Shown here: piece by piece, positions 1 to 64,000 of the stretch | Layout: each line of letters opens with the position of its first letter | Position numbering within the stretch: the stretch's first letter is position 1 | From: an uncultured Candidatus Saccharibacteria bacterium | GTDB taxonomy: Bacteria; Patescibacteriota; Minisyncoccia; Phycocordibacterales; UBA9973 | Direction of reading: 5' to 3' | NCBI GenBank assembly: GCA_964412965.1 | Contig: CAYPQU010000002.1 | Coordinates: forward strand, 26,004 to 90,003 | Length of the DNA stretch: 64,000 nucleotides | The notes under the pieces: generated by a model | Seen by the model: the letters and a program-made list of their open reading frames with translations, nothing else | Database searches by the model: none | Told to the model about the DNA's origin: nothing | Position numbers and translations under genes: made by a program

Positions 1-1525
1 AGATGTTGGGGACAATCGTCACCTTACTTTTTTCGAGATGTTAGGGAACTGGTCTTTAGGAGATTATTTTAAAGAAGAATCAATTAGATGGAGTTTTGAA
101 TTTTTGACTAATAAAGAAGAAGGTTTAGGCTTGGACAAAGATAGATTATATGTAACTGTTTTTGAAGGTGATGAAAATGCCCCCAGAGACGAAGAGGCAG
201 CTTTGATTTGGCAAAAATATTTACCTAAAAATAGAATTTATTATTTACCAGCAGAAAATAATTGGTGGAGTGCTGGGGATAATGGGCCTTGCGGGCCAGA
301 TACTGAAATTTTTTATGACATAAATGAAACAGAGCTTGGAGATTTGAATCATGATGAGTTTGTTGGTGCTGATAACGAAGGAAAGGTTTTAGAAGTTTGG
401 AATAATGTTTTCATGCAATATGAAAAAAAAGATGGTAAAGTAATTGGAAAATTGGCAAAACACAACGTGGATACAGGAATGGGTCTGGAGAGGATTTGCT
501 TGGTATCACAAAAAGCTAAAACTGTTTTTGAAACTGATTTGTTTGCTGAAATTCTCGCTTTTATCGAACTAAAGTCAGGTTTTTCAAATGAACGACTTAA
601 GAGGATAATAGCAGATCATTCTAGAACTGCAGTATTTATGATAGGTGATGGAGTAATTCCTTCAAATAGCGGACGTGGATATGTTTTGCGTCGTATCATA
701 AGACGAATTGTAAGATTTAAAGATCAAATTTGTCCCCAATTAAATTTGTCTCAACTGGCTGATTTGATAATCAAAAAATATTCTCTATTTTATACAGAGT
801 TAAGCTTAAATTCAATTTTGATTAAACAAGAGATTCTAAAAGAAGAAAATAAATTCAGAAATACTTTAGAAAAAGGTTTAAAAGAGTTTGAAAAAGGGAC
901 TGATCCGTTTGTTCTGTTTACAACTTATGGTTTTCCCATAGAACTAACAGAAGAAATAGCTAAAGAAAAAGGATTGAAAATAAATCGAGAAGATTTTGAA
1001 GAGAAAATAAAACAACATCAAGAATTATCTAGAGAATCAAGTTCTCAAATGTTTAAAGGTGGATTAGCTAATCACAGCGACAGGACAATCAAGCTTCATA
1101 CAGCCCACCATTTACTTTTGGCTGCCCTTCAAGATGTAATAGATAAAGACATTAAACAGAAGGGTAGTAACATCACAGAAGAGAGATTAAGATTAGATTT
1201 TAATTTTGACAGAAAATTAACTGAGGAAGAAAAACAAAAAGTAGAAGATTGGGTAAACGAAAAGATAAATTTAAAATTAAAAATGGTTAGGAGAGAAATG
1301 CAACTAGAAGAAGCCGTTAAGATAGGAGCTGAAATGGAATTCGGTGCAAAATATCCAGAGATGGTGTCTGTATACTTTGCGCAAGACGAAAATGGCAGAA
1401 TTTATTCTAAAGAATTCTGCGGTGGTCCTCATGTTGAAGAAATCTCATCTTTGGGACATTTTAAGATTTTAAAAGAAGAAGCCGTTGCTTCCGGAATAAG
1501 AAGAATTAAAGCTGATATTGGATAA
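1..1525 (+). CDS. alaS: alanyl-tRNA synthetase, C-terminal ~495 aa; the 5' end lies upstream of the window
   Basis: ORF 38..1525, with the frame open to the window start. Translation has the AlaRS core motifs (GNWSLGDYFK, DTGMGLERI) and the C-terminal editing/C-Ala region (HTAHHLL, GGPHV). Confidence 0.85.
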   Translation, partial: DVGDNRHLTFFEMLGNWSLGDYFKEESIRWSFEFLTNKEEGLGLDKDRLYVTVFEGDENAPRDEEAALIWQKYLPKNRIYYLPAENNWWSAGDNGPCGPDTEIFYDINETELGDLNHDEFVGADNEGKVLEVWNNVFMQYEKKDGKVIGKLAKHNVDTGMGLERICLVSQKAKTVFETDLFAEILAFIELKSGFSNERLKRIIADHSRTAVFMIGDGVIPSNSGRGYVLRRIIRRIVRFKDQICPQLNLSQLADLIIKKYSLFYTELSLNSILIKQEILKEENKFRNTLEKGLKEFEKGTDPFVLFTTYGFPIELTEEIAKEKGLKINREDFEEKIKQHQELSRESSSQMFKGGLANHSDRTIKLHTAHHLLLAALQDVIDKDIKQKGSNITEERLRLDFNFDRKLTEEEKQKVEDWVNEKINLKLKMVRREMQLEEAVKIGAEMEFGAKYPEMVSVYFAQDENGRIYSKEFCGGPHVEEISSLGHFKILKEEAVASGIRRIKADIG

Positions 1526-1567
1526 AAAATTAATATTTTTATTAAATATGTAGTATAATAACTATAT

Positions 1568-2722
1568 ATGGAAATATCCTTCAAAAATAAAAAAGAGAAA
1601 GATAAAATAATTGCTATTTTTGATGTTGGTTCTACTAGTGTTGGAGGTGCTCGGGTTAAGCTGAGAAGAGAAGGAGATAATCGCACTCCTATTGTTTTAG
1701 ATTCCGTCCGCCTTGAAATGAGAGATAATACCGAAAGCTCAAACGAAGAATTAGAAAAAGAGGCTGTGCTTACATTAAAAAAGACAGCCGAGGCTTTGTT
1801 TAACAGAAAGATAGGAAAATTAGATGAGGTGGTTTGTGTGATAACAACTCCATGGAGTCACTCAAAAACCAAGAGAATAAGTTCCTGTAAACATTCAAAC
1901 TTTAAAGTAACCGAGGAATTAATTAACGAATTAATTAACAAAGAGATTTATTCTATTTCAAAAAATTTGGAAGGAAAGGATATCATAGAAAAACTAGTTA
2001 CCGAAATTAGCTTAGATGACAAACCCACAGCAGATCCGATAGGGGAAAGTTGTCAATTCTTGGATTTAAGCCTCTCTTATTCTTTTGCTAATAAAAACTT
2101 TGTAGACAAATCAAAAGAAACTCTGATGAGTGTATTTCATAGTACCCCCATTTCTTTTTCTTCTTTTTCGATATTAACTTATTTAATGATAAGAGATACT
2201 CATCCAGGCAATGAGTCACATTTGATTCTGGATGTAGCCGGAGAATCGACAGATATTAGTGTTATTAACAAAGGTATCTTTGGGGAAAAATTCTCATTTC
2301 CTTTTGGAAAAAAAACCTTGTTAAGAGAGCTTGCCTCAGAATTAAAAATAGAAAAAAGAGATGCATATGAGTTGTTTAAACTATATTACCAAAACAACTT
2401 ATCATTAGGTCATCGAGAGAAGCTTAAAAAATATTTTGAATCGAAAGAAAGATATTGGAGTGAGGAACTTAAAAAATGTTTAACAACCATCCCCAAGTAC
2501 CACAATCTTCCTAGTGTTGTGTTTTTAACAATAGACCCAGATATGAGAAAATGGTTTTTTGAAATTTTCAAAAATACAGAATTTTCTAATAAGATTACAC
2601 TGGATAAGAAATTTGAAATTATAATATTAGAAAAAGAAGATATGGTGAACATATGCGACCTAGAAGAAGGTTGTCACGATCCATTTATAATGATAGAAGC
2701 AATAGCTTTGTCTAGAAAATAA
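1568..2722 (+). CDS. FtsA/PilM-like actin-fold (ASKHA) ATPase
   Basis: IFDVGSTSVGGA and LILDVAGESTDISV resemble the phosphate-1/phosphate-2 motifs of FtsA/PilM; the SFPFG..LA tail resembles FtsA. Similarity judged by eye only. Confidence 0.45.
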   Translation: MEISFKNKKEKDKIIAIFDVGSTSVGGARVKLRREGDNRTPIVLDSVRLEMRDNTESSNEELEKEAVLTLKKTAEALFNRKIGKLDEVVCVITTPWSHSKTKRISSCKHSNFKVTEELINELINKEIYSISKNLEGKDIIEKLVTEISLDDKPTADPIGESCQFLDLSLSYSFANKNFVDKSKETLMSVFHSTPISFSSFSILTYLMIRDTHPGNESHLILDVAGESTDISVINKGIFGEKFSFPFGKKTLLRELASELKIEKRDAYELFKLYYQNNLSLGHREKLKKYFESKERYWSEELKKCLTTIPKYHNLPSVVFLTIDPDMRKWFFEIFKNTEFSNKITLDKKFEIIILEKEDMVNICDLEEGCHDPFIMIEAIALSRK

Positions 2723-2724
2723 AG

Positions 2725-4062
2725 ATGAAAAAAATTTTAATGGAAGATATAAAAATTAATAAATCTTTTAGACAAACATCAGTTAGAGAAAAAAAAACAC
2801 CAGGAAAAAAAGAGTTGCCAAAAGAACCTATACAAAAAGTAAAGAGAAGAAACTCTGATGATTCTGATTATGTCCACTACTCAAAAAGAATGAGTTTAAC
2901 TCCAAGATCGTCTGACAAAAGACCAGTGAGGGGTTTTCTAAGAATTATATTTTTATTTTCTCTGGTTGGTGGTATAGCCTATTGGACAGGGGTATTTTTC
3001 AATAGTGCTTACGTAACCATTACGGCTAAACATCAAAACATTGAATATAAATCCAAGGTTTTTAACGCTGACAGAAAGAATGCTGCCAATGTCGTTGATT
3101 TTGAAATAATGATAGAGTCAGAAAAGAAATTAAAAAATTATATTCTAACAGAGAACAAGGAGGTATCTAGTAAGGCAACAGGAACTATCATTCTTTATAA
3201 CGAGTTTAGTACTAAACCAGAAAAATTATCTCAAGGAACATATGTTAGTGACCAAGATGGTAAAACATATCGATTGAATAATACCGTTACAATTCCGGGA
3301 TATAAATTAGATAAACAAAAGAAGATACCGGGCCAGGTAGAAGTTAACATAACTTCTTTTTTGGCTGGTGAAAACTATAATGGAACCTCTGAAAAATTTA
3401 CAGTTAATTCATTTAAAGGTACTACGAAATACAGCAAAATATATGGAAAGCTGAAGACAGAGTTGGTAGGAGGATTGCAAGGTATTGTTTATTATATAAG
3501 CGAGGAAGATAAAGCCAAGATCCAAAACATAGCTGAATCATCACTAAGAGAAGAGTTATACAGTAAACTAAAAGCACTTTTACCTTCCGGATATATTTTA
3601 TACCCCGAAGCTATTAAATTCAGTTATTTAATAGATGAAAACATTTTGTCTGAGACGGCAGAAGCTAAAATACCAATAGAAGGCAAGATTTCAGCTATTC
3701 TTTTGAAAGAAGATTCGTTAATAAAAAATGTTATTAGGGTGTCATTGCCAGAAGCAGATAAAAACGAAATTCCTGAAATAGTAATTAACAATATAAAAAA
3801 TCTTAAATTTAATTTTGTAACAGAAACAATAATTGATAAAGACACAGAAAACTTCCAATTTACTTTAACTGGTAATCTGGAAGCAGTTTGGAATCCTAAT
3901 AAGGAAATAATAAAAAGTAAACTAGCCGGTCTTCACAAAGATATGGTCTTGTCAGTTTTTAGAGAAAATAAGGGTATTACTAAATCTATGGTTAAGATTT
4001 TTCCACCTTGGAGCAAGTATATTCCTAAAAATCCATCTAAAATAAATATAAAAATTCAATAA
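2725..4062 (+). CDS. hypothetical bitopic membrane protein (basic N-terminus, one TM, ~350-aa extracytoplasmic domain)
   Basis: ORF directly after the FtsA/PilM-like gene with a 3-nt gap. Single hydrophobic helix FLRIIFLFSLVGGIAYWTGVFF. Confidence 0.3.
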   Translation: MKKILMEDIKINKSFRQTSVREKKTPGKKELPKEPIQKVKRRNSDDSDYVHYSKRMSLTPRSSDKRPVRGFLRIIFLFSLVGGIAYWTGVFFNSAYVTITAKHQNIEYKSKVFNADRKNAANVVDFEIMIESEKKLKNYILTENKEVSSKATGTIILYNEFSTKPEKLSQGTYVSDQDGKTYRLNNTVTIPGYKLDKQKKIPGQVEVNITSFLAGENYNGTSEKFTVNSFKGTTKYSKIYGKLKTELVGGLQGIVYYISEEDKAKIQNIAESSLREELYSKLKALLPSGYILYPEAIKFSYLIDENILSETAEAKIPIEGKISAILLKEDSLIKNVIRVSLPEADKNEIPEIVINNIKNLKFNFVTETIIDKDTENFQFTLTGNLEAVWNPNKEIIKSKLAGLHKDMVLSVFRENKGITKSMVKIFPPWSKYIPKNPSKINIKIQ

Positions 4063-4105
4063 GAATTGACGGAATTTGTGATTTTTGTTATACTTTTGGG
4101 ATTAG

Positions 4106-4321
4106 ATGATTAAAAAAGACGAAAATAATATAGCTTTAGGAACTGTAATAGAGGCATTGCCGAATACTTTATTTAGGGTTGACCTAGGTAATGACAAAAC
4201 AGTTCTTTCTTATTTATCAGGTAGGATGAGAATGAACAGAATTAAGGTTTTGATTGGGGACAGGGTTGAGGTCCTTATTGATCCATACGGAGGAAAGGGC
4301 AGAATCGTGAAAAGAATATAG
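4106..4321 (+). CDS. infA: translation initiation factor IF-1
   Basis: 71 aa; GTVIEALPNTLFRVDL...RMRMNRIKVLIGDRVEV matches the IF-1 S1-like fold. Confidence 0.9.
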   Translation: MIKKDENNIALGTVIEALPNTLFRVDLGNDKTVLSYLSGRMRMNRIKVLIGDRVEVLIDPYGGKGRIVKRI

Positions 4322-4374
4322 ATAGCTCTTGCTTATTTTATAAAAATAGTGTAGTATGAAAAGTCGTATGTTCA

Positions 4375-4421
4375 AACAAATATAAAGGGTTCCAAACCTT
4401 TATATTTGTTGTCATTTTTTT
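4375..4421 (+). terminator. 14-bp perfect A/T-rich hairpin (aacaaatataaagg / cctttatatttgtt, 8-nt loop) followed by a T7 run
   Basis: Seen directly in the sequence between infA and rpmJ. Candidate intrinsic terminator or attenuator. Confidence 0.4.
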
Positions 4422-4430
4422 AAATAGATT

Positions 4431-4541
4431 ATGAAAATAAAAGCAGCAGTAAAAAAAATTTGTAAGGACTGTAAAATGGTAAAGCGAAGTGGTCATCTTC
4501 GTATTATTTGTTCTAACCCTAAGCATAAGCAAAAACAATAA
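4431..4541 (+). CDS. rpmJ: 50S ribosomal protein L36 (not in the supplied ORF track; 36 aa)
   Basis: atg aaa ata aaa gca gca gta... translates to [36 protein letters not shown], the L36 Zn-ribbon signature with the CxxC...C..H pattern. Confidence 0.9.
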
Positions 4542-4549
4542 TTTTAGAT

Positions 4550-4930
4550 ATGAGAATACTAGGTATAACTATTCCGAATAATAAACATCTAGACGTTGGT
4601 CTAACATGCCTTTATGGTATTGGTATTTCAAGAGCTAGAGAAATATTAAAAGAAGCCGGAGTTGATAAAGACAGAAAGGCAGATTCTTTGTCAGTAGAAG
4701 AAGAAAATGCAATTAGAAAGATAATAGAATCTCTTACAATAGAGGGAACTCTTAAAAGAGAAATTGCTGCTAACATAAAAAGACTAAAAGATATCAAAGC
4801 ATATAGGGGGTTGAGACATATGCACAAATTACCAGCTAAGGGACAAAGAACTAAAACAAATTCTAGAACTGTAAGAGGTAACGTCAGAAAGACAATGGGA
4901 AGCGGTAGGAGAAAAGCAGAAAAAACTTAG
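4550..4930 (+). CDS. rpsM: 30S ribosomal protein S13
   Basis: MRILGI.IP..K...GLT.IYGIG...A..I and C-terminal basic tail GQRTKTNSRT. Confidence 0.9.
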   Translation: MRILGITIPNNKHLDVGLTCLYGIGISRAREILKEAGVDKDRKADSLSVEEENAIRKIIESLTIEGTLKREIAANIKRLKDIKAYRGLRHMHKLPAKGQRTKTNSRTVRGNVRKTMGSGRRKAEKT

Positions 4931-4964
4931 AATTTAATTTAATCTTATTATTAACTTAGTAACT

Positions 4965-5408
4965 ATGGGAAAGATAAAAATCGTAACAAAAGAAGAAGAA
5001 AAAATTAGTGATGTCTCTACTGAAAGCACTCCAAAGGCTTCATCAAAAACCCCTAAGAAAAAGATAGTTTCTGGGACTTTGAACGTTGAAGCAACTTTCA
5101 ACAACACAAAGGTGGTATTATCAGACAAAGAAGGTAATGTTTTGTTTTGGACTTCAGCTGGATCTTTAGGATTCAAGGGTGCTAAAAAAGGAACTCCTTT
5201 TGCTGCATCAAAAGCTGGTTCTATAGTTGGTGAAAAAGCAAAAGCAATAGGGATAAAAGACGTAAATGTAATAGTAAAAGGTGTAGGTAGCGGTCGTGAG
5301 CCTACTATTCGTGCATTCATGGCTTTAGATATAGAAATCACTGATATCAAAGACATGACACCTGTTCCGCACAATGGACCAAAACCAAAGAAACCAAGAA
5401 GAGTATAA
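4965..5408 (+). CDS. rpsK: 30S ribosomal protein S11
   Basis: NNTKVVLSDKEGNVLFWTSAGSLGFKGAKKGTPFAA...VKGVGSGRE; the minus-strand ORF 4934..5428 is a spurious shadow. Confidence 0.9.
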   Translation: MGKIKIVTKEEEKISDVSTESTPKASSKTPKKKIVSGTLNVEATFNNTKVVLSDKEGNVLFWTSAGSLGFKGAKKGTPFAASKAGSIVGEKAKAIGIKDVNVIVKGVGSGREPTIRAFMALDIEITDIKDMTPVPHNGPKPKKPRRV

Positions 5409-5414
5409 AATTGT

Positions 5415-6023
5415 ATGAAAAAAGTCAAAAAGTATAAAATAGGAAGAAGATTAGGTGCTGGTGTGTTTGAAAAATGTCAAACAGCTAAATTTGCTCAATC
5501 AGAAGCTCGCCACGCTAAAAATTCAAAAAATAAAAGAGCAAAACCACTTTCAGGATATGCTCAACAATTTATAGAAAAACAAAAAGTTCGCTTCTTGTAT
5601 GGATTGAGCGAAAAACAATTTTCTAATTACGTTAAAGAAGCTGTTGAGAAAAAAGGAGTATCAGCCATCGATGTTCTTTATGAAAGCCTTGAAAATAGAC
5701 TAGATAATGTTGTTTACAGGTTTGGATTGACTAACTCAAGAAGACTTTCAAGACAAATGGTTTCTCATGGCCACATAACAGTAAATGGGGTTAAATCAAC
5801 TATACCTTCTCACAAATTAAAAGTGGGAGATGTTGTTGCAATTAGAGAGGGAAGCAAAAAAAGTGTTTTGTTTAGTGACATGGCTAACAAAACCAAAGAT
5901 TATAATTGTCCAAACTGGCTAACATTTAACGTGGAGAGTTTGTCTGGTAAGGTTCAAGGTAAACCTAAAAATACCGAAGGCTTTATCGACCTTAACACCG
6001 TGTTAGAGTTTTACAGTCGATAA
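5415..6023 (+). CDS. rpsD: 30S ribosomal protein S4
   Basis: N-terminal KYKIGRRLG..., S4 domain (RLDNVVYRFGL..SR.QARQMVSHGHITVNG). Confidence 0.9.
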   Translation: MKKVKKYKIGRRLGAGVFEKCQTAKFAQSEARHAKNSKNKRAKPLSGYAQQFIEKQKVRFLYGLSEKQFSNYVKEAVEKKGVSAIDVLYESLENRLDNVVYRFGLTNSRRLSRQMVSHGHITVNGVKSTIPSHKLKVGDVVAIREGSKKSVLFSDMANKTKDYNCPNWLTFNVESLSGKVQGKPKNTEGFIDLNTVLEFYSR

Positions 6024-6086
6024 GAATAGCATATGGTTAATTTTTATAAATAATTTGAGAACACTGTTCTCTTGCATCATATAACT

Positions 6087-7070
6087 ATGTCTGATTTAAA
6101 TATTTTATTACCATCAAAATTCACTATTGTTTCAGAAGATGAAACAAAAGGTGTTTATGAAATTGATGGGCTTTATCCTGGATATGGGTTTACTCTGGGT
6201 AATTCTCTAAGAAGAATTATTTTATCTTCTTTACCGGGTGCAGCTATAACATCTTTAAAAATAGATGGTGTTGACCATGAATTTTCAACAATTGATGGTA
6301 TCAAAGAAGACGTTGTCACAATTCTTCTCCATTTGAAACAAATAAGATTTCAGTTAAACTCAGACGAACCACAAATAGTAAAATTAGAGGTAAAAGGACC
6401 TCAAAAAGTTACCGCTGGAGATATTGCTCTACCTGGCCAAGTAGAAGTTCTTAACAAAGATCTTTATATTGCTGAAATAACAAGTAAAACAAGCCTTTCT
6501 ATTGAAATGACAGTTGAGAAAGGATTAGGTTTTATGCCAAAAGATATACACCAAAAAAACAAGAACGAGGTTGGTGTTATTTCCATAGACGCCATATTCA
6601 CACCCATTAGAAGAGTGTCTTATGACGTAGAAGACATGCGTGTTGGTGATAAAACAAACCACAACCGCTTAAGAATAACAATAGAAACTGACGGAACTAT
6701 TACTCCTAAGTATGCACTGGAGCAATCAATCACTATAATGGTGGAACAACTACAATCTATTGTTGGGCGCCAAATAGAGGCCAGAAAACCAAAAACTGAA
6801 ATTGAATCTGATAGTAGCGAAGAAGTTGAAGAGAAAAAAGAAACAAAAGATAAGGAAGATAATGAAATCACAGATATTCTTAAGACACGAATTGACACAC
6901 TAGATCTTTCTACTCGCACCTTAAATGCTTTAACAGGAGCAAATATCAGAACAGTTGGAGGAATTGCTCGAAAAAAGAAAGAGGATTTGCTTGAAATAGA
7001 TGGAATAGGCGATAAGGGTATCCAAGAAATCAAAAGAGTACTTGGTGAATATGGAATAACCCTTAAATAA
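6087..7070 (+). CDS. rpoA: DNA-directed RNA polymerase alpha subunit
   Basis: GYGFTLGNSLRRIILSSLPGAAITSLKIDGVDHEFSTIDGIKEDV in the N-terminal domain and a C-terminal helix-hairpin-helix CTD. The ATG at 6087 is preferred over the TTG at 6072 used by the ORF track. Confidence 0.9.
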   Translation: MSDLNILLPSKFTIVSEDETKGVYEIDGLYPGYGFTLGNSLRRIILSSLPGAAITSLKIDGVDHEFSTIDGIKEDVVTILLHLKQIRFQLNSDEPQIVKLEVKGPQKVTAGDIALPGQVEVLNKDLYIAEITSKTSLSIEMTVEKGLGFMPKDIHQKNKNEVGVISIDAIFTPIRRVSYDVEDMRVGDKTNHNRLRITIETDGTITPKYALEQSITIMVEQLQSIVGRQIEARKPKTEIESDSSEEVEEKKETKDKEDNEITDILKTRIDTLDLSTRTLNALTGANIRTVGGIARKKKEDLLEIDGIGDKGIQEIKRVLGEYGITLK

Positions 7071-7093
7071 TTAGTAATAAGTTCAGTAATAAT

Positions 7094-7447
7094 ATGAGAC
7101 ACCATAATAATGTTAGAAAATTCGGAAGAAATAAAAATCAAAGAAATGCTCTTATGAAGGGTTTGGCTCTTGCTCTTATTGCTCATGGAAGAATTGAAAC
7201 AACCGAAGCAAAAGCAAAAGAACTAAGACCTCTTATAGAGAAATTAATAACCAAGGCCAACTTAGGGACAGTAGCATCTAGAAGAATAGTTGTTTCTCGT
7301 TTGTACAATCTTACAAGCGAAGCTTCTAAGCTTGTTGATGAAATAGCCCCTAAGTACAAAGGAAGAAATGGTGGTTATACCAGAATAGTTAAGCTTCCTC
7401 GTCGACAAGGAGACGCAAGTAAAATGGCATTAATTGAATTTATATAA
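7094..7447 (+). CDS. rplQ: 50S ribosomal protein L17
   Basis: MRHHNNVRKFGRNKNQRNALMKGLA..L..HGRIETT.AKAKELR. Confidence 0.9.
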   Translation: MRHHNNVRKFGRNKNQRNALMKGLALALIAHGRIETTEAKAKELRPLIEKLITKANLGTVASRRIVVSRLYNLTSEASKLVDEIAPKYKGRNGGYTRIVKLPRRQGDASKMALIEFI

Positions 7448-7448
7448 T

Positions 7449-7799
7449 ATGACAACAAAGTACACAATTAACGCAGAGGGAAAAACACTTGGAAGAGTAG
7501 CTAGTGAAGCAGCCAAAGCTCTTATGGGTAAAAAATTACCTGATTATGTTGCAAATAAAGTAGCTGATGTTACGATTGTAATAGAGAATGCAAGCAAAAC
7601 CAAAACAACAGAAAAAAGACTTTATACTACTCTACACGAAAAATATTCTGGTTTTCCTGGTGGACTAAAATTCAAAACCAACGCAGAGATTATTGAAAAA
7701 AAAGGCTGGAAAGAACTTTATACTTTAGCTGTTTACGGAATGCTTCCAGCTAACAAGTTGAGACCTCTTATAATGAAAAAATTAACAATAAGAGACTAA
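7449..7799 (+). CDS. rplM: 50S ribosomal protein L13
   Basis: MTTKYTINAEGKTLGRVASEAAKAL.GK; the ATG at 7449 is preferred over the upstream TTG. Confidence 0.85.
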   Translation: MTTKYTINAEGKTLGRVASEAAKALMGKKLPDYVANKVADVTIVIENASKTKTTEKRLYTTLHEKYSGFPGGLKFKTNAEIIEKKGWKELYTLAVYGMLPANKLRPLIMKKLTIRD

Positions 7800-7806
7800 T
7801 ATTATT

Positions 7807-8223
7807 ATGGAAAAGAAAACAAACACAAAAGAAAATGGATACTACAGAGCAGTAGGGCGAAGAAAAACAGCATCTGCGGCCGTCAAACTAACTAAATCTT
7901 CTAAGTTTTCATATAAAATAAACGACAGGGATTTGGTTGAATATTTCAAAACTGCTGAACTAAGGAAAATAGTTACTGGAGCTTTTGAAACTGTAAACCC
8001 ATCAGAAAAATTTGAAGTTGTAGCAACTGTAAGAGGTGGAGGTATTCATGCTCAAGCAGAAGCTGTTAGGCATGGGATCGCAAGGTCCCTGGTTGTCTTT
8101 GATGAAGAGCTACGCGTTCCTCTAAAGAAAGCAAAAATGCTAAAGAGAGATCCTCGACAAGTAGAAAGAAAGAAATTCGGATTGAAAAAAGCGAGAAAAT
8201 CTCCTCAATGGTCAAAAAGATAA
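7807..8223 (+). CDS. rpsI: 30S ribosomal protein S9
   Basis: YRAVGRRKTASAAVKL, GGGIHAQAEAVRHGIARSL, and C-terminal RDPRQVERKKFGLKKARKSPQWSKR. Confidence 0.9.
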   Translation: MEKKTNTKENGYYRAVGRRKTASAAVKLTKSSKFSYKINDRDLVEYFKTAELRKIVTGAFETVNPSEKFEVVATVRGGGIHAQAEAVRHGIARSLVVFDEELRVPLKKAKMLKRDPRQVERKKFGLKKARKSPQWSKR

Positions 8224-8230
8224 AAAGAGG

Positions 8231-8261
8231 AAACCCAGATTTGAAAAAGTCTGGGTTTTTT
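8231..8261 (+). terminator. intrinsic terminator after rpsI (cccaga...tctggg stem plus T6)
   Basis: aaacccagatttgaaaaagtctgggtttttt, seen directly. Confidence 0.6.
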
Positions 8262-8274
8262 GTATACTAAAGAT

Positions 8275-8904
8275 ATGAATGACGATCAAAAAGAAATAAA
8301 CAAAACTGAAGAAGAATTAAATAAAGATCTTAATCAAGAATTAGAAAATACTCCAGATGTTGATTTTAAAGACATAGACATAGTTGCAAGTACAGAAGAT
8401 GGCGAATCTCTTCCCCCTAAAGATATAGTTAAAAAATTAAGAGAGGATATCAAAAAATTACAGAAAGAAAAGGAAGAATATTTAACAGGGTGGCAAAGAG
8501 CCAAGGCTGATTACGTGAATCTGCAAAAAGAGCTAGGCTTAATAAGAGTACTCACAACAAACATAACCAAAGAAAAGGTAACTGAAAAGTTAATTCCAAG
8601 TATAGATAGTTTTGAGTTGGCATTTCAAGATAAAACTAATTGGGAAAAAGTAGACGAGAGCTGGAGAACGGGAATGATTTCCATATACAAACAATTACTA
8701 AGTGGATTGAAAAGTCTTGAGATAGAAAGAATAGAAGAAAAAGATGTTCCTTTCAACCCCTTATTCCATGAATCTATTAAAATAACAAAAACCAAAGACA
8801 AAGAAAAAGATCATCATGTGGATGAAATCTTTCAAATTGGATACAAGATAGGGGATAAAGCTATTCGCCCTGCTAAAGTTTCTATTTTTGAGTTTGAAGA
8901 TTAA
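8275..8904 (+). CDS. grpE: nucleotide exchange factor GrpE
   Basis: Acidic N-terminus, coiled-coil LKKLREDIKKLQKEKEEY.....RAKADYVN, and the C-terminal beta domain F.P..HE.....VDEIFQIGYKIGDKAIRPAKV. ATG at 8275; the ORF track uses the TTG at 8260. Confidence 0.8.
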   Translation: MNDDQKEINKTEEELNKDLNQELENTPDVDFKDIDIVASTEDGESLPPKDIVKKLREDIKKLQKEKEEYLTGWQRAKADYVNLQKELGLIRVLTTNITKEKVTEKLIPSIDSFELAFQDKTNWEKVDESWRTGMISIYKQLLSGLKSLEIERIEEKDVPFNPLFHESIKITKTKDKEKDHHVDEIFQIGYKIGDKAIRPAKVSIFEFED

Positions 8905-9443
8905 AAATTCTTCAATAATTCTAGCCTTGTAGCTTCGTCTATTTTGTTTGTGACAAGTATTATCATTTCGGTAGTTAAACCGAGGTCGTTTTTGATATTA
9001 ATAAAAAGATTTTCGTATGGATAAACAGAAATCCAAACAGAATTTTTTACACACACAAAACCAGCTTTTTTTAATAAATAACGTAAAGCTTCTCTCTCGT
9101 TTTTTCTTTCCTCTGGTAAATCTAAAATTACTATTCGCCAATTACCATCCCAGTTTTTCAACATAATAGCGGTATCGTCATTTAGGGCATTGCTGTTAAT
9201 TTTCTTTCGCCCTTCTTCTGATAATCTAAAAAAAGGCTGCCTGTCTGATTGAAAGCAATCTAGAAGGCCCGAGGTTGATAGATTCTTTAGAGAACGGGAA
9301 ATAGCGTATTCTGTCTTGTTTTTAGCGTCTTGGCTTGTTTTAAGGCTATTTAAAGCCTCTCTTTTTAAGTCTTCTAGCGAGATAACATTTTTTCGGGCTA
9401 ATATTTTAAGTATTATTTTTTGAATAGGTGTATTTTTACTCAT
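8901..9443 (-). CDS. PaaX-family winged-helix transcriptional regulator
   Basis: N-terminal wHTH (IILKILARKNVISLEDL...RSLKNLSTSGLL) and the C-terminal WDGNWRIVILDLPEERKNEREALRYLLKKAGFVCVKNSVWIS, which matches the PaaX C-terminal signature. Divergent from grpE-dnaK. Confidence 0.5.
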   Translation of the reverse strand: MSKNTPIQKIILKILARKNVISLEDLKREALNSLKTSQDAKNKTEYAISRSLKNLSTSGLLDCFQSDRQPFFRLSEEGRKKINSNALNDDTAIMLKNWDGNWRIVILDLPEERKNEREALRYLLKKAGFVCVKNSVWISVYPYENLFINIKNDLGLTTEMIILVTNKIDEATRLELLKNF

Positions 9444-9503
9444 CCTGAAGATATTATAACATTTTTATTATTTTTTACAATATTTTAGCGGTCGCAAAAT
9501 ACT

Positions 9504-9531
9504 TGTCAAAAAAATAGCATCGGTGTATAAT
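9504..9531 (+). promoter_or_regulatory. sigma70-type promoter upstream of dnaK (TTGTCA-16-TATAAT)
   Basis: ttgtcaaaaaaatagcatcggtgtataat, about 95 nt upstream of the dnaK ATG. Confidence 0.5.
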
Positions 9532-9626
9532 GAGACACAACAGAAAATAAAGAGATTTTAATTAATCTTTTTTCTGTGAGAATTTATTTATAAAAACATT
9601 ATTAATTTATTAATTTAAAATAAAAT

Positions 9627-11534
9627 ATGAGTAAAATAATTGGAATAGATTTGGGTACTACTAACAGTGCTGTAGCAATTATTGAAGGAGGTCAGCCAAA
9701 AATTGTTGAGAACATAGAAGGAGCTCGAACAACTCCGTCTGTTGTGGCTGTTGCTAAAAACGGAGACAGGATGGTGGGTCTTTTAGCCAAGAGACAAGCT
9801 GTGACGAATCCTGAGAATACTGTATATGGAATAAAAAGATTCGTAGGTCATTTATATGATGATGCAGAAATTCAGAAGGATGATAAAATGACTCCGTACA
9901 AAATACAAAAAGGAACAAACGGTGGTGTCGAAGTTAAGTTAGGAGAACAATGGCAGAGGCCAGAAGAAATTTCGGCAAAAATATTAGCAAAAATAAAATC
10001 AGATGTTGAATCTAAGTTAGGAGAGAAAATAACAGGTGCTGTTATCACTGTGCCAGCTTACTTCAATGATGCTCAAAGAAAAGCTACTAAAGATGCAGGG
10101 GAGATAGCTGGATTAGAAGTTCACAGAATAATTAACGAACCTACTGCCGCGGCTTTGGCTTATGGATTTAATAAAAAGAAAAATGAACAAATCGTTGTTT
10201 ACGACTTTGGAGGTGGTACTTTCGATGTTTCTGTTCTAGAGGTAGGAGATGATGTTATAGAAGTAAAATCTACAGATGGAAATTCACACTTAGGAGGAGA
10301 AGATATAGACCAAAGAATAATCGAATGGATAGCAAACGAATACAAGAAGGAAACAGGTATAGATGTTACTAGTGACATGTTGGCGCTTCAAAGACTAAAA
10401 GAAGCAGCTGAAAAAGCTAAGCACGAACTTTCTACAACTCTAGAATCAGAAATTAATATTCCGTTTATAACGTCAGATGCTAGTGGACCTAAACACTTGT
10501 TGATGAAAATGACCAGAGCTACATTAGAATCATTGGCACAAGAATTTATTGATCAATCAATTGAAATAACAAAAAGAGCTATCGCAGCTTCTCCGTTTAA
10601 GATTGAGGATATAGATGAGGTGATACTTGTAGGAGGACAAACAAGAATGCCAGCAATAGTAGAGGCTGTTAAAAAATTGTTCGGCAAAGAACCAAACAGA
10701 TCAATCAATCCAGACGAAGTGGTTGCTATGGGTGCTGCTGTCCAAGCTGGTGTATTACAAGGAGATGTGAGAGACGTTCTATTACTAGATGTAATTCCAC
10801 TATCTCTAGGAATTGAAACACTGGGTGGAGTTTCAACGAAACTAGTAGAAAGAAATACTACTATTCCTAGCTCTAAATCTCAAATATTCTCTACCGCAGC
10901 AGATAATCAAACCTCTGTAGAAATTCATATAGTTCAAGGAGAAAGACCAATGGCTACGGATAATAAATCTCTTGGAAGATTTATTCTAGACGGTATTCCT
11001 CCTGCTCCTCGAGGTGTTCCACAGATTGAAGTTTCTTTTGATGTAGATGCTAATGGTATATTAAATGTGAAAGCAAAAGATAAAGCTTCAGGAAAAGAAC
11101 AATCAATAAGGATAGAAGCTAGTTCTGGTTTGTCAGATGAAGATATCAAGAAGATGAAAGATGAAGCTGAAGCTCACGCAGAAGAAGACAAAAAGAAGAA
11201 AGAATTAGCCGATGAGAAAAATTCTGCAGATATGATGATATTTACAGCAGAAAAATCTCTAAAGGAGTACGGTGATAAGGTTGGCCCAGAAATAAAAACA
11301 GCTATTGAAGAAAAGATAGCTAAAGTTAAAACGGCAAAAGAAGGACAAGATGTAGCTGTAATAAAATCGGCCATCGAAGAACTAACTTCGGAAATGTCTA
11401 AAATAGGAGAAGCAATGAATAAAGCTTCCGCAGAAAATACTGAAAACAAAACTGAGGAAAACAAGACAGATGATAATATCAAGGATGCAGAAGTAAAAGA
11501 AGAAGAAAATCAGAATAAAGAAGATAAAAAATAA
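9627..11534 (+). CDS. dnaK: chaperone DnaK (Hsp70)
   Basis: [29 protein letters not shown] and an acidic C-terminus. Confidence 0.95.
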
Positions 11535-11536
11535 AA

Positions 11537-12616
11537 ATGGCAAAAGATTATTACGAAACATTAGGAATAGATAAAAAAGCCACAAAAGATGAGATCAAAA
11601 AAGCTTTTCATAAACTAGCCATGAAGCATCATCCTGATAAAAACGGAGGTGATGATAAAAAATTTAAAGAAATAAACGAAGCATACCAAGTTTTGTCAGA
11701 TGAGAAGAGGAGGGCTATGTATGACCAGTTCGGTTCTACTGGCCCTAATATGGGAGGAGGTGCTTATGGTGGGCAAGGTTTTGGAGGGTTTGATTTCTCT
11801 GGATTTCAAAATGCTCAAGGCTTCGACATGGGAGACTTGGGAGATATTTTTGGAGAATTTTTTGGTGGTGGAATGGGTGGTAAAAGATCAAGAAGAAAAG
11901 GTCAAGATATCGAATTAGCATTAGACCTATCTTTTGAAGAATCAATTTTTGGAGTTTCAAAAACTATAACAATAGAAAAACAATCCAGGTGTGATACCTG
12001 TAATGGAACTGGGGCCAAAACAGGAAGCAAGATGAATACCTGTAAAACTTGTGGTGGTAAGGGGCAAATTAAAGAAATCAAGAGATCTATTCTGGGTTCT
12101 TTTACAACAACTAGAGTATGTGAAAAATGTTTTGGAAATGGGCAAATACCAGACGAAAAATGTGGACGCTGTCGGGGAGATGGAGTTGTTAATAGAAAAG
12201 AAGATATCAAAATCGATATTCCTCCAGGAGTAGAAAATGGCCAGATATTAAAAATGTCTCAGGGGGGAGAATATATTCAAAATGGGATTCCTGGAGATTT
12301 GTTTTTGAGATTAAGAATCAAGAAGCATGATTTGTTTAGAAAAGACGGAGATAACCTCATTATGAATTTAAAAATAAAATTGACAGATTCATTGCTCGGT
12401 ACCACTCACAAATTCAAAAGCTTAGATGGAAAAGATTTGGAAATCAAAATACCCGAGGGGATTAAGCACAATGAACTGCTAAGAGTTAGGGGCAAGGGCG
12501 TTCCATCTGTTTTAGGCAGAGGAGACTTGATAGTTCGAGTGGAAATAAATACTCCTACCAAATTATCTAGAAAAGAAAGAGAACTTGTCGAAAAACTAAA
12601 AGAAGAAGGATTGTAA
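11537..12616 (+). CDS. dnaJ: chaperone DnaJ
   Basis: J-domain with HPD (HHPDKN), a Gly/Phe-rich linker and four CxxCxGxG zinc-finger repeats. Confidence 0.9.
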   Translation: MAKDYYETLGIDKKATKDEIKKAFHKLAMKHHPDKNGGDDKKFKEINEAYQVLSDEKRRAMYDQFGSTGPNMGGGAYGGQGFGGFDFSGFQNAQGFDMGDLGDIFGEFFGGGMGGKRSRRKGQDIELALDLSFEESIFGVSKTITIEKQSRCDTCNGTGAKTGSKMNTCKTCGGKGQIKEIKRSILGSFTTTRVCEKCFGNGQIPDEKCGRCRGDGVVNRKEDIKIDIPPGVENGQILKMSQGGEYIQNGIPGDLFLRLRIKKHDLFRKDGDNLIMNLKIKLTDSLLGTTHKFKSLDGKDLEIKIPEGIKHNELLRVRGKGVPSVLGRGDLIVRVEINTPTKLSRKERELVEKLKEEGL

Positions 12617-12622
12617 TAAATA

Positions 12623-12660
12623 AATCACCTTGCAAAATACAAGGTGATTTATTTATTATT
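12623..12660 (+). terminator. intrinsic terminator after dnaJ (10-bp perfect stem aatcaccttg/caaggtgatt)
   Basis: Seen directly; followed by tatttattatt. Confidence 0.7.
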
Positions 12661-12681
12661 AGGAAATGATATAATAAAGAT

Positions 12682-13527
12682 ATGATTTTTAATCTGTTGA
12701 AAAACAAGAAACAAGAAGGGTATACTCTAGTAGAAATTTTAGTGGTTATAGCTATTATAGGTATCTTATCCTCTGTGACCTTTGTCGCATTTAGCAGTGC
12801 TCGAGAGAAATCTAGAATGAGTACTGCTAAAATGTTTGAAGCTAACCATGTTGGAGTGTTGAGAAACTATCTAGTAGCGGAATGGAAATTCGAGGATCCA
12901 GTTAATAGGTATATAGATAGTTCAGGGAATGGGCACAATGGATCTTGCTCTGGATCAAGTTGTCCAACAGTTGCTACCGGAGAAGGTTTTAACGGTAAAG
13001 ATGCTATGATGTTTGACGGAATAAATGATGCTATCAACGCAGATTCCGGTACTCTATATTTTCCTTTAAATGTTTTTACTATGTGTGCTTGGGTTAAATC
13101 TTCAGGTCTAGGGGCTGGAATGGTACGGGCTGGTATTTTTGGAATTACTTACGGATTAACCATGTTTTTAACTGGAACTAGTTTTGTTTCTTACATAGAT
13201 GACGGGGTAAGTATCGTTGGAAGATCATTTTCTGTTAATCTATTAGATAACAAATTTCATCATTTATGCGTCAATTATGATGGAATAAAAAGAAATCTAT
13301 TTGTTGACGGAGACGTAAAAGGTAGTTTTACTACTACTTGGAGTGGTACTAGTAAATGGCCAACTCACACATCAAGAATAGGAGTAGAGCTTAATAACCC
13401 CGCCGTCTCTTATTTTAAAGGATTGATAGACGACATTAGGGTTTATTCTTCATATTTAACTGCTTCAGAAATTCAAAAACTATACGCCGAAGAATTATCA
13501 CAGAGAAAACTAGCTGAGGCTAATTAA
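12682..13527 (+). CDS. type IV pilin-like protein with a C-terminal LamG/concanavalin-A-like lectin domain
   Basis: Class III signal peptide KKQEG|YTLVEILVVIAIIGIL, the prepilin-peptidase/N-methylation motif. The C-terminus LIDDIRVYSSYLTASEIQKLY is the hallmark of LamG jelly-roll domains. A TGATATAAT extended -10 box ends ~10 nt before the ATG, so the mRNA may be leaderless. Confidence 0.6.
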   Translation: MIFNLLKNKKQEGYTLVEILVVIAIIGILSSVTFVAFSSAREKSRMSTAKMFEANHVGVLRNYLVAEWKFEDPVNRYIDSSGNGHNGSCSGSSCPTVATGEGFNGKDAMMFDGINDAINADSGTLYFPLNVFTMCAWVKSSGLGAGMVRAGIFGITYGLTMFLTGTSFVSYIDDGVSIVGRSFSVNLLDNKFHHLCVNYDGIKRNLFVDGDVKGSFTTTWSGTSKWPTHTSRIGVELNNPAVSYFKGLIDDIRVYSSYLTASEIQKLYAEELSQRKLAEAN

Positions 13528-13562
13528 CCTAGATAATATTACAACACTCATTTTTCATTCCA

Positions 13563-13577
13563 CTAGGTCGGACCTAG
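13563..13577. terminator. palindrome ctaggtc-g-gacctag between the convergent pilin-like gene and cysS
   Basis: Seen directly; short loop, so low confidence. Confidence 0.3.
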
Positions 13578-13588
13578 GGGGATTTAAA

Positions 13589-14968
13589 TTATATTTTAGT
13601 TATTTTATAGCCATCACCGGTGTCTTTTATTTCATAACCTAAATCTTTTATTTTATTCCTTAGCTCATCACTTTTTATCCAGTCTTTATTATCTCGAGCT
13701 AGCTTTCTTTCTTCTGCCATTTTGATTATTTCTTCAGGTGTTTCTTCTTGTTCTATTTTGTCTAAACCAAAACCAAAAACTCTATCGAAATCTAAAATAG
13801 TTGCTAGTTTGTCTTCATTGCTTACTCGTTTATCTTTTACTAAATCCCATAGAATAGACAAGGCTTTTGGACTTTCTAAATTATTATCCATAGCTTCAAT
13901 AAATTTATTTTTATATTCTTCGTTTATTTTTCCTTTTATATTACCTAAAGAAACAATAAAATCTCTCAGTCTAATGAGTGCGGTTTGGGTGCTGTGAACT
14001 GCTTCTTTGGTAAAATTAACTCGAGTAGTATAGCTAGAACTATATAACCACATTCTAAAGGCAACAGGATCAATTCCCATTTTTATCAAATCTTCTAAAA
14101 TATAAAAATTACCTAAAGATTTACTCATTTTTTGACCATCAACAAGTAAATGTTCGTTGTGAATAAAGTATTTAGCAAAGTCTCCACCTAGAGAACACTT
14201 AGATTGAGCAATTTCGTTTTCGTGATGGGGAAAGATCAGATCTACACCCCCTGTATGAATATCAAAAGTTTCTCCTAAATTTTTTACGCTCATAGCAGAA
14301 CACTCTATGTGCCACCCAGGACGACCCTTTTCTATTTCACTTGATTTACCCAAAATTTCTTCAGGATTCCAAAAAACATCACCGTCTTCTTCGCTCCATT
14401 TTTTCCAGAGAGCAAAATCTTCGGCATTTTCTTTGTCATACTCATCTTTACTTAGACGATTATCTGCATTCTCTTTTAAGTCAGATATTTTAAAGTTGGA
14501 AAGCTTACCGTAGTCATTAAATTTTCTAATATCAAAATAAATAGAACCGTCCTTTGCTTTATACGCAAAACCTTTTACTAAGAGCTCTTCTATGATTAAA
14601 AGCATTTCCTTAATATAGTCAGTGGCTTTAGTGTATTTTGTGGTAGGTAATATGTTTAATAAATCTCTTTCGCTAAAAAATAGGGAAGTGTAATATTCCG
14701 TGAAATCTTTTAGGGATAGCCCTTTTGATTGAGAGGTTTTTATAGTTTTATCATCTACATCAGTAATGTTCATTATGTGTTTAACCTTAAAACCTTTGTA
14801 TTCTAAATATCTTCTTAGAAGATCAGAGAAAACAAAAGCCCTCCAATTGCCAATGTGAATTTTGTTATATACAGTAGGTCCACAAGAATAGATACCAACC
14901 TCATCGTTTTTTAGTGGTACGAATTCTTCTTTATGTCTTTTAAGTGTATTAAATAAAACTAAGCTCAT
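13589..14968 (-). CDS. cysS: cysteinyl-tRNA synthetase
   Basis: HIGN (CGPTVYNKIHIGN) and KMSKS (KMSKSLGN) class-I motifs, and a CysRS-like zinc-site region. Confidence 0.9.
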   Translation of the reverse strand: MSLVLFNTLKRHKEEFVPLKNDEVGIYSCGPTVYNKIHIGNWRAFVFSDLLRRYLEYKGFKVKHIMNITDVDDKTIKTSQSKGLSLKDFTEYYTSLFFSERDLLNILPTTKYTKATDYIKEMLLIIEELLVKGFAYKAKDGSIYFDIRKFNDYGKLSNFKISDLKENADNRLSKDEYDKENAEDFALWKKWSEEDGDVFWNPEEILGKSSEIEKGRPGWHIECSAMSVKNLGETFDIHTGGVDLIFPHHENEIAQSKCSLGGDFAKYFIHNEHLLVDGQKMSKSLGNFYILEDLIKMGIDPVAFRMWLYSSSYTTRVNFTKEAVHSTQTALIRLRDFIVSLGNIKGKINEEYKNKFIEAMDNNLESPKALSILWDLVKDKRVSNEDKLATILDFDRVFGFGLDKIEQEETPEEIIKMAEERKLARDNKDWIKSDELRNKIKDLGYEIKDTGDGYKITKI

Positions 14969-15597
14969 AATATGATTGTTAAAATTAGTAAAATTAATAA
15001 AATCAAATTTAATATAAATAATATCTTGTATTTTTTTTCTAAACTTAAATTTTTTCTTTTAAGAAAACTATTGTTTATGTCTTTTAATAAAATCTTATCG
15101 TGCATTTCGGTCAACATCTTTCTTACAAGATTAGCAAAAAGTAATTCTTGATTATTGATTTTTGATTCAGATTCTATCACCGTGTCTAATTCTAGTTCGC
15201 TAGAAAATTGTTCTATAGAACTGAGAGGTTGATCATGTATTGTTATGACAAAATTTTGGTTTTTAATAAAGACCATTTTTGACGAACTTTCCGTTGGCTC
15301 TCTTTGTGAAAATTTAATAATACAATAGAGCGTATCATTCTCAATGAAGGTGTTGTGATCTTTAGAAGGACTGTGTATCTCTTGTTTTATATCTTCAGGT
15401 ATCTTGTATTCATCTAAAATATAAACAACCTCTTCTTCTTGAGGCGAGGTTAAATCTATCCAAACGATCCCTTTATTTTTATACTTAGATATCACAAAGT
15501 TATTATAACAACAAGAGAGGAGCTTAAGCAAATGAATACTAATTCGTTTGCTTAGTGTCCGAACGCTGTTGTTATATAGTACTCTATATAACAACAA
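14965..15597 (-). CDS. hypothetical protein with a C-terminal TM helix and weak CorA-N-terminal-like similarity; start uncertain
   Basis: KGIVWIDLTSPQEEE...YKIPEDIKQEI resembles the CorA N-terminus, but no GMN motif is present. The first 31 codons, including the TTG start used by the ORF track, lie inside the 83-bp tandem repeat. A GTG at 15495 is an alternative start. Confidence 0.3.
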   Translation of the reverse strand: MLLYRVLYNNSVRTLSKRISIHLLKLLSCCYNNFVISKYKNKGIVWIDLTSPQEEEVVYILDEYKIPEDIKQEIHSPSKDHNTFIENDTLYCIIKFSQREPTESSSKMVFIKNQNFVITIHDQPLSSIEQFSSELELDTVIESESKINNQELLFANLVRKMLTEMHDKILLKDINNSFLKRKNLSLEKKYKILFILNLILLILLILTIIL

Positions 15598-15737
15598 GAG
15601 AGGAGCTTAAGCAAATGAATACTAATTCGTTTGCTTAGTGTCCGAACGCTGTTGTTATATAGTACTCTATATAACAACAAGAGAGGAGCTTAAGCAAATG
15701 AATACTAATTCGTTCGCTTAGTGTCCGAATGCTGTAT
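15505..15737. repeat. 83-bp tandem direct repeat, about 2.8 copies (units start at 15505, 15588, 15671)
   Basis: The unit ataacaacaagagaggagcttaagcaaatgaatactaattcgtttgcttagtgtccgaacgctgttgttatatagtactctat is repeated near-identically. Each unit carries inverted repeats (ataacaaca/tgttgttat) and, on the plus strand, GAGAGGAGC-N8-ATG plus 7 codons plus TAG. Confidence 0.8.
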
Positions 15738-15830
15738 TTGCCTCCAGTATTGCCTAAAAACTTGCTTTTTCTAGCCTTTTTGTGTATTATAAGTTTTACC
15801 TAGGTTTTAGACCCCTGGGGAGTTAAATTT

Positions 15831-16190
15831 ATGGCGCAATCAACTAAAACAAAAAAAACCGAGATAGAAAGCAAAGAATTTGCTGTTATTTTTACTGGAG
15901 GAAAGCAATATAAAGTTTCGGTGGGTGATATTATAAAAATAGAAAAATTAGAAGGAGAATTTAAGACCGGAGATAAAATAATTTTTGATAAAATTCTATT
16001 GGTGGATAATGGTAAAGATACCACAATCGGCACACCTTACATTGATGGAGCAAAAGTAGAATCACTATTCCAAAAATCAGGAAAAGGTAAAACTGTTAAA
16101 GTTGTAAAGTATAAACAAAAGAGTCGTTATTTAAAGAAAAATGGACACAGACAACCTTTTGTAGAAGTTAAAATTTCATCAATCAAATAA
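15831..16190 (+). CDS. rplU: 50S ribosomal protein L21
   Basis: FAVIFTGGKQYKVSVGD....KL and C-terminal KQKSRYLKKNGHRQPFVEVKI. Confidence 0.9.
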   Translation: MAQSTKTKKTEIESKEFAVIFTGGKQYKVSVGDIIKIEKLEGEFKTGDKIIFDKILLVDNGKDTTIGTPYIDGAKVESLFQKSGKGKTVKVVKYKQKSRYLKKNGHRQPFVEVKISSIK

Positions 16191-16193
16191 TAA

Positions 16194-16226
16194 AGCCCCC
16201 CCTAATAAGCTTGGGGGGTTTTATTA
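16194..16226. terminator. bidirectional intrinsic terminator between rplU (+) and recR (-); 7-8 bp G/C stem
   Basis: aaagccccccctaataagcttggggggttttatt, seen directly. Confidence 0.65.
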
Positions 16227-16841
16227 TTGTCTATTTTTTAGGGCATTCTTGATAGTTTCGCTATCTGAGTATTCCAGCTCAGTTCCCGTTGATAATCCAC
16301 GGCCAAGCGAAACTATTTTTATATTATATTTATTAATCAAGGCAGATAGTTTTTCTCGTAAAAACAAATCAGTATGTTCACCCTGAGGGTTAATCGACAA
16401 AGCCAAGATTATTTCTTTTAGAAATCCTTGTTTTGCCCTTTCTTCTACTATGTTCAACAATTCTTTAACTCTCAAAAAACTTAAAACCTCTTTGTTAATT
16501 ATAGGGGCTAAACCACCCAGTATAAAATAGTAGCCGTTGTAAACTTTACTTCTTTTAATGTTTTCGTAATCAGAATCTTTTTCTATAATCAGAAGACAAC
16601 TTTTGTCTGTTTTGGGATTTTTACAATTTTCACACAAATCTGGTTTTTGTGATTGAAAAAATAAAAAACACGAAGGGCATTGATGAATATTATTTTTTAA
16701 ATTCAAAATATTTTTACCCAACTCAGAGACGTATGAGGAATTTTTGTGTAAAAGAAAATATACAAAACGCTTGGCTTGTCGTTCTCCTATGCCAGGAAAT
16801 TCTTTAAAGTATTGTGATAATTTTTCTATTGAATCTTCCAT
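16224..16841 (-). CDS. recR: recombination protein RecR
   Basis: N-terminal HhH (FKEFPGIGERQAKRF), C4 zinc finger (CPSC...CENC) and a Toprim region. Confidence 0.85.
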   Translation of the reverse strand: MEDSIEKLSQYFKEFPGIGERQAKRFVYFLLHKNSSYVSELGKNILNLKNNIHQCPSCFLFFQSQKPDLCENCKNPKTDKSCLLIIEKDSDYENIKRSKVYNGYYFILGGLAPIINKEVLSFLRVKELLNIVEERAKQGFLKEIILALSINPQGEHTDLFLREKLSALINKYNIKIVSLGRGLSTGTELEYSDSETIKNALKNRQ

Positions 16842-16961
16842 CCCGTTAGAAGCAGGTCTCGGTCGTTGTCATTTACAACAAACCAATATTTGCAAATTAA
16901 TCTAATAATGTTTAAATAATTTTATATCTCTTTATCCCGTGACCGAGGCTTCTAACGGGAT
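16840..16961. repeat. copy A of a ~120-nt structured element family (terminal inverted repeats, two internal hairpins, conserved 24-nt core)
   Basis: About 85% identical to 63071-63189. Terminal IR atcccgttagaagc/gcttctaacgggat; hairpins gttgt-cattt-acaac and atcccgt...acgggat. Abuts the recR start codon. Confidence 0.55.
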
Positions 16962-16974
16962 CCGTTTCAATTGT

Positions 16975-18366
16975 TTAAAAACCCTCTATTTCTGTTTCTT
17001 TTACTTGGTTGCTAATACGATCCACGCTATCAGTCCTATCTATTGAGGTGAAGGTGGAGAATTTTTCATCAAAATATAAATCAACCTTCCCAACTGGTCC
17101 ATTACGGTGTTTTTCTATTAAGATTTCTGCAATATTTGTTTTTTCACTTTCGTCTTTACCTTTATCTTCTCGGTGAATGAACATAACCACATCAGCATCT
17201 TGCTCAATAGAGCCAGAATCTCTCAAGTCTGAAAGTTTTGGCTTTCCTCCTCTCGATTCCACAGCTCGAGAAAGTTGAGATAGAGCAATTACTGGAACGT
17301 CAAATTCTTTAGCTAGAGCTTTTAGAGATCTAGAAATTTCAGTAACCTGATTAACCATATTGTCATAATTTTTAGAAGTAGACATTAATTGCAAATAGTC
17401 TACCACTATCAAATCTATGCCATGTTCAGCTTTTACTCTTCGACAAACAGACCTCATTCTAATAATAGAGTTGCCGGCCATATCATCAACAAATATTTTA
17501 GCCTTAGATAATCTATCTAAGGAGTCTCTAATTTTTGAAAATTCTGATTCGGTAGAAAGATTGCCTGTTCTTAAGTGCCAAGCATTTACTCTAGATTCTG
17601 CCGCAAGCATTCTATCCACCAATTGTTGAGTGCTCATTTCCAAAGAAAAAACAATAACGGAAGCATTATGTTTCAAAGCTGACTGTCTTGCGATATCTAA
17701 AGCTAGTGTGGTCTTACCAACCGAGGGCCTTGCTGCTAAAATTATTAAGTCAGATCTTTGTAAACCAGATAAATATCCATCCAAATCTTTAAACCCAGTT
17801 GGAATACCCCGAATTTCTCCTTTGTTCTCATGAAGCCTCTCTAATCTTTCCCAGGCTTCTGGCAGACTATCTTTCAAAGAACGAAATGTAACACTATTAC
17901 CACCAGTGTTGATGTTCATCATTTTCTTTTCTGCTTGGTCCAAAACCTCATATACATTTTCTGTATCATCATGGAATCCCAATTCAGTGATAAAATCTCC
18001 AGCCTCTATAATTTTTCTGAGAACATATTTTTTTAAAACAATATCTGCGTAATATTTAATATTAGTAGAAGCTGGAACAGAATTCGTTAGTTCACCCAGG
18101 TAACTACTTCCTCCAATGCTGTCTAAAGATTTTTTTTCTTCTAGCTTGTGAGATACTGACAACAAATCTATCGGTTCACCCTTAGCCGAAAGTTCCAACA
18201 TTGTTTTGAAAATCTGAGAATGTTTTGAAGTATAAAAAGAATCTACGGTAATAATATCTGTAACTTCATGAATGGCTCCAGGTCGAAGCATAATTGAACC
18301 CAATATAGCTTTTTCTGCTTCTATGTTTTGTGGTGGAATTCTTATTTGTGATGATTTTTGTATCAT
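16975..18366 (-). CDS. dnaB: replicative DNA helicase DnaB
   Basis: N-terminal IPPQNIEAEKAILGSIM, Walker A ARPSVGKT and RecA-fold motifs. 463 aa, with no intein. Confidence 0.9.
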   Translation of the reverse strand: MIQKSSQIRIPPQNIEAEKAILGSIMLRPGAIHEVTDIITVDSFYTSKHSQIFKTMLELSAKGEPIDLLSVSHKLEEKKSLDSIGGSSYLGELTNSVPASTNIKYYADIVLKKYVLRKIIEAGDFITELGFHDDTENVYEVLDQAEKKMMNINTGGNSVTFRSLKDSLPEAWERLERLHENKGEIRGIPTGFKDLDGYLSGLQRSDLIILAARPSVGKTTLALDIARQSALKHNASVIVFSLEMSTQQLVDRMLAAESRVNAWHLRTGNLSTESEFSKIRDSLDRLSKAKIFVDDMAGNSIIRMRSVCRRVKAEHGIDLIVVDYLQLMSTSKNYDNMVNQVTEISRSLKALAKEFDVPVIALSQLSRAVESRGGKPKLSDLRDSGSIEQDADVVMFIHREDKGKDESEKTNIAEILIEKHRNGPVGKVDLYFDEKFSTFTSIDRTDSVDRISNQVKETEIEGF

Positions 18367-18472
18367 AGAAATTATTGTATCACAACAGCCTTAAACCCAA
18401 AAATCAATATTTCGGATAAAACTGTTATTAATATGTGCAAAACTTATAGATTTTTGATATTATATAGACTGT

Positions 18473-19444
18473 ATGAAAAAAAGATTACTTTCAGGAGTAA
18501 AACCTACAGGATCACCACATATTGGCAACTATTTTGGAGCTATGCGCCAATTTGTTGAACTTCAAAATAAGTACGATTCATTAGTCATGATAGCTGATTA
18601 TCATGCTCTTAACCTTATAAAGGATAGAAAAGAGATGGAGGAAAATATTATTAATATTGCTCTTGACTATCTTGCTATAGGGCTAGATCCAAAGAAAGTT
18701 ATCATCTTCAAACAATCAGATGTAAGTGCTCACACAGAACTTGCTTGGATTTTTGACACAATAACGACCATGCCCTATTTAATGAGAGCCCATGCTTACA
18801 AGGATGCAGAGGCGAAGAATAGAGAAATCAATGTTGGAACTTTTAACTATCCGATGTTGATGGCAGCAGATATTTTGCTTTACGATGCTGAAATAGTACC
18901 AGTAGGGCAAGACCAGAAGCAACACGTAGAATACTCAAGAGACACAGCACAAAAATTTAATAATATTTTTGGAGAAACTTTTAAACTACCAGAGGCTTTA
19001 ATAATGGAAGATGTTTCAATTATACCCGGTACAGATGGCCAAAAAATGAGTAAGAGTTATAAAAACACCATTCCTTTGTTTGGGACAGACGAAGAAATTA
19101 AAAAAATCGTAATGAGAATCGTAACCGACTCAAAAGAGGCCAACGAACCTAAAGACCCTGAAACTTGTAATATTTTTGCTTTGCACAAATTATTCTTAAA
19201 TGAAAAAGAAATAGTTACGCTACGCGATAGATACACAAAAGGCGAAATTAGCTACAAGGAATCCAAGGAAATGCTTTTTGATGAAATAATAAGATACTTC
19301 AAGACAATGAGAGAAAGAAGGGATCGATATCAAAAGAACATTAAGAAGGTAAAGAAAATATTAGCCAATGGTGCTAAGAGAGCGCAAAAGATAGCAGATA
19401 GAAAAATGTTCGAGATTAAAAAAATAATTGGGGTTAGTATTTAA
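18473..19444 (+). CDS. trpS: tryptophanyl-tRNA synthetase
   Basis: SGVKPTGSPHIGNY (HIGH-type motif), KMSKS, and overall TrpRS layout (~323 aa). Confidence 0.9.
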   Translation: MKKRLLSGVKPTGSPHIGNYFGAMRQFVELQNKYDSLVMIADYHALNLIKDRKEMEENIINIALDYLAIGLDPKKVIIFKQSDVSAHTELAWIFDTITTMPYLMRAHAYKDAEAKNREINVGTFNYPMLMAADILLYDAEIVPVGQDQKQHVEYSRDTAQKFNNIFGETFKLPEALIMEDVSIIPGTDGQKMSKSYKNTIPLFGTDEEIKKIVMRIVTDSKEANEPKDPETCNIFALHKLFLNEKEIVTLRDRYTKGEISYKESKEMLFDEIIRYFKTMRERRDRYQKNIKKVKKILANGAKRAQKIADRKMFEIKKIIGVSI

Positions 19445-19446
19445 TT

Positions 19447-19665
19447 ATGAAAAAAGATTTATTATCCCTGATTCTATTTATACTAAATTTCATCAATATT
19501 CCGCTAAAAGATGGTTTTAAAAAATTAAAAAAATGGTACCTAGGGGTTGAGAAGGAAGATAAAATATTATGGATTGCTTTTGCTCCGTTTTATTGGATAG
19601 TAGAGGGTTTGGTTTACTTTATAGGTCTGATAACAGATAAGGTTGATAAAATTGTTAATAAATAA
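19447..19665 (+). CDS. hypothetical small membrane protein (72 aa)
   Basis: Two predicted hydrophobic helices; no recognisable motif. Confidence 0.3.
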   Translation: MKKDLLSLILFILNFINIPLKDGFKKLKKWYLGVEKEDKILWIAFAPFYWIVEGLVYFIGLITDKVDKIVNK

Positions 19666-19677
19666 TTTATTAAAAAA

Positions 19678-21102
19678 ATGAAAGAAAGAAAATACATAAA
19701 AGAATTAAATAATTTTGTAGGGCAAGAAGTGTCAATAGCTGGGTGGGTTGATGTTCGAAGAGACCAAGGAAAATTAGTTTTTATGGACTTGAGAGACATG
19801 ACCGGAAAAGTGCAGTGTGTCGTTTTGCCAAATCACATAGAAGCCATGGGCGCAGTCAAAGAAGTCCGTAATGAGTGGGTTTTGGGTATCAGGGGAATGG
19901 TGAACAGGAGACCAGAAAAAAATATCAATCCTGAAGTATTAAACGGAAGTATAGAGTTAGAGATAATAAATATAGAGGTGTTGAACAAAGCCATTACACC
20001 TCAATTTGACGTAACTACTGATGGGCGCGAGATAGGAGAAGACAGAAGACTTAAGTATCGATATATTGATCTTCGAAGACCTAGGCTGCAAAAAAATATT
20101 CGCAACCGACACAAAATGGCAAAATTTGTCAGAGATTTTCTTGATAAAGAAAACTTTATTGAAATAGAAACACCCATATTAACTAAATCAACGCCCGAAG
20201 GAGCTAGAGATTTTATTGTACCTTCTAGATTATACAAGGGGACATTTTATGCGTTACCACAGTCTCCGCAACAATATAAACAACTCCTAATGTCAGCAGG
20301 AATGGAAAGATATTTCCAGTTAGCTAGATGTATGAGAGACGAGGATTCAAGAGGAGATAGACAACCAGAATTTACTCAACTGGACATGGAGATGAGTTTT
20401 GTAGATAGAGAAGATGTTATGGATATAAACGAAAGACTTCTCATCTCAATGATAAAAGAATTGTACCCGCACAAGAAAATACAACAAATTCCTTTTCCTA
20501 GAATATCCTACAAAGAAGCAATGGAAAAATATGGAAACGACAGGCCTGATTTAAGAGAAAATAAAGAAGATCCAGAGCTCCTGGCTTTTTGTTGGGTAAT
20601 TGACTTCCCATTCTTTGAGAGAACAGATAAATCAGATAATCCAAACACAGAAGGTGAATGGACATTTACTCACAATCCTTTTTCTGGGCCAGTTAAAGAA
20701 CACAGAAACTGGTTGATGGAAGGTAAAAATATCGGAGAAATTTTAACGACACAATACGACATCATTTTAAATGGTTTTGAAATTGGAGGTGGAAGTATTA
20801 GAGCGCACGAACCAGAAATGCTTAAAAAGGTTTTACAAATAATTGGTCATCAAGAAGAAGAGATAGCTCAAAACTTTGGACACATGTTGGGAGCTCTAAG
20901 TTCTGGAACACCGCCACACGGAGGAATCGCTTGGGGTTTTGATAGAGTATTAATGCTTCTAGAAAACGAACCAAACATAAGAGAGGTTATTACTTTCCCC
21001 AAGACAGGAGAAGCTAAGGACTTAATGATGGAATCTCCTTCTCTGGTATCCGAAAAACAATTAAAGGAGTTGGGAATTGAAATAACTAAAATCAAAAAAT
21101 AA
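19678..21102 (+). CDS. aspS: aspartyl-tRNA synthetase, short archaeal/eukaryal-type without a GAD insertion
   Basis: N-terminal OB fold, class-II motifs LRYRYIDLRRP, QSPQQYKQLLM, RDEDSRGDRQPEFTQLDMEMSF, GGGSIRAH. gatB is also in the window; a non-discriminating enzyme is possible (inference). Confidence 0.85.
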   Translation: MKERKYIKELNNFVGQEVSIAGWVDVRRDQGKLVFMDLRDMTGKVQCVVLPNHIEAMGAVKEVRNEWVLGIRGMVNRRPEKNINPEVLNGSIELEIINIEVLNKAITPQFDVTTDGREIGEDRRLKYRYIDLRRPRLQKNIRNRHKMAKFVRDFLDKENFIEIETPILTKSTPEGARDFIVPSRLYKGTFYALPQSPQQYKQLLMSAGMERYFQLARCMRDEDSRGDRQPEFTQLDMEMSFVDREDVMDINERLLISMIKELYPHKKIQQIPFPRISYKEAMEKYGNDRPDLRENKEDPELLAFCWVIDFPFFERTDKSDNPNTEGEWTFTHNPFSGPVKEHRNWLMEGKNIGEILTTQYDIILNGFEIGGGSIRAHEPEMLKKVLQIIGHQEEEIAQNFGHMLGALSSGTPPHGGIAWGFDRVLMLLENEPNIREVITFPKTGEAKDLMMESPSLVSEKQLKELGIEITKIKK

Positions 21103-21103
21103 T

Positions 21104-21889
21104 ATGAGTACAGAGGATGTTATATCTCCATATAGTGTCCGAACAGGAGCATTCGAGGGGCCTCTCGATTTGCTCCTTTCGTTAATAGAAAATAAAAAAT
21201 TTTTTATTAACGAATTATCTTTAGCGAATGTTACCAATGATTATATTTCTTACCTAAAATCATTAAGCGAAGTACCCAATGATAAGCACATAGAAAACGT
21301 TTCCTACTTTGTTTTAATAGCATCCACTCTTATTTTAATTAAATCTAGATCTCTTTTGCCAAATTTGTCTTTAACAGAAGAAGAAAAAGAAGATATTGGT
21401 GACCTGGAAAAGAGATTAAAAATTTATCAAATCTTTAAATCAGCAGGCACAGAAATAAATAAAATTTTTGGTAAAGATATAATTTTTACTCCAGTAGAAA
21501 GAGTTTGGAGTGACCCCGTATTTTCTCCCGATCCGATTATTACTCCCGAAAACTTATTAATCTCTGTAAAAAACGCCATAGCTAATGCCCCCAAGAAAGG
21601 AGAGAATTTGCCAGAAATAGAAGTTAAAAAGATTATTAACATAGAAGAAGTAATCAACAACATTACAGAAAGAATCAAAAATGCTGTTCAGTTGTCTTTT
21701 AAAGACTTAACCAAAGGAGACGGAACTAAACCAAAAGAAGAAGCAAAAACTCAGGTTATTATTTCCTTTCTTGCTATGCTAGAATTAGTCAGAGAAGGGG
21801 TTATTGGGGTAATACAAAACTCTTCTTTTGGAGACATAGAAATTAATCAAAATAAAAAAGAAGCAGGTGAAGAATTAACAGTAAGTTAA
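21104..21889 (+). CDS. scpA: segregation and condensation protein A (ScpA)
   Basis: FEGPLDLLLSLIENKKFFINELSLANVTNDYISYL, the ScpA N-terminal signature. Confidence 0.8.
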   Translation: MSTEDVISPYSVRTGAFEGPLDLLLSLIENKKFFINELSLANVTNDYISYLKSLSEVPNDKHIENVSYFVLIASTLILIKSRSLLPNLSLTEEEKEDIGDLEKRLKIYQIFKSAGTEINKIFGKDIIFTPVERVWSDPVFSPDPIITPENLLISVKNAIANAPKKGENLPEIEVKKIINIEEVINNITERIKNAVQLSFKDLTKGDGTKPKEEAKTQVIISFLAMLELVREGVIGVIQNSSFGDIEINQNKKEAGEELTVS

Positions 21890-21902
21890 AAAATATTGAC
21901 AC

Positions 21903-22442
21903 ATGAACCTAGAATCAAAAATAGAAGGATTACTTTTTTATAAAGGAGAAGATATGGAGATTAAAAAAATCGCCGAAATATTTAAAGTTGAAAAATCAGA
22001 GATAGAAGAAGCTCTTTTGGTGTTGGATAAATCTTTAGAAAACAGAGGATTAATACTGGTCAGGAAAGATGACCGAGTTGTTTTGGGAATACGAGGCGAG
22101 CTTAGTCCTATTCTTGAAGAAATGAGAAAAGATGAGATTACAAAAGAATTAACCAAATCCTCTCTAGAAACCTTATCTATCGTGATTTATAAAAACGGAG
22201 TAACTAGAAGTGAAATAGATTATATTAGGGGGGTTAATTCTAGTTTTATTTTAAGAAATCTTTTGGTAAGAGGATTAATAGAAAAAGTGATAGATCCCAA
22301 AGACAGTCGAAGATTCTTGTATAAACCAACCTTTGATACACTTACTCATTTAGGAATTAAATCGATTCAAGATTTACCCAAATATGAAGATATTCGTTCG
22401 CAATTATTAGAAATTAACAACATCACAGAAAAAAATGACTAA
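21903..22442 (+). CDS. scpB: segregation and condensation protein B (ScpB)
   Basis: IEGLLFYKGEDMEIKKIAE...LETLSIVIYKNGVTRSEIDYIRGVNS, tandem wHTH typical of ScpB. Confidence 0.8.
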   Translation: MNLESKIEGLLFYKGEDMEIKKIAEIFKVEKSEIEEALLVLDKSLENRGLILVRKDDRVVLGIRGELSPILEEMRKDEITKELTKSSLETLSIVIYKNGVTRSEIDYIRGVNSSFILRNLLVRGLIEKVIDPKDSRRFLYKPTFDTLTHLGIKSIQDLPKYEDIRSQLLEINNITEKND

Positions 22443-23493
22443 TGCATTAAAAATATTTTTACCTTCAGTTATTGCTTTCACGATAGGAATTTTTTTGACT
22501 CCAATTGCCACACACTATTTTTATAAATATAAAATGTGGAAAAAAGTTTCCAGAGATAAAAATATTATTAATGATGAGAACAATAAATTTTCAAAGATAC
22601 ACGATGTGGAATCTGAGGTTTCGACCCCAAGAGTTGGGGGGATGATTATTTGGATTTCTGTGGTTCTAACTGTAGCTGTTGTCTTGATAGCTGATTATTT
22701 GTTAGGAAACGACCTTACTCAAAAACTAACATTCATTAGCCGAAACCAGACATTGCTGCCTTTTGTTTCTTTAATAGTAGCTGCCTTAATTGGACTTGCT
22801 GATGATTTTTTACAAATATTTGGGACAGGAAAGTGGAGTAAGGATCCGATGCTTTTACGCTATTTAAAAATATCAATAATTTTATTACTCGGATTAATTA
22901 TTGGTCTGTGGTTTTATTTAAAATTAGGAACTAACACGCTCTATATTCCATGGTTGGGTGATGTTAATTTGGGATTTTTCTTCACACCATTTTTTATGTT
23001 CGTAATGTTGTCTCTTTGGTCAACTAGTATCATAGATGGAATTGATGGTTTATCTGGTGGTGTTTTAGCGACAATATTTATGGCGTACACACTTATTGCT
23101 TACTTTAACAATCAGATAGACATTGCAACTTTTTGCGCAGTTATTACAGGAGCAATTATGGCTTTTCTTTGGTTCAATATTCCTCCTGCTAGATTCTATA
23201 TGGGAGAAACAGGTATGATAGGACTAACTGTCACTCTTTCTGTTGTTGCTTTTTTAACAGACACCGTCTTGCTTTTACCAATTATTGCATTTCCTTTGTT
23301 TATAACTTCTCTTTCTGCTTTTATTCAAATACTTTCTGTGAAATTAAGACACGGCAAAAGAGTTTTTCTTATCGCTCCACTACACCACCATTTCGAGGCA
23401 AGAGGATGGCCTAAATATAAAGTAACGATGAGATATTGGATAATTAGTATTATCACCTCTGTTATCGGAGTAATTATTTCTATCATAAGCTAA
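22435..23493 (+). CDS. mraY: phospho-N-acetylmuramoyl-pentapeptide transferase MraY
   Basis: Polytopic membrane protein with DD motifs (LADDFLQI), IIDGIDGLSGG, and APLHHHFEARGWPKYKVTMRYWII (MraY HHH motif). Confidence 0.85.
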   Translation: MTNALKIFLPSVIAFTIGIFLTPIATHYFYKYKMWKKVSRDKNIINDENNKFSKIHDVESEVSTPRVGGMIIWISVVLTVAVVLIADYLLGNDLTQKLTFISRNQTLLPFVSLIVAALIGLADDFLQIFGTGKWSKDPMLLRYLKISIILLLGLIIGLWFYLKLGTNTLYIPWLGDVNLGFFFTPFFMFVMLSLWSTSIIDGIDGLSGGVLATIFMAYTLIAYFNNQIDIATFCAVITGAIMAFLWFNIPPARFYMGETGMIGLTVTLSVVAFLTDTVLLLPIIAFPLFITSLSAFIQILSVKLRHGKRVFLIAPLHHHFEARGWPKYKVTMRYWIISIITSVIGVIISIIS

Positions 23494-24620
23494 TGAAAAA
23501 AGGATCTATTGATAAAACTTTTTTAGGTATAGTTATAACACTAGTTTTAGTAGGGTTAGTCACTTTTACTTCTGCTTCTCTTGGGATCTTAGCTAAAAAT
23601 GAAGTTGAATTTAATAATGTTCTATTTAGCCAATTTGTACTTGGGTTTGCCGGGGGACTCGTTGCTTTGTATATAGGATATAAAATTCCTTATAAATTTA
23701 TCCGAAAATATTCTTTAATTATTTTTATTTTGTCTATTTTAGCAACACTTTTAGTCTTTGTCCCTGGCATAGGGTTAAAACTTAAAGGAGCAAGCAGGTG
23801 GATAAGTATTATGGGATTTTCATTTCAACCAGTAGAGCTTTTAAAAATAGGTTTTATCGTTTATTTTTCTGCCTGGTTATCTTGGGCTAAAACAAAAGTG
23901 AAGAATCCACTTTTCTCTATTCTACCTTTAGTTATTTTAATCGGAACAATTGGAGCGATACTGTTAAAACAACCTGACACTAAAAGCTTGATTTTAATGA
24001 CTGTCACCGCCCTCATTATGCTTTTTGTTTCAGGAGCACCTATAAAACATTTGGCTGTATTTTTTGGAATAGTTTTGATTGGATTTTCTATCTTGGTATA
24101 TTTTACCCCTTACTTAAAAGCTCGTATTGAAACCTTCATTAAACCCCAAGAGAACAGTCAAACAATTTCGTATCAACTTCAACAATCCTTAATAGCTATA
24201 GGTTCTGGGGGTATTGCTGGTAGGGGGTTAGGGCAAAGCATACAAAAATTTAATTATTTACCAGAACCACAAGGTGATTCAATTTTTGCCGTGATAGGAG
24301 AAGAAACGGGATTTGTTGGTAGTGCTATGCTGGTTTTGCTTTATTTGGCCTTTATCCTAAGAGGGTACCGCATCGCAATACGCAATGCGCCAGATTCTTT
24401 TAGTAAGTTGTTAGTTATTGGCTTCGTAACCATAATCACCGCTCAGTCTTATATGAATATAGCTTCTTCTATCGGAGTTTTTCCTTTAACAGGAGTGCCT
24501 TTAGTTTTTGTCTCTCACGGAGGTACTGCTTTGTTGCTTTCGCTGGGTATGATAGGAGTAATCTTAAATATATCTCATTATAAAAATAAATCTTCTGAAA
24601 ATAAAAATATTATTGAATAA
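23493..24620 (+). CDS. ftsW: SEDS-family peptidoglycan polymerase FtsW/RodA
   Basis: About 10 TM helices, with FQPVELLKIGFIVYFSAWL and SHGGTALL, typical of FtsW/RodA/SpoVE. Confidence 0.8.
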   Translation: MKKGSIDKTFLGIVITLVLVGLVTFTSASLGILAKNEVEFNNVLFSQFVLGFAGGLVALYIGYKIPYKFIRKYSLIIFILSILATLLVFVPGIGLKLKGASRWISIMGFSFQPVELLKIGFIVYFSAWLSWAKTKVKNPLFSILPLVILIGTIGAILLKQPDTKSLILMTVTALIMLFVSGAPIKHLAVFFGIVLIGFSILVYFTPYLKARIETFIKPQENSQTISYQLQQSLIAIGSGGIAGRGLGQSIQKFNYLPEPQGDSIFAVIGEETGFVGSAMLVLLYLAFILRGYRIAIRNAPDSFSKLLVIGFVTIITAQSYMNIASSIGVFPLTGVPLVFVSHGGTALLLSLGMIGVILNISHYKNKSSENKNIIE

Positions 24621-24697
24621 TCTTTTGTAGCATTATCTATTTATGGTATAATTATTGTAATTAATTGTTTGTATTATTAACTTTAATTTTTAAAAAT

Positions 24698-26683
24698 ATG
24701 AGGCCAATAAAATTCTCTTTAATAGCAACTATTCTGGTAATACCATTCCTTTTCTCTGGGAAGATAATAGCAGAAGAACAATCTTCTACAGAAAAAACAA
24801 ATGAAGTAAAAAATATAGTTTTGGCAGAAATAAATGTCCAAGATTCTAAGATCATTTCACAAGAAGGAAACACCTTGGAGATTTCTTTTAACATAACTAA
24901 TCGCCAGGGAGCGCAATCAGGTGTTAAGTATGGGGTTCGTGTAGTAGAAAAAATAGGTAAAAAACAAAAAGTACTAGATGAATACGTTTTCCCTGAGGTG
25001 CTTAGCGTTCCAGCAAACACAGTCATACCTAGGACAGTTGTATATAATGGCCCTGTTAACTTAGAGGGAGAATACAATCTTTATGTTTCAGCCAGAAACT
25101 ACAGTGGCCTACCTTTAGGTACTGCAGACTTAGGAAAAGTGACTTTTTCTAAACAAATGGATACACTAGAAATCTTAAGCGAGACTTGTTCAACTGTTAT
25201 AGAGAGAGCAGACAGTGTTAAAGAAAATGAAAACAGAGAGGATTTGGTCTCAAAAGAAGATAAGATAATCTTGTCTTGTTATGTAAGGAACAACATGGAA
25301 ACTGAAGTGATAACTACTCCTGTTTACGAAACGCACTACAGAACTCTGTATGGAGAAGAAGCTTCTCAGCTAGGTGGAGATATTAGTCCAATACTGCTCA
25401 GACCACTAGAAGAAAAACTAGTAAATCTAACCTTGCCTAAGATAGCAGTTCCTCAATCATATGTTACAAAAATATACTTTGAAACTTCTGGGGTTAATTC
25501 TAATTACGTAACAATGTCTTACACCGTCTCCGGTCTCAGTGCCACAATCCAAAACGTCTCATTGGATAAGAACTCATACAAAGCAAACGAGACTGCAAAG
25601 ATTGCATTCTTCTGGACTTCATCTGCTACAAATAGAGAGGAATTAACATCCATCTCTCTAAAAGCTGATATTGTTAATAAGAATAAGAGATCTTGTATAG
25701 AGAGTCCAATAAATACCCAAATGGCAGGAGTTGGATTCATTGAAATACCAGTAACTATTAGTAAATCATGTGATGATCCTGAAGTAACCATCTCTCTTTA
25801 TGATGCATCAGGAAAAGTACTTGATCAAAAAGCTTTAATATTTGAAGCTAACGAAGAAACCAATCTATTCGCAGGAAAACTAGGTATCATTGCTATTGTA
25901 ATTATTGTTCTACTAGTATTAACTGGATTAATTCTTTACTTTAAGAATCTAAAAGACAAAGATGGAGGTGACAAACCAAAGAGTGGTCACATAGAAGGAG
26001 CTGTGCTTGCTATATTCTTCATTCTTTCTATGTTTCTAATTCCTGGTGGTAGTGCAAAGGCGGATACTTACTATATTACTGTTGATAGAATAGATAATTA
26101 TTACAACCCTGGAACAGCTTACGGTACTATAATCTTAAATACCAATCTAGATAAAAGTGACTATCTATACGGGGATGATATTAGACTAAGCTCTTCGGTT
26201 TATTATGATAAATACAATCATTGTTCAACCTTACCGCTCGACGCTATTTTAGGCAATGAAAGACAGAAGATAGACTATTCCGGAGATACTATTATTTGTG
26301 GGGGAGATGAACTTTATGCAGAAAATGTATTTCTGTCGGGCGCTATAGCAACTGGAAATTTAACAATTTCAGGAAATGCGTTTCTTGACGGAACTCAACA
26401 ATTAGCAATCAATTTAGATTTATCTTATAACGTGATTTCTAATTCTCCTATAAAAGTAGAGATAAAAGCCAACGACACCTCTGGTGAAATTACGATCAAC
26501 AAAGATGAGCCTGTTGCCATAACATGGTCTGTCCTTAATTCAAATGGGTCTACCTGCTACTGTACATACGATGGAGACAAGTCATGTGGACAACCAAGCA
26601 GCGGAGATGTTGTTAACCACAGAGGTTATTCCAATATAGAAGTAGGAAAAACGACAATATTTAAGCTAGAGTGTAAAAAATAA
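24698..26683 (+). CDS. large hypothetical secreted/membrane protein (signal peptide, internal TM segments, Cys-containing C-terminal domain)
   Basis: N-terminal MRPIKFSLIATILVIPFLFSG, TM GIIAIVIIVLLVLTGLILYF; no recognisable catalytic motif. ATG at 24698 preferred over the TTG at 24665. Confidence 0.4.
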   Translation: MRPIKFSLIATILVIPFLFSGKIIAEEQSSTEKTNEVKNIVLAEINVQDSKIISQEGNTLEISFNITNRQGAQSGVKYGVRVVEKIGKKQKVLDEYVFPEVLSVPANTVIPRTVVYNGPVNLEGEYNLYVSARNYSGLPLGTADLGKVTFSKQMDTLEILSETCSTVIERADSVKENENREDLVSKEDKIILSCYVRNNMETEVITTPVYETHYRTLYGEEASQLGGDISPILLRPLEEKLVNLTLPKIAVPQSYVTKIYFETSGVNSNYVTMSYTVSGLSATIQNVSLDKNSYKANETAKIAFFWTSSATNREELTSISLKADIVNKNKRSCIESPINTQMAGVGFIEIPVTISKSCDDPEVTISLYDASGKVLDQKALIFEANEETNLFAGKLGIIAIVIIVLLVLTGLILYFKNLKDKDGGDKPKSGHIEGAVLAIFFILSMFLIPGGSAKADTYYITVDRIDNYYNPGTAYGTIILNTNLDKSDYLYGDDIRLSSSVYYDKYNHCSTLPLDAILGNERQKIDYSGDTIICGGDELYAENVFLSGAIATGNLTISGNAFLDGTQQLAINLDLSYNVISNSPIKVEIKANDTSGEITINKDEPVAITWSVLNSNGSTCYCTYDGDKSCGQPSSGDVVNHRGYSNIEVGKTTIFKLECKK

Positions 26684-26736
26684 AATTGACTTTTACAGAA
26701 ATTTACTATTTAATTATATTAAACAGTAAATTAAAT

Positions 26737-27435
26737 ATGAAAAGGAATTGTAAATGCCTAGTATTTATGGTGTCTATAATGATACTCATACTAGGGACTC
26801 TGTTAGCCCAGAGTTGTGACAAGGACAAACCACCGGTTAGTCCTCCAATTACGTACACGGTGACTATTAACGTCATCGGTAAAATCCATGTTACGCTTCC
26901 GCAAAAGACTGGGATCGTACCTGGTAGTAATGTTGACATAACGATAGAACCAGATAGCCTTTATTCTGTTTACTCCATAAAAGAAAATGGGGTAAACATG
27001 AACATTATCCCTACAGACAAAAAATTGACATATTCCTTAAAAAATATCCAATCTAATAAAATGTTGGATATAGAAGCGATAGAAACAGGAATTATAAAAT
27101 TGTCGGTCCTAGAGCCGCCATTAATGTTAAAAAAGATTTCTTTTTACAGGGGCAAAGATGATGCATACCTAGGAGAACTTGTACTAGACCAAATAGATTT
27201 ATCAAGAAAATATTACCACTATTATCCCTCTATGGATATTAAGGTGATAAACCAAGATGGATCTATCTTTTGGCAACAAAAATGGAGCTTAAAATTAGGA
27301 GTATACCAAAGAGGAGATCAAATCCTTACTGTCGTTAAGAACACAGACAAAATACTGCAGTTGAAAGATAAACCATCTTTCGATCCTACTTATGGAGCAG
27401 AGCTTTATGTCATATATACATATGAAAGAAATTAA
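26737..27435 (+). CDS. hypothetical lipoprotein
   Basis: MKRNCKCLVFMVSIMILILGTLLAQSC, a signal peptide with a lipobox-like LAQSC. ATG at 26737 preferred over the TTG at 26686. Confidence 0.4.
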   Translation: MKRNCKCLVFMVSIMILILGTLLAQSCDKDKPPVSPPITYTVTINVIGKIHVTLPQKTGIVPGSNVDITIEPDSLYSVYSIKENGVNMNIIPTDKKLTYSLKNIQSNKMLDIEAIETGIIKLSVLEPPLMLKKISFYRGKDDAYLGELVLDQIDLSRKYYHYYPSMDIKVINQDGSIFWQQKWSLKLGVYQRGDQILTVVKNTDKILQLKDKPSFDPTYGAELYVIYTYERN

Positions 27436-27456
27436 TTTTTCATAAAAATCTAAAGG

Positions 27457-27488
27457 ATCACCCCTATTTTACAGGGGTGATTTTTTTC
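27457..27488 (+). terminator. intrinsic terminator (tcacccct...aggggtga plus T7)
   Basis: aaaggatcacccctattttacaggggtgattttttt, seen directly. Confidence 0.7.
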
Positions 27489-27556
27489 TAGAAAAAATAT
27501 CGAAAAAAGGTTATAATGTCATTACCTTTATTAAACATAATTATTTAAATAACAGA

Positions 27557-28684
27557 ATGAAAATTTTACTAACAGGAGGAGGTACAGGTGGTCATTTTTA
27601 TCCACTTATTGCTATAGCTGAAAAATTAATAGAGCAAGCAGAAGCAGAAAAGGTTATTGACCTTAAGCTCTATTATATGTCCGATAAACCTTATGATAAA
27701 AGAATGCTTTTTGAAAATAAAATAAATTTTGTTCAAGTCCCTGCTGGTAAGATGAGAATTTATTTTTCTATTAAAAACTTTTTTGATATGTTTAAAACGC
27801 TTTCGGGTGTTTTATTAGGTACAATAGTAATGTTTTTTATTTATCCAGATGTGGTAATTTCAAAAGGAGGATATGCTGCATTTCCTGCTGTTTTTGCAGC
27901 TAGGTTTTTGCGAATCCCAATAATAGTCCATGAATCTGATTCCTTTCCAGGCAGACTAAATGTTTGGACGGCTAAATTTGCCGAGAAAGTTGCAGTATCG
28001 TGGCCTGAGGCTGCCGATTATTTACCAAAAGAAAAAACCGCATTAACAGGCCAACCTATTAGAAAAAGTATTTTGAGGGGAGACCCAAACGGTGCTCACA
28101 ATTATTACAAACTAGACGACAGGATTCCTACCATATTAATTTTAGGAGGATCACAAGGTTCTGAAAAAATTAATAATATTATTGTAGATATATTGCCTAA
28201 ATTATTAAATAAATATCAAGTAATTCACCAAACAGGGGACAAGAATTTTGAAGAAGTTACAGCTCGTGCAAAATTTTTGTTAGAAAACAATCCAGATTTT
28301 TCAAAATATAAACCTTTAAAATTTTTAAACAATCTTGATACAAGAATGGCTGCTGGATGTTCTAATCTAGTAATTTCTAGAGCAGGTTCAGCAATATTTG
28401 AAATAGCATCATGGGGTATTCCTTCTATTATTATTCCTATAACTAATTCTAATGGAGACCATCAAAGGAAAAATGCTTATAACTATGCAAGATCTGGGGG
28501 GTGCCAAGTTATAGAAGAAAGTAATCTAACCGCTAATGTTTTAATGGCTGAAATAGATAGAATTATAGGTGATAAAGAGAGGCTATATAAAATGAGCCAG
28601 AAAGCTCTGTCATTTGCCAATCATGATGCTGCCCTTAAGATAGCGAGGTCTGCTATTGAAATAGGATTAAGTCACGAAGAATAA
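27557..28684 (+). CDS. murG: undecaprenyldiphospho-muramoylpentapeptide beta-N-acetylglucosaminyltransferase MurG
   Basis: MKILLTGGGTGGHFYPLIAIAEKL, a GT28 N-terminal G-rich loop, and a C-terminal UDP-GlcNAc-binding region. Confidence 0.85.
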   Translation: MKILLTGGGTGGHFYPLIAIAEKLIEQAEAEKVIDLKLYYMSDKPYDKRMLFENKINFVQVPAGKMRIYFSIKNFFDMFKTLSGVLLGTIVMFFIYPDVVISKGGYAAFPAVFAARFLRIPIIVHESDSFPGRLNVWTAKFAEKVAVSWPEAADYLPKEKTALTGQPIRKSILRGDPNGAHNYYKLDDRIPTILILGGSQGSEKINNIIVDILPKLLNKYQVIHQTGDKNFEEVTARAKFLLENNPDFSKYKPLKFLNNLDTRMAAGCSNLVISRAGSAIFEIASWGIPSIIIPITNSNGDHQRKNAYNYARSGGCQVIEESNLTANVLMAEIDRIIGDKERLYKMSQKALSFANHDAALKIARSAIEIGLSHEE

Positions 28685-28689
28685 AGTAT

Positions 28690-30171
28690 ATGGAAGAAAA
28701 AAAGAAAAAAGAAATAATTACTCGATTTGCACCTTCTCCAACAGGCTTTTTACACATTGGAGGAGTGAGGACTGCTATCTATGCATGGCTTTGGGCAAGA
28801 AAAAACAACGGAAAATTTATTCTTCGTATAGAAGACACAGACAAAGAAAGGGAAGTCTCGGGTTCGATTGAACATATAATAAAATCTCTCAAGTGGGTCG
28901 GATTAGATTGGGATTATGGACCAGACAAAGAAGGACCTGCGGGATCCTACATACAATCCGAGAGATTAGATCGTTACAAAAAATATGCTAACGAATTAGT
29001 CATAAAAGGTTTGGCTTATGCTGACCCATACACAGAAGAAGAACTTGAATCTTTTAGAAAAAAATCTGAAGAAGAAAAAAGACCGTTTTTGTACAGAAAC
29101 CACAGGCCAGAAAATCCTCCAGTTTGGGATGGGACAAAACCACTAAGACTTAAAATTACGGATATAAAAAATAGCGAATGGAATGATATAACCCGTGGTA
29201 ATTTAAAAGCAGGGGCAGAAGCTTTAGATGATTTTATTTTAATAAAAAGTGACGGATATCCTACGTACAATTTCGCCCACATCATTGATGATTACGAAAT
29301 GGGTGTGACTCATATTATGAGAGCTGATGAATTTATTGCATCTACTCCTAAATTCCTTGCTTTGTATGAAGCTTTGGGGATAGAGAGACCTGAGTTTGTA
29401 ACTCTTCCTCCTATATTGGGTAAAGATGGAAAAAAGAAACTAGGTAAAAGAGATGGGGCTAAAGACTTTTTAGAATATTCAAAAGATGGATATCTTCCTG
29501 AGGCTATGCTTAATTTCTTAACTTTTATTGGATGGAACCCTGGTGACAATAGAGAAATAATGTCAAAAGAAGAACTCATCTCAGCTTTTGACGTTAATCA
29601 AATACAAATAAGCGGAGGAATGTTTAACGAAGAAAAATTGGAATGGATAAATCACGAACACTTAAAAAAACTATCAGAAAAAGAACAACAAAATTATGTA
29701 ATCTCCTTTATCCCCGAAAGAATATTAAAACTAGAGAACTACAATGAAGAGATTATTAGAAAGATATCTCCTATAATAATAGAAAGAATTAAAAAAGGTA
29801 AAGATATACTGGAATTGGATAAAAACAAAGATCTCGATTTTTATTTTACAGAACCAGAATATGAAAAAGATGGTCTTTTCTTTAAGTCTACTAAAATAGA
29901 AAATGATAAATATAACACATTGGCAAATTACCTAGAAAAAACCACGGAGATATTGGAGCAAATAGATAGTATAGATTTTAAAAAAGAAAAAATTAAAGAA
30001 ACCATCTGGCCTTACGCCGAAGAAGTCGGGAGGGGGGATATTTTGTGGCCTATGAGATATGCTTTATCGGGAGTAGATAAATCACCAGACCCATTTTATC
30101 TAGCAGAGATCTTGGGAAAAGAAGAAACTATTGCTAGAATAAATAAAGCAGTTAATCTTTTAAAAAATTAA
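28690..30171 (+). CDS. gltX: glutamyl-tRNA synthetase
   Basis: ITRFAPSPTGFLHIGGVRTAIYAW (HIGH), RIEDTDKERE, KLGKRDG (KMSKS-like), and an anticodon-binding C-terminus. Confidence 0.9.
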   Translation: MEEKKKKEIITRFAPSPTGFLHIGGVRTAIYAWLWARKNNGKFILRIEDTDKEREVSGSIEHIIKSLKWVGLDWDYGPDKEGPAGSYIQSERLDRYKKYANELVIKGLAYADPYTEEELESFRKKSEEEKRPFLYRNHRPENPPVWDGTKPLRLKITDIKNSEWNDITRGNLKAGAEALDDFILIKSDGYPTYNFAHIIDDYEMGVTHIMRADEFIASTPKFLALYEALGIERPEFVTLPPILGKDGKKKLGKRDGAKDFLEYSKDGYLPEAMLNFLTFIGWNPGDNREIMSKEELISAFDVNQIQISGGMFNEEKLEWINHEHLKKLSEKEQQNYVISFIPERILKLENYNEEIIRKISPIIIERIKKGKDILELDKNKDLDFYFTEPEYEKDGLFFKSTKIENDKYNTLANYLEKTTEILEQIDSIDFKKEKIKETIWPYAEEVGRGDILWPMRYALSGVDKSPDPFYLAEILGKEETIARINKAVNLLKN

Positions 30172-30183
30172 CTTATTAAATAA

Positions 30184-31485
30184 ATGCGAAAGTTCATACT
30201 ACTCTTCACTATAATAGCGATAATTTTTAGTTTTATACCAGATATCTCTGTGGCTTTAACAGCTAGAGAAGTCCAGGAACAAATTAAAAAAACAAATGAA
30301 CAAATAGCACAAATAGAAAAAGAAATTGAAGTCTTGTCCAAACAAATTGTCGAAACTTCTTTAGAAAAAAATACTCTGGCCAATGCAATAAAAGAATTAA
30401 ACTTTAAAAGAAATCAGCTAATCAAAGAGCGAGAGGCAATACAAAAGAAAATAAATGCAACAGGCTTGGTTATACAAAGCATTGATAGTGATATCAGTGA
30501 AAAAGAAAAATCCTTAACTATATCGAGGCTTGCTTTGGCAAATTCCTTAAGAAAATTATACCAAAATGACAACACTTTGTTTTTTGAAAGATTATTATCA
30601 GGAGAAAAACTTTCTGATTTTAGTAGAGAATATAATAATCTTTTAGCAATCAACCAAGAAGTAAAAAACAAAATATTTGAAATATTAGACAAAAAAGAAA
30701 AACTACTTGCCTCTAAAAACGAAAAAGAGCTAGAAAGACAAAACCTCAATAATCTTAAAAAAAATCTAAGCCAGCAAGAGAAGGTTATCTCATCTAATCA
30801 ACAAGAAAAAAATATTCTACTCAAGGAAACTCAAAACAAAGAAAGTAATTATCAAAAATTGTTATCGGAGCAAATCAAAAGGAAAGAATCTTTTGAGCGA
30901 GAGATGGCAGATTATGAAACCCAACTTAAGCTTCTAATAAATCCTAAATTTTTACCAAAAGAAGGGTCAGAAGTATTGTCCTGGCCTCTTAAGTCTATTT
31001 TTATAACATCACCTTTTGGGGTACGAGTAAATCCTTTTAATTCGGCTATTAACACCTATCACTACGGAGTTGATTTTAGGGCAACTTCAGGAACTTCTGT
31101 TTTTGCAATGGCTGGAGGAGTTGTCGAGGGAACAGGAAATACTGATGTCGCTTGCCAGGGCGCTTCTTTTGGTAAATGGATTCTCATTAAACACACAAAT
31201 GGATTGTCTAGCTCTTATGGGCATCTTTCTAATATTTCTGTACAAAAGGGGGATATAATTAAGACGGGTGATGTGATTGGTCTTTCTGGTGGCACTCGAG
31301 GAATTTTTGGCTCTGGATCATCTACTGGCCCACATTTGCACATCTCGGTTTATGCTTCAGATGGAGTAGAGGTGGCTTCATTTGAAAGCAAGGGATGCCC
31401 TGGAAAAATATTAGTGCAGCCTAGAATAACGAGAGCTAATGCTCACCTTAATCCAATACTTTATTTGCCCAAAAAGACTCCATAA
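30184..31485 (+). CDS. EnvC-like coiled-coil protein with a C-terminal M23 (LytM) metallopeptidase domain
   Basis: Signal/TM N-terminus, ~250 aa of heptad-rich coiled coil, then HYGVDFRA..GTSVFAMAGGVV....GHLS...V.KGD.I..GDVIG.SG..G.STGPHLHISVY (HxxxD and HxH M23 motifs). Confidence 0.75.
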   Translation: MRKFILLFTIIAIIFSFIPDISVALTAREVQEQIKKTNEQIAQIEKEIEVLSKQIVETSLEKNTLANAIKELNFKRNQLIKEREAIQKKINATGLVIQSIDSDISEKEKSLTISRLALANSLRKLYQNDNTLFFERLLSGEKLSDFSREYNNLLAINQEVKNKIFEILDKKEKLLASKNEKELERQNLNNLKKNLSQQEKVISSNQQEKNILLKETQNKESNYQKLLSEQIKRKESFEREMADYETQLKLLINPKFLPKEGSEVLSWPLKSIFITSPFGVRVNPFNSAINTYHYGVDFRATSGTSVFAMAGGVVEGTGNTDVACQGASFGKWILIKHTNGLSSSYGHLSNISVQKGDIIKTGDVIGLSGGTRGIFGSGSSTGPHLHISVYASDGVEVASFESKGCPGKILVQPRITRANAHLNPILYLPKKTP

Positions 31486-31531
31486 TAATAAAAAAGTAGA
31501 TTATTTTTATTAAAATGTTAAAATATAATAT

Positions 31532-31867
31532 ATGGAAAACGAATCAAAAAAACCAAGGGTACAGATACGTTTAGGTGGGTTGATTGTTATTATCATTCTT
31601 GCTCTCATTTTATTTAAAGTCGATATCAAAACTAAAATAGAATCCGAACAGTTTCAAAAAAATATTTCTTATATAACAGATAAATCAATGGAAATATGGG
31701 AAAAGTATATTTCAGGTCCTTTTAAATCTAAGACAGGTGACTTTGTTAAAGATTTAGCTAGTCAGGGTTTAGATAAAATTCAAGAATCCGTAAACGAAAA
31801 AGCAGACAGTTTACTAGACACAAAAAATATACAGAAAAGCTTTAATAAAATAACAGAGGAAGAGTAG
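31532..31867 (+). CDS. hypothetical small membrane-anchored protein
   Basis: One N-terminal TM helix (LGGLIVIIILALILF). Confidence 0.3.
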   Translation: MENESKKPRVQIRLGGLIVIIILALILFKVDIKTKIESEQFQKNISYITDKSMEIWEKYISGPFKSKTGDFVKDLASQGLDKIQESVNEKADSLLDTKNIQKSFNKITEEE

Positions 31868-31875
31868 AAAAAAAT

Positions 31876-33618
31876 ATGGAAAAAACACCTCGGTTTATAA
31901 AAGAATTTTCTAAAGAAAAATCACATCAAGAACGCGAACAAACAGCACGAGACATTAAAGAAAAACGTGTGGAATATTTTGTAGGAAAAAAAGATCTATC
32001 AGAAAGGCAAACCAGGTTACAAGAATCTATCGAAAATCAAGAACTAATTTTAAAGGAAAGACTAAAAAATATTGATAATCTTAATGATCAGATTTCTGAA
32101 ATTACGAACTCAGGACTTACTAAAATTTTAAATTATTTTAAACTAAAAAAGCTACAAGCAGATCTTGTTGTTGGTCAAAAAACTTATGAGGAATTAAAAC
32201 AACAACAGGACTTAGATAAAACAGAGCAACTATCTCTTTCTGAAAAACTAGAAGATGAAAAGAATCCTTTGGTAATGCAAGAATCTAAAAAAATATTAGA
32301 CAATTTTTACCAAAATCAAAAAGAAAAGTGGGTACAAAAAGAATACTCAAAAGAAGATATTGCTAAATATTTTTCTGAGGAGCACTTGTCGTCTCTATCT
32401 TTAGAAGACTATGTTTTGTTACTAAAAAGATTCCCTCGTGAAATGGTAGCTCACGTTACAAGGCAAGGAGTTCGAGATCATATTGGTATGATGTATCATA
32501 CTGCAGGAGAAGGTGAATATGCCGAGGGTTTCTTAAAAATGGTTGAAGATGGAAGATTGCGTTCACCACTCGGTGTTTATCTAACGGAGAACGAGAAGGA
32601 AAAAGCGATCACCAGATTTCTTCGTCTAGATAATTTTGAGAATAAAGATGAGGCCTTAGGTCATCTTGCTACTTTAACAGATGTCCAGCAGTACGAAAGC
32701 GGAAGTTATGCGGACAGAATGGCAATTCATTTTGCCACCGAAGAAGTTGCAGATAGTTATTATGGTTCCGAAAAAGGAAACGAAATTTTTATAGCATATC
32801 CTTCTGCTTTTATCGCATCGCAATATTATTTTAACGGACAGTTAAAAGAGGGTAATAGTGGTTATTGGAACGACCAATGGATTTGGGCCAACGAAGAACA
32901 CGGAATTGATTTAAATGCAGGGTTGATTTTTATTCCGGAAGAAGCAAGAGTTGATAAAAACACAGGTTCTCGTTACGAACTCGATGAAAACAAAAATCCA
33001 ATCAAAAATTTAGAATATTTAAACATCTTAAGAAAAGTCTTTGCCTCTGATGATTTTGATGACTTTGCTAAGCAGGTTATGGAAATAACTGGAAAATTAA
33101 GCAAAAAAGACGAACAAAATTTACTACCAAGCGAGCTAGAACTATTTAATAAGCTAGAACCATTTCGTCAAAAACTGGAAAACAATTATGGAATAAAAGA
33201 TCGACGACTCCAAAATTCAATTTTTGATTATCACACACTATTGTCTCTTACAGGTCTAAAAAATGAACCTGTAAGTACTCACAGTCCTGAATCGGTTATA
33301 GAAGAATCATTAGAAAAATCGGGTATTTTGTTTACTGAAGCAAAAAATACTATTAGCTCAAAACAATTCTGGGAAGAATACTTTGCTAAAAACCAAAGTA
33401 AGCGCCCTTCGAAAATTATCTACTATAAAGGGGAAGACCCCACTGGAGCTCTTAGGCAGTGGAGGAAAGAACAAGGTATTGATAAAACAACAAAAGATGA
33501 GAATTTAGGTTTTTCTGAGAGGAGCATTAGCCGGGATGCTCCCCAAGCTGTTGCAGGTCTAAGCCGTTTTAAAAATTTGGCGGAAAAAATAATCGAGGAT
33601 TACTTTGCGAAAAAATAA
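31876..33618 (+). CDS. hypothetical protein, 580 aa, no recognisable domain
   Basis: Long uninterrupted ORF with strong coding character and a coiled-coil-like N-terminal third. Confidence 0.4.
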   Translation: MEKTPRFIKEFSKEKSHQEREQTARDIKEKRVEYFVGKKDLSERQTRLQESIENQELILKERLKNIDNLNDQISEITNSGLTKILNYFKLKKLQADLVVGQKTYEELKQQQDLDKTEQLSLSEKLEDEKNPLVMQESKKILDNFYQNQKEKWVQKEYSKEDIAKYFSEEHLSSLSLEDYVLLLKRFPREMVAHVTRQGVRDHIGMMYHTAGEGEYAEGFLKMVEDGRLRSPLGVYLTENEKEKAITRFLRLDNFENKDEALGHLATLTDVQQYESGSYADRMAIHFATEEVADSYYGSEKGNEIFIAYPSAFIASQYYFNGQLKEGNSGYWNDQWIWANEEHGIDLNAGLIFIPEEARVDKNTGSRYELDENKNPIKNLEYLNILRKVFASDDFDDFAKQVMEITGKLSKKDEQNLLPSELELFNKLEPFRQKLENNYGIKDRRLQNSIFDYHTLLSLTGLKNEPVSTHSPESVIEESLEKSGILFTEAKNTISSKQFWEEYFAKNQSKRPSKIIYYKGEDPTGALRQWRKEQGIDKTTKDENLGFSERSISRDAPQAVAGLSRFKNLAEKIIEDYFAKK

Positions 33619-33619
33619 A

Positions 33620-33687
33620 GTTTGCTTTCTCTCGGACAAAAAATAAAAAACCTTTCGGCTTTTATTTTTGTGCCCGAGGTGGGAACG
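33620..33687. repeat. direct duplicate (~67 nt, ~95% identical) of the tRNA-Leu 3' end (15 nt) plus its downstream terminator flank
   Basis: gtttgctttctctcggacaaaaa(a)taaaaa(a/g)cctttcggcttttatttttgtgcccgaggtgggaa occurs at 33620-33687 and again at 33780-33845, the second copy being the true tRNA 3' end. Confidence 0.7.
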
Positions 33688-33829
33688 CTTCGCTTATCGC
33701 CGACTACATCGGCAGGTACTTTTCCACCTCGCTTCGCTCGTACGGAAAAGTCTTTCGATTCCCGCACAAAAGCAAAGCAGTTTGCTTTCTCTCGGACAAA
33801 AATAAAAAGCCTTTCGGCTTTTATTTTTG

Positions 33830-33911
33830 TGCCCGAGGTGGGAATCGAACCCACATCCCTTGCGAGACACGATTTTAAGTCGTGCGCGTATACCTATTCC
33901 GCCACTCGGGC
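33830..33911 (-). tRNA. tRNA-Leu (anticodon TAA)
   Basis: The minus strand GCCCGAGTGGCGGAATAGGTATACGCGCACGACTTAAAATCGTGTCTCGCAAGGGATGTGGGTTCGATTCCCACCTCGGGCA folds as a cloverleaf with a long variable arm and anticodon loop CUUAAAA. CCA is not encoded. A small bidirectional hairpin aagcc-gaaa-ggctt plus a T-run follows. Confidence 0.85.
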
Positions 33912-34140
33912 AAACAAAACATATAATATATTTTAAACAGCCGTTTGCCCTCGCGTCGGCCTCCTCCTTTCAGTCGGATAAAACATGAAGCAGTTCATCT
34001 TTTATCCACTCGGGCAAACAAAACATATTAAATGTTTTTAATAACAAAAGGTATTATAGCATAAAGATTTTTAAATAGGAATATTAGTTTTTATTTTTTA
34101 AATTTCTCAAAAGGCTTATTTTTTGATATAATCGACTCAT

Positions 34141-35556
34141 ATGTCAAAGGAATACTACACTACAATAGGACTCGAAATACACGCAGAATTAAAGACTAAT
34201 TCTAAGATGTTTTGCGGTTGCAAAAACAACCCCGATGAAAAAACTCCAAATACTAACATCTGTCCTGTTTGTATGGCTCAACCTGGAACTTTACCTGTTA
34301 TAAATGCCGAAGCTGTTAAAAGTGTAGTCAAAGTTGGACTAGCTCTTGGAGCAAAAATTGCAGATTTTACAGAATTTGATCGTAAAAATTATTTTTATCC
34401 AGATATTCCAAAATCTTATCAGATTTCCCAATATAAATATCCGATTGTTTCTGGCGGGGAATTAAATGGGGTAAAAATTACTCGAGTACACCTTGAAGAA
34501 GACACAGCCACCTCAAAACACGATCGAGGAGATTTTTCTCTTATCGATTTTAATCGTGCCGGGGTTCCTTTAATGGAATTAGTAACAGAACCCGTCATTC
34601 ATAGCGCCAAAGAAGCTGGAGATTTTGGAAGAGAGCTACAATTACTTCTTCGATACTTAGGTGTTTCAGAGGCTAATATGGAAAAAGGTCAAATGAGAGT
34701 TGAATTAAATATTTCCGTGTCTGATGTTCCAAATAAATTTGGAACTAAGGTTGAAGTTAAAAATATCAACTCTTTTAAAGCCGTAGAAAAAGCAGCTGAG
34801 TACGAAACCAAGAGAATGATCGAGCTAATAGAATCTGGGGGAAAAAATAAAATAGTTCAAGAAACAAGAGGCTGGGACGAAACTAAGCAAGCTACGTTTT
34901 CTCAAAGAGTAAAAGAAAATGCAAATGATTATAGATATTTTCCAGATCCCGACTTACCTAAACTTTTCTTGTCAGAAATATTTAATTTAGAAGAACTGAG
35001 AAAAAACCTTCCTGAACTTCCTCAAGCTAAAAGAATTCGCTATGGAAATGATTATGGAATAAAAGAAGAAGATATTGAAAGTTATATTATTGATCAGGAG
35101 TTAGGAAACTGGTTTGAAAAAGTTTGTTCAATTCTTAAAGATAAAGAGAAAATTAAAACCGCTTCTAACTATATAACTTCTGATTTATTGGGTCTTAAAA
35201 AAATAAACCCTGATATAAAAATCCCTAGTGAAAATAATTTTGCTGAATTAATCCAAATGATCTCTGACAATAAAATTTCTTCAAGGGCTGCAAAAGACAT
35301 ACTGGCAATGATCGCCACAGAAGACGCGTCACCAATGAAAATAGCTGAAGAAAAAGATTTGCTTCAAAAAAATGACGAGGGGGCACTGAAGGAAATCATC
35401 CAAAAAATAATTGATAATAACAAAGAAGTGGTCGAAACTTACAAAGCAGGAAAAGAAAATGCAATCATGTCTTTGGTCGGACAAGTCATGAAGGAAACAA
35501 AAGGTAGCGCTAACCCTCAATTGGCCTTAAAATTATTAAAAGAATTATTATCATAA
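34141..35556 (+). CDS. gatB: Asp-tRNA(Asn)/Glu-tRNA(Gln) amidotransferase subunit B
   Basis: YYTTIGLEIHAELKTNSKMFCGC.....NTNICPVC...PGTLPV and a GatB/YqeY C-terminal domain. A TGATATAAT promoter-like box lies at 34120-34131. Confidence 0.9.
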   Translation: MSKEYYTTIGLEIHAELKTNSKMFCGCKNNPDEKTPNTNICPVCMAQPGTLPVINAEAVKSVVKVGLALGAKIADFTEFDRKNYFYPDIPKSYQISQYKYPIVSGGELNGVKITRVHLEEDTATSKHDRGDFSLIDFNRAGVPLMELVTEPVIHSAKEAGDFGRELQLLLRYLGVSEANMEKGQMRVELNISVSDVPNKFGTKVEVKNINSFKAVEKAAEYETKRMIELIESGGKNKIVQETRGWDETKQATFSQRVKENANDYRYFPDPDLPKLFLSEIFNLEELRKNLPELPQAKRIRYGNDYGIKEEDIESYIIDQELGNWFEKVCSILKDKEKIKTASNYITSDLLGLKKINPDIKIPSENNFAELIQMISDNKISSRAAKDILAMIATEDASPMKIAEEKDLLQKNDEGALKEIIQKIIDNNKEVVETYKAGKENAIMSLVGQVMKETKGSANPQLALKLLKELLS

Positions 35557-36260
35557 ATTTTAGTAGTCCGACTACTAAAATTTAAAATTCTACTTCTTCT
35601 TTTCTCTTTATGGTTTCAAGCCAAAGTGATTTTGCTGTTTTATAATAATCCTCTTTGTTTTTAAAATTACTTAAAACTATTGTTTTGTTACATATTCCCA
35701 CTGAGTCATTAGTATATTCGCACAGACTAGATTTACTAAAATCAGAAATAGTTTTAAGATTTTTATCTAAGTTATTAAAATTAACATATGCACTTAATTG
35801 TATTAAATATCTTTCGTCTTCTATTTGTTTTGATTTAAATTTTCCTTGAAAAAGCACACCAGATCTATCGTATTTTTCATTAAAATATCTAGTATAGCCA
35901 CCTATTCTCTGCATAAATTTTTCTATTCCATTATCTACAAGAGGGGATAAAATAAGATGAAAATGATTCTTGTTAATACAATATGCTATTATGGCTACTA
36001 AAGGTTTTTTAGTAGTCCGACTACTAAATTTTAACTTTTTCTTAAGATGTTGCTGAAAAATACTTTGTATTGGTTCTACTGTATTAAATTCTAATAAACT
36101 CAGAAAAAATCTATTGAGATCTTCTTTATCTATAATGATATCTCTTTTATCAGAACCTCTGTTATAAATATGATAATATTGTCCTATTTCAAATATATGA
36201 TTTCTCATATATATAATCATACCATACTTTTAAATTTTAGTAGTCGGACTACTAAAATTA
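35555..36260 (-). mobile_element. REPtron-like unit: an IS200/RAYT-type Y1 transposase gene flanked by inverted copies of a 23-nt REP-like palindrome
   Basis: ttttagtagtccgactactaaaa at 35558-35580, the inverted version ttttagtagtcggactactaaaa at 36235-36257, and a third same-orientation copy embedded in the ORF at 36008-36028. Confidence 0.6.
35582..36220 (-). CDS. IS200/IS605-family HUH (Y1) transposase-like protein, REP-associated tyrosine transposase (RAYT) type
   Basis: N-terminal YYHIYNRGSDKRDIIIDKEDLNRFFLSLLEF (RAYT YH.xNRG motif); HUH motif NKNHFHLILSP; conserved Tyr-containing C-terminal helix (RYLIQLSAYVNFN). Confidence 0.65.
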   Translation of the reverse strand: MIIYMRNHIFEIGQYYHIYNRGSDKRDIIIDKEDLNRFFLSLLEFNTVEPIQSIFQQHLKKKLKFSSRTTKKPLVAIIAYCINKNHFHLILSPLVDNGIEKFMQRIGGYTRYFNEKYDRSGVLFQGKFKSKQIEDERYLIQLSAYVNFNNLDKNLKTISDFSKSSLCEYTNDSVGICNKTIVLSNFKNKEDYYKTAKSLWLETIKRKEEVEF

Positions 36261-36326
36261 TGGTTTTATTTTAAAATAAAATAATGATACAATAAAATAT
36301 ATAATTTTTAAAAAGATATTTATATT

Positions 36327-37373
36327 ATGTACAAAAAAATTCGTGTTGCAATAAATGGTTTTGGAAGAATTGGTCGTGCGTTCTTAAAACTCTCATGGGA
36401 AAGAGGGGATTTAGAAGTAGTTGCCATCAACGACCTAGGAACTATCGATAGTCTTTCATACCTTCTAAAATACGATACAGTCTATGGCAAGTGGAATCAT
36501 GATATAAAAATAGAAAAAGGAGCTGAAGGAGAAAAATCTTATATCATTATAGATGGTAAAAAAATACAATATATTCAAGAAAAAGATACAACCAAACTTC
36601 CTTGGAAAGAATTAGGAATAGATGTCGTAGTAGAATCTACTGGTGCATTCACTTCTTATGACAAATCGAAATTCCACCTAGATTGTGGAGCAAAGAAAGT
36701 TGTAATTTCTGCACCTTCAAAGGGCGCTGATAGTACAGTAAAAGGTGAGACAATATTGCTTGGAGTAAATGAAGACAAATTTGGTACTTGCGATATTACA
36801 TCTAACGCTTCATGTACTACAAATGCAGCGTCTCCTCTTATCGCCATTCTTCATGAAGCAATCGGAGTAGAGAAGGCAATATTGAACACTGTCCATGGAT
36901 ACACTGCGACTCAAGCTCTCGTAGATGGCCCTAGCAAGAAGGATTTAAGAGAAGGCCGTGCAGCAGCCGAGAATATTATTCCAAGCTCTACAGGAGCAGC
37001 CATAGCGGTTACAGAGGCCTTTCCAGTGCTCAAAGGGCTATTTGACGGTATTTCTATCCGTGTGCCAGTCCCAGCTGGGTCTATAGTTGATATTACTTTT
37101 ATAGCAAAAAGAGATACTACAAAAGAAGAGGTGAACGAGATATTGAAAAAAGCATCTAATGACCCACGATGGGAAAATTTATTTACTGCCACAAATGAAC
37201 CAATCGTATCATCCGATATCCTTGCGGAAAAATATGCTTGTATTGCTGACTTAGAAATGACTAGAGTTGTCGGAGGAAATTTGGTAAAAGTTCTTGGGTG
37301 GTATGACAATGAAATGGGGTACACTTACACTCTATTAGACCATGTTGTCAAAACTGGAAAAACTATAAAATAA
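36327..37373 (+). CDS. gap: glyceraldehyde-3-phosphate dehydrogenase
   Basis: INGFGRIGR Rossmann motif and active site SNASCTTNA. Confidence 0.9.
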   Translation: MYKKIRVAINGFGRIGRAFLKLSWERGDLEVVAINDLGTIDSLSYLLKYDTVYGKWNHDIKIEKGAEGEKSYIIIDGKKIQYIQEKDTTKLPWKELGIDVVVESTGAFTSYDKSKFHLDCGAKKVVISAPSKGADSTVKGETILLGVNEDKFGTCDITSNASCTTNAASPLIAILHEAIGVEKAILNTVHGYTATQALVDGPSKKDLREGRAAAENIIPSSTGAAIAVTEAFPVLKGLFDGISIRVPVPAGSIVDITFIAKRDTTKEEVNEILKKASNDPRWENLFTATNEPIVSSDILAEKYACIADLEMTRVVGGNLVKVLGWYDNEMGYTYTLLDHVVKTGKTIK

Positions 37374-37434
37374 AATTTTACAAAAAAATAACATCATAAT
37401 GCTTGGTATTATTTTTTTGTGCTATAATAAATAT

Positions 37435-37890
37435 ATGAAAATTTTTATTGGATCAGATCATGCTGGGTTTGAGCTTAAGGAAAAAATAAAAGAATATCTT
37501 ATGAATGAGAATTGGCAAGTAGAAGACAGGGGTGCTTTTGTTTTGGACAACAACGATGATTATCCTAATTTTATAAAATTAGTAGCCGAAGCCGTATCTT
37601 TGGATAAAGATTCTTTTGGAATAGTGCTTGGTGGAAGTGGGCAAGGTGAACAAATAGTTGCTAATAAAATAGATGGTATTCGAGCAATTGAATATTATGG
37701 CGGAAATTTAGAAATAATCAAACTCGGAAGAGAACATAATAATGCAAACATTCTTTCTTTGGGAGCTCGTTTTATAGACGAGAAGGAAGCATTTGATGCA
37801 GTGAAAATATTTTTAAAAACCAAATTCTCTGAAGAAGAAAGACACAGCAGAAGATTAAAAAAAATTACAAAAATAGAAGAAAATAATTAA
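37435..37890 (+). CDS. rpiB: ribose-5-phosphate isomerase B (RpiB/LacAB family)
   Basis: MKIFIGSDHAGFELKE, GIVLGGSGQGEQIVANKIDGIRA and C-terminal RHSRRLKKI. GTGCTATAAT is 6 nt upstream of the ATG, so the mRNA may be leaderless. Confidence 0.85.
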   Translation: MKIFIGSDHAGFELKEKIKEYLMNENWQVEDRGAFVLDNNDDYPNFIKLVAEAVSLDKDSFGIVLGGSGQGEQIVANKIDGIRAIEYYGGNLEIIKLGREHNNANILSLGARFIDEKEAFDAVKIFLKTKFSEEERHSRRLKKITKIEENN

Positions 37891-37891
37891 A

Positions 37892-38581
37892 ATGATAGAA
37901 GTAATACCTGCAATTTTAGTAAAAAATTTTGATGAGCTAAAAGAAAAATTAGCTATTTATAAAAATATCTCTAAATTAGTTCAAGTAGATGTTTGTGATG
38001 GGGTTTTTGTAGACACCATCTCGTGGCCTATGAGTAAAAATGACGCTGAAAGCCTTTCTGTTATTTTAGACGAAGAAGAAGGTATGCCTTATTGGACAGA
38101 AATAGATTTTGAATTTGATCTAATGATTAAAAATGCTCATGAACAATTTGATGTTTTTATTCAACTAGGCGCCAAAAGAATTGTTTTTCATCTAGAAGCT
38201 GAAGAAGAAGAAACGTTTAGAGATTTTTTAGAATCTATTGATCCATACACTAGAGATAACGTAGAAATTGGCCTAGCTATCAACACAACTACCAACACAG
38301 AAAAATTAGATAAATTTATAAACTACATTGATTTTATACAATGTATGGGAATTGAAAATATAGGCTTACAAGGACAACCTTTTGATTCCAGGGTTTTAAA
38401 TCAAATATCTACTATCCATAAAAAATATCCAGAAATGCCAATTAGTATTGATGGTAGCGTCAACGAAGAAACAGCAGAAAGTCTTGTAGACAAAGGAGCT
38501 TCAAGGCTTGTAATAGGATCAGCACTTTTGAAAACCTATAACATTAAAAATAAAATATTGGAATTTGAAAACCTGGCTTAA
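37892..38581 (+). CDS. rpe: ribulose-phosphate 3-epimerase-like TIM barrel (divergent)
   Basis: IPAIL..NFDELKEKL....VQVDVCDGVFV..ISWP parallels RPE (IAPSILSADF....HVDVMDG.FVPN). Sits in a pentose-phosphate gene neighbourhood. Confidence 0.55.
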   Translation: MIEVIPAILVKNFDELKEKLAIYKNISKLVQVDVCDGVFVDTISWPMSKNDAESLSVILDEEEGMPYWTEIDFEFDLMIKNAHEQFDVFIQLGAKRIVFHLEAEEEETFRDFLESIDPYTRDNVEIGLAINTTTNTEKLDKFINYIDFIQCMGIENIGLQGQPFDSRVLNQISTIHKKYPEMPISIDGSVNEETAESLVDKGASRLVIGSALLKTYNIKNKILEFENLA

Positions 38582-39531
38582 GTGTTCAATATTAACTCTG
38601 TACAGACAAAAAGCCCCCAAAAGAAAACAAGAAGAACTGCTTCGCTTCGTGTCAAACTCTTTCCCGTTCTCATTAAATAGAACAAAAGAAAAGCTGCTGC
38701 GACCATAAATAAACCGGCAACATAGACTATTTTTTGAGGAAAAGCAAATGGGTTTATCAAAGCTAACAAGCCTATAACAATAGTAGCATCTGCCAAGACC
38801 GTACCAAGGACATCTCCTATAGCCAAAGAATCTTGATTATTCTTAACAGCAGAGAGACAGAAAAAAAGTTCCGGCATAGTTGTTCCTAATCCTATAAAAA
38901 ATAGGCCGATTATGACTTTGTTTATATTCAACATAATTGCTATTTCTACACCTGAACTGACTATAAAATGAGATCCCAGCAAAAGAAGTATTAGAGATAA
39001 AATCAAGAACAAAAAATCTAGTTTATTTGTGTTGTCTTTTTGTGGCACAGGCTTACTATTACCCATTGACAATCTTTTGTTTTTTTGATCATTTTTAAAA
39101 GATAAAATATAAAATATAACCCCGGATAATATCAGAGCCAGACCTTCTATCCTAGAGTAAAAACCATCTACCCCTAGAGCAATAGGAATAAGGAGAATAA
39201 AAGGATATATTACTGTATCTTTAAGAATATGGCTCTCTATTTTTAAAGACCTTCTAGCATACAAAACTGTTATCGCAAATATCAAGGTAAGGTCAGCAAA
39301 ATTAGAACCAAAAATAGTCCCTAACCCCATAGATGGGACGTTTTGAATTGCCGAATTTATTACTACCAAGGTTTCTGGGATTATTCCTATAACTGCAACA
39401 ATAAAAAAACCGACGATGTACTTAGATAAATTAAAAGATGATGCTATCTTAGAAGAATATTTAATAGCAAGCGTAGAACCTTTAATAATAAAAAACAAAG
39501 ATACAAAAAAAATAAACAAATTTTCTATCAT
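38578..39531 (-). CDS. CaCA-family cation/Ca2+ antiporter (YrbG-like)
   Basis: About 10 TM helices with two alpha repeats containing GTIFGSNFADL and LGTTMPEL. Confidence 0.7.
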   Translation of the reverse strand: MIENLFIFFVSLFFIIKGSTLAIKYSSKIASSFNLSKYIVGFFIVAVIGIIPETLVVINSAIQNVPSMGLGTIFGSNFADLTLIFAITVLYARRSLKIESHILKDTVIYPFILLIPIALGVDGFYSRIEGLALILSGVIFYILSFKNDQKNKRLSMGNSKPVPQKDNTNKLDFLFLILSLILLLLGSHFIVSSGVEIAIMLNINKVIIGLFFIGLGTTMPELFFCLSAVKNNQDSLAIGDVLGTVLADATIVIGLLALINPFAFPQKIVYVAGLFMVAAAFLLFYLMRTGKSLTRSEAVLLVFFWGLFVCTELILNT

Positions 39532-39607
39532 ATGAAACTATTATACTAAACTAATTTCTTTTGACAAATTCTAGTTTTTTATATTTATTTTTGTTAAAAT
39601 ATAATTA

Positions 39608-40444
39608 ATGGAAACAATAAGTGACGCAACTGTAAAAGAATTAAAGAAGATAGCAAATGATATTCGAAAAAAGATTATCGAAATATTAGCTGTAGCTGGG
39701 TCAGGACACACTGCTGGATCTCTGGGAATGGCAGACATTTTGACTTTGTTGTATTTTTATGCCCTAAAACACGATCCCAAAAATCCAAGCTGGGAAAGAA
39801 GGGACCGCCTAATACTATCAAATGGGCACATATGTCCTGTTTTGTACGCTACCATGGCCAAGTCAGGTTATTTTCCCGAAGAAGAGCTTTTAACTCTACG
39901 CAAACTAGGATCACGATTGCAAGGACATCCACACAAAGAGTTCATGCCCTGGATTGAAACTTCTTCGGGTCCACTGGGATCAGGGTTATCTCAAGCTGTA
40001 GGAATGGCAATTGTTGATAAAATTTATGACGGGAATAAAACTTTTTACGCATTATTGTCAGACGGTGAACTAAATGAGGGTAATACTTGGGAAGCAATTC
40101 TTTTGGCCACTAAATACAAATTAAATAATTTAATTATTATTATTGATCGCAATCATATCCAAATAGGAGGTAATACCGAAAAGGTTTTACCTTTAGAAGA
40201 TCTAAAAGATAAATTTAAAGCATTTAACTGTTTTACCAATGAAATAGATGGACATAATTTTAGAGAAATTAACAACGCTATTTATCAAGCAAAGAAAAAT
40301 ACAGCTGGAGTCTCTGTTGTAATAGCCAAGACCATTCCGAGCAAGGGGGTTAAAAACTGGGAAAATGATTTTACTTGGCACGGCAGGGCTCCCACAAAAG
40401 AAGAAGCATTAAAAGCAATCATTGAACTAGAAAATCATGCTTAA
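39608..40444 (+). CDS. transketolase, N-terminal subunit (split enzyme; TPP-binding)
   Basis: LYFYALKHDPKNPSWERRDRLILSNGHICPVLYA, GSLGMADIL and the GDG-type TPP motif LSDGELNEGN. Confidence 0.85.
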   Translation: METISDATVKELKKIANDIRKKIIEILAVAGSGHTAGSLGMADILTLLYFYALKHDPKNPSWERRDRLILSNGHICPVLYATMAKSGYFPEEELLTLRKLGSRLQGHPHKEFMPWIETSSGPLGSGLSQAVGMAIVDKIYDGNKTFYALLSDGELNEGNTWEAILLATKYKLNNLIIIIDRNHIQIGGNTEKVLPLEDLKDKFKAFNCFTNEIDGHNFREINNAIYQAKKNTAGVSVVIAKTIPSKGVKNWENDFTWHGRAPTKEEALKAIIELENHA

Positions 40445-41444
40445 CCAAAAATTAAAACTAAATACAAAATTATTTAATCCTGATGTAGAGAAAAAAACAA
40501 CCAGACGAGGTTTTGATGAAGCAATAACTAAACTAGGTGGCGAAAATCCAAATATTATAGCAATAAGTGCTGATCTAAGAGACTCTGTTGGATTGAAAAA
40601 TTTTTCCGAAAGGTTCCCAGAAAGATTCATAGAAGTTGGTGTAGCAGAACAAAATATGGCTGGGGTCGCAAGTGGAGTAGCCGCTATGGGTAAAATTCCT
40701 TTCATGGCATCGTATGCTGTTTTCAGCCCAGGAAGAAACTGGGAGCAGATTCGTACAACTATTTGTTACAACAATCAACCTGTAAAAATAATTGGATCTC
40801 ACGCAGGGGTAACCGTTGGTCCTGATGGAGGAAGTCATCAAGCTTTAGAAGATATTGCAATAACTCGAGTCCTTCCTAATATGGTTGTTTTAAGTCCTTG
40901 CGACAAAATAGAAGCTCAAAAAACAGTTATCGCTTGCTCGTCAACCAAAAATCCAACTTACATAAGGCTTTCTCGTAACGATACTCCTGTTATCACAACA
41001 GAAGAAACTCCTTTTGAAATAGGCAAAGCTCAAGTTTACTATTTTCCAGAAATAGGACTTGCCAAAGTAGGGATAATAGCAACAGGACCTATTTTACACA
41101 GAGCACTTTTAGCAGCTCGTGAGCTAGAAAAAAGGGGGATTAAAACAAAAGTGATAAACCTCTCAACTATAAAGCCATTAGACGAAGAATCCATTCTATC
41201 GTTAGCAAAAGAAACAGGGGCTATTGTGACAGTTGAAGACCACCAAATATCAGGTGGAATGGGAAGTGCTGTGGCAGAGCTTCTTTCTAAAAAATATCCA
41301 GTGCCAATAGAATTTGTTGGTGTAGAAGATAAGTTTGGACAATCTGGTGCTCCTGAGGAACTCGAAAAAATATACAGGCTAGATACCGAATCTATAATCA
41401 AAAAAGTAGAGCTAATTGCTGTTAGAAAAATTAATCAATCCTAG
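40437..41444 (+). CDS. transketolase, C-terminal subunit (pyrimidine-binding and C-terminal domains)
   Basis: FIEVGVAEQNMAGVASG, GSHAGVTVGPDGGSHQALEDIAI; overlaps the N-terminal subunit gene by 8 nt. Confidence 0.85.
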   Translation: MLNQKLKLNTKLFNPDVEKKTTRRGFDEAITKLGGENPNIIAISADLRDSVGLKNFSERFPERFIEVGVAEQNMAGVASGVAAMGKIPFMASYAVFSPGRNWEQIRTTICYNNQPVKIIGSHAGVTVGPDGGSHQALEDIAITRVLPNMVVLSPCDKIEAQKTVIACSSTKNPTYIRLSRNDTPVITTEETPFEIGKAQVYYFPEIGLAKVGIIATGPILHRALLAARELEKRGIKTKVINLSTIKPLDEESILSLAKETGAIVTVEDHQISGGMGSAVAELLSKKYPVPIEFVGVEDKFGQSGAPEELEKIYRLDTESIIKKVELIAVRKINQS

Positions 41445-42447
41445 TAGGACAAGCATTGTTTCCAAGCTCTGTCTGTATTTTTTCTAATTGTTCCTTGTTT
41501 AATAATCCTTGATGAGGCCCAACAAATTGAACTACAGACTTAGAATTTATAGTGCCCCACACTAAAGCTTCCTCTATAGTTTTCTCATAAACTAAAGCGG
41601 AAACAAAAGCTCCTGAAAAAGCATCGCCAGCTCCAGTATTTTCAAGTGTTTTTGATTCTTCATAGAAAGATTTCATATATAGCATTTTCTCTCCATCAAA
41701 AGAATATGAGCCATTAACACCATCTGTGATAACCACAAGCTTTGGACCAAGTTTAAACATTTCCGATAGTAAAAATTTTATATCTTCATTATCTGTACTT
41801 AAAACTTTTTGAGATTCTTCCTTGTTCGAGAAAAATATATTGGCTCTTTTGTACAAATCTTTAAGCTTTTCAACTCCTAGTCTTATTTGAAACGTTCCTG
41901 GTTGTATAGCAAAAGAAACATCTGGATGATCATTTAAATATTTTAATATTTCTTCGTGATAAGTAAGGGAGTTAGAAGACAGGGAAGACAAATATATCCA
42001 GCGAGGAGTCTCTCTGATTTCAGGTAATTTATATGGATAATCTACGTGGTGAACCAAAATAGTTCTTTCTCCTTTATACCAAAGCACATAATGATAATTT
42101 GATTCCATATCTTTAATTATTTCGATATTAGAAGTATCTACATTTTCTTCTATGAGCTTTTCTATGTCTTTTGAACCTGTGTCATCATTACCAACATAAG
42201 AAACTAGACTTGTTTTGAGACCAAGCCTACTTCCAGCAATAGAAACATTTGAACTATTACCAACAGCAAAACACTCTAAAGCTGATTCGTAAGGGACCTT
42301 TCCCCCATAGTCTAAACACAAATTAAATTCATTACTATTTTTTTCTGGCTCTATTTCAGCCTCTTTGATTTTAATAAACGGCTCTGCCGCAATATCTCCT
42401 ATAGCCAAGATATCTACTTTGTTTTCCATATATTTATATTGTATCAT
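41431..42447 (-). CDS. PfkB-family carbohydrate/nucleoside kinase (ribokinase-like)
   Basis: N-terminal ILAIGD.AAEPF....GG and C-terminal DTTGAGD-type signature (LENTGAGDAFSGAFVSAL). Confidence 0.75.
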   Translation of the reverse strand: MIQYKYMENKVDILAIGDIAAEPFIKIKEAEIEPEKNSNEFNLCLDYGGKVPYESALECFAVGNSSNVSIAGSRLGLKTSLVSYVGNDDTGSKDIEKLIEENVDTSNIEIIKDMESNYHYVLWYKGERTILVHHVDYPYKLPEIRETPRWIYLSSLSSNSLTYHEEILKYLNDHPDVSFAIQPGTFQIRLGVEKLKDLYKRANIFFSNKEESQKVLSTDNEDIKFLLSEMFKLGPKLVVITDGVNGSYSFDGEKMLYMKSFYEESKTLENTGAGDAFSGAFVSALVYEKTIEEALVWGTINSKSVVQFVGPHQGLLNKEQLEKIQTELGNNACPTRID

Positions 42448-42468
42448 ATTGTGATATAATAAATAAGT

Positions 42469-43359
42469 ATGATTAAGTCATTACGAGAATACATAAAAGA
42501 GGCCGAGGCAAACAAAGTTGCTATTGGTCATTTCAATATTTCTAATTTAGAGGGATTAAAGGGAGTTTATGAAGGAGCTAAAAAAGTATCCGCTGATGTA
42601 GGTTATAAAATACCAATTATAATCGGGGTGTCAGAGCCAGAAGAGAACTTTATCGGAACAAACAAAATAGTGGTATTAATAAAAGAGATTAGAGAAAATG
42701 ATAATTATCCTATCTTTCTAAATGCTGACCATCACTATTCTTTTTCTTCAGTCAAAAAATGCATAGATGCTGGTTTCGATTCTGTAATCATAGATGCTGT
42801 TAAATTACCCCTAGAAGAAAACATTTCTTTAACCAAAGAGTGTGTTGTCTACGCCAAAGAAATCTCAAGAAGGGAAGAGCGTGATATTTTAGTAGAATCT
42901 GAGATAGGTTTTATCGGGCAATCATCCAAAATACTAGAAAAAATTCCTGATGAAATAGATACAGAAAAATTAACAAAAACAGAGGATGCAGAATATTTTG
43001 CTAGGGAAACTGGAATAGACTTATTAGCACCTTCTGTCGGAAATATACATGGCATGATAAGGGGGGGGAATCCAAAATTAGACATTGAAAGAATAGCGTC
43101 AATAAGAACATCTTCCAACATACCACTCGTTTTGCATGGGGGTTCTGGTATAAGTGATGAAGATTTTGTTAAAGCCATAAATGCTGGTATAAGTATAATT
43201 CACATAAGTACTGAAATACGAGTTGCGTATAAGGAAGCATTATTGAAGGCAATAAAAGACAACCCAGACGAAATTGCTCCTTATCGATATCTAAAAAACG
43301 CCGTTGAAAAAATATCTGACGTGGTCGAAAAGCGAATCAGATTATTCAACAAATTATAA
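42469..43359 (+). CDS. fba: class II fructose-bisphosphate aldolase
   Basis: VAIGHFNISNLEG, LNADHHYSF, LHGGSGISDEDFVKAINAGISIIHISTE (Zn/aldolase II motifs). Confidence 0.85.
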   Translation: MIKSLREYIKEAEANKVAIGHFNISNLEGLKGVYEGAKKVSADVGYKIPIIIGVSEPEENFIGTNKIVVLIKEIRENDNYPIFLNADHHYSFSSVKKCIDAGFDSVIIDAVKLPLEENISLTKECVVYAKEISRREERDILVESEIGFIGQSSKILEKIPDEIDTEKLTKTEDAEYFARETGIDLLAPSVGNIHGMIRGGNPKLDIERIASIRTSSNIPLVLHGGSGISDEDFVKAINAGISIIHISTEIRVAYKEALLKAIKDNPDEIAPYRYLKNAVEKISDVVEKRIRLFNKL

Positions 43360-43391
43360 AATTAACAATAATATAAAAACAAAAAATAAAT

Positions 43392-43673
43392 ATGTTCAAT
43401 TTTTTAAAAAAATTAGAATCTCCGGTAACAGAAGAGCAAAATGAGGATTCAGTGATTGTAGATACTAGTTACAAAAACAATATAGAGAACATGGAGAAAA
43501 TAGATTACACCTCCCTTCTTAATGAAAACGAAATAGAATGGAAAAGAGAAGACGTAGAAGAAGCAAAAAACAAATTTGAATTAGTTAAAGACCAATTGTC
43601 CGAAGATTTTTCCTCAAAATCTTACAACGAAAGAATGGAAATTGTAAATCAAATTATTGAAAATCAAGCATAA
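43392..43673 (+). CDS. hypothetical acidic protein (93 aa)
   Basis: ORF only; no motif recognised. Confidence 0.3.
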   Translation: MFNFLKKLESPVTEEQNEDSVIVDTSYKNNIENMEKIDYTSLLNENEIEWKREDVEEAKNKFELVKDQLSEDFSSKSYNERMEIVNQIIENQA

Positions 43674-43679
43674 TAAAAC

Positions 43680-43997
43680 ATGCACTGGATTATTCCACTA
43701 GTCCTGTTAATAATATTCGAATCCCTGGCTGATATATTTGCCAAAGAATACTCAATCAAAGGACACTGGTATTTTTGGGTTGCCGGAATAATAGGATATA
43801 TTATAGCCAATACTTTTTGGTTGTCAGCAATTAAAAACGGATCACAATTAGGAAGAGGTGCAATTATTTTCTCTGTTGTTTCGGCTATCTTGGCTTTAAT
43901 AATTGGAGTTTATTTTTACCACGAAAATACTAATAAAATTCAGATTATTGGCATGATTCTAGGAATCGTGTCTATCGTTTTAATTTTTTGGGAATAA
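43680..43997 (+). CDS. small 4-TM transporter of the SMR/DMT type
   Basis: 105 aa with four hydrophobic helices and a conserved Glu in TM1 (FESLADIFAKE). Confidence 0.45.
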   Translation: MHWIIPLVLLIIFESLADIFAKEYSIKGHWYFWVAGIIGYIIANTFWLSAIKNGSQLGRGAIIFSVVSAILALIIGVYFYHENTNKIQIIGMILGIVSIVLIFWE

Positions 43998-44036
43998 CCA
44001 TTGCAAAATATAGCCTTTTGTGCTATCGTAATAAAC

Positions 44037-44669
44037 ATGAATAAATTAACCGCAACAATGCGAAGTAAAACAGACAAGCTTGTCGACATACGAAAGAGTG
44101 GTATGGTCCCAGCTGTTGTTTATGGCGCTCGTGTGGAAAACACTACAATTTCCGTACCGAGTCTCGACTTCGAAAAAACATTAAAAGCAGTGGGTGAATC
44201 AAGCACACTAACCCTAGAATTAAAAGATAAAAAAATTGAAGTTCTAATACACGAAATTCAAAGAGATCCAGTAAAAGGCTTTCCTTTACATGTTGATTTC
44301 TTGGCGATAGACGTTAATAAACCTATTGTTGTCATGATTCCTGTGGAGTTCGTGGGAATTGCACCAGCAGAAAAAAATGGGCTAGGAGTTTTAATTAAAA
44401 CACTTCATGAAATAGAAGTGGAGGCTCTTCCAAAAGATCTTCCATACAACATAGAAGTTGACTTGTCTGTTCTAGAAAATATTGACGATCAAATCAGGGT
44501 AGAAAGCATCAAGGCTTCAAACAATGTCACGATTAAAACTGATAGCGAAGAAGTGCTTGCGATTATTGCCCCTATGACAGAAGAGAAAACAGAAGAAACA
44601 CCTTCTGTGGATATCTCTTCAATAGAAGTAGAAAAAAAGGGTAAAAAAGAAGAAGAAACTGACAAATAA
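44037..44669 (+). CDS. rplY: 50S ribosomal protein L25 (Ctc form)
   Basis: R....SGMVPAVVYG, VLIHEIQRDPVKGFPLHVDFLAIDVNKPIVVMIPVEFVG and an acidic C-terminal extension. ATG at 44037; the ORF track uses the TTG at 44001. Confidence 0.75.
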   Translation: MNKLTATMRSKTDKLVDIRKSGMVPAVVYGARVENTTISVPSLDFEKTLKAVGESSTLTLELKDKKIEVLIHEIQRDPVKGFPLHVDFLAIDVNKPIVVMIPVEFVGIAPAEKNGLGVLIKTLHEIEVEALPKDLPYNIEVDLSVLENIDDQIRVESIKASNNVTIKTDSEEVLAIIAPMTEEKTEETPSVDISSIEVEKKGKKEEETDK

Positions 44670-44682
44670 TACAATTAACAAT

Positions 44683-44715
44683 AAAACCCCTTTAATCTTA
44701 AGGGGTTTTATTGTT
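44683..44715 (+). terminator. intrinsic terminator after rplY (aaaacccctt...aaggggtttt)
   Basis: Seen directly. Confidence 0.7.
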
Positions 44716-44752
44716 AATTGTGAACTTCCTATCTAGTTGCTATAATAGATTC

Positions 44753-46216
44753 ATGAGTTTTTATAAAAGAAAGCGTTTTTCATTTTTGTTAATTTTTATT
44801 TTTATTTTAGGGATCTTTTTAAGTGGACAAGTCTTTGCTGATGTACTATTAGAGAATGCTCAAGCTGACAAACAAAAGTTAGAAGCAGAACTGGCTAATT
44901 TGGAAAAAGAAATTGCCGCCAAACAAAAAGAACTAGACAAACAAAAAGGACAATCAGTGTCATTGTCTCGGGATATTTCTATATTAAGTGCACAAATTGA
45001 GAAATCAAAATTAGATATTAGAGCAAAAAATCTTGTTATTCAAAAACTAGGAGGAGAAATTACAGCAAAAAACAAAAAAATAGAAGCTCTATCTACTAAA
45101 CTATCAAAAGAAAAAGAATCACTAGCTCAGCTGATTAGAAAAGAAAGACAACTAGATGATAAATCTATAGTTTCTGTGATTTTGTCACAAGACAGAATCT
45201 CTGATGCTTACGGAGATATAGTTTCTTTTGGAGCAATCAAAAAAGGTATTCAGTCGTCAATAGACGAGATTAGAGGAGTGAGAACCATGACAGAAGCTGA
45301 AAGAAAAAGCTTAGAAGAAAAGAAGAACCTGGAAACAGACACTAAAGCTGAATTAGAGAATGCTAAAGCTAAAGTGGAAACAAGCGAAGCAGAAAAACAA
45401 AGACTTCTCTCAATAAGTAAAAACAAAGAAACAGAATATCAAAAAATACTTGCCGAAAAAGCAAAAAAAAGAGCAGAAATATTAGCTGCCATCTTTAATC
45501 TTGTAGGCGGAAACAAGCAGATAAACTTCGAAACAGCTTTAGTCTATGCCCGGGAGGCGCAAAAACTAACAGGCATAGACCCAGCTTTTTTGTTGGCTAT
45601 TTTGACTCAAGAAAGTAATTTAGGTGAAAATGTTGGACAATGTTATTTAACAGACACAACGACAGGAAACGGAAAGGGGGCTAATACAGGTAGTGCTCAA
45701 AAAAGAGTAATGAGCCCAACCAGAGATGTACCAGTGTTCCTAGATATTGTCTCTAAGCTTGGTTTAGATTATTCAACGACTAGAGTTTCTTGTTGGATAC
45801 CGATGTATAGAACTAAATATGATGAAAAACTTAAAAAATATGTGACAGACTATAGTCAACCTTACGGATGGGGTGGGGCTATGGGGCCAGCCCAGTTCAT
45901 TCCTTCAACATGGAAAATGTTTGAATCCCGCCTAAAAACAGTTCTTGGCTATAACGCCAGTCCTTGGAATCCCAAAGATGCTTTTACAGCATCTGCTATG
46001 TACCTCACCGACTTAGGAGCTATCGGTAATAGTTCTAGCGCCCAAATAAAAGCAGCTTGCAGGTATTATGGGACTGGTTTAAACCAAATATACAACGAAA
46101 AAACAAAAAAATATGAAACAGCTAAAAGTGGCTCCGGGACTACTTGTTCATACGGCAGAAGCGTTATAGGTCATAAAACAAAAATTCAAGCCAATATCGA
46201 TCTGTTGCAAGATTAG
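44753..46216 (+). CDS. membrane-anchored coiled-coil protein with a C-terminal lysozyme-like domain (SLT/lytic-transglycosylase-like)
   Basis: TM FSFLLIFIFILGIFLSG, ~230 aa of coiled coil, then GIDPAFLLAILTQESNLGENVGQCYL (E-S catalytic pair context). GCTATAAT is 7 nt before the ATG at 44753, so the mRNA may be leaderless. Confidence 0.5.
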   Translation: MSFYKRKRFSFLLIFIFILGIFLSGQVFADVLLENAQADKQKLEAELANLEKEIAAKQKELDKQKGQSVSLSRDISILSAQIEKSKLDIRAKNLVIQKLGGEITAKNKKIEALSTKLSKEKESLAQLIRKERQLDDKSIVSVILSQDRISDAYGDIVSFGAIKKGIQSSIDEIRGVRTMTEAERKSLEEKKNLETDTKAELENAKAKVETSEAEKQRLLSISKNKETEYQKILAEKAKKRAEILAAIFNLVGGNKQINFETALVYAREAQKLTGIDPAFLLAILTQESNLGENVGQCYLTDTTTGNGKGANTGSAQKRVMSPTRDVPVFLDIVSKLGLDYSTTRVSCWIPMYRTKYDEKLKKYVTDYSQPYGWGGAMGPAQFIPSTWKMFESRLKTVLGYNASPWNPKDAFTASAMYLTDLGAIGNSSSAQIKAACRYYGTGLNQIYNEKTKKYETAKSGSGTTCSYGRSVIGHKTKIQANIDLLQD

Positions 46217-46241
46217 TTATTTCGTGATAATATAACGTAAT

Positions 46242-46460
46242 ATGAAGAAAGATATACACCCAAAACATAACGATAAAGCAAACGTAAATTGTGCTTGCGG
46301 GGCGACATTTGCTGTTGGTTCTACCATGGATGATATTCATGTTGAAATATGTAGTCAATGCCATCCTTTTTATACAGGTAATGAAAAAATCCTAGACACA
46401 GCTGGAAGAGTTGATAGATTCAAGAAGAGAGTAGCACTAGCTGATAAAAAGAAGAAATAA
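46242..46460 (+). CDS. rpmE: 50S ribosomal protein L31
   Basis: MKKDIHPKH.....C.CG..F.....[18 protein letters not shown] (Zn-ribbon form). Confidence 0.9.
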
Positions 46461-46476
46461 ATTGCAAGTTATTAAT

Positions 46477-46506
46477 AAAAAGCTCTTTCGGGCTTTTTAT
46501 TTTTGC
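46477..46506 (+). terminator. intrinsic terminator after rpmE (aagctc-tttc-gggctt plus T-run)
   Basis: Seen directly; one G-U pair in the stem. Confidence 0.5.
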
Positions 46507-46548
46507 AATTAAAGGTATAATTATTATTGTATTTAAAAACTTTTACCA

Positions 46549-47520
46549 ATGGAATTAGACATAGAACAACTAAAGAAAAATTATAAAACTAGTTATTTCG
46601 CAGAAGAGTACGAGCGTCTTTTGGGTGAAGAAGAAAAAATAAACGAGATGATTAAGTCAGATGAAAGTCTAAAGGAACTAGCAACTGAGGAAATTCAGAA
46701 TTTAAATTTTCAGAAAGAAGCTATACAAAGACAAGTAGAAGAAATATTGAAAAAAGAAGAGGAAGAAGAGGAATTCCCTAATGAAATAATTATGGAGATC
46801 AGGGCTGGCGCAGGAGGAGATGAAGCTTCTTTGTTTGCCTGGGAATTAGCCAGAATGTATGAAAAGTATGTTGAAAAATTAAGATGGAATTGGAAAATTT
46901 TAGACGAATCAATAAATGATGTCGGAGGATACAAAGAGGCTACTTTTGAGATAAAAGGGCAAGATTCTTATAAAATCCTTCGCTTTGAAACTGGAGTTCA
47001 TCGAGTTCAAAGAGTTCCTGCAACTGAAAAGAACGGGAGGATACATACTTCCACAGCTTCTGTTGCTATTTTACCAATCAGAAAGAAAACTAATGTGGTA
47101 ATCAATCCTGCTGATATAGAGATAGAATATTCTCGTTCTGGGGGAGCAGGAGGGCAGAACGTTAACAAAGTTGAAACAGCGGTTCGCCTTATTCATAAGC
47201 CAACAGGGGTGGATGTTCGTTGCACTACAGAAAGAAAACAATTGGATAACAGAGAAAAAGCCATGGAAATCTTGACTTCAAAATTACAGATGATGAAAGA
47301 CCAAGAAGAAGAAAAAAAATATGCTAGCGATAGGAAAAATCAAATTGGAACAAATGACAGAAGTGAAAAAATAAGAACCTATAATTTTCCTCAAGACAGA
47401 ATCACCGACCACAGAATAAAGCAATCTTGGTCAAATATTCCAAATATCATGAATGGCAATATTGACAAGATAATAGAAGCTCTTTCGTCGGGAGAAGTGG
47501 GGGACGCGGACGATGAATAA
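46549..47520 (+). CDS. prfA: peptide chain release factor 1
   Basis: GGQ motif ([17 protein letters not shown]) and the RF1-type PxT tripeptide context ([16 protein letters not shown]), not the SPF of RF2. Confidence 0.85.
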
Positions 47521-47523
47521 AGT

Positions 47524-47551
47524 TTGACAAAAACAATCTTTCTTGTAAAAT
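47524..47551 (+). promoter_or_regulatory. sigma70-type promoter (TTGACA-16-TAAAAT) with strong SD aaaggaggtgag for the downstream small ORF
   Basis: Seen directly. Confidence 0.45.
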
Positions 47552-47579
47552 TAATTCTAAATCAAAAAGGAGGTGAGAA

Positions 47580-47810
47580 ATGAAAAAAGAACGAGAATTT
47601 AATTTTTCCAACATTACATTAATCCTTGTGGGTGCTATTGTTCTATTCTTGGGGATAATCCTTATCGCAAACTTGACTCCTGTAAACAAATGGACTGAAT
47701 TCCATGAGTTTCTTAAGGGTTACGGAGCTAATGCAGCTCTAATCTTAGGTGGAACCATATCACTAATAGGCATGATGCTCATTTTTGTCTCTCTTAAAAC
47801 CAACAAGTAG
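47580..47810 (+). CDS. hypothetical small membrane protein (76 aa, 2 TM)
   Basis: Strong RBS/promoter context and two hydrophobic helices. Confidence 0.4.
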   Translation: MKKEREFNFSNITLILVGAIVLFLGIILIANLTPVNKWTEFHEFLKGYGANAALILGGTISLIGMMLIFVSLKTNK

Positions 47811-47833
47811 GAGAGTTTCTGAATCTTTAGGGT

Positions 47834-47868
47834 GAGCCTAGACTTTATCTAGGCTCATTTTGTTTTTG
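47834..47868 (+). terminator. intrinsic terminator (gagcctaga...tctaggctc plus T-run)
   Basis: Seen directly. Confidence 0.65.
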
Positions 47869-48090
47869 CTATTTTAAAGTATTTATGATATAATATATAG
47901 AGTAGTTAGCTTATGTTTTGGTATTAGTTTCATCCTTCGTATGTGTAAACATTGGGGTATGTAAATGAAATCGGGCTATGCGATTACATTTATAAGTTCT
48001 GACCTAGTGTCAGAATCCGACTTAAATCGGATTAGTTTAATTTTGCAATTCGGTATCTTGTGTAAAGTTTTGCAAATACAATTGTCATAT

Positions 48091-48366
48091 ATGGCAAAAA
48101 AGTTATATGTTGGAGGTCTACCTTACAGTACTTCTAACGACGAGCTAAAAGCTCATTTCAGTACAGCAGGAGAAGTTTCTTCTGCAACCATTATCATGGA
48201 TAAGATGACAAATCGCTCAAAAGGTTTTGGATTCGTAGAATTCGAAAACGATGCTGATGCTGAACAAGCCATCTCAATGTTTGACGGTAAAGATTTCGGA
48301 GGAAGAAAGCTTACAGTAAATGAAGCTCGACCCATGGAAGAAAGACCTAGAAACTTTCAAAGATAA
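48091..48366 (+). CDS. RRM-type RNA-binding protein (glycine-poor Rbp-like, ~91 aa)
   Basis: RNP-2 LYVGGL and RNP-1 KGFGFVEF. The ORF track starts at 47965, but that 42-aa extension is unlike bacterial RRM proteins; the region is better explained as a structured ~190-nt leader downstream of a TGATATAAT box at ~47884-47892. Confidence 0.65.
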   Translation: MAKKLYVGGLPYSTSNDELKAHFSTAGEVSSATIIMDKMTNRSKGFGFVEFENDADAEQAISMFDGKDFGGRKLTVNEARPMEERPRNFQR

Positions 48367-48372
48367 ACAAAA

Positions 48373-48405
48373 AACCACATATTTAAAGTATGTGGTTTTT
48401 TGTTT
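48373..48405 (+). terminator. intrinsic terminator after the RRM gene (accacata...tatgtggt plus T-run)
   Basis: Seen directly. Confidence 0.7.
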
Positions 48406-48457
48406 GCAAAATAATACTTTTTTTGTTATATTTTTAGAGTTAAATAATAAATTTAAT

Positions 48458-48491
48458 GCGTGTGTAGTTCAGTGGTAGAACGCTGTTCTGA
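48458..48491 (+). pseudogene. 5'-half copy of tRNA-Ile (acceptor 5' strand through anticodon-loop start), one SNP relative to the full gene
   Basis: GCGTGTGTAGTTCAGTGGTAGAACGCTGTTCTGA is identical to positions 1-34 of the full tRNA at 48552, except C31T. Confidence 0.5.
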
Positions 48492-48551
48492 GTTTTTATA
48501 AAAATAAATGGTTCATTCGTTAAAAATGAGAAAATAAATAGTTTCTTGAGT

Positions 48552-48623
48552 GCGTGTGTAGTTCAGTGGTAGAACGCTGTCCTGATAAGACAGAGGTCGA
48601 AGGTCCGATTCCTTCCACACGCA
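48552..48623 (+). tRNA. tRNA-Ile (anticodon GAT)
   Basis: GCGTGTGTAGTTCAGTGGTAGAACGCTGTCCTGATAAGACAGAGGTCGAAGGTCCGATTCCTTCCACACGCA folds as a cloverleaf. Anticodon loop CUGAUAA and variable loop AGGUC match bacterial tRNA-Ile(GAU). The T-loop TCCGATT has an unusual C55. Discriminator A; no CCA. Confidence 0.8.
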
Positions 48624-48667
48624 CTGAGGACATTATTTATTTTTCATTTTAACTCACTGCCATTTAA

Positions 48668-48706
48668 AAGACAGAGGTCGAAGGTCCGATTCCTTCCACA
48701 TGCACA
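48668..48706 (+). pseudogene. 3'-half copy of tRNA-Ile (anticodon 3' stem through acceptor 3' end), one SNP
   Basis: AAGACAGAGGTCGAAGGTCCGATTCCTTCCACATGCAC is identical to the 3' half of the full tRNA except C70T. It overlaps the first ATG of the downstream ORF. Confidence 0.5.
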
Positions 48707-49398
48707 ACATGATTCTTCAAGAATTACTATCTCAAAGAGACACTCAAAAAGAAGAGGTTTTTGTTCATTTTTTTAAAACAGGAAAAGGCCAGTATGGGGA
48801 AGGAGATCTCTTTCTTGGAATTAGTGTTCCTGAAACAAGAAAGATTGCTCTTAAATACAAAAATTTATCTTTAGAAAAAATACAAAAACTTTTAAATAAT
48901 AAGTACCACGAATGCAGGCTAGCTGCTCTAATGATTTTAGTTTACCAATTTAAAAAAGGCGACGACAATCTAAAAACAAAAATATTTAATTTTTACCTAA
49001 AAAATACTAAAAACATAAATAGCTGGGATTTGGTAGATTTGTCTGTTTACCATATAGTAGGGGATTATCTTCTAGGCAGAGATAGAAAAATTTTATACAA
49101 ACTAGCTAAATCTAAAAATATGTGGGAGCGCAGAATGTCTATGGTTTCAACTTTTGCTTTTATAAAAAACAGAGAACTTAATGATACCTTCAACATAACC
49201 AAAATACTTATTTCAGACAAAGAAGATCTTATTCATAAAGCTTGTGGTTGGATGCTAAGAGAAGCCGGCAAAAGAGTCTCAGAAAAAGAATTAACTAATT
49301 TTTTAGAGAACAATACTTTTAATATGCCTCGAACCATGCTCCGATACGCCATTGAGAGGTTGCCCGAACCTAAAAGACAATATTTCCTCAAAAAATAA
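48700..49398 (+). CDS. DNA alkylation repair enzyme (AlkD-like HEAT-repeat glycosylase family)
   Basis: FFKTGKGQYGEGDLFLGISVPETRKIA...HECRLAALMIL, plus a W/D-containing C-terminal repeat. The start may instead be the ATG at 48709. Confidence 0.65.
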   Translation: MHNMILQELLSQRDTQKEEVFVHFFKTGKGQYGEGDLFLGISVPETRKIALKYKNLSLEKIQKLLNNKYHECRLAALMILVYQFKKGDDNLKTKIFNFYLKNTKNINSWDLVDLSVYHIVGDYLLGRDRKILYKLAKSKNMWERRMSMVSTFAFIKNRELNDTFNITKILISDKEDLIHKACGWMLREAGKRVSEKELTNFLENNTFNMPRTMLRYAIERLPEPKRQYFLKK

Positions 49399-49451
49399 AG
49401 GGTGCGTTTAATTGATTTTAATCTAAAATTTTAGTATAAATATAGACGTAT

Positions 49452-49470
49452 AAGGGGCTACCCCTTTTTT
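49452..49470 (+). terminator. short intrinsic terminator (agggg-cta-cccct plus T6)
   Basis: Seen directly. Confidence 0.5.
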
Positions 49471-49504
49471 GTTTGTAATTTTTATTATTAATTTATATTA
49501 TTTT

Positions 49505-52174
49505 ATGTCGCAGAAAAAAATCAACAAATTCGTCTATGCCTTTGAAGAAGGGAATAGAAACATGAAGGAAATTCTCGGTGGTAAAGGAGCGAACCTGGCC
49601 GAAATGAAAAATCTAGGAATCAACGTTCCTCCTGGATTTACAATATCTACACAAGCCTGCAAAATTTACAATGATTTAGGAAAGAAAATTACTCCAGAAA
49701 TGGAAACCCAAATTAAAAGCAATCTAGCCAGTCTTGAAAAAAAGATGGGTAAAAAGCTAGGAGACGCAAAAAACCCTCTTTTGGTTTCAGTTAGATCGGG
49801 AGCAGTAGCTTCTATGCCAGGAATGATGGATACCATCTTGAACCTTGGGCTTAATGATGAATCAGTTAAAGGATTAGCAGAAAAAACCGGTAACGAAAGA
49901 TTTGCCTGGGATTCTTATCGTCGATTAATTCAAATGTTAGGAAATGTTGTATTGGAAGTAGATCATGATGAATTCGAGCACATACTTGAATCCGTTAAGG
50001 AAAACAAAAAAGCAAAATTTGATACAGACCTTAGCGCAGAAGACTTGAAAGAAGTGGTAACTAAATACAAGGCAATGATTAAAAAAGTTACTAAAAAAGA
50101 TTTTCCTCAAGATCCAAAAATTCAATTAGATTTATCTATTAGAGCAGTATTTAATTCTTGGAATAATTACAGGGCTATTCGCTATCGCGAAATAAACAAC
50201 ATCAAGGGACTTATCGGAACTGCTGTTAACGTTCAAGCCATGGTTTTTGGAAACCTTGGAGAAGATTCTGGAACGGGTGTTTGCTTCACAAGAAATCCTT
50301 CTACGGGAGAAGCTAAATTCTATGGAGAATATTTGATGAACGCGCAAGGAGAAGATGTTGTAGCGGGAATTCGAACTCCTCTTGCTGTTTCTACTCTTCA
50401 AAAAAGTAATCCAAAAATATACAAAGAGTTAGTGAATGTGTGCAATAAAGTAGAAAAGCACTACAAAGACATGCAGGACATGGAGTTCACTATCGAGAAA
50501 GGAATCTTGTATATTCTGCAAGCAAGAAACGGAAAAAGAACAGTTGAAGCTGGGGTAAAAATTGCTGTAGATATGGTGAAGGAAAAATTAATAACAAAAG
50601 AAGAAGCTATTTTAAGAATAGATCCTAATCAACTTAATCAACTTCTTCACAAGCAATTCGATCAAAAAGCCCTAGCCAAAGCCGAAGCGGTAGCACAGGG
50701 ATTACCAGCTTCTCCAGGAGCAGCGGTAGGAGAAATAGTTTTCAATGCTAGTGATGCTCTTATGAAAACAGAAAAAGGATTGAGCGTTGTATTAGTAAGA
50801 ACAGAAACTTCTCCAGAAGACATTGATGGAATGCACAGTGCAAAAGGAATCTTAACAGCAAGAGGAGGAATGACTTCTCACGCAGCAGTGGTTGCTCGAG
50901 GTATGGGGACTTGTTGCGTTGCTGGATGTTCAGATCTAATAATTGACGAAAAAAAGAAAACACTTGTTATTAAAAGCAAAGGATTGACACTCAAAGAAGG
51001 TGATTATATTTCTCTAGATGGATCTACCGGAAAAGTTTATGTAGGGAAAATTGATACCAAAGAACCAGAACTTTCTGGAAACTTTGGAAAACTCATGTCT
51101 TGGGCTGATGAATATCGAAAAATAGGCATCAGGACTAATGCAGATACTCCTAAGGATGCTAAAACAGCTAGAGAATTCGGTGCTGAGGGTATTGGACTAT
51201 GCAGAACCGAACACATGTTTTTCGATGGTCCTAGAATTAAAGCAATTCGAGAAATGATTTTATCAAATGATGTTGATAGTAGAAAAAAAGCCCTAGCCAA
51301 ACTTCTTCCTTTCCAGAGAGATGATTTTGCAGGACTATTCCACACCATGGATGGATTCCCGGTTACTGTTAGGTTCCTAGACCCTCCTCTGCACGAATTC
51401 TTGCCTACAAAAGAAAAAGATATTGCTGAAATATCTAAAGAAATGGGAGTTTCTACAAATGTTTTAAAAGCAAAAATAGAAGAATTGCATGAGTTTAACC
51501 CAATGTTAGGACACAGAGGATGTCGACTAGCAGTTACTTACCCAGAAATATATGAAATGCAAACCAATGCTGTTATTGAGGCTGCAATTTTGGTTTCAAA
51601 AAAATGTCCTATATGTGGCAAAAAACACAAAGTCTCTCCAGAAATAATGATTCCTTTGGTTGCTACAACAAAAGAATTTTCTATCTTAAAAGATGGTGTT
51701 GTAGAAATTGTTGAAAAGAAAATCAAAGAAGCTAAGATAAAGATGAGTTACAAGGTCGGGACCATGATAGAAGTTCCAAGAGCAACAATGGTAGCAGACA
51801 AAATAGTAGAAGCTGGAGCAGAATTCTTTTCATTTGGAACAAACGATCTTACCCAGATGGGAGCTGGTATTTCTAGAGACGATGCAGGAAAATTCTTAAA
51901 AGAATATGTGGCTAAAGGCATTTACGACAACGATCCATTTGAAACCCTAGACCAAGAAGGGGTTGGAGAGTTAATTAAAATTGCTATCAAAAAAGGACGC
52001 GGTGTTAAAAAGGATTTAAAAATTGGTATTTGTGGAGAACATGGAGGAGAACCAAAAACTGTTGAATTTTGTCACAACGAAGGATTCTCTTATGTTTCTT
52101 GTTCACCATTTAGAGTCCCAATCGCAAGATTAGCAGCCGCTCAAGCTGTTATCAAAAATAAAGCGAAAAAATAA
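49505..52174 (+). CDS. ppdK: pyruvate, phosphate dikinase
   Basis: FEEGNRNMKEILGGKGANLAEM, the phosphohistidine domain (GGMTSHAAVVARGMG) and the PEP-utilising TIM barrel (CGEHGG). ATG at 49505. Confidence 0.9.
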   Translation: MSQKKINKFVYAFEEGNRNMKEILGGKGANLAEMKNLGINVPPGFTISTQACKIYNDLGKKITPEMETQIKSNLASLEKKMGKKLGDAKNPLLVSVRSGAVASMPGMMDTILNLGLNDESVKGLAEKTGNERFAWDSYRRLIQMLGNVVLEVDHDEFEHILESVKENKKAKFDTDLSAEDLKEVVTKYKAMIKKVTKKDFPQDPKIQLDLSIRAVFNSWNNYRAIRYREINNIKGLIGTAVNVQAMVFGNLGEDSGTGVCFTRNPSTGEAKFYGEYLMNAQGEDVVAGIRTPLAVSTLQKSNPKIYKELVNVCNKVEKHYKDMQDMEFTIEKGILYILQARNGKRTVEAGVKIAVDMVKEKLITKEEAILRIDPNQLNQLLHKQFDQKALAKAEAVAQGLPASPGAAVGEIVFNASDALMKTEKGLSVVLVRTETSPEDIDGMHSAKGILTARGGMTSHAAVVARGMGTCCVAGCSDLIIDEKKKTLVIKSKGLTLKEGDYISLDGSTGKVYVGKIDTKEPELSGNFGKLMSWADEYRKIGIRTNADTPKDAKTAREFGAEGIGLCRTEHMFFDGPRIKAIREMILSNDVDSRKKALAKLLPFQRDDFAGLFHTMDGFPVTVRFLDPPLHEFLPTKEKDIAEISKEMGVSTNVLKAKIEELHEFNPMLGHRGCRLAVTYPEIYEMQTNAVIEAAILVSKKCPICGKKHKVSPEIMIPLVATTKEFSILKDGVVEIVEKKIKEAKIKMSYKVGTMIEVPRATMVADKIVEAGAEFFSFGTNDLTQMGAGISRDDAGKFLKEYVAKGIYDNDPFETLDQEGVGELIKIAIKKGRGVKKDLKIGICGEHGGEPKTVEFCHNEGFSYVSCSPFRVPIARLAAAQAVIKNKAKK

Positions 52175-52187
52175 TTAATGGAGACTA

Positions 52188-52222
52188 AAAACACCCAAGG
52201 TCTTAACCTTGGGTGTTTTTGA
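52188..52222 (+). terminator. intrinsic terminator after ppdK (12-bp stem aaacacccaagg/ccttgggtgttt)
   Basis: Seen directly. Confidence 0.7.
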
Positions 52223-52246
52223 TTTATAAGATGTTATAATTGAAAC

Positions 52247-53923
52247 ATGACTCAAGACCAGGCATTTTTAATCATGAAAACAGGAGTAAATATTTATCTT
52301 ACAGGAAGTGCAGGAAGTGGAAAAACTTATTTACTTAATAAATATATTTCTTATCTAGAAGAACACGATATTCCTGTGGCCATAACTGCTTCGACAGGAA
52401 TCGCCGCTACACACATGAACGGAATGACTATTCATAGTTGGTCTGGAATGGGTATAAAAGAAAAACTAGACGACATGGAATTAGAAAGACTGGAAGAAAA
52501 AAAATATCTTTGGAAAAGATTTGAAAAAGCAAAAGTCCTTATCATAGATGAAATTTCTATGCTTCACGCAAATCAACTAGATATGGTTGAAAGGATTTGT
52601 CGAAAATTCAAAAGAAAGGAAAAACCATTCGGAGGATTACAGGTTATTTTGTCTGGAGACTTTTTTCAACTTCCCCCTATAACCAAAAAAGAAGATAGTG
52701 AATCAGGCATGATATGCAACTCTAATGCTTGGCAAATCTTAAACCCAGCAATTTGTTACCTTGAAGAGCAACATCGCCAAGAAGACAATGCGCTAACAGA
52801 GATACTAAACATGATTAGGAAAAATCAGATTAATTTCAAGCATCATGAAATATTAAAAAGCCGCATCGGACAAACTTTAGAAAATGAAATTCGTGCAACA
52901 AGACTTTACACTCACAATATCAACGTAGATGAAATAAATGAAAAAGAACTTTCTCTAATCGAAGAAGAAGAAATGATTTTTCTAATGACTGACAATGGAC
53001 CAGAAAATTTAGTTTCTATTTTAAAAAAAAGCTGTTTAGCTCACGAAAAATTAAAATTAAAAATTGGAGCTGAAGTAATGTGCGTAAAAAATAATTTTGA
53101 AGAAGGGTATGTTAACGGGTCGAGGGGAAAAATCATAGGATTTGAAAGCTTGAATGGCAATCCTATTGTAAAACTTTATAATGGTAAAAAAATAATCTTA
53201 AAACCTGAAATTTGGGCTATCGAAGAAGATGGTAAAATCAAAGCCTCTGTTTCTCAAATACCACTCAGGTTGGCATGGGCCATCACAATACACAAAAGCC
53301 AAGGAATGTCTCTAGATAACGCAGAAATAGACCTTAGGAGCACTTTTGGTTATGGAATGGGGTATGTGGCCCTATCTAGAGTAAGATCGCTTGAAGGGAT
53401 TAGTCTTGTCGGCTACAGTACCGAATCGCTACAAGTTAATCCGATAGTATTAAGTCTTGATGAAAATCTTCAAAATCAAAGTTATCAGAATGAACTTTTG
53501 TTTAAGAAATTAACGAAAGCACAACAAAAAAAACTAGAAGAAGATTTTATTTTAAGCATGGGCGGGAAAATAAATAAAATAAAAATCAAAAACAAACTAG
53601 CTATTAAAGACACCAAGGTGCCTACAGTGCAAATAACAAGAGAGTTGCTTGAAAAGAAAAAAACTGTCTCGCAAATATCTAAAGAAAGAAATTTAACCAA
53701 AGAGACTATTATAAAACACATAGAAGAAATTGCTAAAAAAGAGGGGTGTTCACATATAGCTCATTTAAAACCAAACGAGAAAGATATTAATGCCATAAAA
53801 AAAGCCCTAGGGAAAATAAAAACTGAGGACAAATCTAGGCTTACCCCTATAAAAATTTTATTAGAAAAAGAAGGAAACAACATGTCGTTTGAAAGAATTA
53901 GAATAGCTCGATTATTTTTATAA
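52247..53923 (+). CDS. PIF1/RecD-family ATP-dependent DNA helicase with a C-terminal HTH-like tail
   Basis: Walker A GSAGSGKT, ASTGIAA...GMTIHS, Walker B LIIDEISML, the Pif1-type GDFFQLPPI, and a 2B/SH3-like segment. Confidence 0.75.
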   Translation: MTQDQAFLIMKTGVNIYLTGSAGSGKTYLLNKYISYLEEHDIPVAITASTGIAATHMNGMTIHSWSGMGIKEKLDDMELERLEEKKYLWKRFEKAKVLIIDEISMLHANQLDMVERICRKFKRKEKPFGGLQVILSGDFFQLPPITKKEDSESGMICNSNAWQILNPAICYLEEQHRQEDNALTEILNMIRKNQINFKHHEILKSRIGQTLENEIRATRLYTHNINVDEINEKELSLIEEEEMIFLMTDNGPENLVSILKKSCLAHEKLKLKIGAEVMCVKNNFEEGYVNGSRGKIIGFESLNGNPIVKLYNGKKIILKPEIWAIEEDGKIKASVSQIPLRLAWAITIHKSQGMSLDNAEIDLRSTFGYGMGYVALSRVRSLEGISLVGYSTESLQVNPIVLSLDENLQNQSYQNELLFKKLTKAQQKKLEEDFILSMGGKINKIKIKNKLAIKDTKVPTVQITRELLEKKKTVSQISKERNLTKETIIKHIEEIAKKEGCSHIAHLKPNEKDINAIKKALGKIKTEDKSRLTPIKILLEKEGNNMSFERIRIARLFL

Positions 53924-53943
53924 AATAATATAATATAAACTAT

Positions 53944-54690
53944 ATGAATAAATTTATTTTCAAAAAAATAATATTAATATTGCTAATTATTATCATTGTT
54001 ATCCTTATTGTTTTTAGTTTACTAAAAAATTTTAGTGTTAACAAAATTACAGATAGAGAGATATCAGTTGATAATAAAGAATATTGTTATTACAAAGAAG
54101 ATTTTAAGACAAGTGGTTATAGTGATGTCGCTTGGATGAAAATTTCAGAAAATGGAAATACCGTAAAGGGGGAATTTAGGAACCTACCAGCAGAAACAGA
54201 CTCCAAGGTTGGATTATTCACGGGCTTAATAATGAAATCAGACCTACAAAATAATATAAAAACCGCCGATGTTATCTGGAATACTTTTGCCGAAGGAATG
54301 AACAACAAAGAACAGTTAATTTTTGATTACGGGAAAGATTCTGCGATTGTTTATTTTGGTGAAATGCAAGAAGAAGGGGAGGGTGGTTTTTTTGTTTTTA
54401 AAAATAAAAATAATCTTTTTCCACAAAACAAAATGAACAGCATGGATTGCTTAGAACTTGAAGAGAAAATCAGTGTCGAACAATACATAAGAGAAAATAT
54501 TAAAAATATATCAAACACCAAAGAAGTTTTAGGCGGGAGCTGGTATGTTGCAAAGTTAAAAATAGACAACCAAAATAACACCGGAGAAGTTGAGTATGAG
54601 GATGGTCACATATTAGAGAAAGCTTCTTTTGATTACGAGTATGACATTGTGACAAAAAACATAAATGTCTTAAATTTTAAACAATTCTAA
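53944..54690 (+). CDS. hypothetical membrane-anchored protein
   Basis: N-terminal TM helix (ILILLIIIIVILIVFSLL); no motif recognised. Confidence 0.3.
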   Translation: MNKFIFKKIILILLIIIIVILIVFSLLKNFSVNKITDREISVDNKEYCYYKEDFKTSGYSDVAWMKISENGNTVKGEFRNLPAETDSKVGLFTGLIMKSDLQNNIKTADVIWNTFAEGMNNKEQLIFDYGKDSAIVYFGEMQEEGEGGFFVFKNKNNLFPQNKMNSMDCLELEEKISVEQYIRENIKNISNTKEVLGGSWYVAKLKIDNQNNTGEVEYEDGHILEKASFDYEYDIVTKNINVLNFKQF

Positions 54691-54757
54691 TTATCGCTTT
54701 TGTAAAAAGGGTGATATAATTAAGTTATTATTAACATAAATTTCTAAAACAAAAAAT

Positions 54758-54820
54758 ATGGCAAAAGGAATGACTCACAAAAAAGATGTGAAGAAACCAA
54801 AGAAGGGGACAAAGAAGTAA
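54758..54820 (+). CDS. candidate 20-aa lysine-rich peptide (MAKGMTHKKDVKKPKKGTKK) on a ~130-nt promoter-to-terminator unit; could instead be an sRNA
   Basis: GTGATATAAT extended -10 at 54711-54720, and a strong terminator at 54826-54855 directly after the stop. No SD. Confidence 0.2.
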   Translation: MAKGMTHKKDVKKPKKGTKK

Positions 54821-54825
54821 CAAAA

Positions 54826-54855
54826 ACCTCCAGTTTTAACTGGAGGTTTTTGTTT
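54826..54855 (+). terminator. intrinsic terminator (cctccagt-ttta-actggagg plus T5)
   Basis: Seen directly. Confidence 0.7.
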
Positions 54856-54910
54856 GGGATAAACCTGTTTTTATTATATAATGAGAACATAAAATTAATA
54901 CAAAGAAGAT

Positions 54911-55705
54911 ATGGAATCAAAAACAAAAATAATAGCAACACTAGGTCCGGCCAGTGAAAAAGATTCAATCGTTAGTGACTTGATAAAACACAAGGTAAAC
55001 ATGTTTCGCCTTAATTTTTCTTGGGGGACTCACGATTGGCACAAAGAACACATAAAGAATATCCGAAAAATATCATGTGATTACAACACACAAATTGATA
55101 TTATGCAAGACCTGTCTGGTCCAAGGGTTCAAGAAGAATCTGGTCATCGATTTGATAGAGAAAAATGCGGGGGGATAATCACAGAAAAAGATAGGAACGA
55201 TTTATCTTTTGGTATAAAAGAAGGAGTAGATTATGTTGCCATGTCTTTTGTCGGCTGCGCACAAGATGTAACTGAATTAAAAAATCTAATTTCTGATTTG
55301 GGTGGAAATCAAAAAGTTTTATCAAAAATAGAAAGGATAGAAGCAATTAACAATATCGATGAAATTATTGATGTTTCAGACGGAATTATTATCGCACGAG
55401 GAGATTTAGGAAACGAAATACCAATAGAAGAAATTCCTTTTGTTCAACATAAAATAATTAATAAATGTAATCAGTCAGGTAAAATGGTCATAGTTGCAAC
55501 TCAAATGCTTTATTCAATGGTAGAAAATAGTGTACCAACCAGAGCCGAAGTCTCTGATGTTGCTTATGCCATTATAGACGGAGCCAATGGTATATTGTTA
55601 TCAGATGAAACAGCCCGAGGTAGATATCCTGTTGAGTCAATAGAAATACTGGAAAGGATTGCTACGAACGCAGAAAAACACAGTGACATAACATTAATAG
55701 GTTAA
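54911..55705 (+). CDS. minimal pyruvate kinase-like protein (A/TIM-barrel domain only; B-lid and C-terminal allosteric domains absent)
   Basis: TKIIATLGPAS, NMFRLNFSWG, MVIVATQMLYSMVENSVPTRAEVSDVAYAIIDGANGILLSDETARGRYPVE (PK active-site segments). Only ~15 aa separate the GP-R and MSFV motifs where the B domain normally sits. The protein ends right after the barrel (264 aa versus ~470). Confidence 0.7.
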   Translation: MESKTKIIATLGPASEKDSIVSDLIKHKVNMFRLNFSWGTHDWHKEHIKNIRKISCDYNTQIDIMQDLSGPRVQEESGHRFDREKCGGIITEKDRNDLSFGIKEGVDYVAMSFVGCAQDVTELKNLISDLGGNQKVLSKIERIEAINNIDEIIDVSDGIIIARGDLGNEIPIEEIPFVQHKIINKCNQSGKMVIVATQMLYSMVENSVPTRAEVSDVAYAIIDGANGILLSDETARGRYPVESIEILERIATNAEKHSDITLIG

Positions 55706-55719
55706 AAAATAATTTCAAA

Positions 55720-56694
55720 ATGCAAGAAGAAAAAATAATTTATATTACAAGAAAAATACCAGAACCTGGATTAAAACTATTGGATGAAAAAGGAATAAAG
55801 TATGACATCGGCAATTTCAAAAAACCTCCAACCACTAAAGATCTTAAAAAAGAATTGCTAAAGAAAAATTATACCGGAGTCATTTCTTTCTTGACCGACA
55901 AAATAGATGCCGAGATAATGGAAGCTTTCCCTGGGATAAAAATTTATTCCAATTTTGCTGTCGGCTATGACAACCTAAACATTGAAGATGCAAAAACACG
56001 AGGTATTTTCCTTACAAACACTCCTGGAACATCGGCCATGGCAGTTGCTGAACACACTGTCGCTTTAATGCTAGCTTTAACGACTAGATTAGTTGAAGGA
56101 GACGAATACATGAGGTGTGGTAAATATAAAGGATGGGATCCAAATATTTTTATTGGAACAGACCTTAGAGGTAAAATAATTGGACTTATTGGTGCTGGAC
56201 AGATAGGAACCGAGGTTGCAAAGATGCTTCGATATGGATTTGGAGCTAATATTATTTATAGTGATATAAAAAGAAATACTGACTTGGAAAACATTGATGG
56301 AATTGTAAGACGAGAAACCGAAGAAGTTTTAAGAGAGTCAGACATCGTATCTCTACATGTTCCGCTATTGCCAACAACAAAACATTTAATAAATTCTGAG
56401 ACTCTTAAAACAATGAAGCCAACTGCTTTTTTAATTAATACATCCAGAGGTCCCGTAGTCGATGAAAAAGCTCTAATAGAAGCCCTGGAAAAAGATATTA
56501 TTAGAGGTGCAGGATTGGACGTTTTTGAATTTGAGCCAAAACTGTCTAGGGGGTTAACCAAGCTCCCAGACGTTATCATCACTCCACACATTGCTTCTTC
56601 TAGACAATCTGCGCGAGAAATGATGTCGATAATTGCCGTTCAAAACATCATCTCTTTCTTAGAGACAGGTAAACCAATAAACAATATTTACTAA
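55720..56694 (+). CDS. D-isomer-specific 2-hydroxyacid dehydrogenase (glycerate/hydroxypyruvate/phosphoglycerate DH family)
   Basis: NAD-binding GLIGAGQIGTEVAKM and the catalytic R...E..H context (TPHIASS). Confidence 0.8.
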   Translation: MQEEKIIYITRKIPEPGLKLLDEKGIKYDIGNFKKPPTTKDLKKELLKKNYTGVISFLTDKIDAEIMEAFPGIKIYSNFAVGYDNLNIEDAKTRGIFLTNTPGTSAMAVAEHTVALMLALTTRLVEGDEYMRCGKYKGWDPNIFIGTDLRGKIIGLIGAGQIGTEVAKMLRYGFGANIIYSDIKRNTDLENIDGIVRRETEEVLRESDIVSLHVPLLPTTKHLINSETLKTMKPTAFLINTSRGPVVDEKALIEALEKDIIRGAGLDVFEFEPKLSRGLTKLPDVIITPHIASSRQSAREMMSIIAVQNIISFLETGKPINNIY

Positions 56695-56702
56695 TTATTT
56701 TA

Positions 56703-56726
56703 AAAGGACCACTTGTGGTCCTTTTA
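56703..56726 (+). terminator. hairpin aaaggacc-acttgt-ggtccttt
   Basis: Seen directly; the T-run is partly within the stem. Confidence 0.45.
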
Positions 56727-56756
56727 AAATGATTAAATTAGTTATAAAATAAACAG

Positions 56757-57926
56757 ATGGAACCACTAGCTCACAAAATCAGACCTACCAAGTTATCAGA
56801 ATTTGTCGGGCAAGAACACTTAATAGGCAAAGACAAACCATTAAACATAGCTATATCTAAAAAGCACGTTTTTTCTTTTATCTTATGGGGTCCACCAGGA
56901 GTAGGAAAAACTACGCTAGCGAGAATTTATGCAAAATCTATTAATGCGGACTTTTACGAGTTATCAGCAGTTTCCGCGTCTAAAGATGATATCAAAAAAA
57001 TCCTAGATGAATCACCAAGAGGAATTGGGACATTGCTCGGGCCTAAAATTATTTTTCTAGATGAAATTCATCGATTTAATAAAGCTCAACAGGATTTTCT
57101 TTTACCTTTTGTAGAAAATGGCAAACTTGTTTTGATTGGAGCTACAACAGAAAATCCGAGTTTCGAAGTCATTCCGGCTTTATTATCGCGATGCAAAGTT
57201 TTTGTTTTAGAAAGCCTCGGCTCTTCCGATATGAAAAAAATAATCAAGAGGACTGGTTATGAGATGGATAAAGAATCTATTGATTGGATTATTAAGTATT
57301 CTGATGGAGATGCCAGACAAGCAATCTCTGTAATTGAAAATACTTTTTCTCTATATCAAAAAATAACAATTGAAAATTTAAAAAATACAATTCAGTCAAA
57401 ATTTATTCGTTATGACAAAAAAGGGGAGGAGCACCACAATTTAATTAGTGCTTTTATCAAGAGTATGAGAGCTAGCCAACCAGACCCCACTTTATACTAT
57501 TTGTCAAGGATGATAGTGGCTGGAGAAGATCCAAAATTTATTGCGCGAAGAATGGTAGTTTTTGCTTCTGAAGATATTGGATTAGCACAACCAACAGCTT
57601 TAGTGGTGGCTAATGAGGTCTTTAGGGCCGTCGAAACTATCGGTTATCCAGAATGCGCAATAAACCTAGCTCACGGAGCAGTTTATTTGGCCCTGGCGAA
57701 GAAAGACAGAAGCACCTATGAAGCCTTCAGAACGGCCGAGAATGATGCCATGGTCCACGGAAGCCTTCCGGTACCACTTAATCTAAGGAATGCGCCTACG
57801 AAGCTAATGAAAGACTTAGGATATGGAAAAGGGTATGAAATATACACTGGTAAGGATTTAATGCCTACAAAACTAAAAAATAAAAAATATCTTATCAATA
57901 GGAGAGACAAAGAAAAACTAAAATAA
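56757..57926 (+). CDS. rarA: replication-associated recombination protein A (RarA/MgsA AAA+ ATPase)
   Basis: [13 protein letters not shown], Walker [12 protein letters not shown], Walker [13 protein letters not shown], and a MgsA C-terminal domain. Confidence 0.85.
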
Positions 57927-58047
57927 AACCCGACGGGCTTTATTTGTTAATATAAAGACTTTTATCCTATTTTAGTGTCGCAAAAGATATATTGTGCGAC
58001 GCTATATATGCTTTCAAACAAAGACACCGAGCACTTCCCTAAGATGT

Positions 58048-58983
58048 TTAATTCTCGTATTTCTTGACACATTCATTAAATGATTTTACTTGATTGTTGT
58101 ACGTCGCGACATCATTCTTAACCTGGTCTACCAAACTATTGTAGTAAAGAACTAGGTTATTATATTCTTCTATTCTTTTAGCTTGTTCTTTTTTCTCTGT
58201 CTCGTTAAATCCCCTATTAGTTTTTATTTCAAACAATCTTCTGGGCAAATCATCATTTAAACTTTTTATCTGTTGCTCGTTATATGTAGCTACATTATAT
58301 AAATTCTCATCTACCTTAGGACAAGCACTCTTGGGCGTACCAAAATGCTGAACAGCAACCCAAACTTCTTCTCCTTTAAAAATACCTTTCGAGATTGCAA
58401 CACCCAATTCTGTATAATTTGATTTCAAAACATTCTTTCTGTGACCAAAACTACCCATCCAGGCATCAACCAATGCTTTTTCATCTTTAAAACCTCCCAT
58501 TGCTAGGTTTTCTCCAATCAAAATGTATTCATAGCCAACTTCTTCACTAAGCTTATCTATCCCAACACCATCAGGAGAAACGTGCTCAAAATACTGATTC
58601 TCTAAAATATCTTTTACTTTTTTCTCTGCAGAAAGGTTTAAAATTTTATTTTCTTTTAGTTCAGTTAATTTATTTTTTACACGAGCCACATTGGTCTCAT
58701 AAATTACTTTATTCAAATCTAAAGTTTCTTGACTGGGCTTTACAAATCTATCTAGTAAATTTAGAGCACCAGGGGTTTCAGGTTTAATTTCAATTATCTT
58801 TTCTTTATTTTTTAGAGGATCATCTTCTCCGTTATTTATGACCAAATCTAAAACTTCTCCACCCTTGTAAAACAAATCACTCACAAAACGAAAAATGGCT
58901 TTATTAAAAATAATAATGGGAATCAAAATTACCACAATGATAATTATCGCTAACTTATATTTATTTTTATTATAATTTTCCAT
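58048..58983 (-). CDS. membrane-anchored CAP/SCP/PR-1-like domain protein (YkwD-like)
   Basis: N-terminal TM, and a C-terminal GENLAMGGF.....VDAWMGSFGHRKNVL...YTELGVA.......VWVAVQHFG. Confidence 0.65.
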   Translation of the reverse strand: MENYNKNKYKLAIIIIVVILIPIIIFNKAIFRFVSDLFYKGGEVLDLVINNGEDDPLKNKEKIIEIKPETPGALNLLDRFVKPSQETLDLNKVIYETNVARVKNKLTELKENKILNLSAEKKVKDILENQYFEHVSPDGVGIDKLSEEVGYEYILIGENLAMGGFKDEKALVDAWMGSFGHRKNVLKSNYTELGVAISKGIFKGEEVWVAVQHFGTPKSACPKVDENLYNVATYNEQQIKSLNDDLPRRLFEIKTNRGFNETEKKEQAKRIEEYNNLVLYYNSLVDQVKNDVATYNNQVKSFNECVKKYEN

Positions 58984-58985
58984 AT

Positions 58986-59351
58986 TTATTTACAAGTAGA
59001 AGAAAAGGTAAATCCCGATTTCTCTGCTTCTTCCCTATTCTTAAACCAAATTTGATTTTCTAATTTTATCCTACTAGCTCCTCCACAATCGCGCCCATAG
59101 TATTTTGAGCCATTTTTAGAGGCTACATATCGCTTTTCCGTGTTCAAGTCTTCTTCATTATACATTGTTTTAGAATCTTCAGCTAATGGCTTTTCTATGA
59201 CTATTTCTTCTCCAGTATCCCCTTTTAAAGATAATCGCCCTAAGCCAAAAGAAGCCATGCCTACAAAGATGATAACAAAAATTAACAGGACAGATTGTTT
59301 GTCTATTCCTGTTTTGCTCTTGATTTTATTTAATAAATTGGTTATACTCAT
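58986..59351 (-). CDS. hypothetical small membrane-anchored protein with a C-terminal Cys/basic motif
   Basis: TM LLIFVIIFVGMASFGLG. C-terminus YGRDCGGASRIKLENQIWFKNREEAEKSGFTFSSTCK is loosely reminiscent of Ada-type metal-binding segments (weak). Confidence 0.3.
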   Translation of the reverse strand: MSITNLLNKIKSKTGIDKQSVLLIFVIIFVGMASFGLGRLSLKGDTGEEIVIEKPLAEDSKTMYNEEDLNTEKRYVASKNGSKYYGRDCGGASRIKLENQIWFKNREEAEKSGFTFSSTCK

Positions 59352-59404
59352 TATTACTTAATTATAAATAATTAATTGGCTACTGGCTAGCCCAAATACA
59401 ATAT

Positions 59405-59677
59405 ATGGCACATAGGATGGCCGGAGGTACGGCCAAAAACTTAAGAGACTCAAATCCAAAATACCTTGGTACAAAGCTTTATGATGGTGAAAAAGCAAAA
59501 GCTGGATCAATAATCGTAAGACAAAGAGGAACAAAAATCCTTCCCGGAAAAAATGTAGGACTAGGTAAAGATCATACACTTTTTGCTTTAAAAGAAGGTA
59601 CAGTTAAATTCAAGACTAAAAGAAAGGTAGACTTTGACAAAAAAGTTTCCGTTAAAAAAACAGTAGAAGTTAACTAA
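59405..59677 (+). CDS. rpmA: 50S ribosomal protein L27
   Basis: [23 protein letters not shown]......[23 protein letters not shown]. Confidence 0.9.
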
Positions 59678-59681
59678 TAAT

Positions 59682-59712
59682 AAAACCCCTAGCTTTAACG
59701 CTAGGGGTTTTA
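59682..59712. terminator. bidirectional intrinsic terminator between rpmA (+) and rplI (-) (8-bp stem cccctagc/gctagggg)
   Basis: Seen directly, with T-runs on both sides. Confidence 0.7.
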
Positions 59713-60147
59713 TTATTCAACTATTATTTCGCATTTTCCTTCTAGATTACCCTTTCTTAAAATTACTGAGTGCTTACCTGTGGATTTTATGTGTTCCATC
59801 ACTAAATATTTATCATCTATATGTTCTCCTGTTAATTTTTTAATGGCATCACTAACATCTCTGGCTGTAACAGATTTAAACAAAACACCTTTATCGTTAG
59901 CCTTAGCCTTGATGGTAATTTTTTTATTATTAATTTCTGAAACAAGAACTTCAAATGTTTTATTTTCCTCTTCCCTTTCTCTCTGCCTCTTGGCCTTCTT
60001 TGCTTCCAATTGAGATAACGCTTGAGGTGTAGCTAAAACGGCCTTGCCTTTTGATATTAAAACATTATGGGCAAAACCATCTTTTAAATCTAAAACATCA
60101 TCTTTCTTCCCTATTTTAGGAACATCTATAAGTAAAATAACTTTCAT
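59713..60147 (-). CDS. rplI: 50S ribosomal protein L9
   Basis: MKVILLIDVPKIGKKDDVLDLKDGFAHNVLISKGKAV matches the L9 N-terminal domain. The internal Met at 60147 is preferred over the ORF-track start. Confidence 0.85.
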   Translation of the reverse strand: MKVILLIDVPKIGKKDDVLDLKDGFAHNVLISKGKAVLATPQALSQLEAKKAKRQREREEENKTFEVLVSEINNKKITIKAKANDKGVLFKSVTARDVSDAIKKLTGEHIDDKYLVMEHIKSTGKHSVILRKGNLEGKCEIIVE

Positions 60148-60261
60148 ATATAACAATATATCATCTTGATTTTTTATACGCAAACACCACCGAAAAAGAA
60201 CTTTTAATAACTCTCAAATTTCATAATTTGACATTTAAATAATTCATTTTATTATTCCCGA

Positions 60262-60329
60262 GGCAAGGCCTCGACTGTTATCCACAAGTGTAAATCTAAA
60301 GCACCCAGACTAGAGTCGGGGTGCTTTTT
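60262..60329 (+). ncRNA. candidate ~68-nt small RNA in the rplI-ctpA spacer: a 5' hairpin cgaggc-aag-gcctcg, then a 3' intrinsic terminator gcaccc...gggtgc plus T5
   Basis: A plus-strand TTGACA-16-TATTAT at 60228-60255 and a plus-strand terminator with a T5 tail, yet both flanking genes are on the minus strand. Prediction from sequence only. Confidence 0.25.
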
Positions 60330-60339
60330 AAATTAAATG

Positions 60340-61563
60340 TTATTTTTTTAACAATATTTCTACAGCCTTGTCCATTTGGGGATCTTTTTTATTTTTTTCA
60401 TCCTCGGCTGTCATCTTAACTTCTATGTCTGGTGTAATTCCTTCCTTGCTAATAGAAACACCATCTGGTGTTAGCCAATTTGCTACGGTTATCTTGAGCG
60501 ATGTGTCATCAGTAAGTTTAACTAATTCTTGGACAGAACCTTTCCCGAATGTTTTTTCTCCAACAAGTGTTCCTATCTTATGACTTTTAATAGCCCCCGC
60601 TAAAATTTCTGAAGCAGAAGCAGAACCTCCGTCCACCAAAATTACCAATTTTAACCTTTCATCAAAAATTTTAGGTCCAGTGCTTTTGTATTCCTTTATT
60701 TTATCGCCGTGCATTGTATCCTCTTTTAAAATTACATCTCCTTCCTCAATAAAGAGTGACGCTATCCTGGTGGCTGCTTCTAAATAGCCACCAGGATTAC
60801 CCCGAAGATCTATAATTAATTTATCAGTCTTTGCTTCTATAAATTCAAGTAGTGCCTCTTTAAATAATTTTATCGAGTTTTGGGAGAAGCTGTAAAACTT
60901 TATTACAAAAACACCATCTTCCCTATTTTCTGTTTCAATTATAGGTATTTCTATTTCATCTCTTGTGACCTCTATCTCCCTGGTAGACTTTTCTCCTGGT
61001 CTTAATATAGTTAAATTAACAGATGTCCCCTTTGGTCCACGAATTAATTTTACCGCTTCGTCTGAAGAAATGTCGGCTGTACTTTTTTTATCAATTTCTA
61101 TAATTTTATCACCAGATTTTAATCCAGCTTTTTCTGCTGGTGTATTTTTAAGCGGTGCAACTATTGTAAGCAACTTGTCTTTAACTCCAAGTTCTGCTCC
61201 TATGCCCTCAAAGGAACCCCTAACCTCTTCTTCAAATTCTTTATTTTCTTCTGGTGGTAAAAATATTGTATAAGGATCATTAAACGAAGAAGCTAAACCT
61301 GAAATTGCACCCCAAACATAATCTTGGTCATTTTTGATATCTTTAGCATAAATAGATTTTTCTTTTAAAAGATTCCAAGCTTTCCAAAAGGGATCAAAGT
61401 CGGCAGTGCTTTCTTCTGGAGAATATTTATTATCAACACCATAAATTTTTTCTATATTGGGTTTGTTAGAATAACCATAAAAAGTACCCATCATAAAAAT
61501 GATGAATAGTGCGAGAATAAAAACGATTACATATATTACTAGTTTTATATTTGATTTTCTCAT
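60340..61563 (-). CDS. ctpA: carboxyl-terminal processing protease (S41 family, CtpA/Prc-like)
   Basis: N-terminal TM, PDZ domain (GLKSGDKIIEID), catalytic Ser/Lys region LVILVDGGSASASEILAGAIKSHKIGTLVGEKTFGKGSVQ. Confidence 0.85.
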   Translation of the reverse strand: MRKSNIKLVIYVIVFILALFIIFMMGTFYGYSNKPNIEKIYGVDNKYSPEESTADFDPFWKAWNLLKEKSIYAKDIKNDQDYVWGAISGLASSFNDPYTIFLPPEENKEFEEEVRGSFEGIGAELGVKDKLLTIVAPLKNTPAEKAGLKSGDKIIEIDKKSTADISSDEAVKLIRGPKGTSVNLTILRPGEKSTREIEVTRDEIEIPIIETENREDGVFVIKFYSFSQNSIKLFKEALLEFIEAKTDKLIIDLRGNPGGYLEAATRIASLFIEEGDVILKEDTMHGDKIKEYKSTGPKIFDERLKLVILVDGGSASASEILAGAIKSHKIGTLVGEKTFGKGSVQELVKLTDDTSLKITVANWLTPDGVSISKEGITPDIEVKMTAEDEKNKKDPQMDKAVEILLKK

Positions 61564-61583
61564 CTTATTATAATTTTATTAAA

Positions 61584-62816
61584 TTAATTATTTTTTTCAA
61601 CAAGTAAAGCTTGTGGGGTGTATTTGTTACTCGGGTCCCAAAGCATCCATGAAGTTAGATTATTATCGTAGGTGGCCTGTATTTGCTCTCTAACCAATTC
61701 TTTGGTGTAAGTGGCCCCCATGTCAAAATCTTGTAGCCAGGGCCGAATTTTAGCGATATTGAAGCCCTGTGCCTGCGTTTTGGAGATAGCCCCCTTGATA
61801 GACCTATCGATAACCTCGTAAGGATGAGCTGCGGGGTTAGTAAAATTAGAATAACCAGACGGATAGTGAGACGGATAAACCATCGGAGCTAGGTAGTCAA
61901 AATAAGGAAGTGCTTTTTCCCAAACTTGACCTATACCCATATCATCAACAGCTTCTGTTGTCAGGCCAAAAAGGTCTGCAGATAAAGGTATGTTATTTTC
62001 TTTTTTAAGTTCTTTTGAAAAATATTTGAAAAATTCCTCGATATTATCTGCGCGAGTTTTTCCATTTTTTAAATTATAATTTATATCTTTCATGTTACCA
62101 TCAGAAGGATATCGAATATAATCTAAATTTATTTCATCAAAGCCTAATTCGTAAGATTTCAAGGCTATTTTAAGAGTATAATCATGAACTTCTTTTTTAG
62201 TAGGGTCTAAAAAAGATAAACCTTTTCTGTCTTTCCAAACTCCTCCATCACTAAGCCTTTTTACAGCCCATTCAGGTTTAATCTTTGTCATATAAGGATC
62301 TTGAAAAACAGATATTCTTCCTATAACATAAATATTTTTTGAATGAAGAATATCTATAATAGTCTTAATCCCTTTAATTCTATTTTCCACACTTCCATAT
62401 TTTTTTATTTCAGGATCATCAATATCAAAACTCACTCTTCCGGTGGAATCTTTAATATCTATAACTACTGCATTTAGCTCTGTCTCTTCAATCATTTTAA
62501 CTAAAGAATTTCTAAAATCTCTAGATCCCGCAACCCAAGCAGACATATAAATAGCCTTTAGGGGGTCAGGAGTTTTTATGTGCGTAACTACAATATTATC
62601 TTCTAGGTTGGGTGGTTTAGAATCAACCACTATCTTTTTTTCTTCTTCAATTAATTTTTCTTCTTCTTTGATTTCTAAACCAGATGATTCACTATAGTAT
62701 TCTATTTTATTACTAAGCGACGGAGAGTATGCTATTACTATATAGGCAATTAAAAAAACACACGCAATTATCAATAAGTATAATGGGGTAGATTTCTTTG
62801 TGTGTTTTTTGTCCAT
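61584..62816 (-). CDS. membrane-anchored putative glycoside-hydrolase-like TIM-barrel protein (DUF4015/GHL10-like)
   Basis: N-terminal TM; KAIYMSAWVAGS....NAVVIDIKDSTGRV and DEINLDYIRYP resemble the family annotated as a putative glycosyl hydrolase domain. From memory, not verified. Confidence 0.45.
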   Translation of the reverse strand: MDKKHTKKSTPLYLLIIACVFLIAYIVIAYSPSLSNKIEYYSESSGLEIKEEEKLIEEEKKIVVDSKPPNLEDNIVVTHIKTPDPLKAIYMSAWVAGSRDFRNSLVKMIEETELNAVVIDIKDSTGRVSFDIDDPEIKKYGSVENRIKGIKTIIDILHSKNIYVIGRISVFQDPYMTKIKPEWAVKRLSDGGVWKDRKGLSFLDPTKKEVHDYTLKIALKSYELGFDEINLDYIRYPSDGNMKDINYNLKNGKTRADNIEEFFKYFSKELKKENNIPLSADLFGLTTEAVDDMGIGQVWEKALPYFDYLAPMVYPSHYPSGYSNFTNPAAHPYEVIDRSIKGAISKTQAQGFNIAKIRPWLQDFDMGATYTKELVREQIQATYDNNLTSWMLWDPSNKYTPQALLVEKNN

Positions 62817-62829
62817 TTTTTATTTTAAT

Positions 62830-63072
62830 TTAAATTTTAATTTCGGGGTTCCTTCTGGTCTCATTCTCTTCTATATTGTCTACAAAATTTTGATCCTGTT
62901 TCATTATCTTTGATAATCTAGCTTTTGTTTCTAAATAAAACAAATACGCAAGATAAATAATAGCGAGTCCGGACACAAAAAAGAGTACTTTTCGCCAGTT
63001 ATTTGGAAATCCTAAATAAGGCAAGATTATCACCCATAAACCAATTAAAAATAATGTTTTTTCTTTTCTCAT
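62830..63072 (-). CDS. hypothetical small membrane protein (80 aa, 2 TM)
   Basis: Two hydrophobic helices. Its start codon is immediately preceded by element B and, ~120 nt further upstream, a near-consensus promoter. Confidence 0.35.
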   Translation of the reverse strand: MRKEKTLFLIGLWVIILPYLGFPNNWRKVLFFVSGLAIIYLAYLFYLETKARLSKIMKQDQNFVDNIEENETRRNPEIKI

Positions 63073-63189
63073 CCAGTTAGAAGCAGGTCGCGGTCGTTAT
63101 CATTTATAACTAACCCATCTCTGCAAATTAATATAATAATGTTTTGAAATTTATTTTTCTTGTCCCGTAATCGCGGCTCCTAACGGGAC
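63071..63189. repeat. copy B of the ~120-nt structured element family; forms the entire 5' leader of the downstream minus-strand small gene
   Basis: About 85% identical to 16840-16961, with compensatory substitutions in all three helices. Hairpins gttat-cattt-ataac and gtcccgt...acgggac. Confidence 0.55.
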
Positions 63190-63199
63190 TCATTTTTAT

Positions 63200-63227
63200 A
63201 TTATACTCCGCAATGAGCTTTTTTCAA
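63200..63227 (-). promoter_or_regulatory. near-consensus sigma70 promoter on the minus strand (TTGAAA-16-TATAAT); predicted TSS ~63192, 2-3 nt before the element B hairpin
   Basis: Minus strand reads ttgaaaaaagctcattgcggagtataat, sitting between the RT stop and element B. Confidence 0.45.
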
Positions 63228-63245
63228 AATTAAATCAAACAAGAC

Positions 63246-64000
63246 TTAAAACCAATTATCATCACTTGTTATTTTTCTCCTCAAATTATAACTATTTGCA
63301 TGCTCGAAATGTCCAAAATAAGATCTTATAACAGGCAGAAACTTTATAGAGTATAAGCCATCTTCTTTGTTTTTATTTTTATACATTTTGTCTTTAAACC
63401 TCCGAACCACCTTTCTTCTTACTAGAGTATGAGTCGGTTTAATATAATAACCAAGAAAGTCTATTCCATGATTAACCTGCCTTAGAAATATCTTATCGGG
63501 GGCCAATTTTAAATTTAACTTCTGATTAAGAAATAGATCAATTTTTTTTATCGTTTCTTCTAATCTTTCTTTGTCTTCATCTAGGATAATAAAATCATCA
63601 ACATATCTAAGATAACGATAAAATTTTAATTCATTTTTTATATAATGATCCAATTTATCTAAATAAATATTTGCAAAAAATTGGCTAGTTAAATTCCCTA
63701 TTGGTAAACCTTTATTTCTATCTCCATAAAACAAAGATTTGTGCTTAGGGACAACGCCTCTTGTATTATTCGCCCCTTTGAAAACATAATTAGATGTTGG
63801 ATCATGAAAAATAATCATTTTTGTTAGCCACAGTATTTCGTCTTTCCACGATTTATCTTTGTCACTTCTCACAATAATCATTTTCATTTCTTCGTATAGA
63901 ATATTTTTGTCTATATTTCTGAAAAATCCCTTGATATCCATCTTTAAATAATACAATCTTCTACCATCCTTTCCTCCTCTTGATATATGATATCTTAATT
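63246..64000 (-). CDS. reverse transcriptase, DGR-type motif set; C-terminal ~250 aa, with the 5' end beyond the window
   Basis: The frame is open to the window edge. RT motif 1 LKMDIKGFFRNID, motif 4 GLPIGNLTSQFFANIYL (the IGxxxSQ variant typical of diversity-generating-retroelement RTs rather than QGxxxSP), motif 5 YLRYVDDFIIL, motifs 6/7 (LNLKLAPDK, GIDFLGYYI), and a short thumb. Confidence 0.75.
   Translation of the reverse strand, partial: LRYHISRGGKDGRRLYYLKMDIKGFFRNIDKNILYEEMKMIIVRSDKDKSWKDEILWLTKMIIFHDPTSNYVFKGANNTRGVVPKHKSLFYGDRNKGLPIGNLTSQFFANIYLDKLDHYIKNELKFYRYLRYVDDFIILDEDKERLEETIKKIDLFLNQKLNLKLAPDKIFLRQVNHGIDFLGYYIKPTHTLVRRKVVRRFKDKMYKNKNKEDGLYSIKFLPVIRSYFGHFEHANSYNLRRKITSDDNWF

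Follow-up and report, generated by a model that had tools for sequence, protein, structure and literature searches.

The locus and its hairpins

The analyzed window, a DNA stretch of 64,000 nucleotides, contains one copy of a gene for a RAYT-like Y1 HUH nuclease, located between gatB and gap and accompanied by three copies of a palindrome. The locus has the following features.

35582..36208, minus strand: RAYT-like Y1 HUH nuclease gene; homologues support the ATG that gives 208 aa (the full ORF, to 36220, gives 212 aa)
35555..35583, no strand: downstream hairpin, a 29-nt perfect palindrome AAATTTTAGTAGTC-C-GACTACTAAAATTT with 14-nt arms and one central C
36008..36028, no strand: in-gene hairpin at site IN1, TTTAGTAGTC-C-GACTACTAAA
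36233..36259, no strand: upstream hairpin, a 27-nt perfect palindrome AATTTTAGTAGTC-G-GACTACTAAAATT with 13-nt arms and a central G
35738..35770, minus strand: second in-gene site IN2, decayed; it codes for residues 147-157 (LDKNLKTISDF), which come shortly after the Tyr helix
36209..36232, minus strand: spacer between the upstream hairpin and the start codon, with the extended -10-like TGGTATGAT at 36216-36224

All three copies contain the palindrome TTTAGTAGTC[C/G]GACTACTAAA (35555-35583, 36008-28, and 36233-59). A pattern search of the 64-kb window with TAGTAGTCSGACTACTA, allowing up to three mismatches, yielded exactly three matches (35561-77, 36010-26, and 36238-54) and no copy outside the cassette. 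By chance, 0.04 matches are expected in 64 kb, and three were reached in 0 of 100 shuffles. This agrees with the preliminary description of the locus, which listed three copies and saw no further ones in the window. As single-stranded DNA, the downstream, IN1, and upstream hairpins have fold energies of -10.4, -5.6, and -8.7 kcal/mol (z = -9.8, -4.2, and -5.8), respectively.

The downstream hairpin spans the interval between gatB and the minus-strand RAYT-like ORF, which are convergent, and overlaps the stop codons of both (35554-56 and 35582-84, respectively). It had been placed 2 nt past the latter stop; the distance is really 1 nt for the 23-mer, and the full palindrome overlaps the codon. 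The upstream hairpin sits in the divergent intergenic region between the RAYT-like gene and gap. Its reported distance of 15 nt from the start is correct for the first ATG (36220), but the homologues start at the ATG at 36208 (MRNH...), which probably means a protein of 208 aa and a gap of 27 nt. The third copy lies in frame inside the ORF, where it encodes the peptide KFSSRTTKK as described earlier, i.e., (K)FSSRTT(KK), residues 57-65 of the 208-aa protein. At IN2, the window gene no longer forms a hairpin.

Since the orientation of a perfect palindrome can be told from its central base alone, the plus-strand bases C, C, and G (downstream, IN1, and upstream copies) are as expected for the inverted upstream copy of the preliminary description. 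However, the family does not conserve this inversion: when the loop of the upstream copy is compared with that of the internal or downstream copy, the two orientations are found at approximately 50:50. Loop orientation is thus unconstrained, which is not what strictly strand-specific recognition of a single-stranded DNA loop would predict.

The RAYT-like protein

The preliminary description classified the protein as a RAYT-type HUH transposase and proposed a Y1_Tnp search. This search gave a clear match to Pfam Y1_Tnp (PF01797; 35.4 bits versus a cutoff of 23, E 1.3e-8). No second Pfam domain was significant, the only other match being zf-CCCH_UNK (E 0.51). There are 982 homologues; among the matches listed, PF01797 was precomputed in 120 of 120. 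The YH.YNRG-type motif, the HUH motif, and the C-terminal Tyr helix noted previously are all present, as YYHIYNRG, as NHFH at residues 81-84, and as a helix with the catalytic-type Y141 (208-aa numbering). Across 83 homologues, H82, H84, and Y141 are invariant, and so are S160 and S161. Invariance of the catalytic HUH and Tyr residues argues for a putative enzyme with retained nuclease chemistry.

In an AF2 model of the protein (pLDDT 86.4), Y141 lies in helix 132-144. The lone low-confidence stretch comprises residues 51-70 (below 50 at 60-63) and includes the IN1 peptide, and according to the model, the part encoded by the IN1 hairpin is a disordered loop on the surface that just precedes the HUH strand. 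The top Foldseek matches were 2a6m, 4er8, and ISDra2 TnpA; probabilities of at least 0.98 were obtained for 2a6m, 4er8, 2vjv, and 2xm3, and the high-probability matches were Y1 transposases only. The best superposition was with the RAYT 4er8 (TMt 0.54, rmsd 4.3). Thus, the modeled window protein folds like IS608 TnpA and the E. coli RAYT. The link to solved Y1 transposases came from the fold search alone: a PDB sequence search with the protein (phmmer) or an 83-sequence profile (hmmsearch) gave no match at E up to 10.

While the domain match and the fold uphold a Y1 HUH transposase, the RAYT part of the classification needs qualification. The NCBIfam RAYT equivalog NF047646 scored 24.7 bits, below its cutoff of 80, so the protein does not belong to the equivalog family of the classical proteobacterial RAYT, and its motifs are nearer to TnpAY1 subclass 2.1 than to the classical RAYT subclasses. 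An exact-protein look-up found no identical protein on record.

Four fixed hairpin sites across the family

The architecture was surveyed at 83 homologous loci, scoring perfect hairpins (minimum stem length, 8 bp) in 30-nt bins. Hairpins piled up at four places, approximately 40 nt before the start, at +180, at +460, and at the stop. The corresponding counts were 52 at -60..-1, 48 at +150..+210, 13 at +450..+540, and 51 at +630..+720, while other bins mostly held 0-2 hairpins, with 4-6 just outside the four zones. Cognate copies were then scored at the 66 loci having at least two of them and were found upstream in 62/66, at the first in-gene site in 51/66, at the second in 13/66, and downstream in 56/66 loci. 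An independent repeat search on four loci revealed the same site layout. The hairpin-framed layout with an in-gene copy is common to most sampled relatives.

Conservation of the in-gene sites bears on how the in-frame copy arose. The preliminary description considered a REP inserted into, or retained within, the gene. REP insertions into unrelated genes have been reported (PMC6006769), and in relatives of the window's host a 19-mer of the palindrome is also present inside other ORFs, so a recent accident limited to this gene is conceivable in principle. However, we find it hardly credible, as the same codon region bears a cognate hairpin in the 51 loci mentioned above, down to approximately 35% identity. 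Moreover, the IN1 segment is equally long with and without an intact hairpin (32 versus 31.5 aa), and decayed remnants can still be recognized, e.g., LGTPTTK in L025. Recurrent fresh insertion at IN1 was also rejected based on the equal segment lengths. The IN1 copy occupies an ancestral site common to the family. The IN2 site of the window aligns with intact cognate hairpins coding for LGSPTTKL-type peptides in the 13 loci and in L115, and here too, segments with an intact hairpin and segments lacking one have about the same length.

The family has a foot consensus, T-[TC]-[AG]-G, 9-6 nt from the hairpin center. In the window hairpin, GTAG...CTAC is paired inside the stem (TTA-GTAG-TC). The window and family foot thus resembles the "double foot" of described perfect-palindrome REPs (PMC6006769) and is not the canonical GT[AG]G.

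Matching of hairpins within loci

The hairpin variant is the same within a locus and differs between loci. All stem positions vary, yet 92% of the pairs over 10 bp are Watson-Crick pairs. For the in-gene hairpin, at least three different reading frames are used, giving peptides such as LGGRTSKL, QIEVKPLS, and DVDVGRLQ, and among the non-Watson-Crick oppositions on the sense strand, G.T (42) and A.C (47) are about equally frequent. The several reading frames together with the equal G.T and A.C numbers indicate a constraint on DNA and not on the peptide or the sense RNA. A function of the hairpin-coded peptide was rejected, since the frames yield unrelated peptides.

Three of the four sites are at or within the transcribed region, and the upstream copy could be part of a short leader. 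The structures could therefore act in mRNA, as RNase or attenuator sites or by binding protein for translational autoregulation. We regard this as very unlikely: a G.U-type bias on the sense strand is lacking, the hairpins are also found in intergenic DNA far from the gene, in either orientation, and an Rfam search of positions 35000-36800 (E up to 1) gave no match.

Concerted changes were seen at orthologous loci. At L108, TTAG..CTAA was changed to TGAG..CTCA. At L111, GTC-S-GAC was changed to GTT-S-AAC at all three gene-linked copies, while five dispersed copies in that genome keep the old form.

Dispersed copies in relatives

In other Patescibacteria (CPR) genomes, the exact 19-mer was found at 28 sites (24 loci), of which 20 are intergenic. 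Thus, the palindrome is not limited to this type of locus; such a limitation, together with a lack of Y1_Tnp/RAYT matches, was what the preliminary description had named as speaking against its proposal. Five of the sites are in RAAC4_OD1_1 (693 kb) and five in JBBABB01; no locus with three 19-mer sites within 700 bp was present among the relatives' genomes searched. In 530 kb of flanking sequence, 33 cognate copies were detected outside the unit, compared to an estimated chance number of approximately 0.1. Inverted hairpin doublets resembling REPINs were found in L044, L053, L069, and L082, and hairpin singlets only were seen in the window's clade. Copy numbers in relatives are low in comparison to classical REPs.

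Some of these data could also be explained by a role of the hairpins in host gene expression. They would then constitute a bidirectional terminator between the convergent genes and an operator at -35, the HUH protein would be a domesticated, non-mobilizing DNA-binding regulator, and the dispersed copies would represent a small regulon or terminator-promoter modules. Indeed, the downstream copy lies exactly between the convergent stops and is bordered by A and T runs; with its A-run, stem, and T-run, it looks like a bidirectional terminator, which counts against a REPtron-like cassette. The spacer with TGGTATGAT may be the promoter of the RAYT-like gene, which would place the upstream hairpin at approximately the -35 position; a consensus promoter scan, uninformative in this AT-rich DNA, did not pick out the spacer. 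This spacer resembles the conserved, TGnTATAAT-like tail AATTTTAATTTGTGTTATAAT that follows the hairpin in dispersed copies of RAAC4 and JBBABB and in the upstream and downstream copies of L111. Furthermore, dispersed 19-mer copies often lie 3-25 nt past a stop codon, some exactly at terminator-type places, and both the low copy number and the vertical inheritance of the gene fit a regulatory role.

Nevertheless, we consider such a role unlikely. A consensus terminator scan found none at the locus, the stems are AT-rich, and the loop has 1-3 nt. The promoter-like tail of several dispersed copies points into the 3' end of a neighboring gene. Regulation leaves unexplained the REPIN-like doublets and the cognate copies within the coding sequence, at two fixed sites and in several frames, and the invariant HUH and Tyr residues argue for a nuclease chemistry that has been retained.

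Synteny, inheritance, and an empty site

Orthologues with 99, 87, 80, 78, and 72% identity all lie in the interval flanked by gap and gatB; some loci have one extra gene beside the RAYT-like gene. These data suggest vertical inheritance of the single-copy gene. In a close relative (L016, from the CAZBHU01 MAG), the RAYT-like gene is absent, and gatB and gap are separated by one hairpin. The breakpoints of this empty site fall inside the two flanking (downstream and upstream) hairpins.

The empty site, the Y1_Tnp domain and fold, and the IS200-like hairpin-to-hairpin length of 705 bp are reminiscent of an autonomous insertion sequence of the IS200/IS605 type, in which the hairpins would be the subterminal structures of the left and right ends. 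This is highly improbable. An insertion sequence would not be expected to keep its position from 99% to 72% identity and to be present in a single copy in the window; tnpB is absent, and the end hairpins are identical perfect palindromes that are also found alone elsewhere. Furthermore, the Y motif is Y---NP in class 2 and Y---Q in class 1 (TnpA-IS200) (PMC6006769). The window family has YVNFNN or YINMNN, with an invariant N at position 5, the P replaced by N, and no Q, resembling the class 2 Y---N type. Synteny and the Y motif led us to reject an IS200-type element.

Interpretation of the locus

The preliminary description proposed a REPtron-like unit, and this is supported by a Y1_Tnp gene that is framed and interrupted by its palindrome. 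As in a REPtron, the window gene is flanked on both sides by one palindromic repeat family. We consider it probable that the locus is a REPtron-like cassette in a Paceibacteria-type Patescibacteria genome, consisting of a class 2 Y1 HUH nuclease framed by its cognate perfect-palindrome REP hairpin, with an in-frame copy inside. By analogy to E. coli TnpAREP and IS608 TnpA, the enzyme would bind the folded hairpin on single-stranded DNA and would cleave and rejoin beside the conserved foot, 6-9 nt from the hairpin center. This would seed low-copy REP-like hairpins, mostly just past stop codons. The in-gene copies would be ancestral REP sites that are tolerated by the protein and kept matched to the flanking ones by local homogenization, either enzyme-catalyzed hairpin exchange or short-patch conversion. 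Upon a lapse of homogenization, an in-gene copy would decay, as may have happened at IN2 in the window gene. For a REP-cleaving enzyme, a cleavage and strand-transfer assay has been published (PMC8266576).

A more far-reaching proposal, possible but doubtful in our opinion, is that the in-gene hairpins are working substrates of the encoded enzyme, the gene being a cassette that targets itself. Continual exchange or overwriting of the hairpins at the four sites by the enzyme would then account for the joint switch of the three gene-linked copies of L111 and for the lag of the dispersed ones. Similarly, precise excision of the whole gene between the flanking hairpins would lead to the empty site of L016. 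If self-targeting is true, the hairpin-coded peptide changes with the recognition hairpin, physically coupling the enzyme sequence to its substrate, and the family constitutes a natural in vivo record of RAYT activity.

The family bears on the spread of REPs and the persistence of RAYT genes; we know of no direct demonstration of in vivo REP transposition by a RAYT. The family described here is a compact natural system in small genomes, with cognate hairpins at four alignable sites, two of them in the gene. Since these sites are fixed and alignable, hairpin turnover can be read from comparative data: gene-linked copies switch jointly, dispersed ones lag, and precise gene loss leaves one hairpin. 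In addition, the fixed architecture yields a simple rule by which cognate hairpins could be predicted for hundreds of uncultured enzymes and used in vitro.

Comparison with known systems

With the IS200/IS605 transposases of IS608 and ISDra2, the window unit shares the HUH/Tyr fold, putative DNA hairpin recognition, and a compact size of approximately 700 bp. In contrast to the syntenic window gene, these elements have the class 1 Y---Q motif, occur in multiple near-identical copies at variable locations, are horizontally mobile, and have no solo hairpins; their left-end and right-end hairpins are imperfect and differ from each other.

The E. coli REPtron (TnpAREP = YafM, PDB 4ER8) is similar in its fold, in the single-copy, vertically inherited gene between cognate hairpins, in a conserved foot-like tetranucleotide, and in having REPs mostly just downstream of genes. 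However, 4ER8 has no detectable sequence similarity to the window protein, and the REPs of E. coli, which number hundreds of copies, all outside the gene, form imperfect palindromes that have a bulge and leave a 5' GTAG unpaired. The Pseudomonas REPIN-RAYT system (Bertels and Rainey 2011; PMC3116915) also has co-evolving, vertically inherited hairpin-enzyme pairs and inverted doublets, the latter found in some members of the window family. It differs by copy numbers that are orders of magnitude higher and by the absence of in-gene copies.

Judged by the motif table and the nearest annotated relative, the window family looks like subclass 2.1 (Bertels group 1, which includes TIRYTs). It has the NHFH (NH[YF]H), FQ, and Y[IV]xLN-type motifs and the SS tail with the invariant S160/S161. 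The nearest annotated relative found is Sporomusa termitida WP_170233413.1 (30% identity), in which Y1_Tnp is accompanied by a weak, below-cutoff match (23.8 bits versus 31.5) to a Bac_DnaA_C-like domain, the hallmark of subclass 2.1.2 (PMC6006769). Unlike subclass 2.1, the window protein is shorter (208 aa versus a median of 238) and lacks a C-terminal DnaA_C/HTH domain, and its family has flanking, internal, and dispersed hairpins. Compared to the Sporomusa protein, the family has an extra stretch of approximately 23 aa that bears the in-gene hairpin, and no cognate hairpins were found around the Sporomusa (plasmid) locus. This hairpin-free relative, and the reported lack of REPs associated with subclass 2.1 (PMC6006769), count against the cassette reading. 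Conversely, the family shows that a lineage with 2.1-like sequence motifs apparently has REPs although its presumed subclass was described as REP-less.

The closest parallel to the in-gene hairpins is subclass 2.4 (Bertels group 4), for which in-frame REPs inside tnpAREP genes were published (Quentin, Siguier, Chandler, and Fichant 2018, PMC6006769). In both cases, a Y1 HUH gene of low copy number with the HuH motif NH[IFV]H is flanked by cognate REPs, these are perfect palindromes in which the foot pairs with its own complement (their Table S1: GTAGAGACAGGGC-ATT-GCCCTGTCTCTAC), and the in-gene REPs keep the frame. The window gene nevertheless falls outside subclass 2.4: its W motif is FQ (LFQGKF) and not WQ, it has the SS tail motif, and the HuH-to-Y distance is approximately 57 aa in the family (57 aa from H84 to Y141) versus a median of 88. 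The in-gene REPs of subclass 2.4 are in the beta3/alphaC loop between HuH and Y at "highly variable" sites, whereas those of the window family lie outside this interval, one preceding the HuH strand and the other following the Tyr helix, and are positionally fixed. Patescibacteria, the hosts here, are unmentioned in the main text of that study (PMC6006769). The present family shows that in-gene REPs extend beyond subclass 2.4, previously the sole subclass described to have them, into the candidate phyla radiation.

Three palindrome copies at the RAYT-like gene

When the 64-kb window was searched with TAGTAGTCSGACTACTA, allowing up to three mismatches, exactly three sites were found (35561-77, 36010-26, and 36238-54). 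By chance, 0.04 sites were expected, and no shuffle reached three. Together with a reading of the sequence, this bore out the preliminary description, which had placed one palindrome copy on each side of the RAYT-like gene and a third one in frame within it. The features are as follows.

35555-35583: downstream hairpin, 29-nt perfect palindrome, overlapping the stop codons of gatB and of the minus-strand ORF
35582-36208, minus strand: RAYT-like gene
35738-35770: second internal site, coding for LDKNLKTISDF; hairpin decayed
36008-36028: internal hairpin, in frame, coding for KFSSRTTKK
36233-36259: upstream hairpin, 27-nt perfect palindrome

As single-stranded DNA, the three copies fold much better than shuffled sequences (z = -9.8, -4.2, and -5.8).

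Other features of the window were also recorded. At 15504-15752, an 83-nt unit is present in three tandem copies, two of them 100% identical and the third 82%; each junction is a 30-nt palindrome (TGTTGTTATATAGTACTCTATATAACAACA), and a 210-aa ORF on the minus strand (14965-15597) has its 5' end in the array. The tRNA-Leu(taa) gene (33829-33911, minus strand) is bracketed by two direct-repeat pairs. The first (33639-33685 and 33798-33844; 47 nt, 98%) contains a terminator-like hairpin and the tRNA 3' end, and the second (33902-33937 and 34006-34041; 36 nt, 89%) contains the tRNA 5' end and upstream sequence. These repeats may have been left behind by an integration event or by a second copy of the tRNA. 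A 580-aa ORF upstream of gatB (31876-33618, plus strand), for which no Pfam family is recorded, is conserved in L106 and L107, the relatives at 99% identity.

The protein is a Y1 HUH transposase homologue

Since the homologues begin at MRNH, the true start is probably the ATG at 36208, giving a 208-aa protein. In agreement with the transposase assignment of the preliminary description, the protein passed the Pfam Y1_Tnp profile (PF01797; 35.4 bits vs 23); it remained below the cutoff of the NCBI RAYT equivalog model (24.7 bits vs 80). Approximately 1000 homologues were found, and all those listed have PF01797. They are mostly unnamed or carry JGI's label "REP element-mobilizing transposase RayT," and those with an organism name are from Patescibacteria. 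No variation was seen at the HUH histidines, at Y141, or in an SS motif across an 83-sequence alignment.

By sequence, profile search included, no match was found in the PDB. The AF2 model was confident (pLDDT 86.4), and a fold search with it matched only Y1 HUH transposases, with the best E-value for IS608 TnpA and the best superposition on E. coli RAYT 4er8 (TMt 0.54, rmsd 4.3). The sole low-confidence stretch, residues 51-70 (pLDDT <50 at 60-63), corresponds to the internal hairpin's peptide, modeled as a loop that connects a helix to the strand running into HUH.

The in-gene hairpin occupies an ancestral site of the family

In the protein alignment, different palindrome-coded peptides take the place of FSSRTT (GSPTS, GSKAS, RGKAS, and others), and in many homologues the same peptide recurs about 80 residues further on. 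We scanned 83 loci, comprising 80 metagenomic loci (34-55% identity), the genome loci L004 and L019, and the window, for any perfect hairpin with a stem of at least 8 bp, independently of its sequence. The hairpins clustered at four positions.

Perfect hairpins relative to the start codon in 83 loci
-60 to -1: 52
+150 to +210: 48
+450 to +540: 13
+630 to +720: 51
Most other 30-nt bins: 0-2 each; 4-6 just outside the four zones

Copies are alike within a locus and differ between loci, as exemplified by the variants ACTTGGAGG-TTCTT-CCTCCAAGT, CAGATAGAGGTT-A-AACCTCTATCTG, and GCCGAGGC-TTC-GCCTCGGC. Among the 66 loci with at least two copies of their own (cognate) variant, the upstream site was occupied in 62, the first internal site (before HUH) in 51, the second internal site (after the Tyr helix) in 13, and the downstream site in 56. 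A separate repeat search on four loci gave the same layout, and in L115, a homologue locus at 62% identity, all four sites are occupied. The internal hairpin is thus a family feature and no accident of the window's gene. The preliminary description had regarded the in-gene copy as if a REP had inserted; its presence at the same site in 51 of 66 loci argues instead for an ancestral, family-wide site, which is kept matched to the flanking copies.

Several lines show that the conserved object is the DNA palindrome. The reading frame at the first internal hairpin differs by locus (LGGRTSKL, QIEVKPLS, or DVDVGRLQ), and conservation therefore does not concern the peptide. Of the pairs over 10 bp, 92% are Watson-Crick, although every stem position is variable. 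Non-canonical oppositions show no G.U-type bias (42 G.T vs 47 A.C), which favors a palindrome in DNA over a structure in RNA. The segment with the first internal site measures 32 aa with an intact hairpin and 31.5 aa without; hence, this site is ancestral, with decay in some lineages. When aligned on their centers, the hairpins have in common T-[TC]-[AG]-G at 9-6 nt from the center, followed by A-N-G-T-[CT] (TT-TAG-TAGTC in the window), which makes them diverged relatives with constant geometry. The inverted REP-RAYT-REP layout, previously called typical, is incidental in the window, since loop orientation is not conserved in the family (upstream vs first internal, 24 inverted and 22 same; upstream vs downstream, 25 to 27).

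At the first in-gene site, some loci have REPIN-like inverted doublets within the coding sequence, consisting of two cognate hairpins about 23 nt apart (L041 and L080 at +184; L069, L078, L084, and L101 at +187/+210). The frame is open through the doublet in all but L080, whose translation has a stop codon.

Vertical inheritance and local concerted change

The orthologues at 99, 87, 80, 78, and 72% identity all occupy the gap-gatB interval, some with one extra gene beside the RAYT-like gene; at 62% identity, the gene context is different. This single-copy, vertical pattern is typical of RAYTs and not of insertion sequences.

Hairpins of the orthologous series undergo local concerted change. 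The window, L106, L112, and L113 have TTAGTAGTC-S-GACTACTAA in common (S, C or G center). L108 carries the compensatory TGAG...CTCA at both flanking copies, with the internal copy half-changed. In L111, all three gene-linked copies (9973, 10200, and 10645) have GTT-S-AAC, whereas five dispersed copies of the same genome, JBBABB01 (L007, L010, L012, L014, and L015), retain GTC-S-GAC, a compensatory pair change confined to the cassette.

Locus L016 (CAZBHU010000063.1, 1532-1560), from a close relative (87% nucleotide identity in gatB, 86% in gap), has gatB, a single hairpin, and gap, and the RAYT-like gene is absent. The alignment breakpoints fall exactly within the window's two flanking hairpins (35555-36259), marking a precise 676-bp loss or, less likely, gain of the gene plus one hairpin. 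Both the local, concerted turnover of the hairpins and the precise loss of the cassette are supported by unusually clear evidence.

Dispersed copies in relatives

The palindrome, which the preliminary description knew from this locus only, does occur elsewhere: the exact 19-mer was found 28 times, in 24 loci from other Patescibacteria genomes, including five sites each in RAAC4_OD1_1 (693 kb) and JBBABB01. Twenty of the 28 are intergenic, often 3-25 nt past a stop codon, and a few lie within other ORFs. Furthermore, 530 kb around metagenomic homologues contained 33 cognate copies outside the cassette (about 0.1 estimated by chance), inverted doublets among them. REP-like dispersal thus exists in relatives but is sparse, with roughly one copy every 15-25 kb.

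The exact 19-mer hairpin also lies in ORFs (125-448 aa) other than RAYT homologues, at L001:2393, L005:274, L010:7638, L013:1586, L015:2787, and L020:1881; in these cases, REPs may have inserted in frame into other genes. Dispersed hairpins in RAAC4_OD1_1 and JBBABB01 (L006, L007, L011, L012, L017, and L018) are followed on the 3' side by a conserved, extended -10-like tail (AATTTTAATTTGTGTTATAAT, about 22 nt). Since both flanking hairpins of the L111 cassette (9969-10015 and 10641-10687) have it too, what is repeated in this clade is a unit of about 47 nt made up of hairpin and tail. Several tails are directed into the 3' end of the neighboring gene, making a promoter role doubtful.

Comparison with known REP systems

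The REPtron-like reading holds: the RAYT-like gene and its framing hairpins form a cassette that is inherited vertically. Corneloup et al. (2021, PMC8266576) established that REPs, whether perfect palindromes or bulged, co-evolve with their TnpAREP enzymes, which process them in single-stranded form. Based on these results, we propose that the RAYT-like enzyme would catalyze similar processing; the putative cleavage site and the mechanism that would homogenize the hairpins are likewise part of this proposal.

In-frame REPs within subclass 2.4 tnpAREP genes were reported by Quentin, Siguier, Chandler, and Fichant (2018, PMC6006769), and therefore the basic phenomenon of in-gene REPs is already known. 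The hairpins described here resemble the "double foot" perfect-palindrome REPs of that study, e.g., GTAGAGACAGGGC-ATT-GCCCTGTCTCTAC. By the motif table of PMC6006769, the family falls outside subclass 2.4: it has FQ instead of WQ, an SS tail motif, and an HuH-Y spacing of about 57 aa instead of about 88 aa, and it carries its in-gene hairpins ahead of HuH and past Y, unlike subclass 2.4. At the motif level, the family would fit subclass 2.1, which was reported as REP-less (PMC6006769), whereas the present family has REPs. The nearest annotated relative found, a Sporomusa plasmid protein (30% identity), has Y1_Tnp and weakly matches, below the cutoff, a Bac_DnaA_C-like domain, which is the hallmark of 2.1.2 (PMC6006769). 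It is devoid of the hairpin-bearing segment of about 23 aa, and no cognate hairpins were found at its locus. New here are a 2.1-like lineage with REPs, fixed in-gene hairpin sites at new positions, and a host in the candidate phyla radiation.

Follow-up and report, generated by a model that had tools for sequence, protein, structure and literature searches.

A complete tRNA-Ile(GAT) gene that lies between the two halves of a second copy of the same gene raises the question of what the outer copy is: a split gene that is still in use, or a resident gene broken by an insertion that carries its own replacement. The window (i.e., the whole stretch of DNA analyzed, 64 kb in length) harbors genes for L25, L31, RF1, an RRM protein, AlkD, and PPDK around this locus, which are bacterial and of Patescibacteria; the closest AlkD homologues are from Moran-, Nomura-, and Paceibacteria MAGs.

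The locus and its ancestral site

When tRNA finders are run on the locus, both ARAGORN and Rfam make a single tRNA-Ile(GAT) call at 48552-48623/4 (73.4 bits), which is the inner gene. At its gathering threshold, Rfam finds only two tRNAs in the whole window. By local alignment and exact coordinates, the outer 5′ half (A), the inner gene, and the outer 3′ half (B) share one common orientation, which confirms the layout described in the earlier note, with the 3′ half ending at 48705. The sequences on either side of the inner gene are referred to as the left arm (X) and the right arm (Y). The features of the locus are as follows.

48404..48432, + strand: promoter-like site (TTGCAA and TATATT spaced by 17 nt; TG precedes the −10) that lies upstream of half A
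48458..48491, + strand: outer 5′ half A, the probable displaced resident tRNA-Ile (34 nt, nt 1 to A35; C>T at 48487)
48492..48551, + strand: left arm X of the cassette (60 nt)
48493-48504, + strand: small local hairpin h1 in X
48505-48512, + strand: helix 1 strand in X
48513-48519, + strand: unpaired conserved motif TCATTCG in X (GGTTCGCTCG in most relatives)
48520-48540, + strand: helix 2 strand in X
48541-48551, + strand: proximal segment of X, which pairs beside the tRNA
48552..48623, + strand: inner complete tRNA-Ile(GAT) (ARAGORN, Rfam)
48624..48667, + strand: right arm Y of the cassette, complementary to X (44 nt)
48624-48633, + strand: proximal segment of Y
48634-48652, + strand: helix 2 strand in Y
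48653-48658, + strand: unpaired conserved motif CTCACT in Y (CTCGCTG in relatives)
48659-48666, + strand: helix 1 strand in Y
48668..48705, + strand: outer 3′ half B, the probable displaced resident tRNA-Ile (38 nt, A37 to the base after A73; C>T at 48701)
48709..49398, + strand: alkD-like DNA alkylation repair gene, outside the element (PF08713, Pfam E = 3e-59)

Each half carries a single change, as had been claimed, and both are C to T. In A, T replaces C at 48487 (C31U), where U-G pairing is still possible; in B, T replaces C at 48701 (C70U), which yields G3-U70 and gives rise to an ATG at 48700. The outer copy lacks T36, and the next base after A35 is G (CCTGA followed by G). The cassette between the halves is 176 bp in length (48492-48667), has no ORF, and devotes 72 nt to the tRNA. 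A (nt 1-35) and B (nt 37-73) flank this insert and together make up the target tRNA gene, as in integrative elements, and the insert has inverted-repeat arms without coding capacity, as in miniature inverted-repeat elements. Neither A+X nor Y+B makes a tRNA (A+X scores 16.8 bits in Rfam against a 29-bit cutoff), and no second copy of Y is found in the 64-kb window with up to 3 mismatches allowed.

The gene order around the locus, L31-RF1-x-RRM-[tRNA-Ile]-alkD-PPDK, is conserved, and several relatives (L001-3, whose AlkD is 91% identical, as well as L007 and L024) harbor a single clean tRNA-Ile within it. A adjoins the same upstream flank as the clean tRNA in L001 and L007, B adjoins alkD just as the clean tRNA does in L001, L007, and L024, and the promoter-like sequence is kept at syntenic loci with the insert present or absent. 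Because the flanks of the clean relatives are continuous with the flanks of A and B, 48492-48667 is best described as inserted DNA that interrupts the resident gene in its anticodon loop. Orthologous loci thus carry a clean single tRNA-Ile where the outer halves sit, and among the origins suggested previously, a cassette inserted at the anticodon loop of tRNA-Ile is the one that this position supports, together with the differing inner and outer alleles of three species (L045, L050, and L027; see below). The same nested layout occurs in L006 (an NCBI MAG, AlkD 76%), in which X and Y are diverged yet homologous, and the nested and clean states are patchily distributed among close relatives.

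The proposal that the 3′ half supplies the first ATG of alkD is not upheld. The ATG at 48700 arose as a side effect of C70T, and the lengths of the homologues fit a start at or near 48709. The closest AlkD homologues longer than 227 aa (n = 9, 73-91% identity) have 229-233 aa, with two others of 238 aa and one of 227 aa; because these lengths are mostly 229-233 aa, the start is likely the ATG at 48709 or a few codons upstream. An exact-protein look-up of the window AlkD with the upstream ATG gives no match.

Recurrence, alleles, and pairing of the arms

A scan of species-representative genomes with a 58-nt tRNA core recovers at least 119 Paceibacteria species (~120). The core is invariant among these at least 119 species, partly by construction as the scan pattern required it, and the acceptor stems comprise 27 co-varying types. 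About a dozen tRNA-Ile loci are nested, 5′-only, 3′-only, or hybrid and belong to several spacer families, between which the X and Y sequences are unrelated. Full nesting in the alpha family, to which the window belongs, is found in L006, L016, L011, L012, L030, L027, and L045; it is also found in L122 and L109, and the beta family comprises L050, L116, and L136. The sources of the nested layout include JGI metagenome contigs (L016, L011, and L012) and GTDB MAGs (L109, L027, L045, L050, and L122). In metagenomes, a scan for 3′ halves that lack a preceding T36 returns six contigs, three of which are fully nested (L016, L011, and L012), while L014 has the tRNA-Y-B form only and L013 combines tRNA-Y-B with an unrelated 5′ fragment; the same pattern has no match in the genome collection.

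Partial copies of tRNA genes beside their own source are common in these genomes. By script, 57 of 136 loci with the tRNA core have partial own-copies within 700 nt, some being merely the D arms of neighboring tRNAs; under a stricter test on 120 genome-scan sources, own-fragment copies are present at 31 of 117 tRNA-Ile genes and at 10 of 66 other tRNAs. Displaced halves farther off within 8-kb loci are limited to one case, L051, which is probably unrelated. In scans of viral contigs, neither the 3′-junction pattern nor the tRNA core finds a match, and the 5′-junction pattern matches only unrelated phage tRNA-Val genes. The window insert contains no phage or integrase genes of the kind that a prophage would bring.

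In three species, the inner gene and the split outer gene are different alleles. The inner acceptor stem of L045 is GTGTCTG/CAGACAC, versus GAGCGTG/CACGCTC in the outer copy, whose T stem is compensated (GATGG/CCATC). L050 has GCGAGTG/CACTCGC inside versus GCGCGTG/CACGCGC outside, and in L027 the outer 3′ strand is CACACGC versus CACGCGC in the inner gene. The outer acceptor and T stems of L045 and L050 are internally complementary, and the inner alleles of all three loci are self-consistent, with both halves from one allele. Outer halves that match each other and inner halves that match each other are expected if a cassette with its own allele entered a resident gene; to judge from these alleles, the insert came from elsewhere.

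Incomplete forms complement the nested ones. Displacement is one-sided on the 3′ side in L014, L013, L072, and L010 and on the 5′ side in L134, L056, L043, L031, L055, L131, and L070; the tRNA-Y-B form is represented by L014, L013, and L072, and the A-X-tRNA form by L134 and L031. In two loci, the gene is a hybrid whose acceptor stem is mismatched. L010, a Logan contig that encodes an AlkD protein identical to the one in the clean MAG L008, carries a foreign 3′ strand with Y and B after it; in L064, the 5′ strand is foreign and the resident 5′ half has been displaced upstream. One-sided forms and mismatched-stem hybrids are what recombination between direct repeats predicts from a nested insert with differing alleles.

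The earlier note described 17-bp inverted repeats in the spacers. The complementarity is real, and its extent is larger: X and Y are complementary along their entire length and form ~35 bp in three helical segments that reach the inner acceptor stem (U-1:A73, G-2:C74). The X:Y duplex energy in the window is −29 kcal/mol, and the predicted fold of the 249 nt is a nested structure of −88.9 kcal/mol (z = −7.5) that is equaled by 0 of 200 shuffles. Leader-trailer duplex energies in most nested loci range from −21 to −39 kcal/mol, with the exception of L045, which lies at background level (−13.4 kcal/mol). Upstream and downstream sequences mismatched across loci give −11.7 ± 4.5 kcal/mol, and clean loci fall within the same range.

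Covariation was tested on nine alpha-family sequences with 500 shuffles and slid pairings as controls. Of the X:Y cells, 93.4% are paired, compared to 35-47% in the slid controls; 19 of 23 pairs have changes on both sides, and 0 of 500 shuffles reach the observed pairing. The arms exhibit multi-base compensatory changes as well as matched insertions and deletions on both sides. Within the stem, each arm also has a conserved motif that is left unpaired and reads in the same orientation, GGTTCGCTCG in X and AACTCGCTGCC in Y. A is followed by a short hairpin at the alpha-family loci that were inspected, as well as in L109 and L122; its sequence differs between loci, and it is weak in L045. Because a U-G pair is retained in seven of the nine sequences, there is a weak lean toward selection of the X:Y pairing as RNA rather than as a DNA hairpin or a symmetric pair of recombination half-sites.

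Four-fold sites compared between the window and L006 are only 0.40-0.46 identical (i.e., saturated), yet X is 0.82 and Y 0.78 identical; the outer halves in the window have 2 changes in 72 nt, while the nearest clean relative differs at ~30-36% of four-fold sites. Because the arms are 78-82% identical despite saturated four-fold sites and the outer halves have barely changed, neutral scars are excluded at the level of these comparisons, which would leave either arms under selection or a cassette that arrived recently. The view of the locus as recombination scars at a tRNA hot spot therefore holds as context, given the own-fragment copies at 31/117 and 10/66 genes, and fails as neutral debris, since X and Y are 78-82% identical and co-vary.

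Origin and fate of the nested gene

The reading we favor, with a probability of roughly 0.6, is that a gene-less cassette with a replacement tRNA-Ile inserted into the resident gene after A35, bounded by its X:Y arms and leaving the outer halves dead. It is supported by the anatomy, the ancestral position, the recurrence, the differing inner alleles, the decay of the outer halves, and the compensatory maintenance of X:Y. By its sequence, the inner tRNA-Ile(GAT), whose isotype matches that of the target, should be the working gene. We infer that the cassette is, now or recently, a mobile non-autonomous element, and it appears to pass from one species to another.

Its entry into the anticodon loop of the resident tRNA-Ile would depend on a recombinase or nuclease, and the cassette would survive by bringing its own copy of an essential tRNA. 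Homologous recombination across the direct repeats, pairing A with the inner 5′ half and B with the inner 3′ half, would then produce the tRNA-Y-B, A-X-tRNA, hybrid, or clean forms. Transcription most likely proceeds from the resident promoter at 48404-48432 through A-X-tRNA-Y-B into alkD. Because the sole promoter-like site near the locus lies upstream of A, the inner tRNA would have to be cut from a transcript that starts with the dead 5′ half. The X:Y leader-trailer stem is proposed to stack on the acceptor stem of the inner tRNA and keep its cloverleaf in register, such that ordinary tRNA end-processing enzymes could free the inner tRNA.

Several observations count against this reading. 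In the window, L006, and L016, the 5′ junction lies after A35; in L011 and L109, it lies after A37. The A/B overlap at the junction is 0, 1, 3, 4, or 5 nt between loci, with T36 missing in the window, and a variable overlap of 0-5 nt and a missing base are at odds with a single simple cleavage chemistry. The 64-kb window contains just one copy of the cassette, which sets it apart from typical miniature transposable elements. Inverted repeats can also acquire compensatory changes in the absence of selection, when template switching corrects quasi-palindromes, and those in X:Y may have arisen in this way. Finally, loci with identical inner and outer alleles, the window included, could stem from vertical descent with repeated loss, combined with conversion of the outer halves to the sequence of the inner gene.

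A bolder version of the cassette reading, which we hold tentatively and consider possible rather than probable, is that of a miniature "homing tRNA gene": a selfish tRNA with a structured hairpin that invades the anticodon loop of the resident gene for the same essential tRNA, spreads between Patescibacteria species, and replaces alleles, its hairpin being recognized by a trans-acting enzyme. Its parts would be the small 5′ hairpin and the long stem with the unpaired motif TCGCTCG / CTCGCTG on both strands.

Candidates for the mover were sought in and around the loci. Among the loci examined, the alpha family has no linked recombinase, transposase, or nuclease, and its cassettes carry no cargo genes, which also counts against the favored reading; a screen of the window limited to serine recombinase and GIY-YIG homologues finds neither. 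In relatives, mobile agents do act on tRNA-Ile: small GIY-YIG nuclease ORFs (PF01541, E = 1.8e-15) lie within the D-loop and T-loop classes of tRNA-Ile duplications (L074, L041, and L029). The order in L074 and L041 is nt 1-15, hairpins, ORF, and full gene; in L029 it is full gene, ORF, and 3′-end fragment, followed by an older Y-B layer. Across all loci examined plus the window, four of five GIY-YIG matches are within 400 nt of tRNA-Ile. A conserved ~130-nt element of the T-loop class corresponds to no known family in Rfam.

Large serine recombinase genes adjoin tRNA-Ile in L134, L064, and L110, and 5 of the best 120 recombinase homologues end in an antisense translation of tRNA-Ile. A link of serine recombinases to the beta family is only suggestive, and their candidacy as its mover was downgraded, as the tRNA-recombinase pair of L145/L146 has no displaced half within 10 kb and the L064 recombinase is collinear with the resident side. 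An IS200-like Y1 transposase is encoded at 35582-36220, 12 kb from the locus; a REP/REPIN-type repeat moved by this enzyme was rejected, with no second Y in the window and no link seen.

An unlikely alternative to a single cassette is that two separate events shaped the locus, one element displacing the 3′ half and another the 5′ half, both of which then shrank to 44 and 60 bp (i.e., attachment-site scarring). One-sided states are indeed common on both sides, L029 shows layered 3′ replacements, and the D-loop and T-loop duplications with GIY-YIG cargo are clearly one-sided. The tRNA-Leu gene of the window likewise has unrelated 5′ and 3′ fragment copies, and tRNA gene fragments have been ascribed to integrating elements (PMC9897764). 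However, in nearly all nested loci, unrelated families included, X pairs with Y from one end to the other, with covariation, and independent remnants are not expected to pair, least of all beside the inner acceptor stem. Moreover, A and B divide the tRNA almost exactly at one point, the inner alleles of L045, L050, and L027 each represent one self-consistent foreign allele, and the one-sided states and hybrids are exactly the products of repeat recombination from a nested insert.

Somewhat less probable still is an endogenous origin, in which fold-back or template-switch synthesis, with the stems of the tRNA serving as short inverted repeats, mended a break or a stalled fork and generated an inverted duplication around a duplicated gene, its pairing being kept by quasi-palindrome correction. 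The continuity of X:Y complementarity into the acceptor stem, U-1:A73 included, would follow naturally, and the multi-base compensatory changes and matched indels of both arms fit copy-correction. In L109, L122, L027, and L011, the hairpin after A takes in the outer anticodon-loop bases GATA and their complement, which resembles a fold-back at a broken end. In contrast, the local flanks of clean loci are not the source of X and Y, and the same X/Y family is present in hosts with differing flanks and acceptor alleles. The three species whose inner and outer alleles differ and the patchy distribution among close relatives also oppose an origin in place.

That the outer halves form a functional disrupted tRNA, i.e., a second tRNA with the inner one in its "intron" and its halves held by X:Y after release of the inner tRNA, in the manner of archaeal split tRNAs, and either cut and ligated or used in two pieces, is highly improbable. 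Such a molecule would profit from the strongly favored nested fold (a prediction), from outer acceptor and T stems that are internally complementary in L045 and L050, and from an outer copy with an intact GAU anticodon in L011, L109, L122, L027, and L045, where the break is near 37/38. Both outer-half changes in the window keep pairing (U-G, G-U), yet these two changes carry no signal because C>T at C-G pairs keeps wobble pairing automatically. The outer copy has G at position 36, with T36 missing, in the window, L006, and L016, and no tRNA-Ile is possible there. The outer halves are damaged elsewhere while X:Y persists: L012 has lost G34 and has a D stem broken by two mismatches, L030 has outer halves that are almost erased and arms that still pair, and GC-rich hairpins interrupt the halves of L027, L050, and L122. 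Joined exons would thus not form a canonical tRNA, with T36 absent or replaced by G, G34 lost in L012, and the halves of L030 nearly erased; the GAA anticodon envisaged for joined halves finds no support.

The processing routes fare no better. Bulge-helix-bulge splicing calls for two 3-nt bulges on opposite strands, 4 bp apart, which the predicted fold does not contain; by predicted fold and inspection, the junctions have 13-17 unpaired or hairpin nt on the 5′ side and 2-3 nt on the 3′ side. It was rejected on this predicted geometry and on the decay of the outer halves, and a tRNA splicing endonuclease is not known from bacteria. A group I intron was also rejected: a permissive Rfam scan of 48300-48850 (E ≤ 10) returns no ribozyme signal, the 5′ junction follows A35 rather than a U, and the hairpin after A is without a U-G at the junction. 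The split or permuted-tRNA-like arrangement raised earlier is thus not supported, given the G or gap at position 36, the decayed halves of L012, L030, L027, L050, and L122, and the missing bulge-helix-bulge. On this evidence, the outer halves would be displaced remnants with no decoding role.

An assembly artifact, i.e., a repeat-induced chimera of reads from one tRNA gene, was a concern because several short Logan contigs break inside tRNA-Ile and the region is hard to assemble, but it can be dismissed, as the same nesting with diverged spacers recurs in at least 12 independent assemblies that stem from separate projects and were made with different assemblers; the layout is also far beyond chance. 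The Logan breaks are uninformative as evidence of nesting, as their positions do not fit the repeat boundaries.

Comparison with known systems

MITE- and REPIN-like elements share with the cassette a short, non-coding sequence whose terminal inverted repeats fold as a long hairpin with compensatory changes, and both are presumably moved in trans. In contrast to these elements, the cassette has a tRNA gene as cargo and one specific target (its own gene), is single-copy in the window, and has a junction duplication of 0-5 nt; the dispersed copies and fixed-length target-site duplication of a miniature element are not seen. If the favored reading is true, the conserved hairpin with its unpaired motif is a concrete handle on the moving enzyme.

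Group I introns interrupt Patescibacteria tRNA-Asn and tRNA-Asp at position 35/36 (Nakagawa et al. 2026, PMC13011429), a report in which nested genes are not mentioned. The phylum and the loop are the same, the position (after nt 35) is nearly so, and in both cases the host gene escapes standard tRNA finders. The cassette differs in the lack of a ribozyme signal, in a junction after A35 rather than U, and in an insert of 176 nt that contains a 72-nt tRNA. For annotation, tRNA half copies and hybrids in Patescibacteria MAGs should be regarded as real; they can break assemblies or be miscalled as pseudo-tRNAs or introns.

For archaeal disrupted tRNA genes, a mobile-element model has been put forward (Sugahara et al. 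2012, PMC3293823). Archaeal split tRNAs resemble the present locus in that the two halves part at the anticodon loop, complementary sequences lie beside them, and a mobile element is proposed. However, the archaeal halves are functional and joined by the bulge-helix-bulge endonuclease and a ligase, whereas here the halves decay, the host is a bacterium, and a full gene lies between them. The cassette, if real, would offer a bacterial parallel to the long-debated mobile-element origin of archaeal disrupted tRNA genes.

It is well known that integrative elements leave tRNA gene fragments behind (PMC9897764). As in elements that integrate at tRNA sites, direct repeats of part of the tRNA flank the insert, and an intact gene is always preserved. 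Williams reportedly distinguished, in 2002, an anticodon-loop and a T-loop class of integration sublocation. The break points here are in the anticodon, T, and D loops, and all but the D loop, which is seen here, are shared with integrative elements. Classical elements carry the 3′ part only, rebuild a hybrid gene at one junction, and span kilobases with an integrase; in contrast, the present insert is minimal, carries the whole tRNA, and displaces both halves of its target. The consequence of the favored reading would be that essential tRNA genes of streamlined bacteria are routinely overwritten by tiny insertions with a replacement copy. It would also constitute a route for horizontal replacement of tRNA alleles, in which acceptor-stem variants cross species by way of transient mismatched hybrids, such as those seen here.

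A hairpin-flanked cassette without genes, in which an entire tRNA is nested within its own gene, is described in none of PMC10865867, PMC9897764, PMC3293823, and PMC13011429, and no paper with the phrase "nested tRNA" was found in the literature searched. Because the coverage of that literature is incomplete, the novelty is likewise provisional.

The closest functional counterpart is the tRNA-dependent lysogeny of actinobacteriophages, in which the prophage disrupts a host tRNA and supplies its own (Guerrero-Bustamante & Hatfull 2024, PMC10865867). In both systems, an essential tRNA gene is split without being rebuilt and an isotype-matched tRNA carried by the insert compensates; at the present locus, the target is rebuilt at neither junction and the insert brings a tRNA-Ile. 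Lysogeny involves full prophages, a tyrosine integrase, and a common core of ~10 bp, whereas the cassette is 176 bp in length, gene-less, and bounded by complementary arms; its host belongs to Patescibacteria, and no integrase is linked to the family. Thus, if the favored reading is correct, the cassette represents a minimal form of the strategy of disrupting a gene and bringing one's own tRNA, which has so far been described for whole prophages only.

Nuclease genes and GC-rich insertions at tRNA-Ile

The tRNA-Ile gene is interrupted in three related loci, L074, L041, and L029, by inserted small genes encoding GIY-YIG nucleases, arranged as follows.

L074, tRNA at 3130: tRNA nt 1-15, two GC-rich hairpins, the ORF, and then the complete gene
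L041, tRNA at 318-389, minus strand: tRNA nt 1-15, two GC-rich hairpins, the ORF, and then the complete gene
L029, 3697-4023, minus strand: the complete gene, the ORF, and then a 3′-end fragment

In L029, the displaced 3′ parts of the tRNA are stacked in three layers. At six further loci (L027, L122, L056, L070, L051, and L030), the displaced halves are broken in the D loop or the T arm by short GC-rich palindromic insertions of the form cccgcccg...cgggcggg or ccccgcc...ggcgggg. The GIY-YIG inserts have similar hairpins at their left end, and the palindromes may be what is left of them.

Downstream of tRNA-Ile, at about +50 to +240 nt, eight loci (L077, L096, L099, L112, L123, L028, L041, and L046) share a GC-rich conserved element of ~130–150 nt. 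It opens with a copy of the T arm in inverted orientation (ggaaggaatcgga...) and closes with a second copy of the tRNA 3′ end, which co-varies with the local acceptor stem. The right end of the element is similar to that of the GIY-YIG insert in L029, and a comparison with Rfam at the gathering threshold returned no family match.

L050, L064, and L136 belong to the beta family, in which the two complementary arms X and Y of the cassette are unrelated in sequence to those of the window. On the upstream side, at 20–60 nt from the inner tRNA, these loci carry a partial sequence (..tactggga) resembling Y. This sequence precedes a CCTGA kept from the outer half, and its pairing with the X arm gives an anticodon-arm-like hairpin with the loop AUCCUGA.

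tRNA-Ile alleles, repeated halves, and the start of alkD

In four species, represented by L110, L054, L069, and one more locus, the acceptor stem of tRNA-Ile (GGGCGCG/CACGCCC) contains a C6-A67 mismatch. This mispair could simply be tolerated, or the gene could be a hybrid of two alleles that has become fixed. In L134, a unit composed of a 5′ half and a 17-nt spacer occurs twice in tandem ~100 nt upstream of tRNA-Ile, and the acceptor strand of the outermost half reads GAGTGTG versus GTGTCTG. These features suggest repeated events or unequal crossing-over.

At clean loci, which hold a single tRNA-Ile (as in L001, 2990-3005, and L007, 2990-3003), the ATG of the DNA alkylation repair gene alkD is positioned 4 nt past the tRNA 3′ end. 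Because this gap harbors neither a promoter nor a Shine-Dalgarno sequence, alkD and tRNA-Ile may share one transcript, and 3′ processing of the tRNA would then render alkD nearly leaderless. In the window (region 48620-48711), the dead 3′ half preserves the tRNA–alkD spacing of the clean loci.

tRNA-Leu and an IS200-like transposase in the window

The second tRNA of the window is also accompanied by copies of its own fragments on both sides, as at tRNA-Ile.

33829-33911, minus strand: tRNA-Leu(TAA), within a region of fragment copies at 33639-34041
35582-36220, minus strand: ORF of 212 aa whose product contains an IS200-like Y1 transposase domain (PF01797, E = 1.3e-8)

At the 5′ end, 26 nt of upstream flank and tRNA nt 1-10 form a 36-nt repeat whose copies are separated by an insert of ~68 nt. 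On the 3′ side, the repeat is ~67 nt long, consisting of the final 15 tRNA nucleotides and the terminator-containing flank, and its copies are separated by an insert of ~92 nt that starts with an inverted T-arm-like fragment. From the transposase ORF, tRNA-Leu is 1.7 kb away and tRNA-Ile 12 kb, and no link of the ORF to either locus was found.

Large serine recombinases abutting tRNA genes

The large serine recombinases of Patescibacteria form a very large family (6044 hits at E ≤ 1e-30), examples of which are the loci L134, L064, L110, and L145/L146 and the proteins P0121-P0240. The 3′ ends of their genes habitually overrun into a convergent tRNA gene. Among the 120 best homologues, the C-terminal end is a translation of antisense tRNA-Ile in five. 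In most of the rest it reads ...CDPTGNRT[PR]I..., a sequence that may correspond to the T arm of a different tRNA translated in antisense.

Follow-up and report, generated by a model that had tools for sequence, protein, structure and literature searches.

Organization of the locus

The window, i.e. the whole 64-kb stretch of DNA that we analysed, carries near one end a minus-strand gene for a small membrane protein of 80 amino acids. A repeated sequence that we call element B (copy 1) lies directly before this gene, and upstream of it come a promoter and a reverse transcriptase (RT) gene whose N-terminus falls beyond the window. A second copy of the element lies elsewhere in the window, between dnaB and recR. 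The coordinates of all features are collected in Table 1.

The promoter described as near-consensus in the initial annotation is present: TTGAAA-16-TATAAT (63227-63200, minus strand) matches 11 of the 12 consensus positions. Promoter-like sites are not in excess in this region (5 found, 4.7 expected by chance); this one is kept at the same place in the orthologous loci L001, L254, L257 and L255. Its predicted transcription start, 63193, is one base away from the start proposed earlier (~63192), and the 6 nt that separate TATAAT from the duplicated ATG are the value expected for a leaderless transcript. Across the family, the distance between the -10 hexamer and the 5' ATG also peaks at 6 nt, so that the duplicated ATG keeps the leaderless start.

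As the initial annotation had it, the element fills the entire space between promoter and start codon and would be transcribed from the conserved promoter, which supports its description as a 5' leader in terms of anatomy; transcription from 63193, like any effect on translation, is what we infer from this arrangement. The gtcccgt...acgggac hairpin is found where it had been placed, and an AT-rich stretch lies between it and the 3' segment of the element. A consensus scan found no terminator on either strand, in agreement with the earlier statement that the element lacks one of its own on the minus strand. Covariance models from Rfam 15 reported only two tRNAs at gathering score in the window, and nothing credible at E-values up to 10 over 62700-63400. 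A tRNA-like reading of the 3' arm was discarded, as ARAGORN reports only the two real tRNAs.

Copy 2 is found in all seven contigs that encode an identical RecR. The dnaB stop codon lies 13 nt upstream of it, at the foot of the 5' arm. Its counterpart of the small hairpin that adjoins the 3' arm of copy 1 is GTTGT..ACAAC, changed on both sides with respect to copy 1. Enrichment of this internal hairpin is only about twofold and confined to the subclass with short ORFs, and we rejected it as a general feature of the family.

Table 1. Coordinates of the features of the two element B loci in the window.
Feature	Position	Strand	Remarks
-35 hexamer TTGAAA	63222..63227	minus	Conserved at orthologous loci L001, L254 and L257
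-10 hexamer TATAAT	63200..63205	minus	6 nt 5' of the duplicated ATG
Target-site duplication, upstream copy, ATGAG	63189..63193	minus	From empty versus occupied sites; predicted transcription start at 63193
Element B copy 1, TCCCG...CTGG, miniature inverted-repeat element	63073..63188	minus	116 nt; 96.6% identical to the L255/L256 element
5' arm, (G)TCCCGTTAGGAGCCGCGATT	63169..63189	minus	Partner: the 3' arm, or else the local ACGGGAC (63162-63168); family consensus at least 90% invariant
Hairpin gtcccgt..acgggac	63189-63162	minus	
Small hairpin GTTAT-AAATG-ATAAC	63096..63110	minus	Adjoins the 3' arm; loop holds the ATG of the 8-codon mini-ORF
Mini-ORF ATG ATA ACG ACC GCG ACC TGC TTC TAA (MITTATCF*)	63077..63103	minus	Stops 4 nt 5' of the main ATG
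3' arm, GACCGCG-ACCT-GCTTCTAACTGGAT	63071..63095	minus	4-nt bulge; takes in the A and U of the start codon
Target-site duplication, downstream copy, ATGAG	63068..63072	minus	Start of the 80-aa gene
80-aa small membrane-protein gene	62830..63072	minus	Gene order rsmI, 80-aa gene, DUF4015 conserved in Paceibacterota
RT gene	63246..64000	minus	N-terminus beyond the window
Element B copy 2	16842..16960	minus	Between dnaB and recR; 82% identical to copy 1
Upstream duplication of copy 2, decayed, ACGGA	16961..16965	minus	recR start is ATGGA
recR	16224..16841	minus	ATG within the 3' arm of copy 2

Element B belongs to a large family found at start codons

Genome contigs (one genome per species) were scanned with a 20-mer from the 3' arm, giving at least 118 stretches, and metagenome contigs were scanned independently with the 5' arm, giving at least 113 evaluable matches. 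Family copies in Patescibacteria exceed 230 in these two public collections. Among the matches listed, the metagenome-assembled genomes (MAGs) that carry them are labelled Paceibacteria, Nomura-, Taylor-, Sung-, Zambryski-, Campbell-, Buchanan-, Jorgensen- and Tagabacteria, and the one exception outside Patescibacteria among the recognisable members listed is a short contig labelled Woesearchaeota (L087). Viral contigs yielded a single, uninformative match, located at a contig end. Several MAGs hold at least 3-4 copies, compared with two in the window.

Members are 113-130 nt long and contain no transposase ORF, the only ORFs inside being of 6-29 codons. Their arms, TCCCGTTAGAAGCCGCGGTC and GACCGCGACCTGCTTCTAACGGG, are almost invariant inverted repeats of 21 and 25 nt with a 4-nt bulge. 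Conservation of the 5' arm does not stem from the genome scan, since this arm lay outside the query and is still at least 90% invariant over 110 aligned elements. In the same alignment the interior is variable and differs by lineage.

The position of these elements is highly constrained. In the metagenome matches listed, the 3' arm follows the 5' arm within 260 nt in 112 of 113 cases, and the next codon is ATG in 111 and GTG in one. Copies unlinked to start codons, the outcome that the initial annotation had named as contrary to its reading, are rare: among the matches listed, a gene starts right after the bulged arm in 219 of 228 cases, and after the non-bulged arm in one of 214. The orientation is thus nearly absolute. 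The ORFs that start at the elements are long, real and diverse housekeeping genes without a common function; those in the matches listed include ssb, murG, secA, secY, recR, dnaA, topA, mreB, and genes for tRNA synthetases, ribosomal proteins and pilins.

Element B also has more distant relations. Other families within the same loci have in common with it only the 8-nt termini CCCGTTAG...CTAACGGG, their arms being different yet mutually complementary, and they abut a gene start in 29 of 40 cases. The termini of the whole superfamily can be written (T)CCCGTTAG...CTAACGGG(A). Searching the literature by topic and by sequence string, we found no description of the element, nor of an insertion specificity for start codons with fixed orientation. 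Element B belongs to a large, apparently undescribed superfamily of start-codon-targeting mobile elements in Patescibacteria.

Empty and occupied sites reveal the footprint of an insertion

The presence of the element at the 80-aa gene is patchy among relatives, which allows for a direct comparison of sites with and without it. Locus L254, with a gene 94% identical to that of the window, reads TTGAAA-17-TATAAT-acaaaa-ATGAGAAAAG: it is empty and leaderless, with a single ATGAG. L257, whose gene is 67% identical, has the same arrangement and is likewise empty and leaderless with a single ATGAG. The L255/L256 locus is occupied, with the sequence TATAAT-aaaaaa-ATGAG[TCCCG...CGGG]ATGAGAAAAG, and it shares with the window the general form TATAAT-N6-ATGAG[element]ATGAGAAAAG. 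The window and L255/L256 share 77% identity in the gene and 67% in the next one, whereas their elements are 96.6% identical overall and 98.6% in their interior; the element is therefore far younger than the split of the hosts, or has moved between them. Judged from these sequences, copy 1 is a recent insertion at the 80-aa gene, accompanied by a target-site duplication.

Contigs encoding a protein identical to the 80-aa protein of the window are of two kinds: L004 is occupied, and five others (L001 type) read tataaTAACGGGATGAG. The latter were considered as pristine empty sites and discarded as such, given that they retain TAACGGG, i.e. the product of a deletion (tataa^[...]^taacggg). By its sequence, the L001 type is an imprecise deletion derivative in which the last seven bases of the element have been left behind.

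The same footprint is seen in further empty/occupied pairs at other genes, one of them internal to an operon, and one interior type is found at three different genes. The family also includes tandem arrays, in L062 (ATGAA-element-ATGAA-element-ATGAA-gene) and in L215, as well as nested insertions and decayed copies. Among the matches listed, the T at the head of the arm is immediately preceded by ATGNN in about 78% of elements, and the NN of this 5' flank agrees with the gene's own bases 4-5 in 123 of 135 cases (43 ± 4.5 expected by permutation). Flanking repeats are 3-7 nt long with one dominating length, and duplicated sequences in which the second codon starts with A or G (ATGAA, ATGGA, ATGAG) are the most common.

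Element B has the hallmarks of miniature inverted-repeat elements (MITEs): it is short, lacks a transposase ORF, has terminal inverted repeats, produces target-site duplications, occurs as dispersed copies and is present or absent between relatives. We consider it probable, at roughly 75%, that it is a non-autonomous mobile DNA element of this kind, which inserts at start codons and masks the start codon in the mRNA. Screening 1.7 Mb of loci for inverted-repeat pairs at distances of 300-5000 nt, we found no autonomous partner that encodes a transposase, and transposition is hence read from the footprints only. By a rough estimate, neither selection alone nor a preference for ATG alone would lead to the occupancy of start codons above 90%.

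In such a process, the element would insert in a fixed orientation into the first bases of an ORF, with duplication of ATGNN. The duplication may equally be one of 4 bp, TGNN, in which case the regenerated start codon owes its first base to the element; the element would then be (T/C)CCCG...CGGG(A/G), and GTG starts would fit too. At the 80-aa gene, the target would have been a leaderless transcription unit, hit at its positions +1 to +5, and the old promoter would now drive an mRNA made of AUGAG, the element, and AUGAG with the rest of the gene. Were the element to excise, junctions such as CTAACGGG-ATGNN-TCCCGTTAG circles might be formed.

A target that is asymmetric, with the ATG at one end of the duplication, together with a nearly absolute orientation, is unusual for classical DDE transposition.

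The start codon is paired in the predicted RNA fold

In the minimum free energy fold, both copies are closed by a single long helix made of 14 bp and a further 7 bp, in which ACCU bulges out of the 3' strand. Copy 1 reaches -26.7 kcal/mol, modestly better than shuffled sequences (z = -1.96), and copy 2 -42.5 kcal/mol (z = -6.1). Predicted pairing probabilities for the start codon's A and U are 0.93 and 0.87 in copy 1 and 0.98 and 0.93 in copy 2. The claim that a terminal helix masks the AUG is thereby upheld in the model (0.87-0.98), with a point that had been missed: the 3' terminal segment pairs with one strand, the 5' one, of the very hairpin described at the other end of the leader. The local 5' hairpin and the closing helix are for this reason mutually exclusive. 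In folds of progressively longer pieces of the RNA, the local hairpin comes first and the closing helix wins only once the 3' arm is present. An mRNA of the subfamily found in the window would accordingly form its local 5' hairpin first, and then the 21-bp arm helix, in which the start codon's A and U are paired.

Ribosomes as the candidate openers of the helix

None of the 55 ORFs of the window has a Shine-Dalgarno-like motif, and many have a TATAAT 6-8 nt 5' of their ATG. A subgroup of Parcubacteria without the anti-Shine-Dalgarno motif has been described (PMC9297842). In a host that makes no use of Shine-Dalgarno motifs, a helix over the AUG should block initiation unless it is opened by ribosomes.

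Among the matches listed, an open frame accompanies many elements. The frame that ends at the UAA in the 3' arm, 4-5 nt 5' of the main ATG, has a median open length of 26.5 and 23 codons in two independent samples, against 5-12 for the other frames, and ATG-started ORFs of at least 15 codons (mostly 20-26) are found in 58 of 116 and 39 of 108 of the elements listed. Only about half of the elements have a long version of this small ORF; in the copies of the window it has 8 codons, with its AUG in the loop of a hairpin. It does not represent a conserved leader peptide, a possibility that we discarded: only the ..TATCF encoded by the arm is constant, and three-base periodicity is weak in the 24-codon subfamily. 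A single long ORF running from the duplicated 5' ATG to the UAA was also rejected: this ATG is in frame in 32 of 89 elements (chance level), and the ORF is continuous in only 17. An open frame that stops 4 nt before the ATG suggests, as far as sequence can tell, coupling through an upstream ORF.

Three openers of the helix can be envisaged. A ribosome could load at the duplicated 5'-terminal AUG; in operon-internal copies such as that of recR, the ribosome terminating at the upstream gene could play this role; and translation of the small ORF could bring a ribosome to the UAA 4-5 nt before the main AUG, where it would be handed over by reinitiation. The location of an AUG or of the dnaB stop at the foot of the 5' arm, and the frame kept open up to the UAA, lead us to favour, by inference only, ribosome-dependent unmasking and termination-reinitiation in these leaders. 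With ribosomes unmasking the start codon, the insertion could be tolerated, and expression may become tied to translational capacity.

The ATGNN found on both flanks can be seen as a matched pair of take-off and landing codons for programmed bypass, and is equally the footprint of an insertion. One could picture a machinery that truly recognises start sites, leaderless as well as operon-internal, and that places the elements and sets their orientation; the duplicated AUG could also serve a shunt or hop, in which a ribosome from the 5'-terminal AUG would cross the base of the helix to the downstream AUG. We find this doubtful. Hopping is a less simple account than ordinary initiation or reinitiation at the second AUG. 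Target choice by recognition of translation start sites is not known for any transposon. If it were true, an initiation shunt would let a selfish element sit at the starts of essential genes without silencing them.

Inheritance or spread by other means

A different account of the same leaders is that they are vertically inherited cis-regulatory RNAs of a regulon (a riboswitch, a thermosensor or a protein-binding leader), with the ATGNN repeat as a part of the functional RNA. Several traits would suit such an RNA: the element is always in the sense orientation and directly at start codons, its arms are extremely conserved, the fold is bistable in the window subfamily (local hairpin versus closing helix), orthologous ssb, murG and secA carry it in several genomes, and one reading frame stays open. 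Covariation is confined to the arms, where terminal inverted repeats show the same complementarity, and therefore is no proof of a selected RNA structure. A tally of pair types and of 3'-arm variants showed G-U-type substitutions to be about as common as A-C-type ones, i.e. there is no strand preference in the arms.

The distribution of the element speaks against inheritance as regulatory RNA: close relatives are empty and a distant one is occupied, by an element whose similarity greatly exceeds that of its flanks, the flanking repeat follows bases 4-5 of each gene, and the downstream genes are functionally incoherent. So does its make-up, as the interior varies by lineage, leaving no conserved core of the ligand type, the other families have only 8-nt termini in common with it, no Rfam model matches at E-values up to 10, and copies occur in tandem, nested and in decay. 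We regard a regulatory RNA as improbable. The suggestion that the element is simply a regulatory leader shared by recR and the 80-aa gene holds as to a repeated family that includes recR; it fails as to its simplicity, for what they share is a mobile inverted repeat that stands before hundreds of unrelated genes.

Mobility could also be achieved without a transposase: the element would pass between start codons with a common ATGNN by microhomology-mediated template switching, or by short-patch recombination following DNA uptake, with the palindrome promoting replication stalling. Such a spread would account for the start-codon specificity, the fixed orientation, the missing autonomous copy and repeats of 3-7 nt, and the duplicated types ATGAA, ATGGA and ATGAG look common among the gene starts of the window. 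Against it, the dominance of one repeat length fits a fixed staggered cut, and 8-nt termini conserved across families with different arms look like recognition sites for an enzyme. The sharing of ATGNN between donor and recipient could be assessed in 3 usable pairs only. On balance, we deem spread without a transposase quite improbable, and retain insertion as a non-autonomous mobile element as the preferred reading.

The neighbouring reverse transcriptase is a separate insertion

The initial annotation had placed the element directly downstream of a DGR-type RT gene and asked whether the family is linked to the retroelement. The adjacency is correct, since the RT gene ends at 63246 and copy 1 starts 57 nt past its stop codon. 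The assignment to a type is less clear: the protein matches RVT_1 and contains the motif IGNLTSQ, which we take to be DGR-like, and it reaches no curated family or subfamily cut-off.

The link to the family does not hold. Searching 869 kb of element loci with tblastn, we found an RT homologue within about 8 kb in two of the 118 other loci listed, neither of them adjoining an element: the one in L028 is 61% identical and lies downstream of an element-led gene, and the one in L033 precedes an element by 450 nt. In relatives, this element stands before the 80-aa gene too, where its upstream neighbour is rsmI and not an RT. The differences between copies 1 and 2 involve all bases and are not adenine-specific, and the surroundings of the L028 RT yielded no template/variable repeat pair. 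With the two partial associations of L028 and L033 and the proximity of copy 1 in its favour, and with 116 of 118 loci lacking a homologue, copy 2 sitting between dnaB and recR, and a promoter located between RT and element against it, the idea that the element is a non-coding RNA, a template or a landing site of the neighbouring retroelement is very improbable, and its physical linkage to the RT is in effect refuted. The RT gene is no part of the element; it is an insertion of its own, confined to this lineage. This removes the suspicion of a retroelement-linked RNA.

Comparison with known elements

Small palindromic repeats are known from several bacteria: Correia/NEMIS in Neisseria, ERIC/IRU in enterobacteria, RUP/BOX in pneumococcus and bcr1 in Bacillus cereus. 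These are of ~100-150 bp, with terminal inverted repeats and no transposase ORF, and they occur as many dispersed copies with target-site duplications and form long hairpins in mRNAs that can alter expression. They insert at short common targets (TA in the case of Correia), in either orientation and anywhere in intergenic regions. Element B resembles them as a transcribed palindromic miniature repeat with target-site duplications, and departs from them by its position at the start codon (over 90% of cases), its single orientation, the regeneration of the start codon and a built-in ORF.

Rickettsia palindromic elements insert in frame within coding sequences and are translated as a part of the protein. 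They are similar to element B as small palindromic mobile elements of a reduced genome that are tolerated because the function of the gene is preserved; in contrast to them, element B stands outside the main ORF, between two copies of the start codon.

In T4 gene 60 and in the byps of Magnusiomyces mitochondria, a structured insert lies between identical take-off and landing triplets, and in byps these triplets derive from duplication by a mobile palindrome. Element B is likewise a compact structured insertion flanked by identical triplets, yet here the repeat is the start codon and the insert, of about 113-120 nt, is longer than known bypass gaps.

In hok mRNA and in the MS2 coat-replicase interaction, the initiation region is paired with a remote 5' segment, and ribosomes moving along the upstream segment open the pairing. 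As modelled, element B would resemble these cases, and coupling by upstream ORFs, in folding back over the start and in having a short ORF that ends beside the start codon. Those are single, gene-specific devices, whereas element B is a mobile one copied to hundreds of unrelated genes.

Insertion sequences of the IS1380 family have ends that begin with CC and target-site duplications of 4-5 bp. The CC-type ends and the duplication length of element B are alike, going by ISfinder descriptions, and constitute a lead only; unlike in that family, no related transposase or full-length copy was found.

Significance for Patescibacteria

The specificity for start codons, combined with a fixed orientation, poses a clear mechanistic question for transposon biology. 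For practical purposes, the nearly invariant 20-mers are an easy marker of these lineages in metagenomes, and the gain and loss of copies a marker at strain level. For the biology of the hosts, hundreds of essential genes of Patescibacteria would carry a mobile 5' leader of ~120 nt that masks their start codon, and such masking leaders bear on how translation is initiated without Shine-Dalgarno motifs, on gene calling and on the modelling of expression.

Alleles of element B and its neighbourhood

At the gene for the 80-aa membrane protein, five loci from other genomes or metagenome contigs (L001, L002, L003, L005 and L006) carry an allele in which element B, the mobile inverted-repeat hairpin found at start codons, is deleted but for its last 7 bases (tataaTAACGGGATGAG). 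With this deletion the ATG again lies 6 nt from the -10 box.

In this lineage only, L004 included, the reverse-transcriptase (RT) gene next to element B separates rsmI from the promoter of the 80-aa gene; in relatives, rsmI lies directly upstream. Compared with curated families, the RT reached no cut-off. Its N-terminus and any partner genes are outside the window.

Variants and possible derivatives of the superfamily

In the metagenome loci L133-L252, a frequent variant of the 3' terminus has one extra A (CTTCTAAACGGG), present in at least 24 of 112 cases among the matches listed. The extra base places the UAA 5 nt, rather than 4, upstream of the start codon.

Other arrangements were found among loci L062, L131, L215, L147, L174, L015 and L030: tandem pairs of elements with the same ATGNN, one element nested in the arm of another at the ACCT bulge, and an additional GC-rich hairpin at the ACCT bulge of canonical elements. 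L019 holds a tandem pair of units, both about 134 nt long and both ending in CACTAACGGG and then ATG; their 5' terminus is not recognisable, and they may represent another derivative of the superfamily.

Other repeats in the window

Three tandem copies of an 83-nt unit, of which two are identical and the third is an 82% match, overlap the 5' end of a CorA-like ORF. Each unit contains the inverted repeats TATAACAACA..TGTTGTTATA and AAGCAAATGAA..TTCGTTTGCTT, and the tandem repeats had no match in Rfam. The called CorA gene has 176 aa in relatives L008 and L009 versus 210 aa in the window.

Near-identical duplicated pieces, which include partial tRNA 3' halves (97-98% identity), adjoin tRNA-Leu and tRNA-Ile; they could be tRNA-gene integration scars. 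A perfect palindrome, TTTTAGTAGTCCGACTACTAAAA, occurs three times, with two copies flanking a 213-aa gene and one inside it; these look like a small family of repeated hairpins or bidirectional terminators.

Coordinates of the features described (window unless a locus is named)
Feature	Position	Strand
CorA-like ORF	14965-15597	
83-nt tandem repeats	15504-15752	
Duplicated pieces at tRNA genes	33639-33685 / 33798-33844; 48399-48705	
TTTTAGTAGTCCGACTACTAAAA palindromes	35554-35582; 36003-36031; 36231-36259	
213-aa gene	35581-36220	
Equivalent of deletion allele	63068-63205	
RT gene	63246-64000	-
Locus L062, element arrangement	about 4452-4700	
Locus L019, tandem units	about 3110-3381	+ (as oriented)

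Translation initiation

Among the 55 window ORFs with a length of 120 aa or more, none carries a Shine-Dalgarno-like motif at -16 to -4. In many, a TATAAT-like box precedes the ATG by 6-8 nt; the remainder are preceded by A-rich sequence or have stop and start codons that overlap. Initiation in this host appears to be leaderless and Shine-Dalgarno-independent.

Follow-up and report, generated by a model that had tools for sequence, protein, structure and literature searches.

The window examined here, that is, the whole stretch of 64,000 nucleotides that was analyzed, ends inside a gene that we assign to the reverse transcriptases (RTs) of diversity-generating retroelements (DGRs), with support from several sequence comparisons described below. 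The open frame lies on the minus strand at 63246-63998, entering from the window edge and closing after 250 codons with a TAA at 63246-63248 (Table 1). Given the length of full-length homologues (~357-362 aa), ~107-112 N-terminal residues of this RT should lie beyond position 64000. A short part of this stretch is readable: two identical Logan contigs, found via the neighbouring DUF4015 protein, end no more than 111 bp past the window end, and in L001, which overruns it by 111 bases, the RT frame continues for a further 37 aa with no stop. Sequence identical to the window occurs in the runs SRR11845629 and SRR11845628. This brings the visible enzyme to 287 aa, open and with all catalytic motifs intact, and leaves the N-terminal ~75 aa out of view. 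On the other side, the RT is followed by chromosomal genes encoding an 80-aa membrane protein, DUF4015, an S41 peptidase, L9 and L27, and the same genes are found in conserved synteny downstream of the RT in L003, a related contig whose RT is 87% identical in protein and 88% identical in DNA. The 173-bp spacer 3' of the RT holds a predicted promoter close to the consensus (TTGAAA-16-TATAAT, 63227-63200, minus strand, 11 of 12 matches in a promoter scan), which would serve the next gene and suggests that the RT is the last gene of its unit.

Table 1. Features of the window and of DGR loci on related contigs; positions are those of the window unless a contig is named.
Feature	Position	Strand	Basis or comparison
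DGR-type reverse transcriptase, C-terminal ~70% (250 aa + partial codon)	63246..64000	-	ORF, translation, homology
RT motif 3, YYLKMDIKGFF / YYLKMDIKGFFRNIDKNIL, first catalytic Asp region	63897..63953	-	aligned to bRT 'HFLKSDFSKFFPSIDRAAL'
~50-aa stretch between RT motifs 3 and 4, without bRT counterpart	63711..63863	-	HMMER alignment, 8ub7
RT motif 4, DGR form GLPIGNLTSQFFANIYL, [I/L]GxxxSQ, contains GLPIGNLTSQ	63660..63710	-	aligned to bRT 'GIPIGSLTSQLFANVY'
RT motif 5, YLRYVDDFIIL	63582..63614	-	aligned to bRT 'WARYMDDIVVL'
Catalytic YVDD within RT motif 5	63594-63605	-	
RT motif 6, LNLKLAPDKIFL	63483-63518	-	aligned to bRT 'LGLKISHWQV'
RT motif 7, GIDFLGYYI	63441-63467	-	aligned to bRT 'GINFLGYRI'
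Intergenic region 3' of RT, downstream DGR boundary	63073..63245	-	no TR; promoter-like site, element copy B
Element copy A, between dnaB stop and recR ATG	16842-16959	- (sense)	
Element copy B, between RT stop and ATG of 80-aa ORF	~63073-63187	- (sense)	
DGR-bracketing inverted repeats, L013 (L014 likewise)	6723-7044 vs 11963-11644		
DGR-bracketing inverted repeats, L007	4655-4815 vs 11393-11233; 11390-11527 vs 13112-12975		
TR/VR pair, L134 (RT 70% identical to window fragment)			TR-adenine mismatches 8/8
TR/VR pair, L136 (same RT protein as L134, P0005)			TR-adenine mismatches 6/6
TR/VR pair, L006 (RT 60% identical to window fragment)			TR-adenine mismatches 17/18
TR/VR pair, L011 (RT 63% identical to window fragment)			TR-adenine mismatches 29/35
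TR/VR pair, L010 (RT 63% identical to window fragment)			TR-adenine mismatches 21/27
TR/VR pair, L013 (RT 60% identical to window fragment)			TR-adenine mismatches 12/17

The fragment matches both the general RT domain of Pfam (RVT_1, E of 5e-15, 56 bits against a cut-off of 29.6) and a phage RT family (PHROG 1423, 'reverse transcriptase', E of 3e-60). In a search against all PDB sequences, its best match is bRT, the DGR RT of Bordetella phage BPP-1 (8ub7, E of 4e-25), whereas non-DGR structures, including group II maturases, Cas-RT, retron-type enzymes and Drt3a, reach 2e-10 or worse. P0001, a full-length homologue that is 87% identical to the fragment, aligns to bRT residues 12-315 with an E of 4e-41; for the fragment and P0001 alike, the RT structures of group II introns and maturases score 15-28 orders of magnitude weaker than bRT.

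A sequence-only reading had classed this enzyme as a DGR RT from its motif 4 (GLPIGNLTSQ) and had credited the fragment with motifs 1-7. The class held up against the structures and family models, and the window RT combines the two signatures of the DGR clade, a motif 4 of the form [I/L]GxxxSQ and a catalytic YxDD (here YVDD). By alignment position, the motif 4 isoleucine corresponds to bRT I181, a residue with a role in adenine mutagenesis. The motif inventory stood in part: motifs 3-7 and the thumb region are present within the window, and motifs 1 (..IIHHVLY) and 2 (ANRLGKGTHMAIRK) are seen only beyond 64000, in the 111-base overrun of L001. In the HMMER alignment to 8ub7, query residues ~38-91, located between motifs 3 and 4, are left unaligned where bRT has only ~18 residues; judging from this alignment, the stretch is a lineage-specific insertion that is conserved in the CPR relatives.

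Models for other classes of RT were reached far below their curated cut-offs, at the level of generic RT-domain matches. The top NCBIfam match by score, the group II RT/maturase model TIGR04416, gave 73.7 bits against a cut-off of 300, and the same holds for the retron model NF038233 (54 against 235 bits), Drt3a (56 against 200), Drt2 (55 against 390), Drt4 (34 against 450) and AbiA (27 against 250), as for the whole NCBIfam set of group II, retron, Drt2-5 and AbiA models. The best PADLOC matches, RT_UG17 (88 bits) and RT_UG4 (83 bits), are likewise generic, and come from a library that lacks a DGR model; no curated Drt or Abi model of a defence RT was matched at its cut-off. At the RNA level, a scan of the window at Rfam gathering thresholds returned two tRNAs only and no group II intron RNA, and a permissive Rfam scan of 62980-63300, which spans the RT 3' spacer, returned chance-level matches only. 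Group II intron RT/maturases are the second-best class by sequence, with the fingers-palm fold and the RT motifs in common; in contrast to these, the window ORF is not flanked by ribozyme domains, scores far under the family cut-off, and has a motif 4 of the DGR type. Retrons differ again, in that relatives of the window RT carry Avd and a template repeat (TR) at the position of the retron ncRNA.

Homologues of the fragment are numerous (7821 at E of 1e-10 or lower) and, where named, are assigned to Candidatus Nomurabacteria, Paceibacterota or Patescibacteria; the exact full-length RT protein is absent from a collection of 5.8 billion proteins, in which P0001 is the nearest. Upstream DNA is readable in nine relatives, L134 (70% RT identity) together with L010/L011, L013/L014 and L006-L009 (60-63%), and all nine share one order on a single strand: target gene, bAvd, TR in a non-coding gap, RT. 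The bAvd gene (PF22296) lies directly upstream of the TR in every relative with upstream sequence, and the target genes encode pilin-like or secreted proteins with a C-terminal Lcl_C/DUF1566 domain (PF07603) of C-type-lectin fold. A repeat of 110-170 nt joins the 3' end of the target gene, as the variable repeat (VR), to the TR in the gap between bAvd and RT, with mismatches almost only at TR adenines (Table 1), and only 10-45 bp separate the end of the TR from the RT start codon.

The closest relatives present the same locus in truncated form. The contigs L003, L004, L005, L137 and L138 (RT identity of 72% for L004/L005 and L137/L138) have no more than 66-70 bp in front of the RT ATG, and their starts coincide exactly with the homologue of the TR 3' end; for example, the start of L003 ('TGTTAGGTAG..GCCTAGAATTTTGTTTCCAATT') is the homologue of the TR end in L134 and L006. 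Such starts are the expected signature of assemblies that broke at the TR/VR repeat, and DGR loci of this clade are systematically fragmented in public short-read assemblies. Elsewhere among the relatives, L136 carries a tandem duplication (1-814 and 739-1552, 88% identity) of a unit composed of the VR/TR end, bAvd and TR, so that a single RT is preceded by a pair of Avd genes and a pair of TR-like copies. Furthermore, inverted repeats of 160-320 bp with at least 99% identity bracket whole DGR cassettes beside serine-recombinase genes in some relatives (Table 1), and the cassettes so bracketed may be invertible or mobile segments.

Within the window itself, the search for the remaining parts came back empty. 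A self-BLAST of all 64 kb gave no repeat pair with one-sided adenine mismatches; the relatives' TRs, target proteins and Avd proteins found nothing by blastn or tblastn; HMMs of the relatives' targets and Avd found nothing in the six-frame translation (E above 0.3), with no Avd by either tblastn or HMM (E above 0.5). No stretch of the window is AAC/AAT-rich in the manner of a TR (its maximum is 11 per 40 codons, whereas real TRs have 15), there is no TR in the spacer 3' of the RT, and the 66-67 bp that precede the RT in L003 and L004 match the window only by chance, over 11 nt or less. The earlier statement that the window contains no TR/VR pair is borne out by all of these searches. As a candidate for a remote target, we considered a 281-aa protein at 12682-13527 (plus strand), whose N-terminus, on inspection by eye, resembles that of a type IV pilin and whose body resembles LamG; what it shares with the relatives' DGR targets is the pilin leader only (tblastn E of 0.002), it has neither an Lcl_C domain nor a VR, and it was rejected.

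The same reading had placed the TR, VR and avd beyond 64000, and by homology the placement is right, since the RT is on the minus strand and the relatives' parts lie upstream of the RT. Scaled from these relatives, the TR would fall at ~64,360-64,530 (~360-530 bp past the window end), avd at ~64,600-65,050, and the target gene would extend up to ~66,000. Exact 37-mer scans of genome and metagenome contig collections for an extension of the window gave 0 matches, and a protein-guided scan of metagenome contigs gave only relatives at 50% identity or less.

Taken together, we consider it very probable that the window ends inside the RT gene of a chromosomal DGR of the Patescibacteria/CPR type, with the missing parts located just past 64000. 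Reading outward on the minus strand, the remaining ~330 bp of the RT would be preceded by a TR of ~150 nt, with 10-45 bp between its end and the RT start codon, then by the bAvd accessory gene and the target gene, whose pilin-like or secreted product would carry the VR in a C-terminal Lcl_C/DUF1566 domain of C-type-lectin fold. Following the established DGR pathway, the RT-Avd complex would copy TR RNA into cDNA, misincorporating opposite template adenines, and the cDNA would replace the VR to diversify the ligand-binding face of the surface protein. Judging from the cassettes of the relatives, the DGR of this genome would be equally complete, and would be active.

It is also conceivable, if unlikely, that the DGR is an orphan or is decayed, its TR, Avd or target having been lost, rearranged or moved far away, such that the RT is a relic or acts in trans on a remote VR. 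Rearranged cassettes do occur among relatives, such as the duplicated Avd-TR units of L136, and L006-L008 and L013 contain two DGRs bracketed by long inverted repeats beside serine recombinases. However, the visible 287 aa are open with every catalytic motif intact, L003 retains the TR 3' end directly upstream of its RT, the parts are in cis in 9/9 relatives with readable upstream DNA, and the 64 kb contain no remote VR-type sequence or Lcl_C target. We give still less credence to a DGR that was brought here by an integrated prophage or other mobile element and is not part of the host chromosome. The match to PHROG 1423 would fit such an origin, as would the many different genomic neighbourhoods of the relatives, some of them beside serine recombinases or an IS110 transposase; yet the genes downstream are housekeeping genes whose synteny is kept with L003, the adjacent 8 kb contain no phage genes, and the CPR DGR clade is almost entirely cell-encoded (PMC8144416). 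There is next to no chance that the enzyme is a group II intron maturase, a retron RT or a defence RT (Abi, UG or DRT): group II and UG models do head the NCBIfam and PADLOC rankings and some database sources label homologues 'retron-type' or 'group II intron' RT, but the model scores are far under their cut-offs, no intron or other Rfam RNA lies 3' of the ORF, bRT outscores any non-DGR structure by 15 orders of magnitude, and the homologues adjoin bAvd and adenine-mutated TR/VR pairs.

A chromosomal DGR of this kind has known counterparts. A DGR clade restricted to Patescibacteria/CPR and almost entirely cell-encoded has been described as 'DGR clade 2' (Roux et al., 2021; PMC8144416), and the window gene fits it in the taxonomy of its homologues, in the target-Avd-TR-RT order of its relatives and in their C-type-lectin-fold target, an assignment made by taxonomy and architecture. 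The window RT is thus supported, by these comparisons, as a further member of a known CPR-restricted cellular DGR clade, and would not be surprising as such. Compared with bRT, it shares motif 4 (G[IL]PIG[SN]LTSQ[LF]FAN[VI]Y), the Y[MV]DD, motifs 6-7 and the thumb. The two are only ~35% identical, however, and the window RT and its CPR relatives carry the ~50-aa insertion between motifs 3 and 4 that bRT does not. The contexts also differ, cellular CPR as opposed to phage, as do the targets, which are pilin-like/Lcl_C proteins in the CPR relatives and the Mtd tail-fibre protein in BPP-1; furthermore, the short distance from the TR end to the RT start in the CPR relatives is unlike the phage archetype.

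One pair of repeats in the window, of which copy B lies in the spacer directly downstream of the RT and copy A in front of recR, was considered as a TR/VR pair and rejected. The two (16839-16960 and 63070-63188) are 83% identical, and their 18 mismatches are spread over all four bases and include compensatory changes, in agreement with the earlier judgement that these elements are not a TR/VR pair given mismatches that are not adenine-specific. Both copies are intergenic and abut start codons. Nor is the repeat a component of the DGR in another capacity, as it is absent from other DGR loci and present at more than 100 non-DGR sites.

The repeat is an element in its own right. Each copy is a ~115-nt inverted repeat (termini CCCGTTAGAAGC / GCTTCTAACGGG) that ends right at the start codon of a minus-strand gene. 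Using a pattern taken from the element ends (CCCGTTAGNAGCC-N75-100-CCTGCTTCTAAC), we found at least 118 matching stretches in GTDB genomes (L016-L133), all in Patescibacteria MAGs among the matches listed and often in several copies per genome; 2.9 million viral contigs gave no match to the same pattern. Among the matches listed, 106 of 110 copies with flanks are followed by GGG and then ATG or GTG, in one orientation only relative to the gene, and in 93 of the 110 that frame stays open for 100 codons or more, compared with 0-1 for the other frames. The genes downstream are diverse housekeeping genes, as read from their N-terminal sequences, and we take them to include ssb, tsaD, trpS, nusG, dnaA, murD, pilT and trigger factor. 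An ATG is also present at -6 to -4 in 64/110 copies, and where both sides have one, the two bases after it agree between the sides in 59 of 62 cases (39% for shuffled partners); the element is therefore flanked by a 5-nt direct repeat, ATGNN, in which the start codon is duplicated.

The interior of the element is constrained as well. The search pattern dictates the terminal 12-bp arms but not an inner 7-bp helix, and this helix has 48 compensatory cells compared with 8.8 +/- 2.7 in shuffles (none of 500 reach 48). In 70 of 121 copies, an ORF that begins with ATG and spans 18 codons or more runs to a conserved TAA located 4 nt ahead of the gene ATG (2-3 copies in other frames); the peptides end in ..TATCF. 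Copies A and B of the window carry an 8-codon version, M[TI]TT[EA]TCF, whose AUG is placed in a small hairpin loop. Beside copy B (63191-63227, minus strand), the promoter-like site precedes the duplicated ATG (63193-63191) at the copy's 5' edge by 6 nt, so that a transcript would start at or next to this AUG in a leaderless-like manner; several start-codon elements in other genomes have a TGnTATAAT 6-10 nt before the upstream ATG.

Related loci show that the sites vary. The orthologue of copy B in L003 is without the long stem. At the dnaB-recR site, L141 has a different element variant in the same position, L139 has a 62-nt spacer only, and L140 has a 100-N scaffold gap (1521-1620) exactly at the element position with ATGGA on both sides, where the element appears to have broken the assembly too; none of these three relatives offers a clean empty site. 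No autonomous, transposase-bearing version was present among the loci examined, Rfam has no family for element A or the RT 3' spacer beyond chance-level matches, and we found no published description of the element.

We tentatively propose that the copies represent a family of non-autonomous inverted-repeat elements, hitherto undescribed and spread across the Patescibacteria, whose members insert precisely at start codons, a reading to which we give slightly less than even weight. Such an element could be MITE-like, targeting or surviving only at start codons, with translational coupling through the mini-ORF possibly preserving expression of the gene; a conserved and widespread cis-regulatory leader is a possible alternative. 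Correia/ERIC-type elements are bacterial MITEs that act on transcripts and have TA as their flanking repeat. They resemble the present element in size (~115 nt), in having terminal inverted repeats, in occurring several times per genome, in their location in transcribed gene-proximal DNA and in a short flanking direct repeat. The element described here is unlike them in lying exactly at start codons in one orientation, in its ATGNN in place of TA, in the mini-ORF ending 4 nt before the gene ATG, and in that no autonomous partner was found. If the proposal is true, a start-codon element at many CPR housekeeping genes would bear on translation initiation and on the tolerance of mobile DNA.

Three other repeats were seen in the window. 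A tandem array at 15504-15735 comprises 2.8 copies of an 83-bp unit at 98% identity, the unit being an imperfect palindrome (TATAACAACA...TGTTGTTATA), and sits between a CorA-like ORF (annotated from synteny with L139-L141) and the L21 gene. Two pairs of direct repeats overlap or adjoin tRNA genes, one (33619-33685 and 33779-33844, 67 bp, 97%) at tRNA-Leu (33829-33911, minus strand) and one (48441-48491 and 48535-48585, 51 bp, 86%) at tRNA-Ile (48552-48624, plus strand); these could be partial tRNA duplications or att-like sites.

DGRs of this kind are known as frequent elements of ultra-small (CPR/Patescibacteria) bacteria. The informative parts of the present example, its TR, VR and target, would lie ~0.4-2 kb outside the window, at a TR/VR repeat where assemblers routinely break. 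With this locus, a further CPR genome very probably has the means to hypermutate a probable surface adhesin in a targeted manner, in keeping with the established view of DGRs as elements on which episymbiotic ultra-small bacteria depend.
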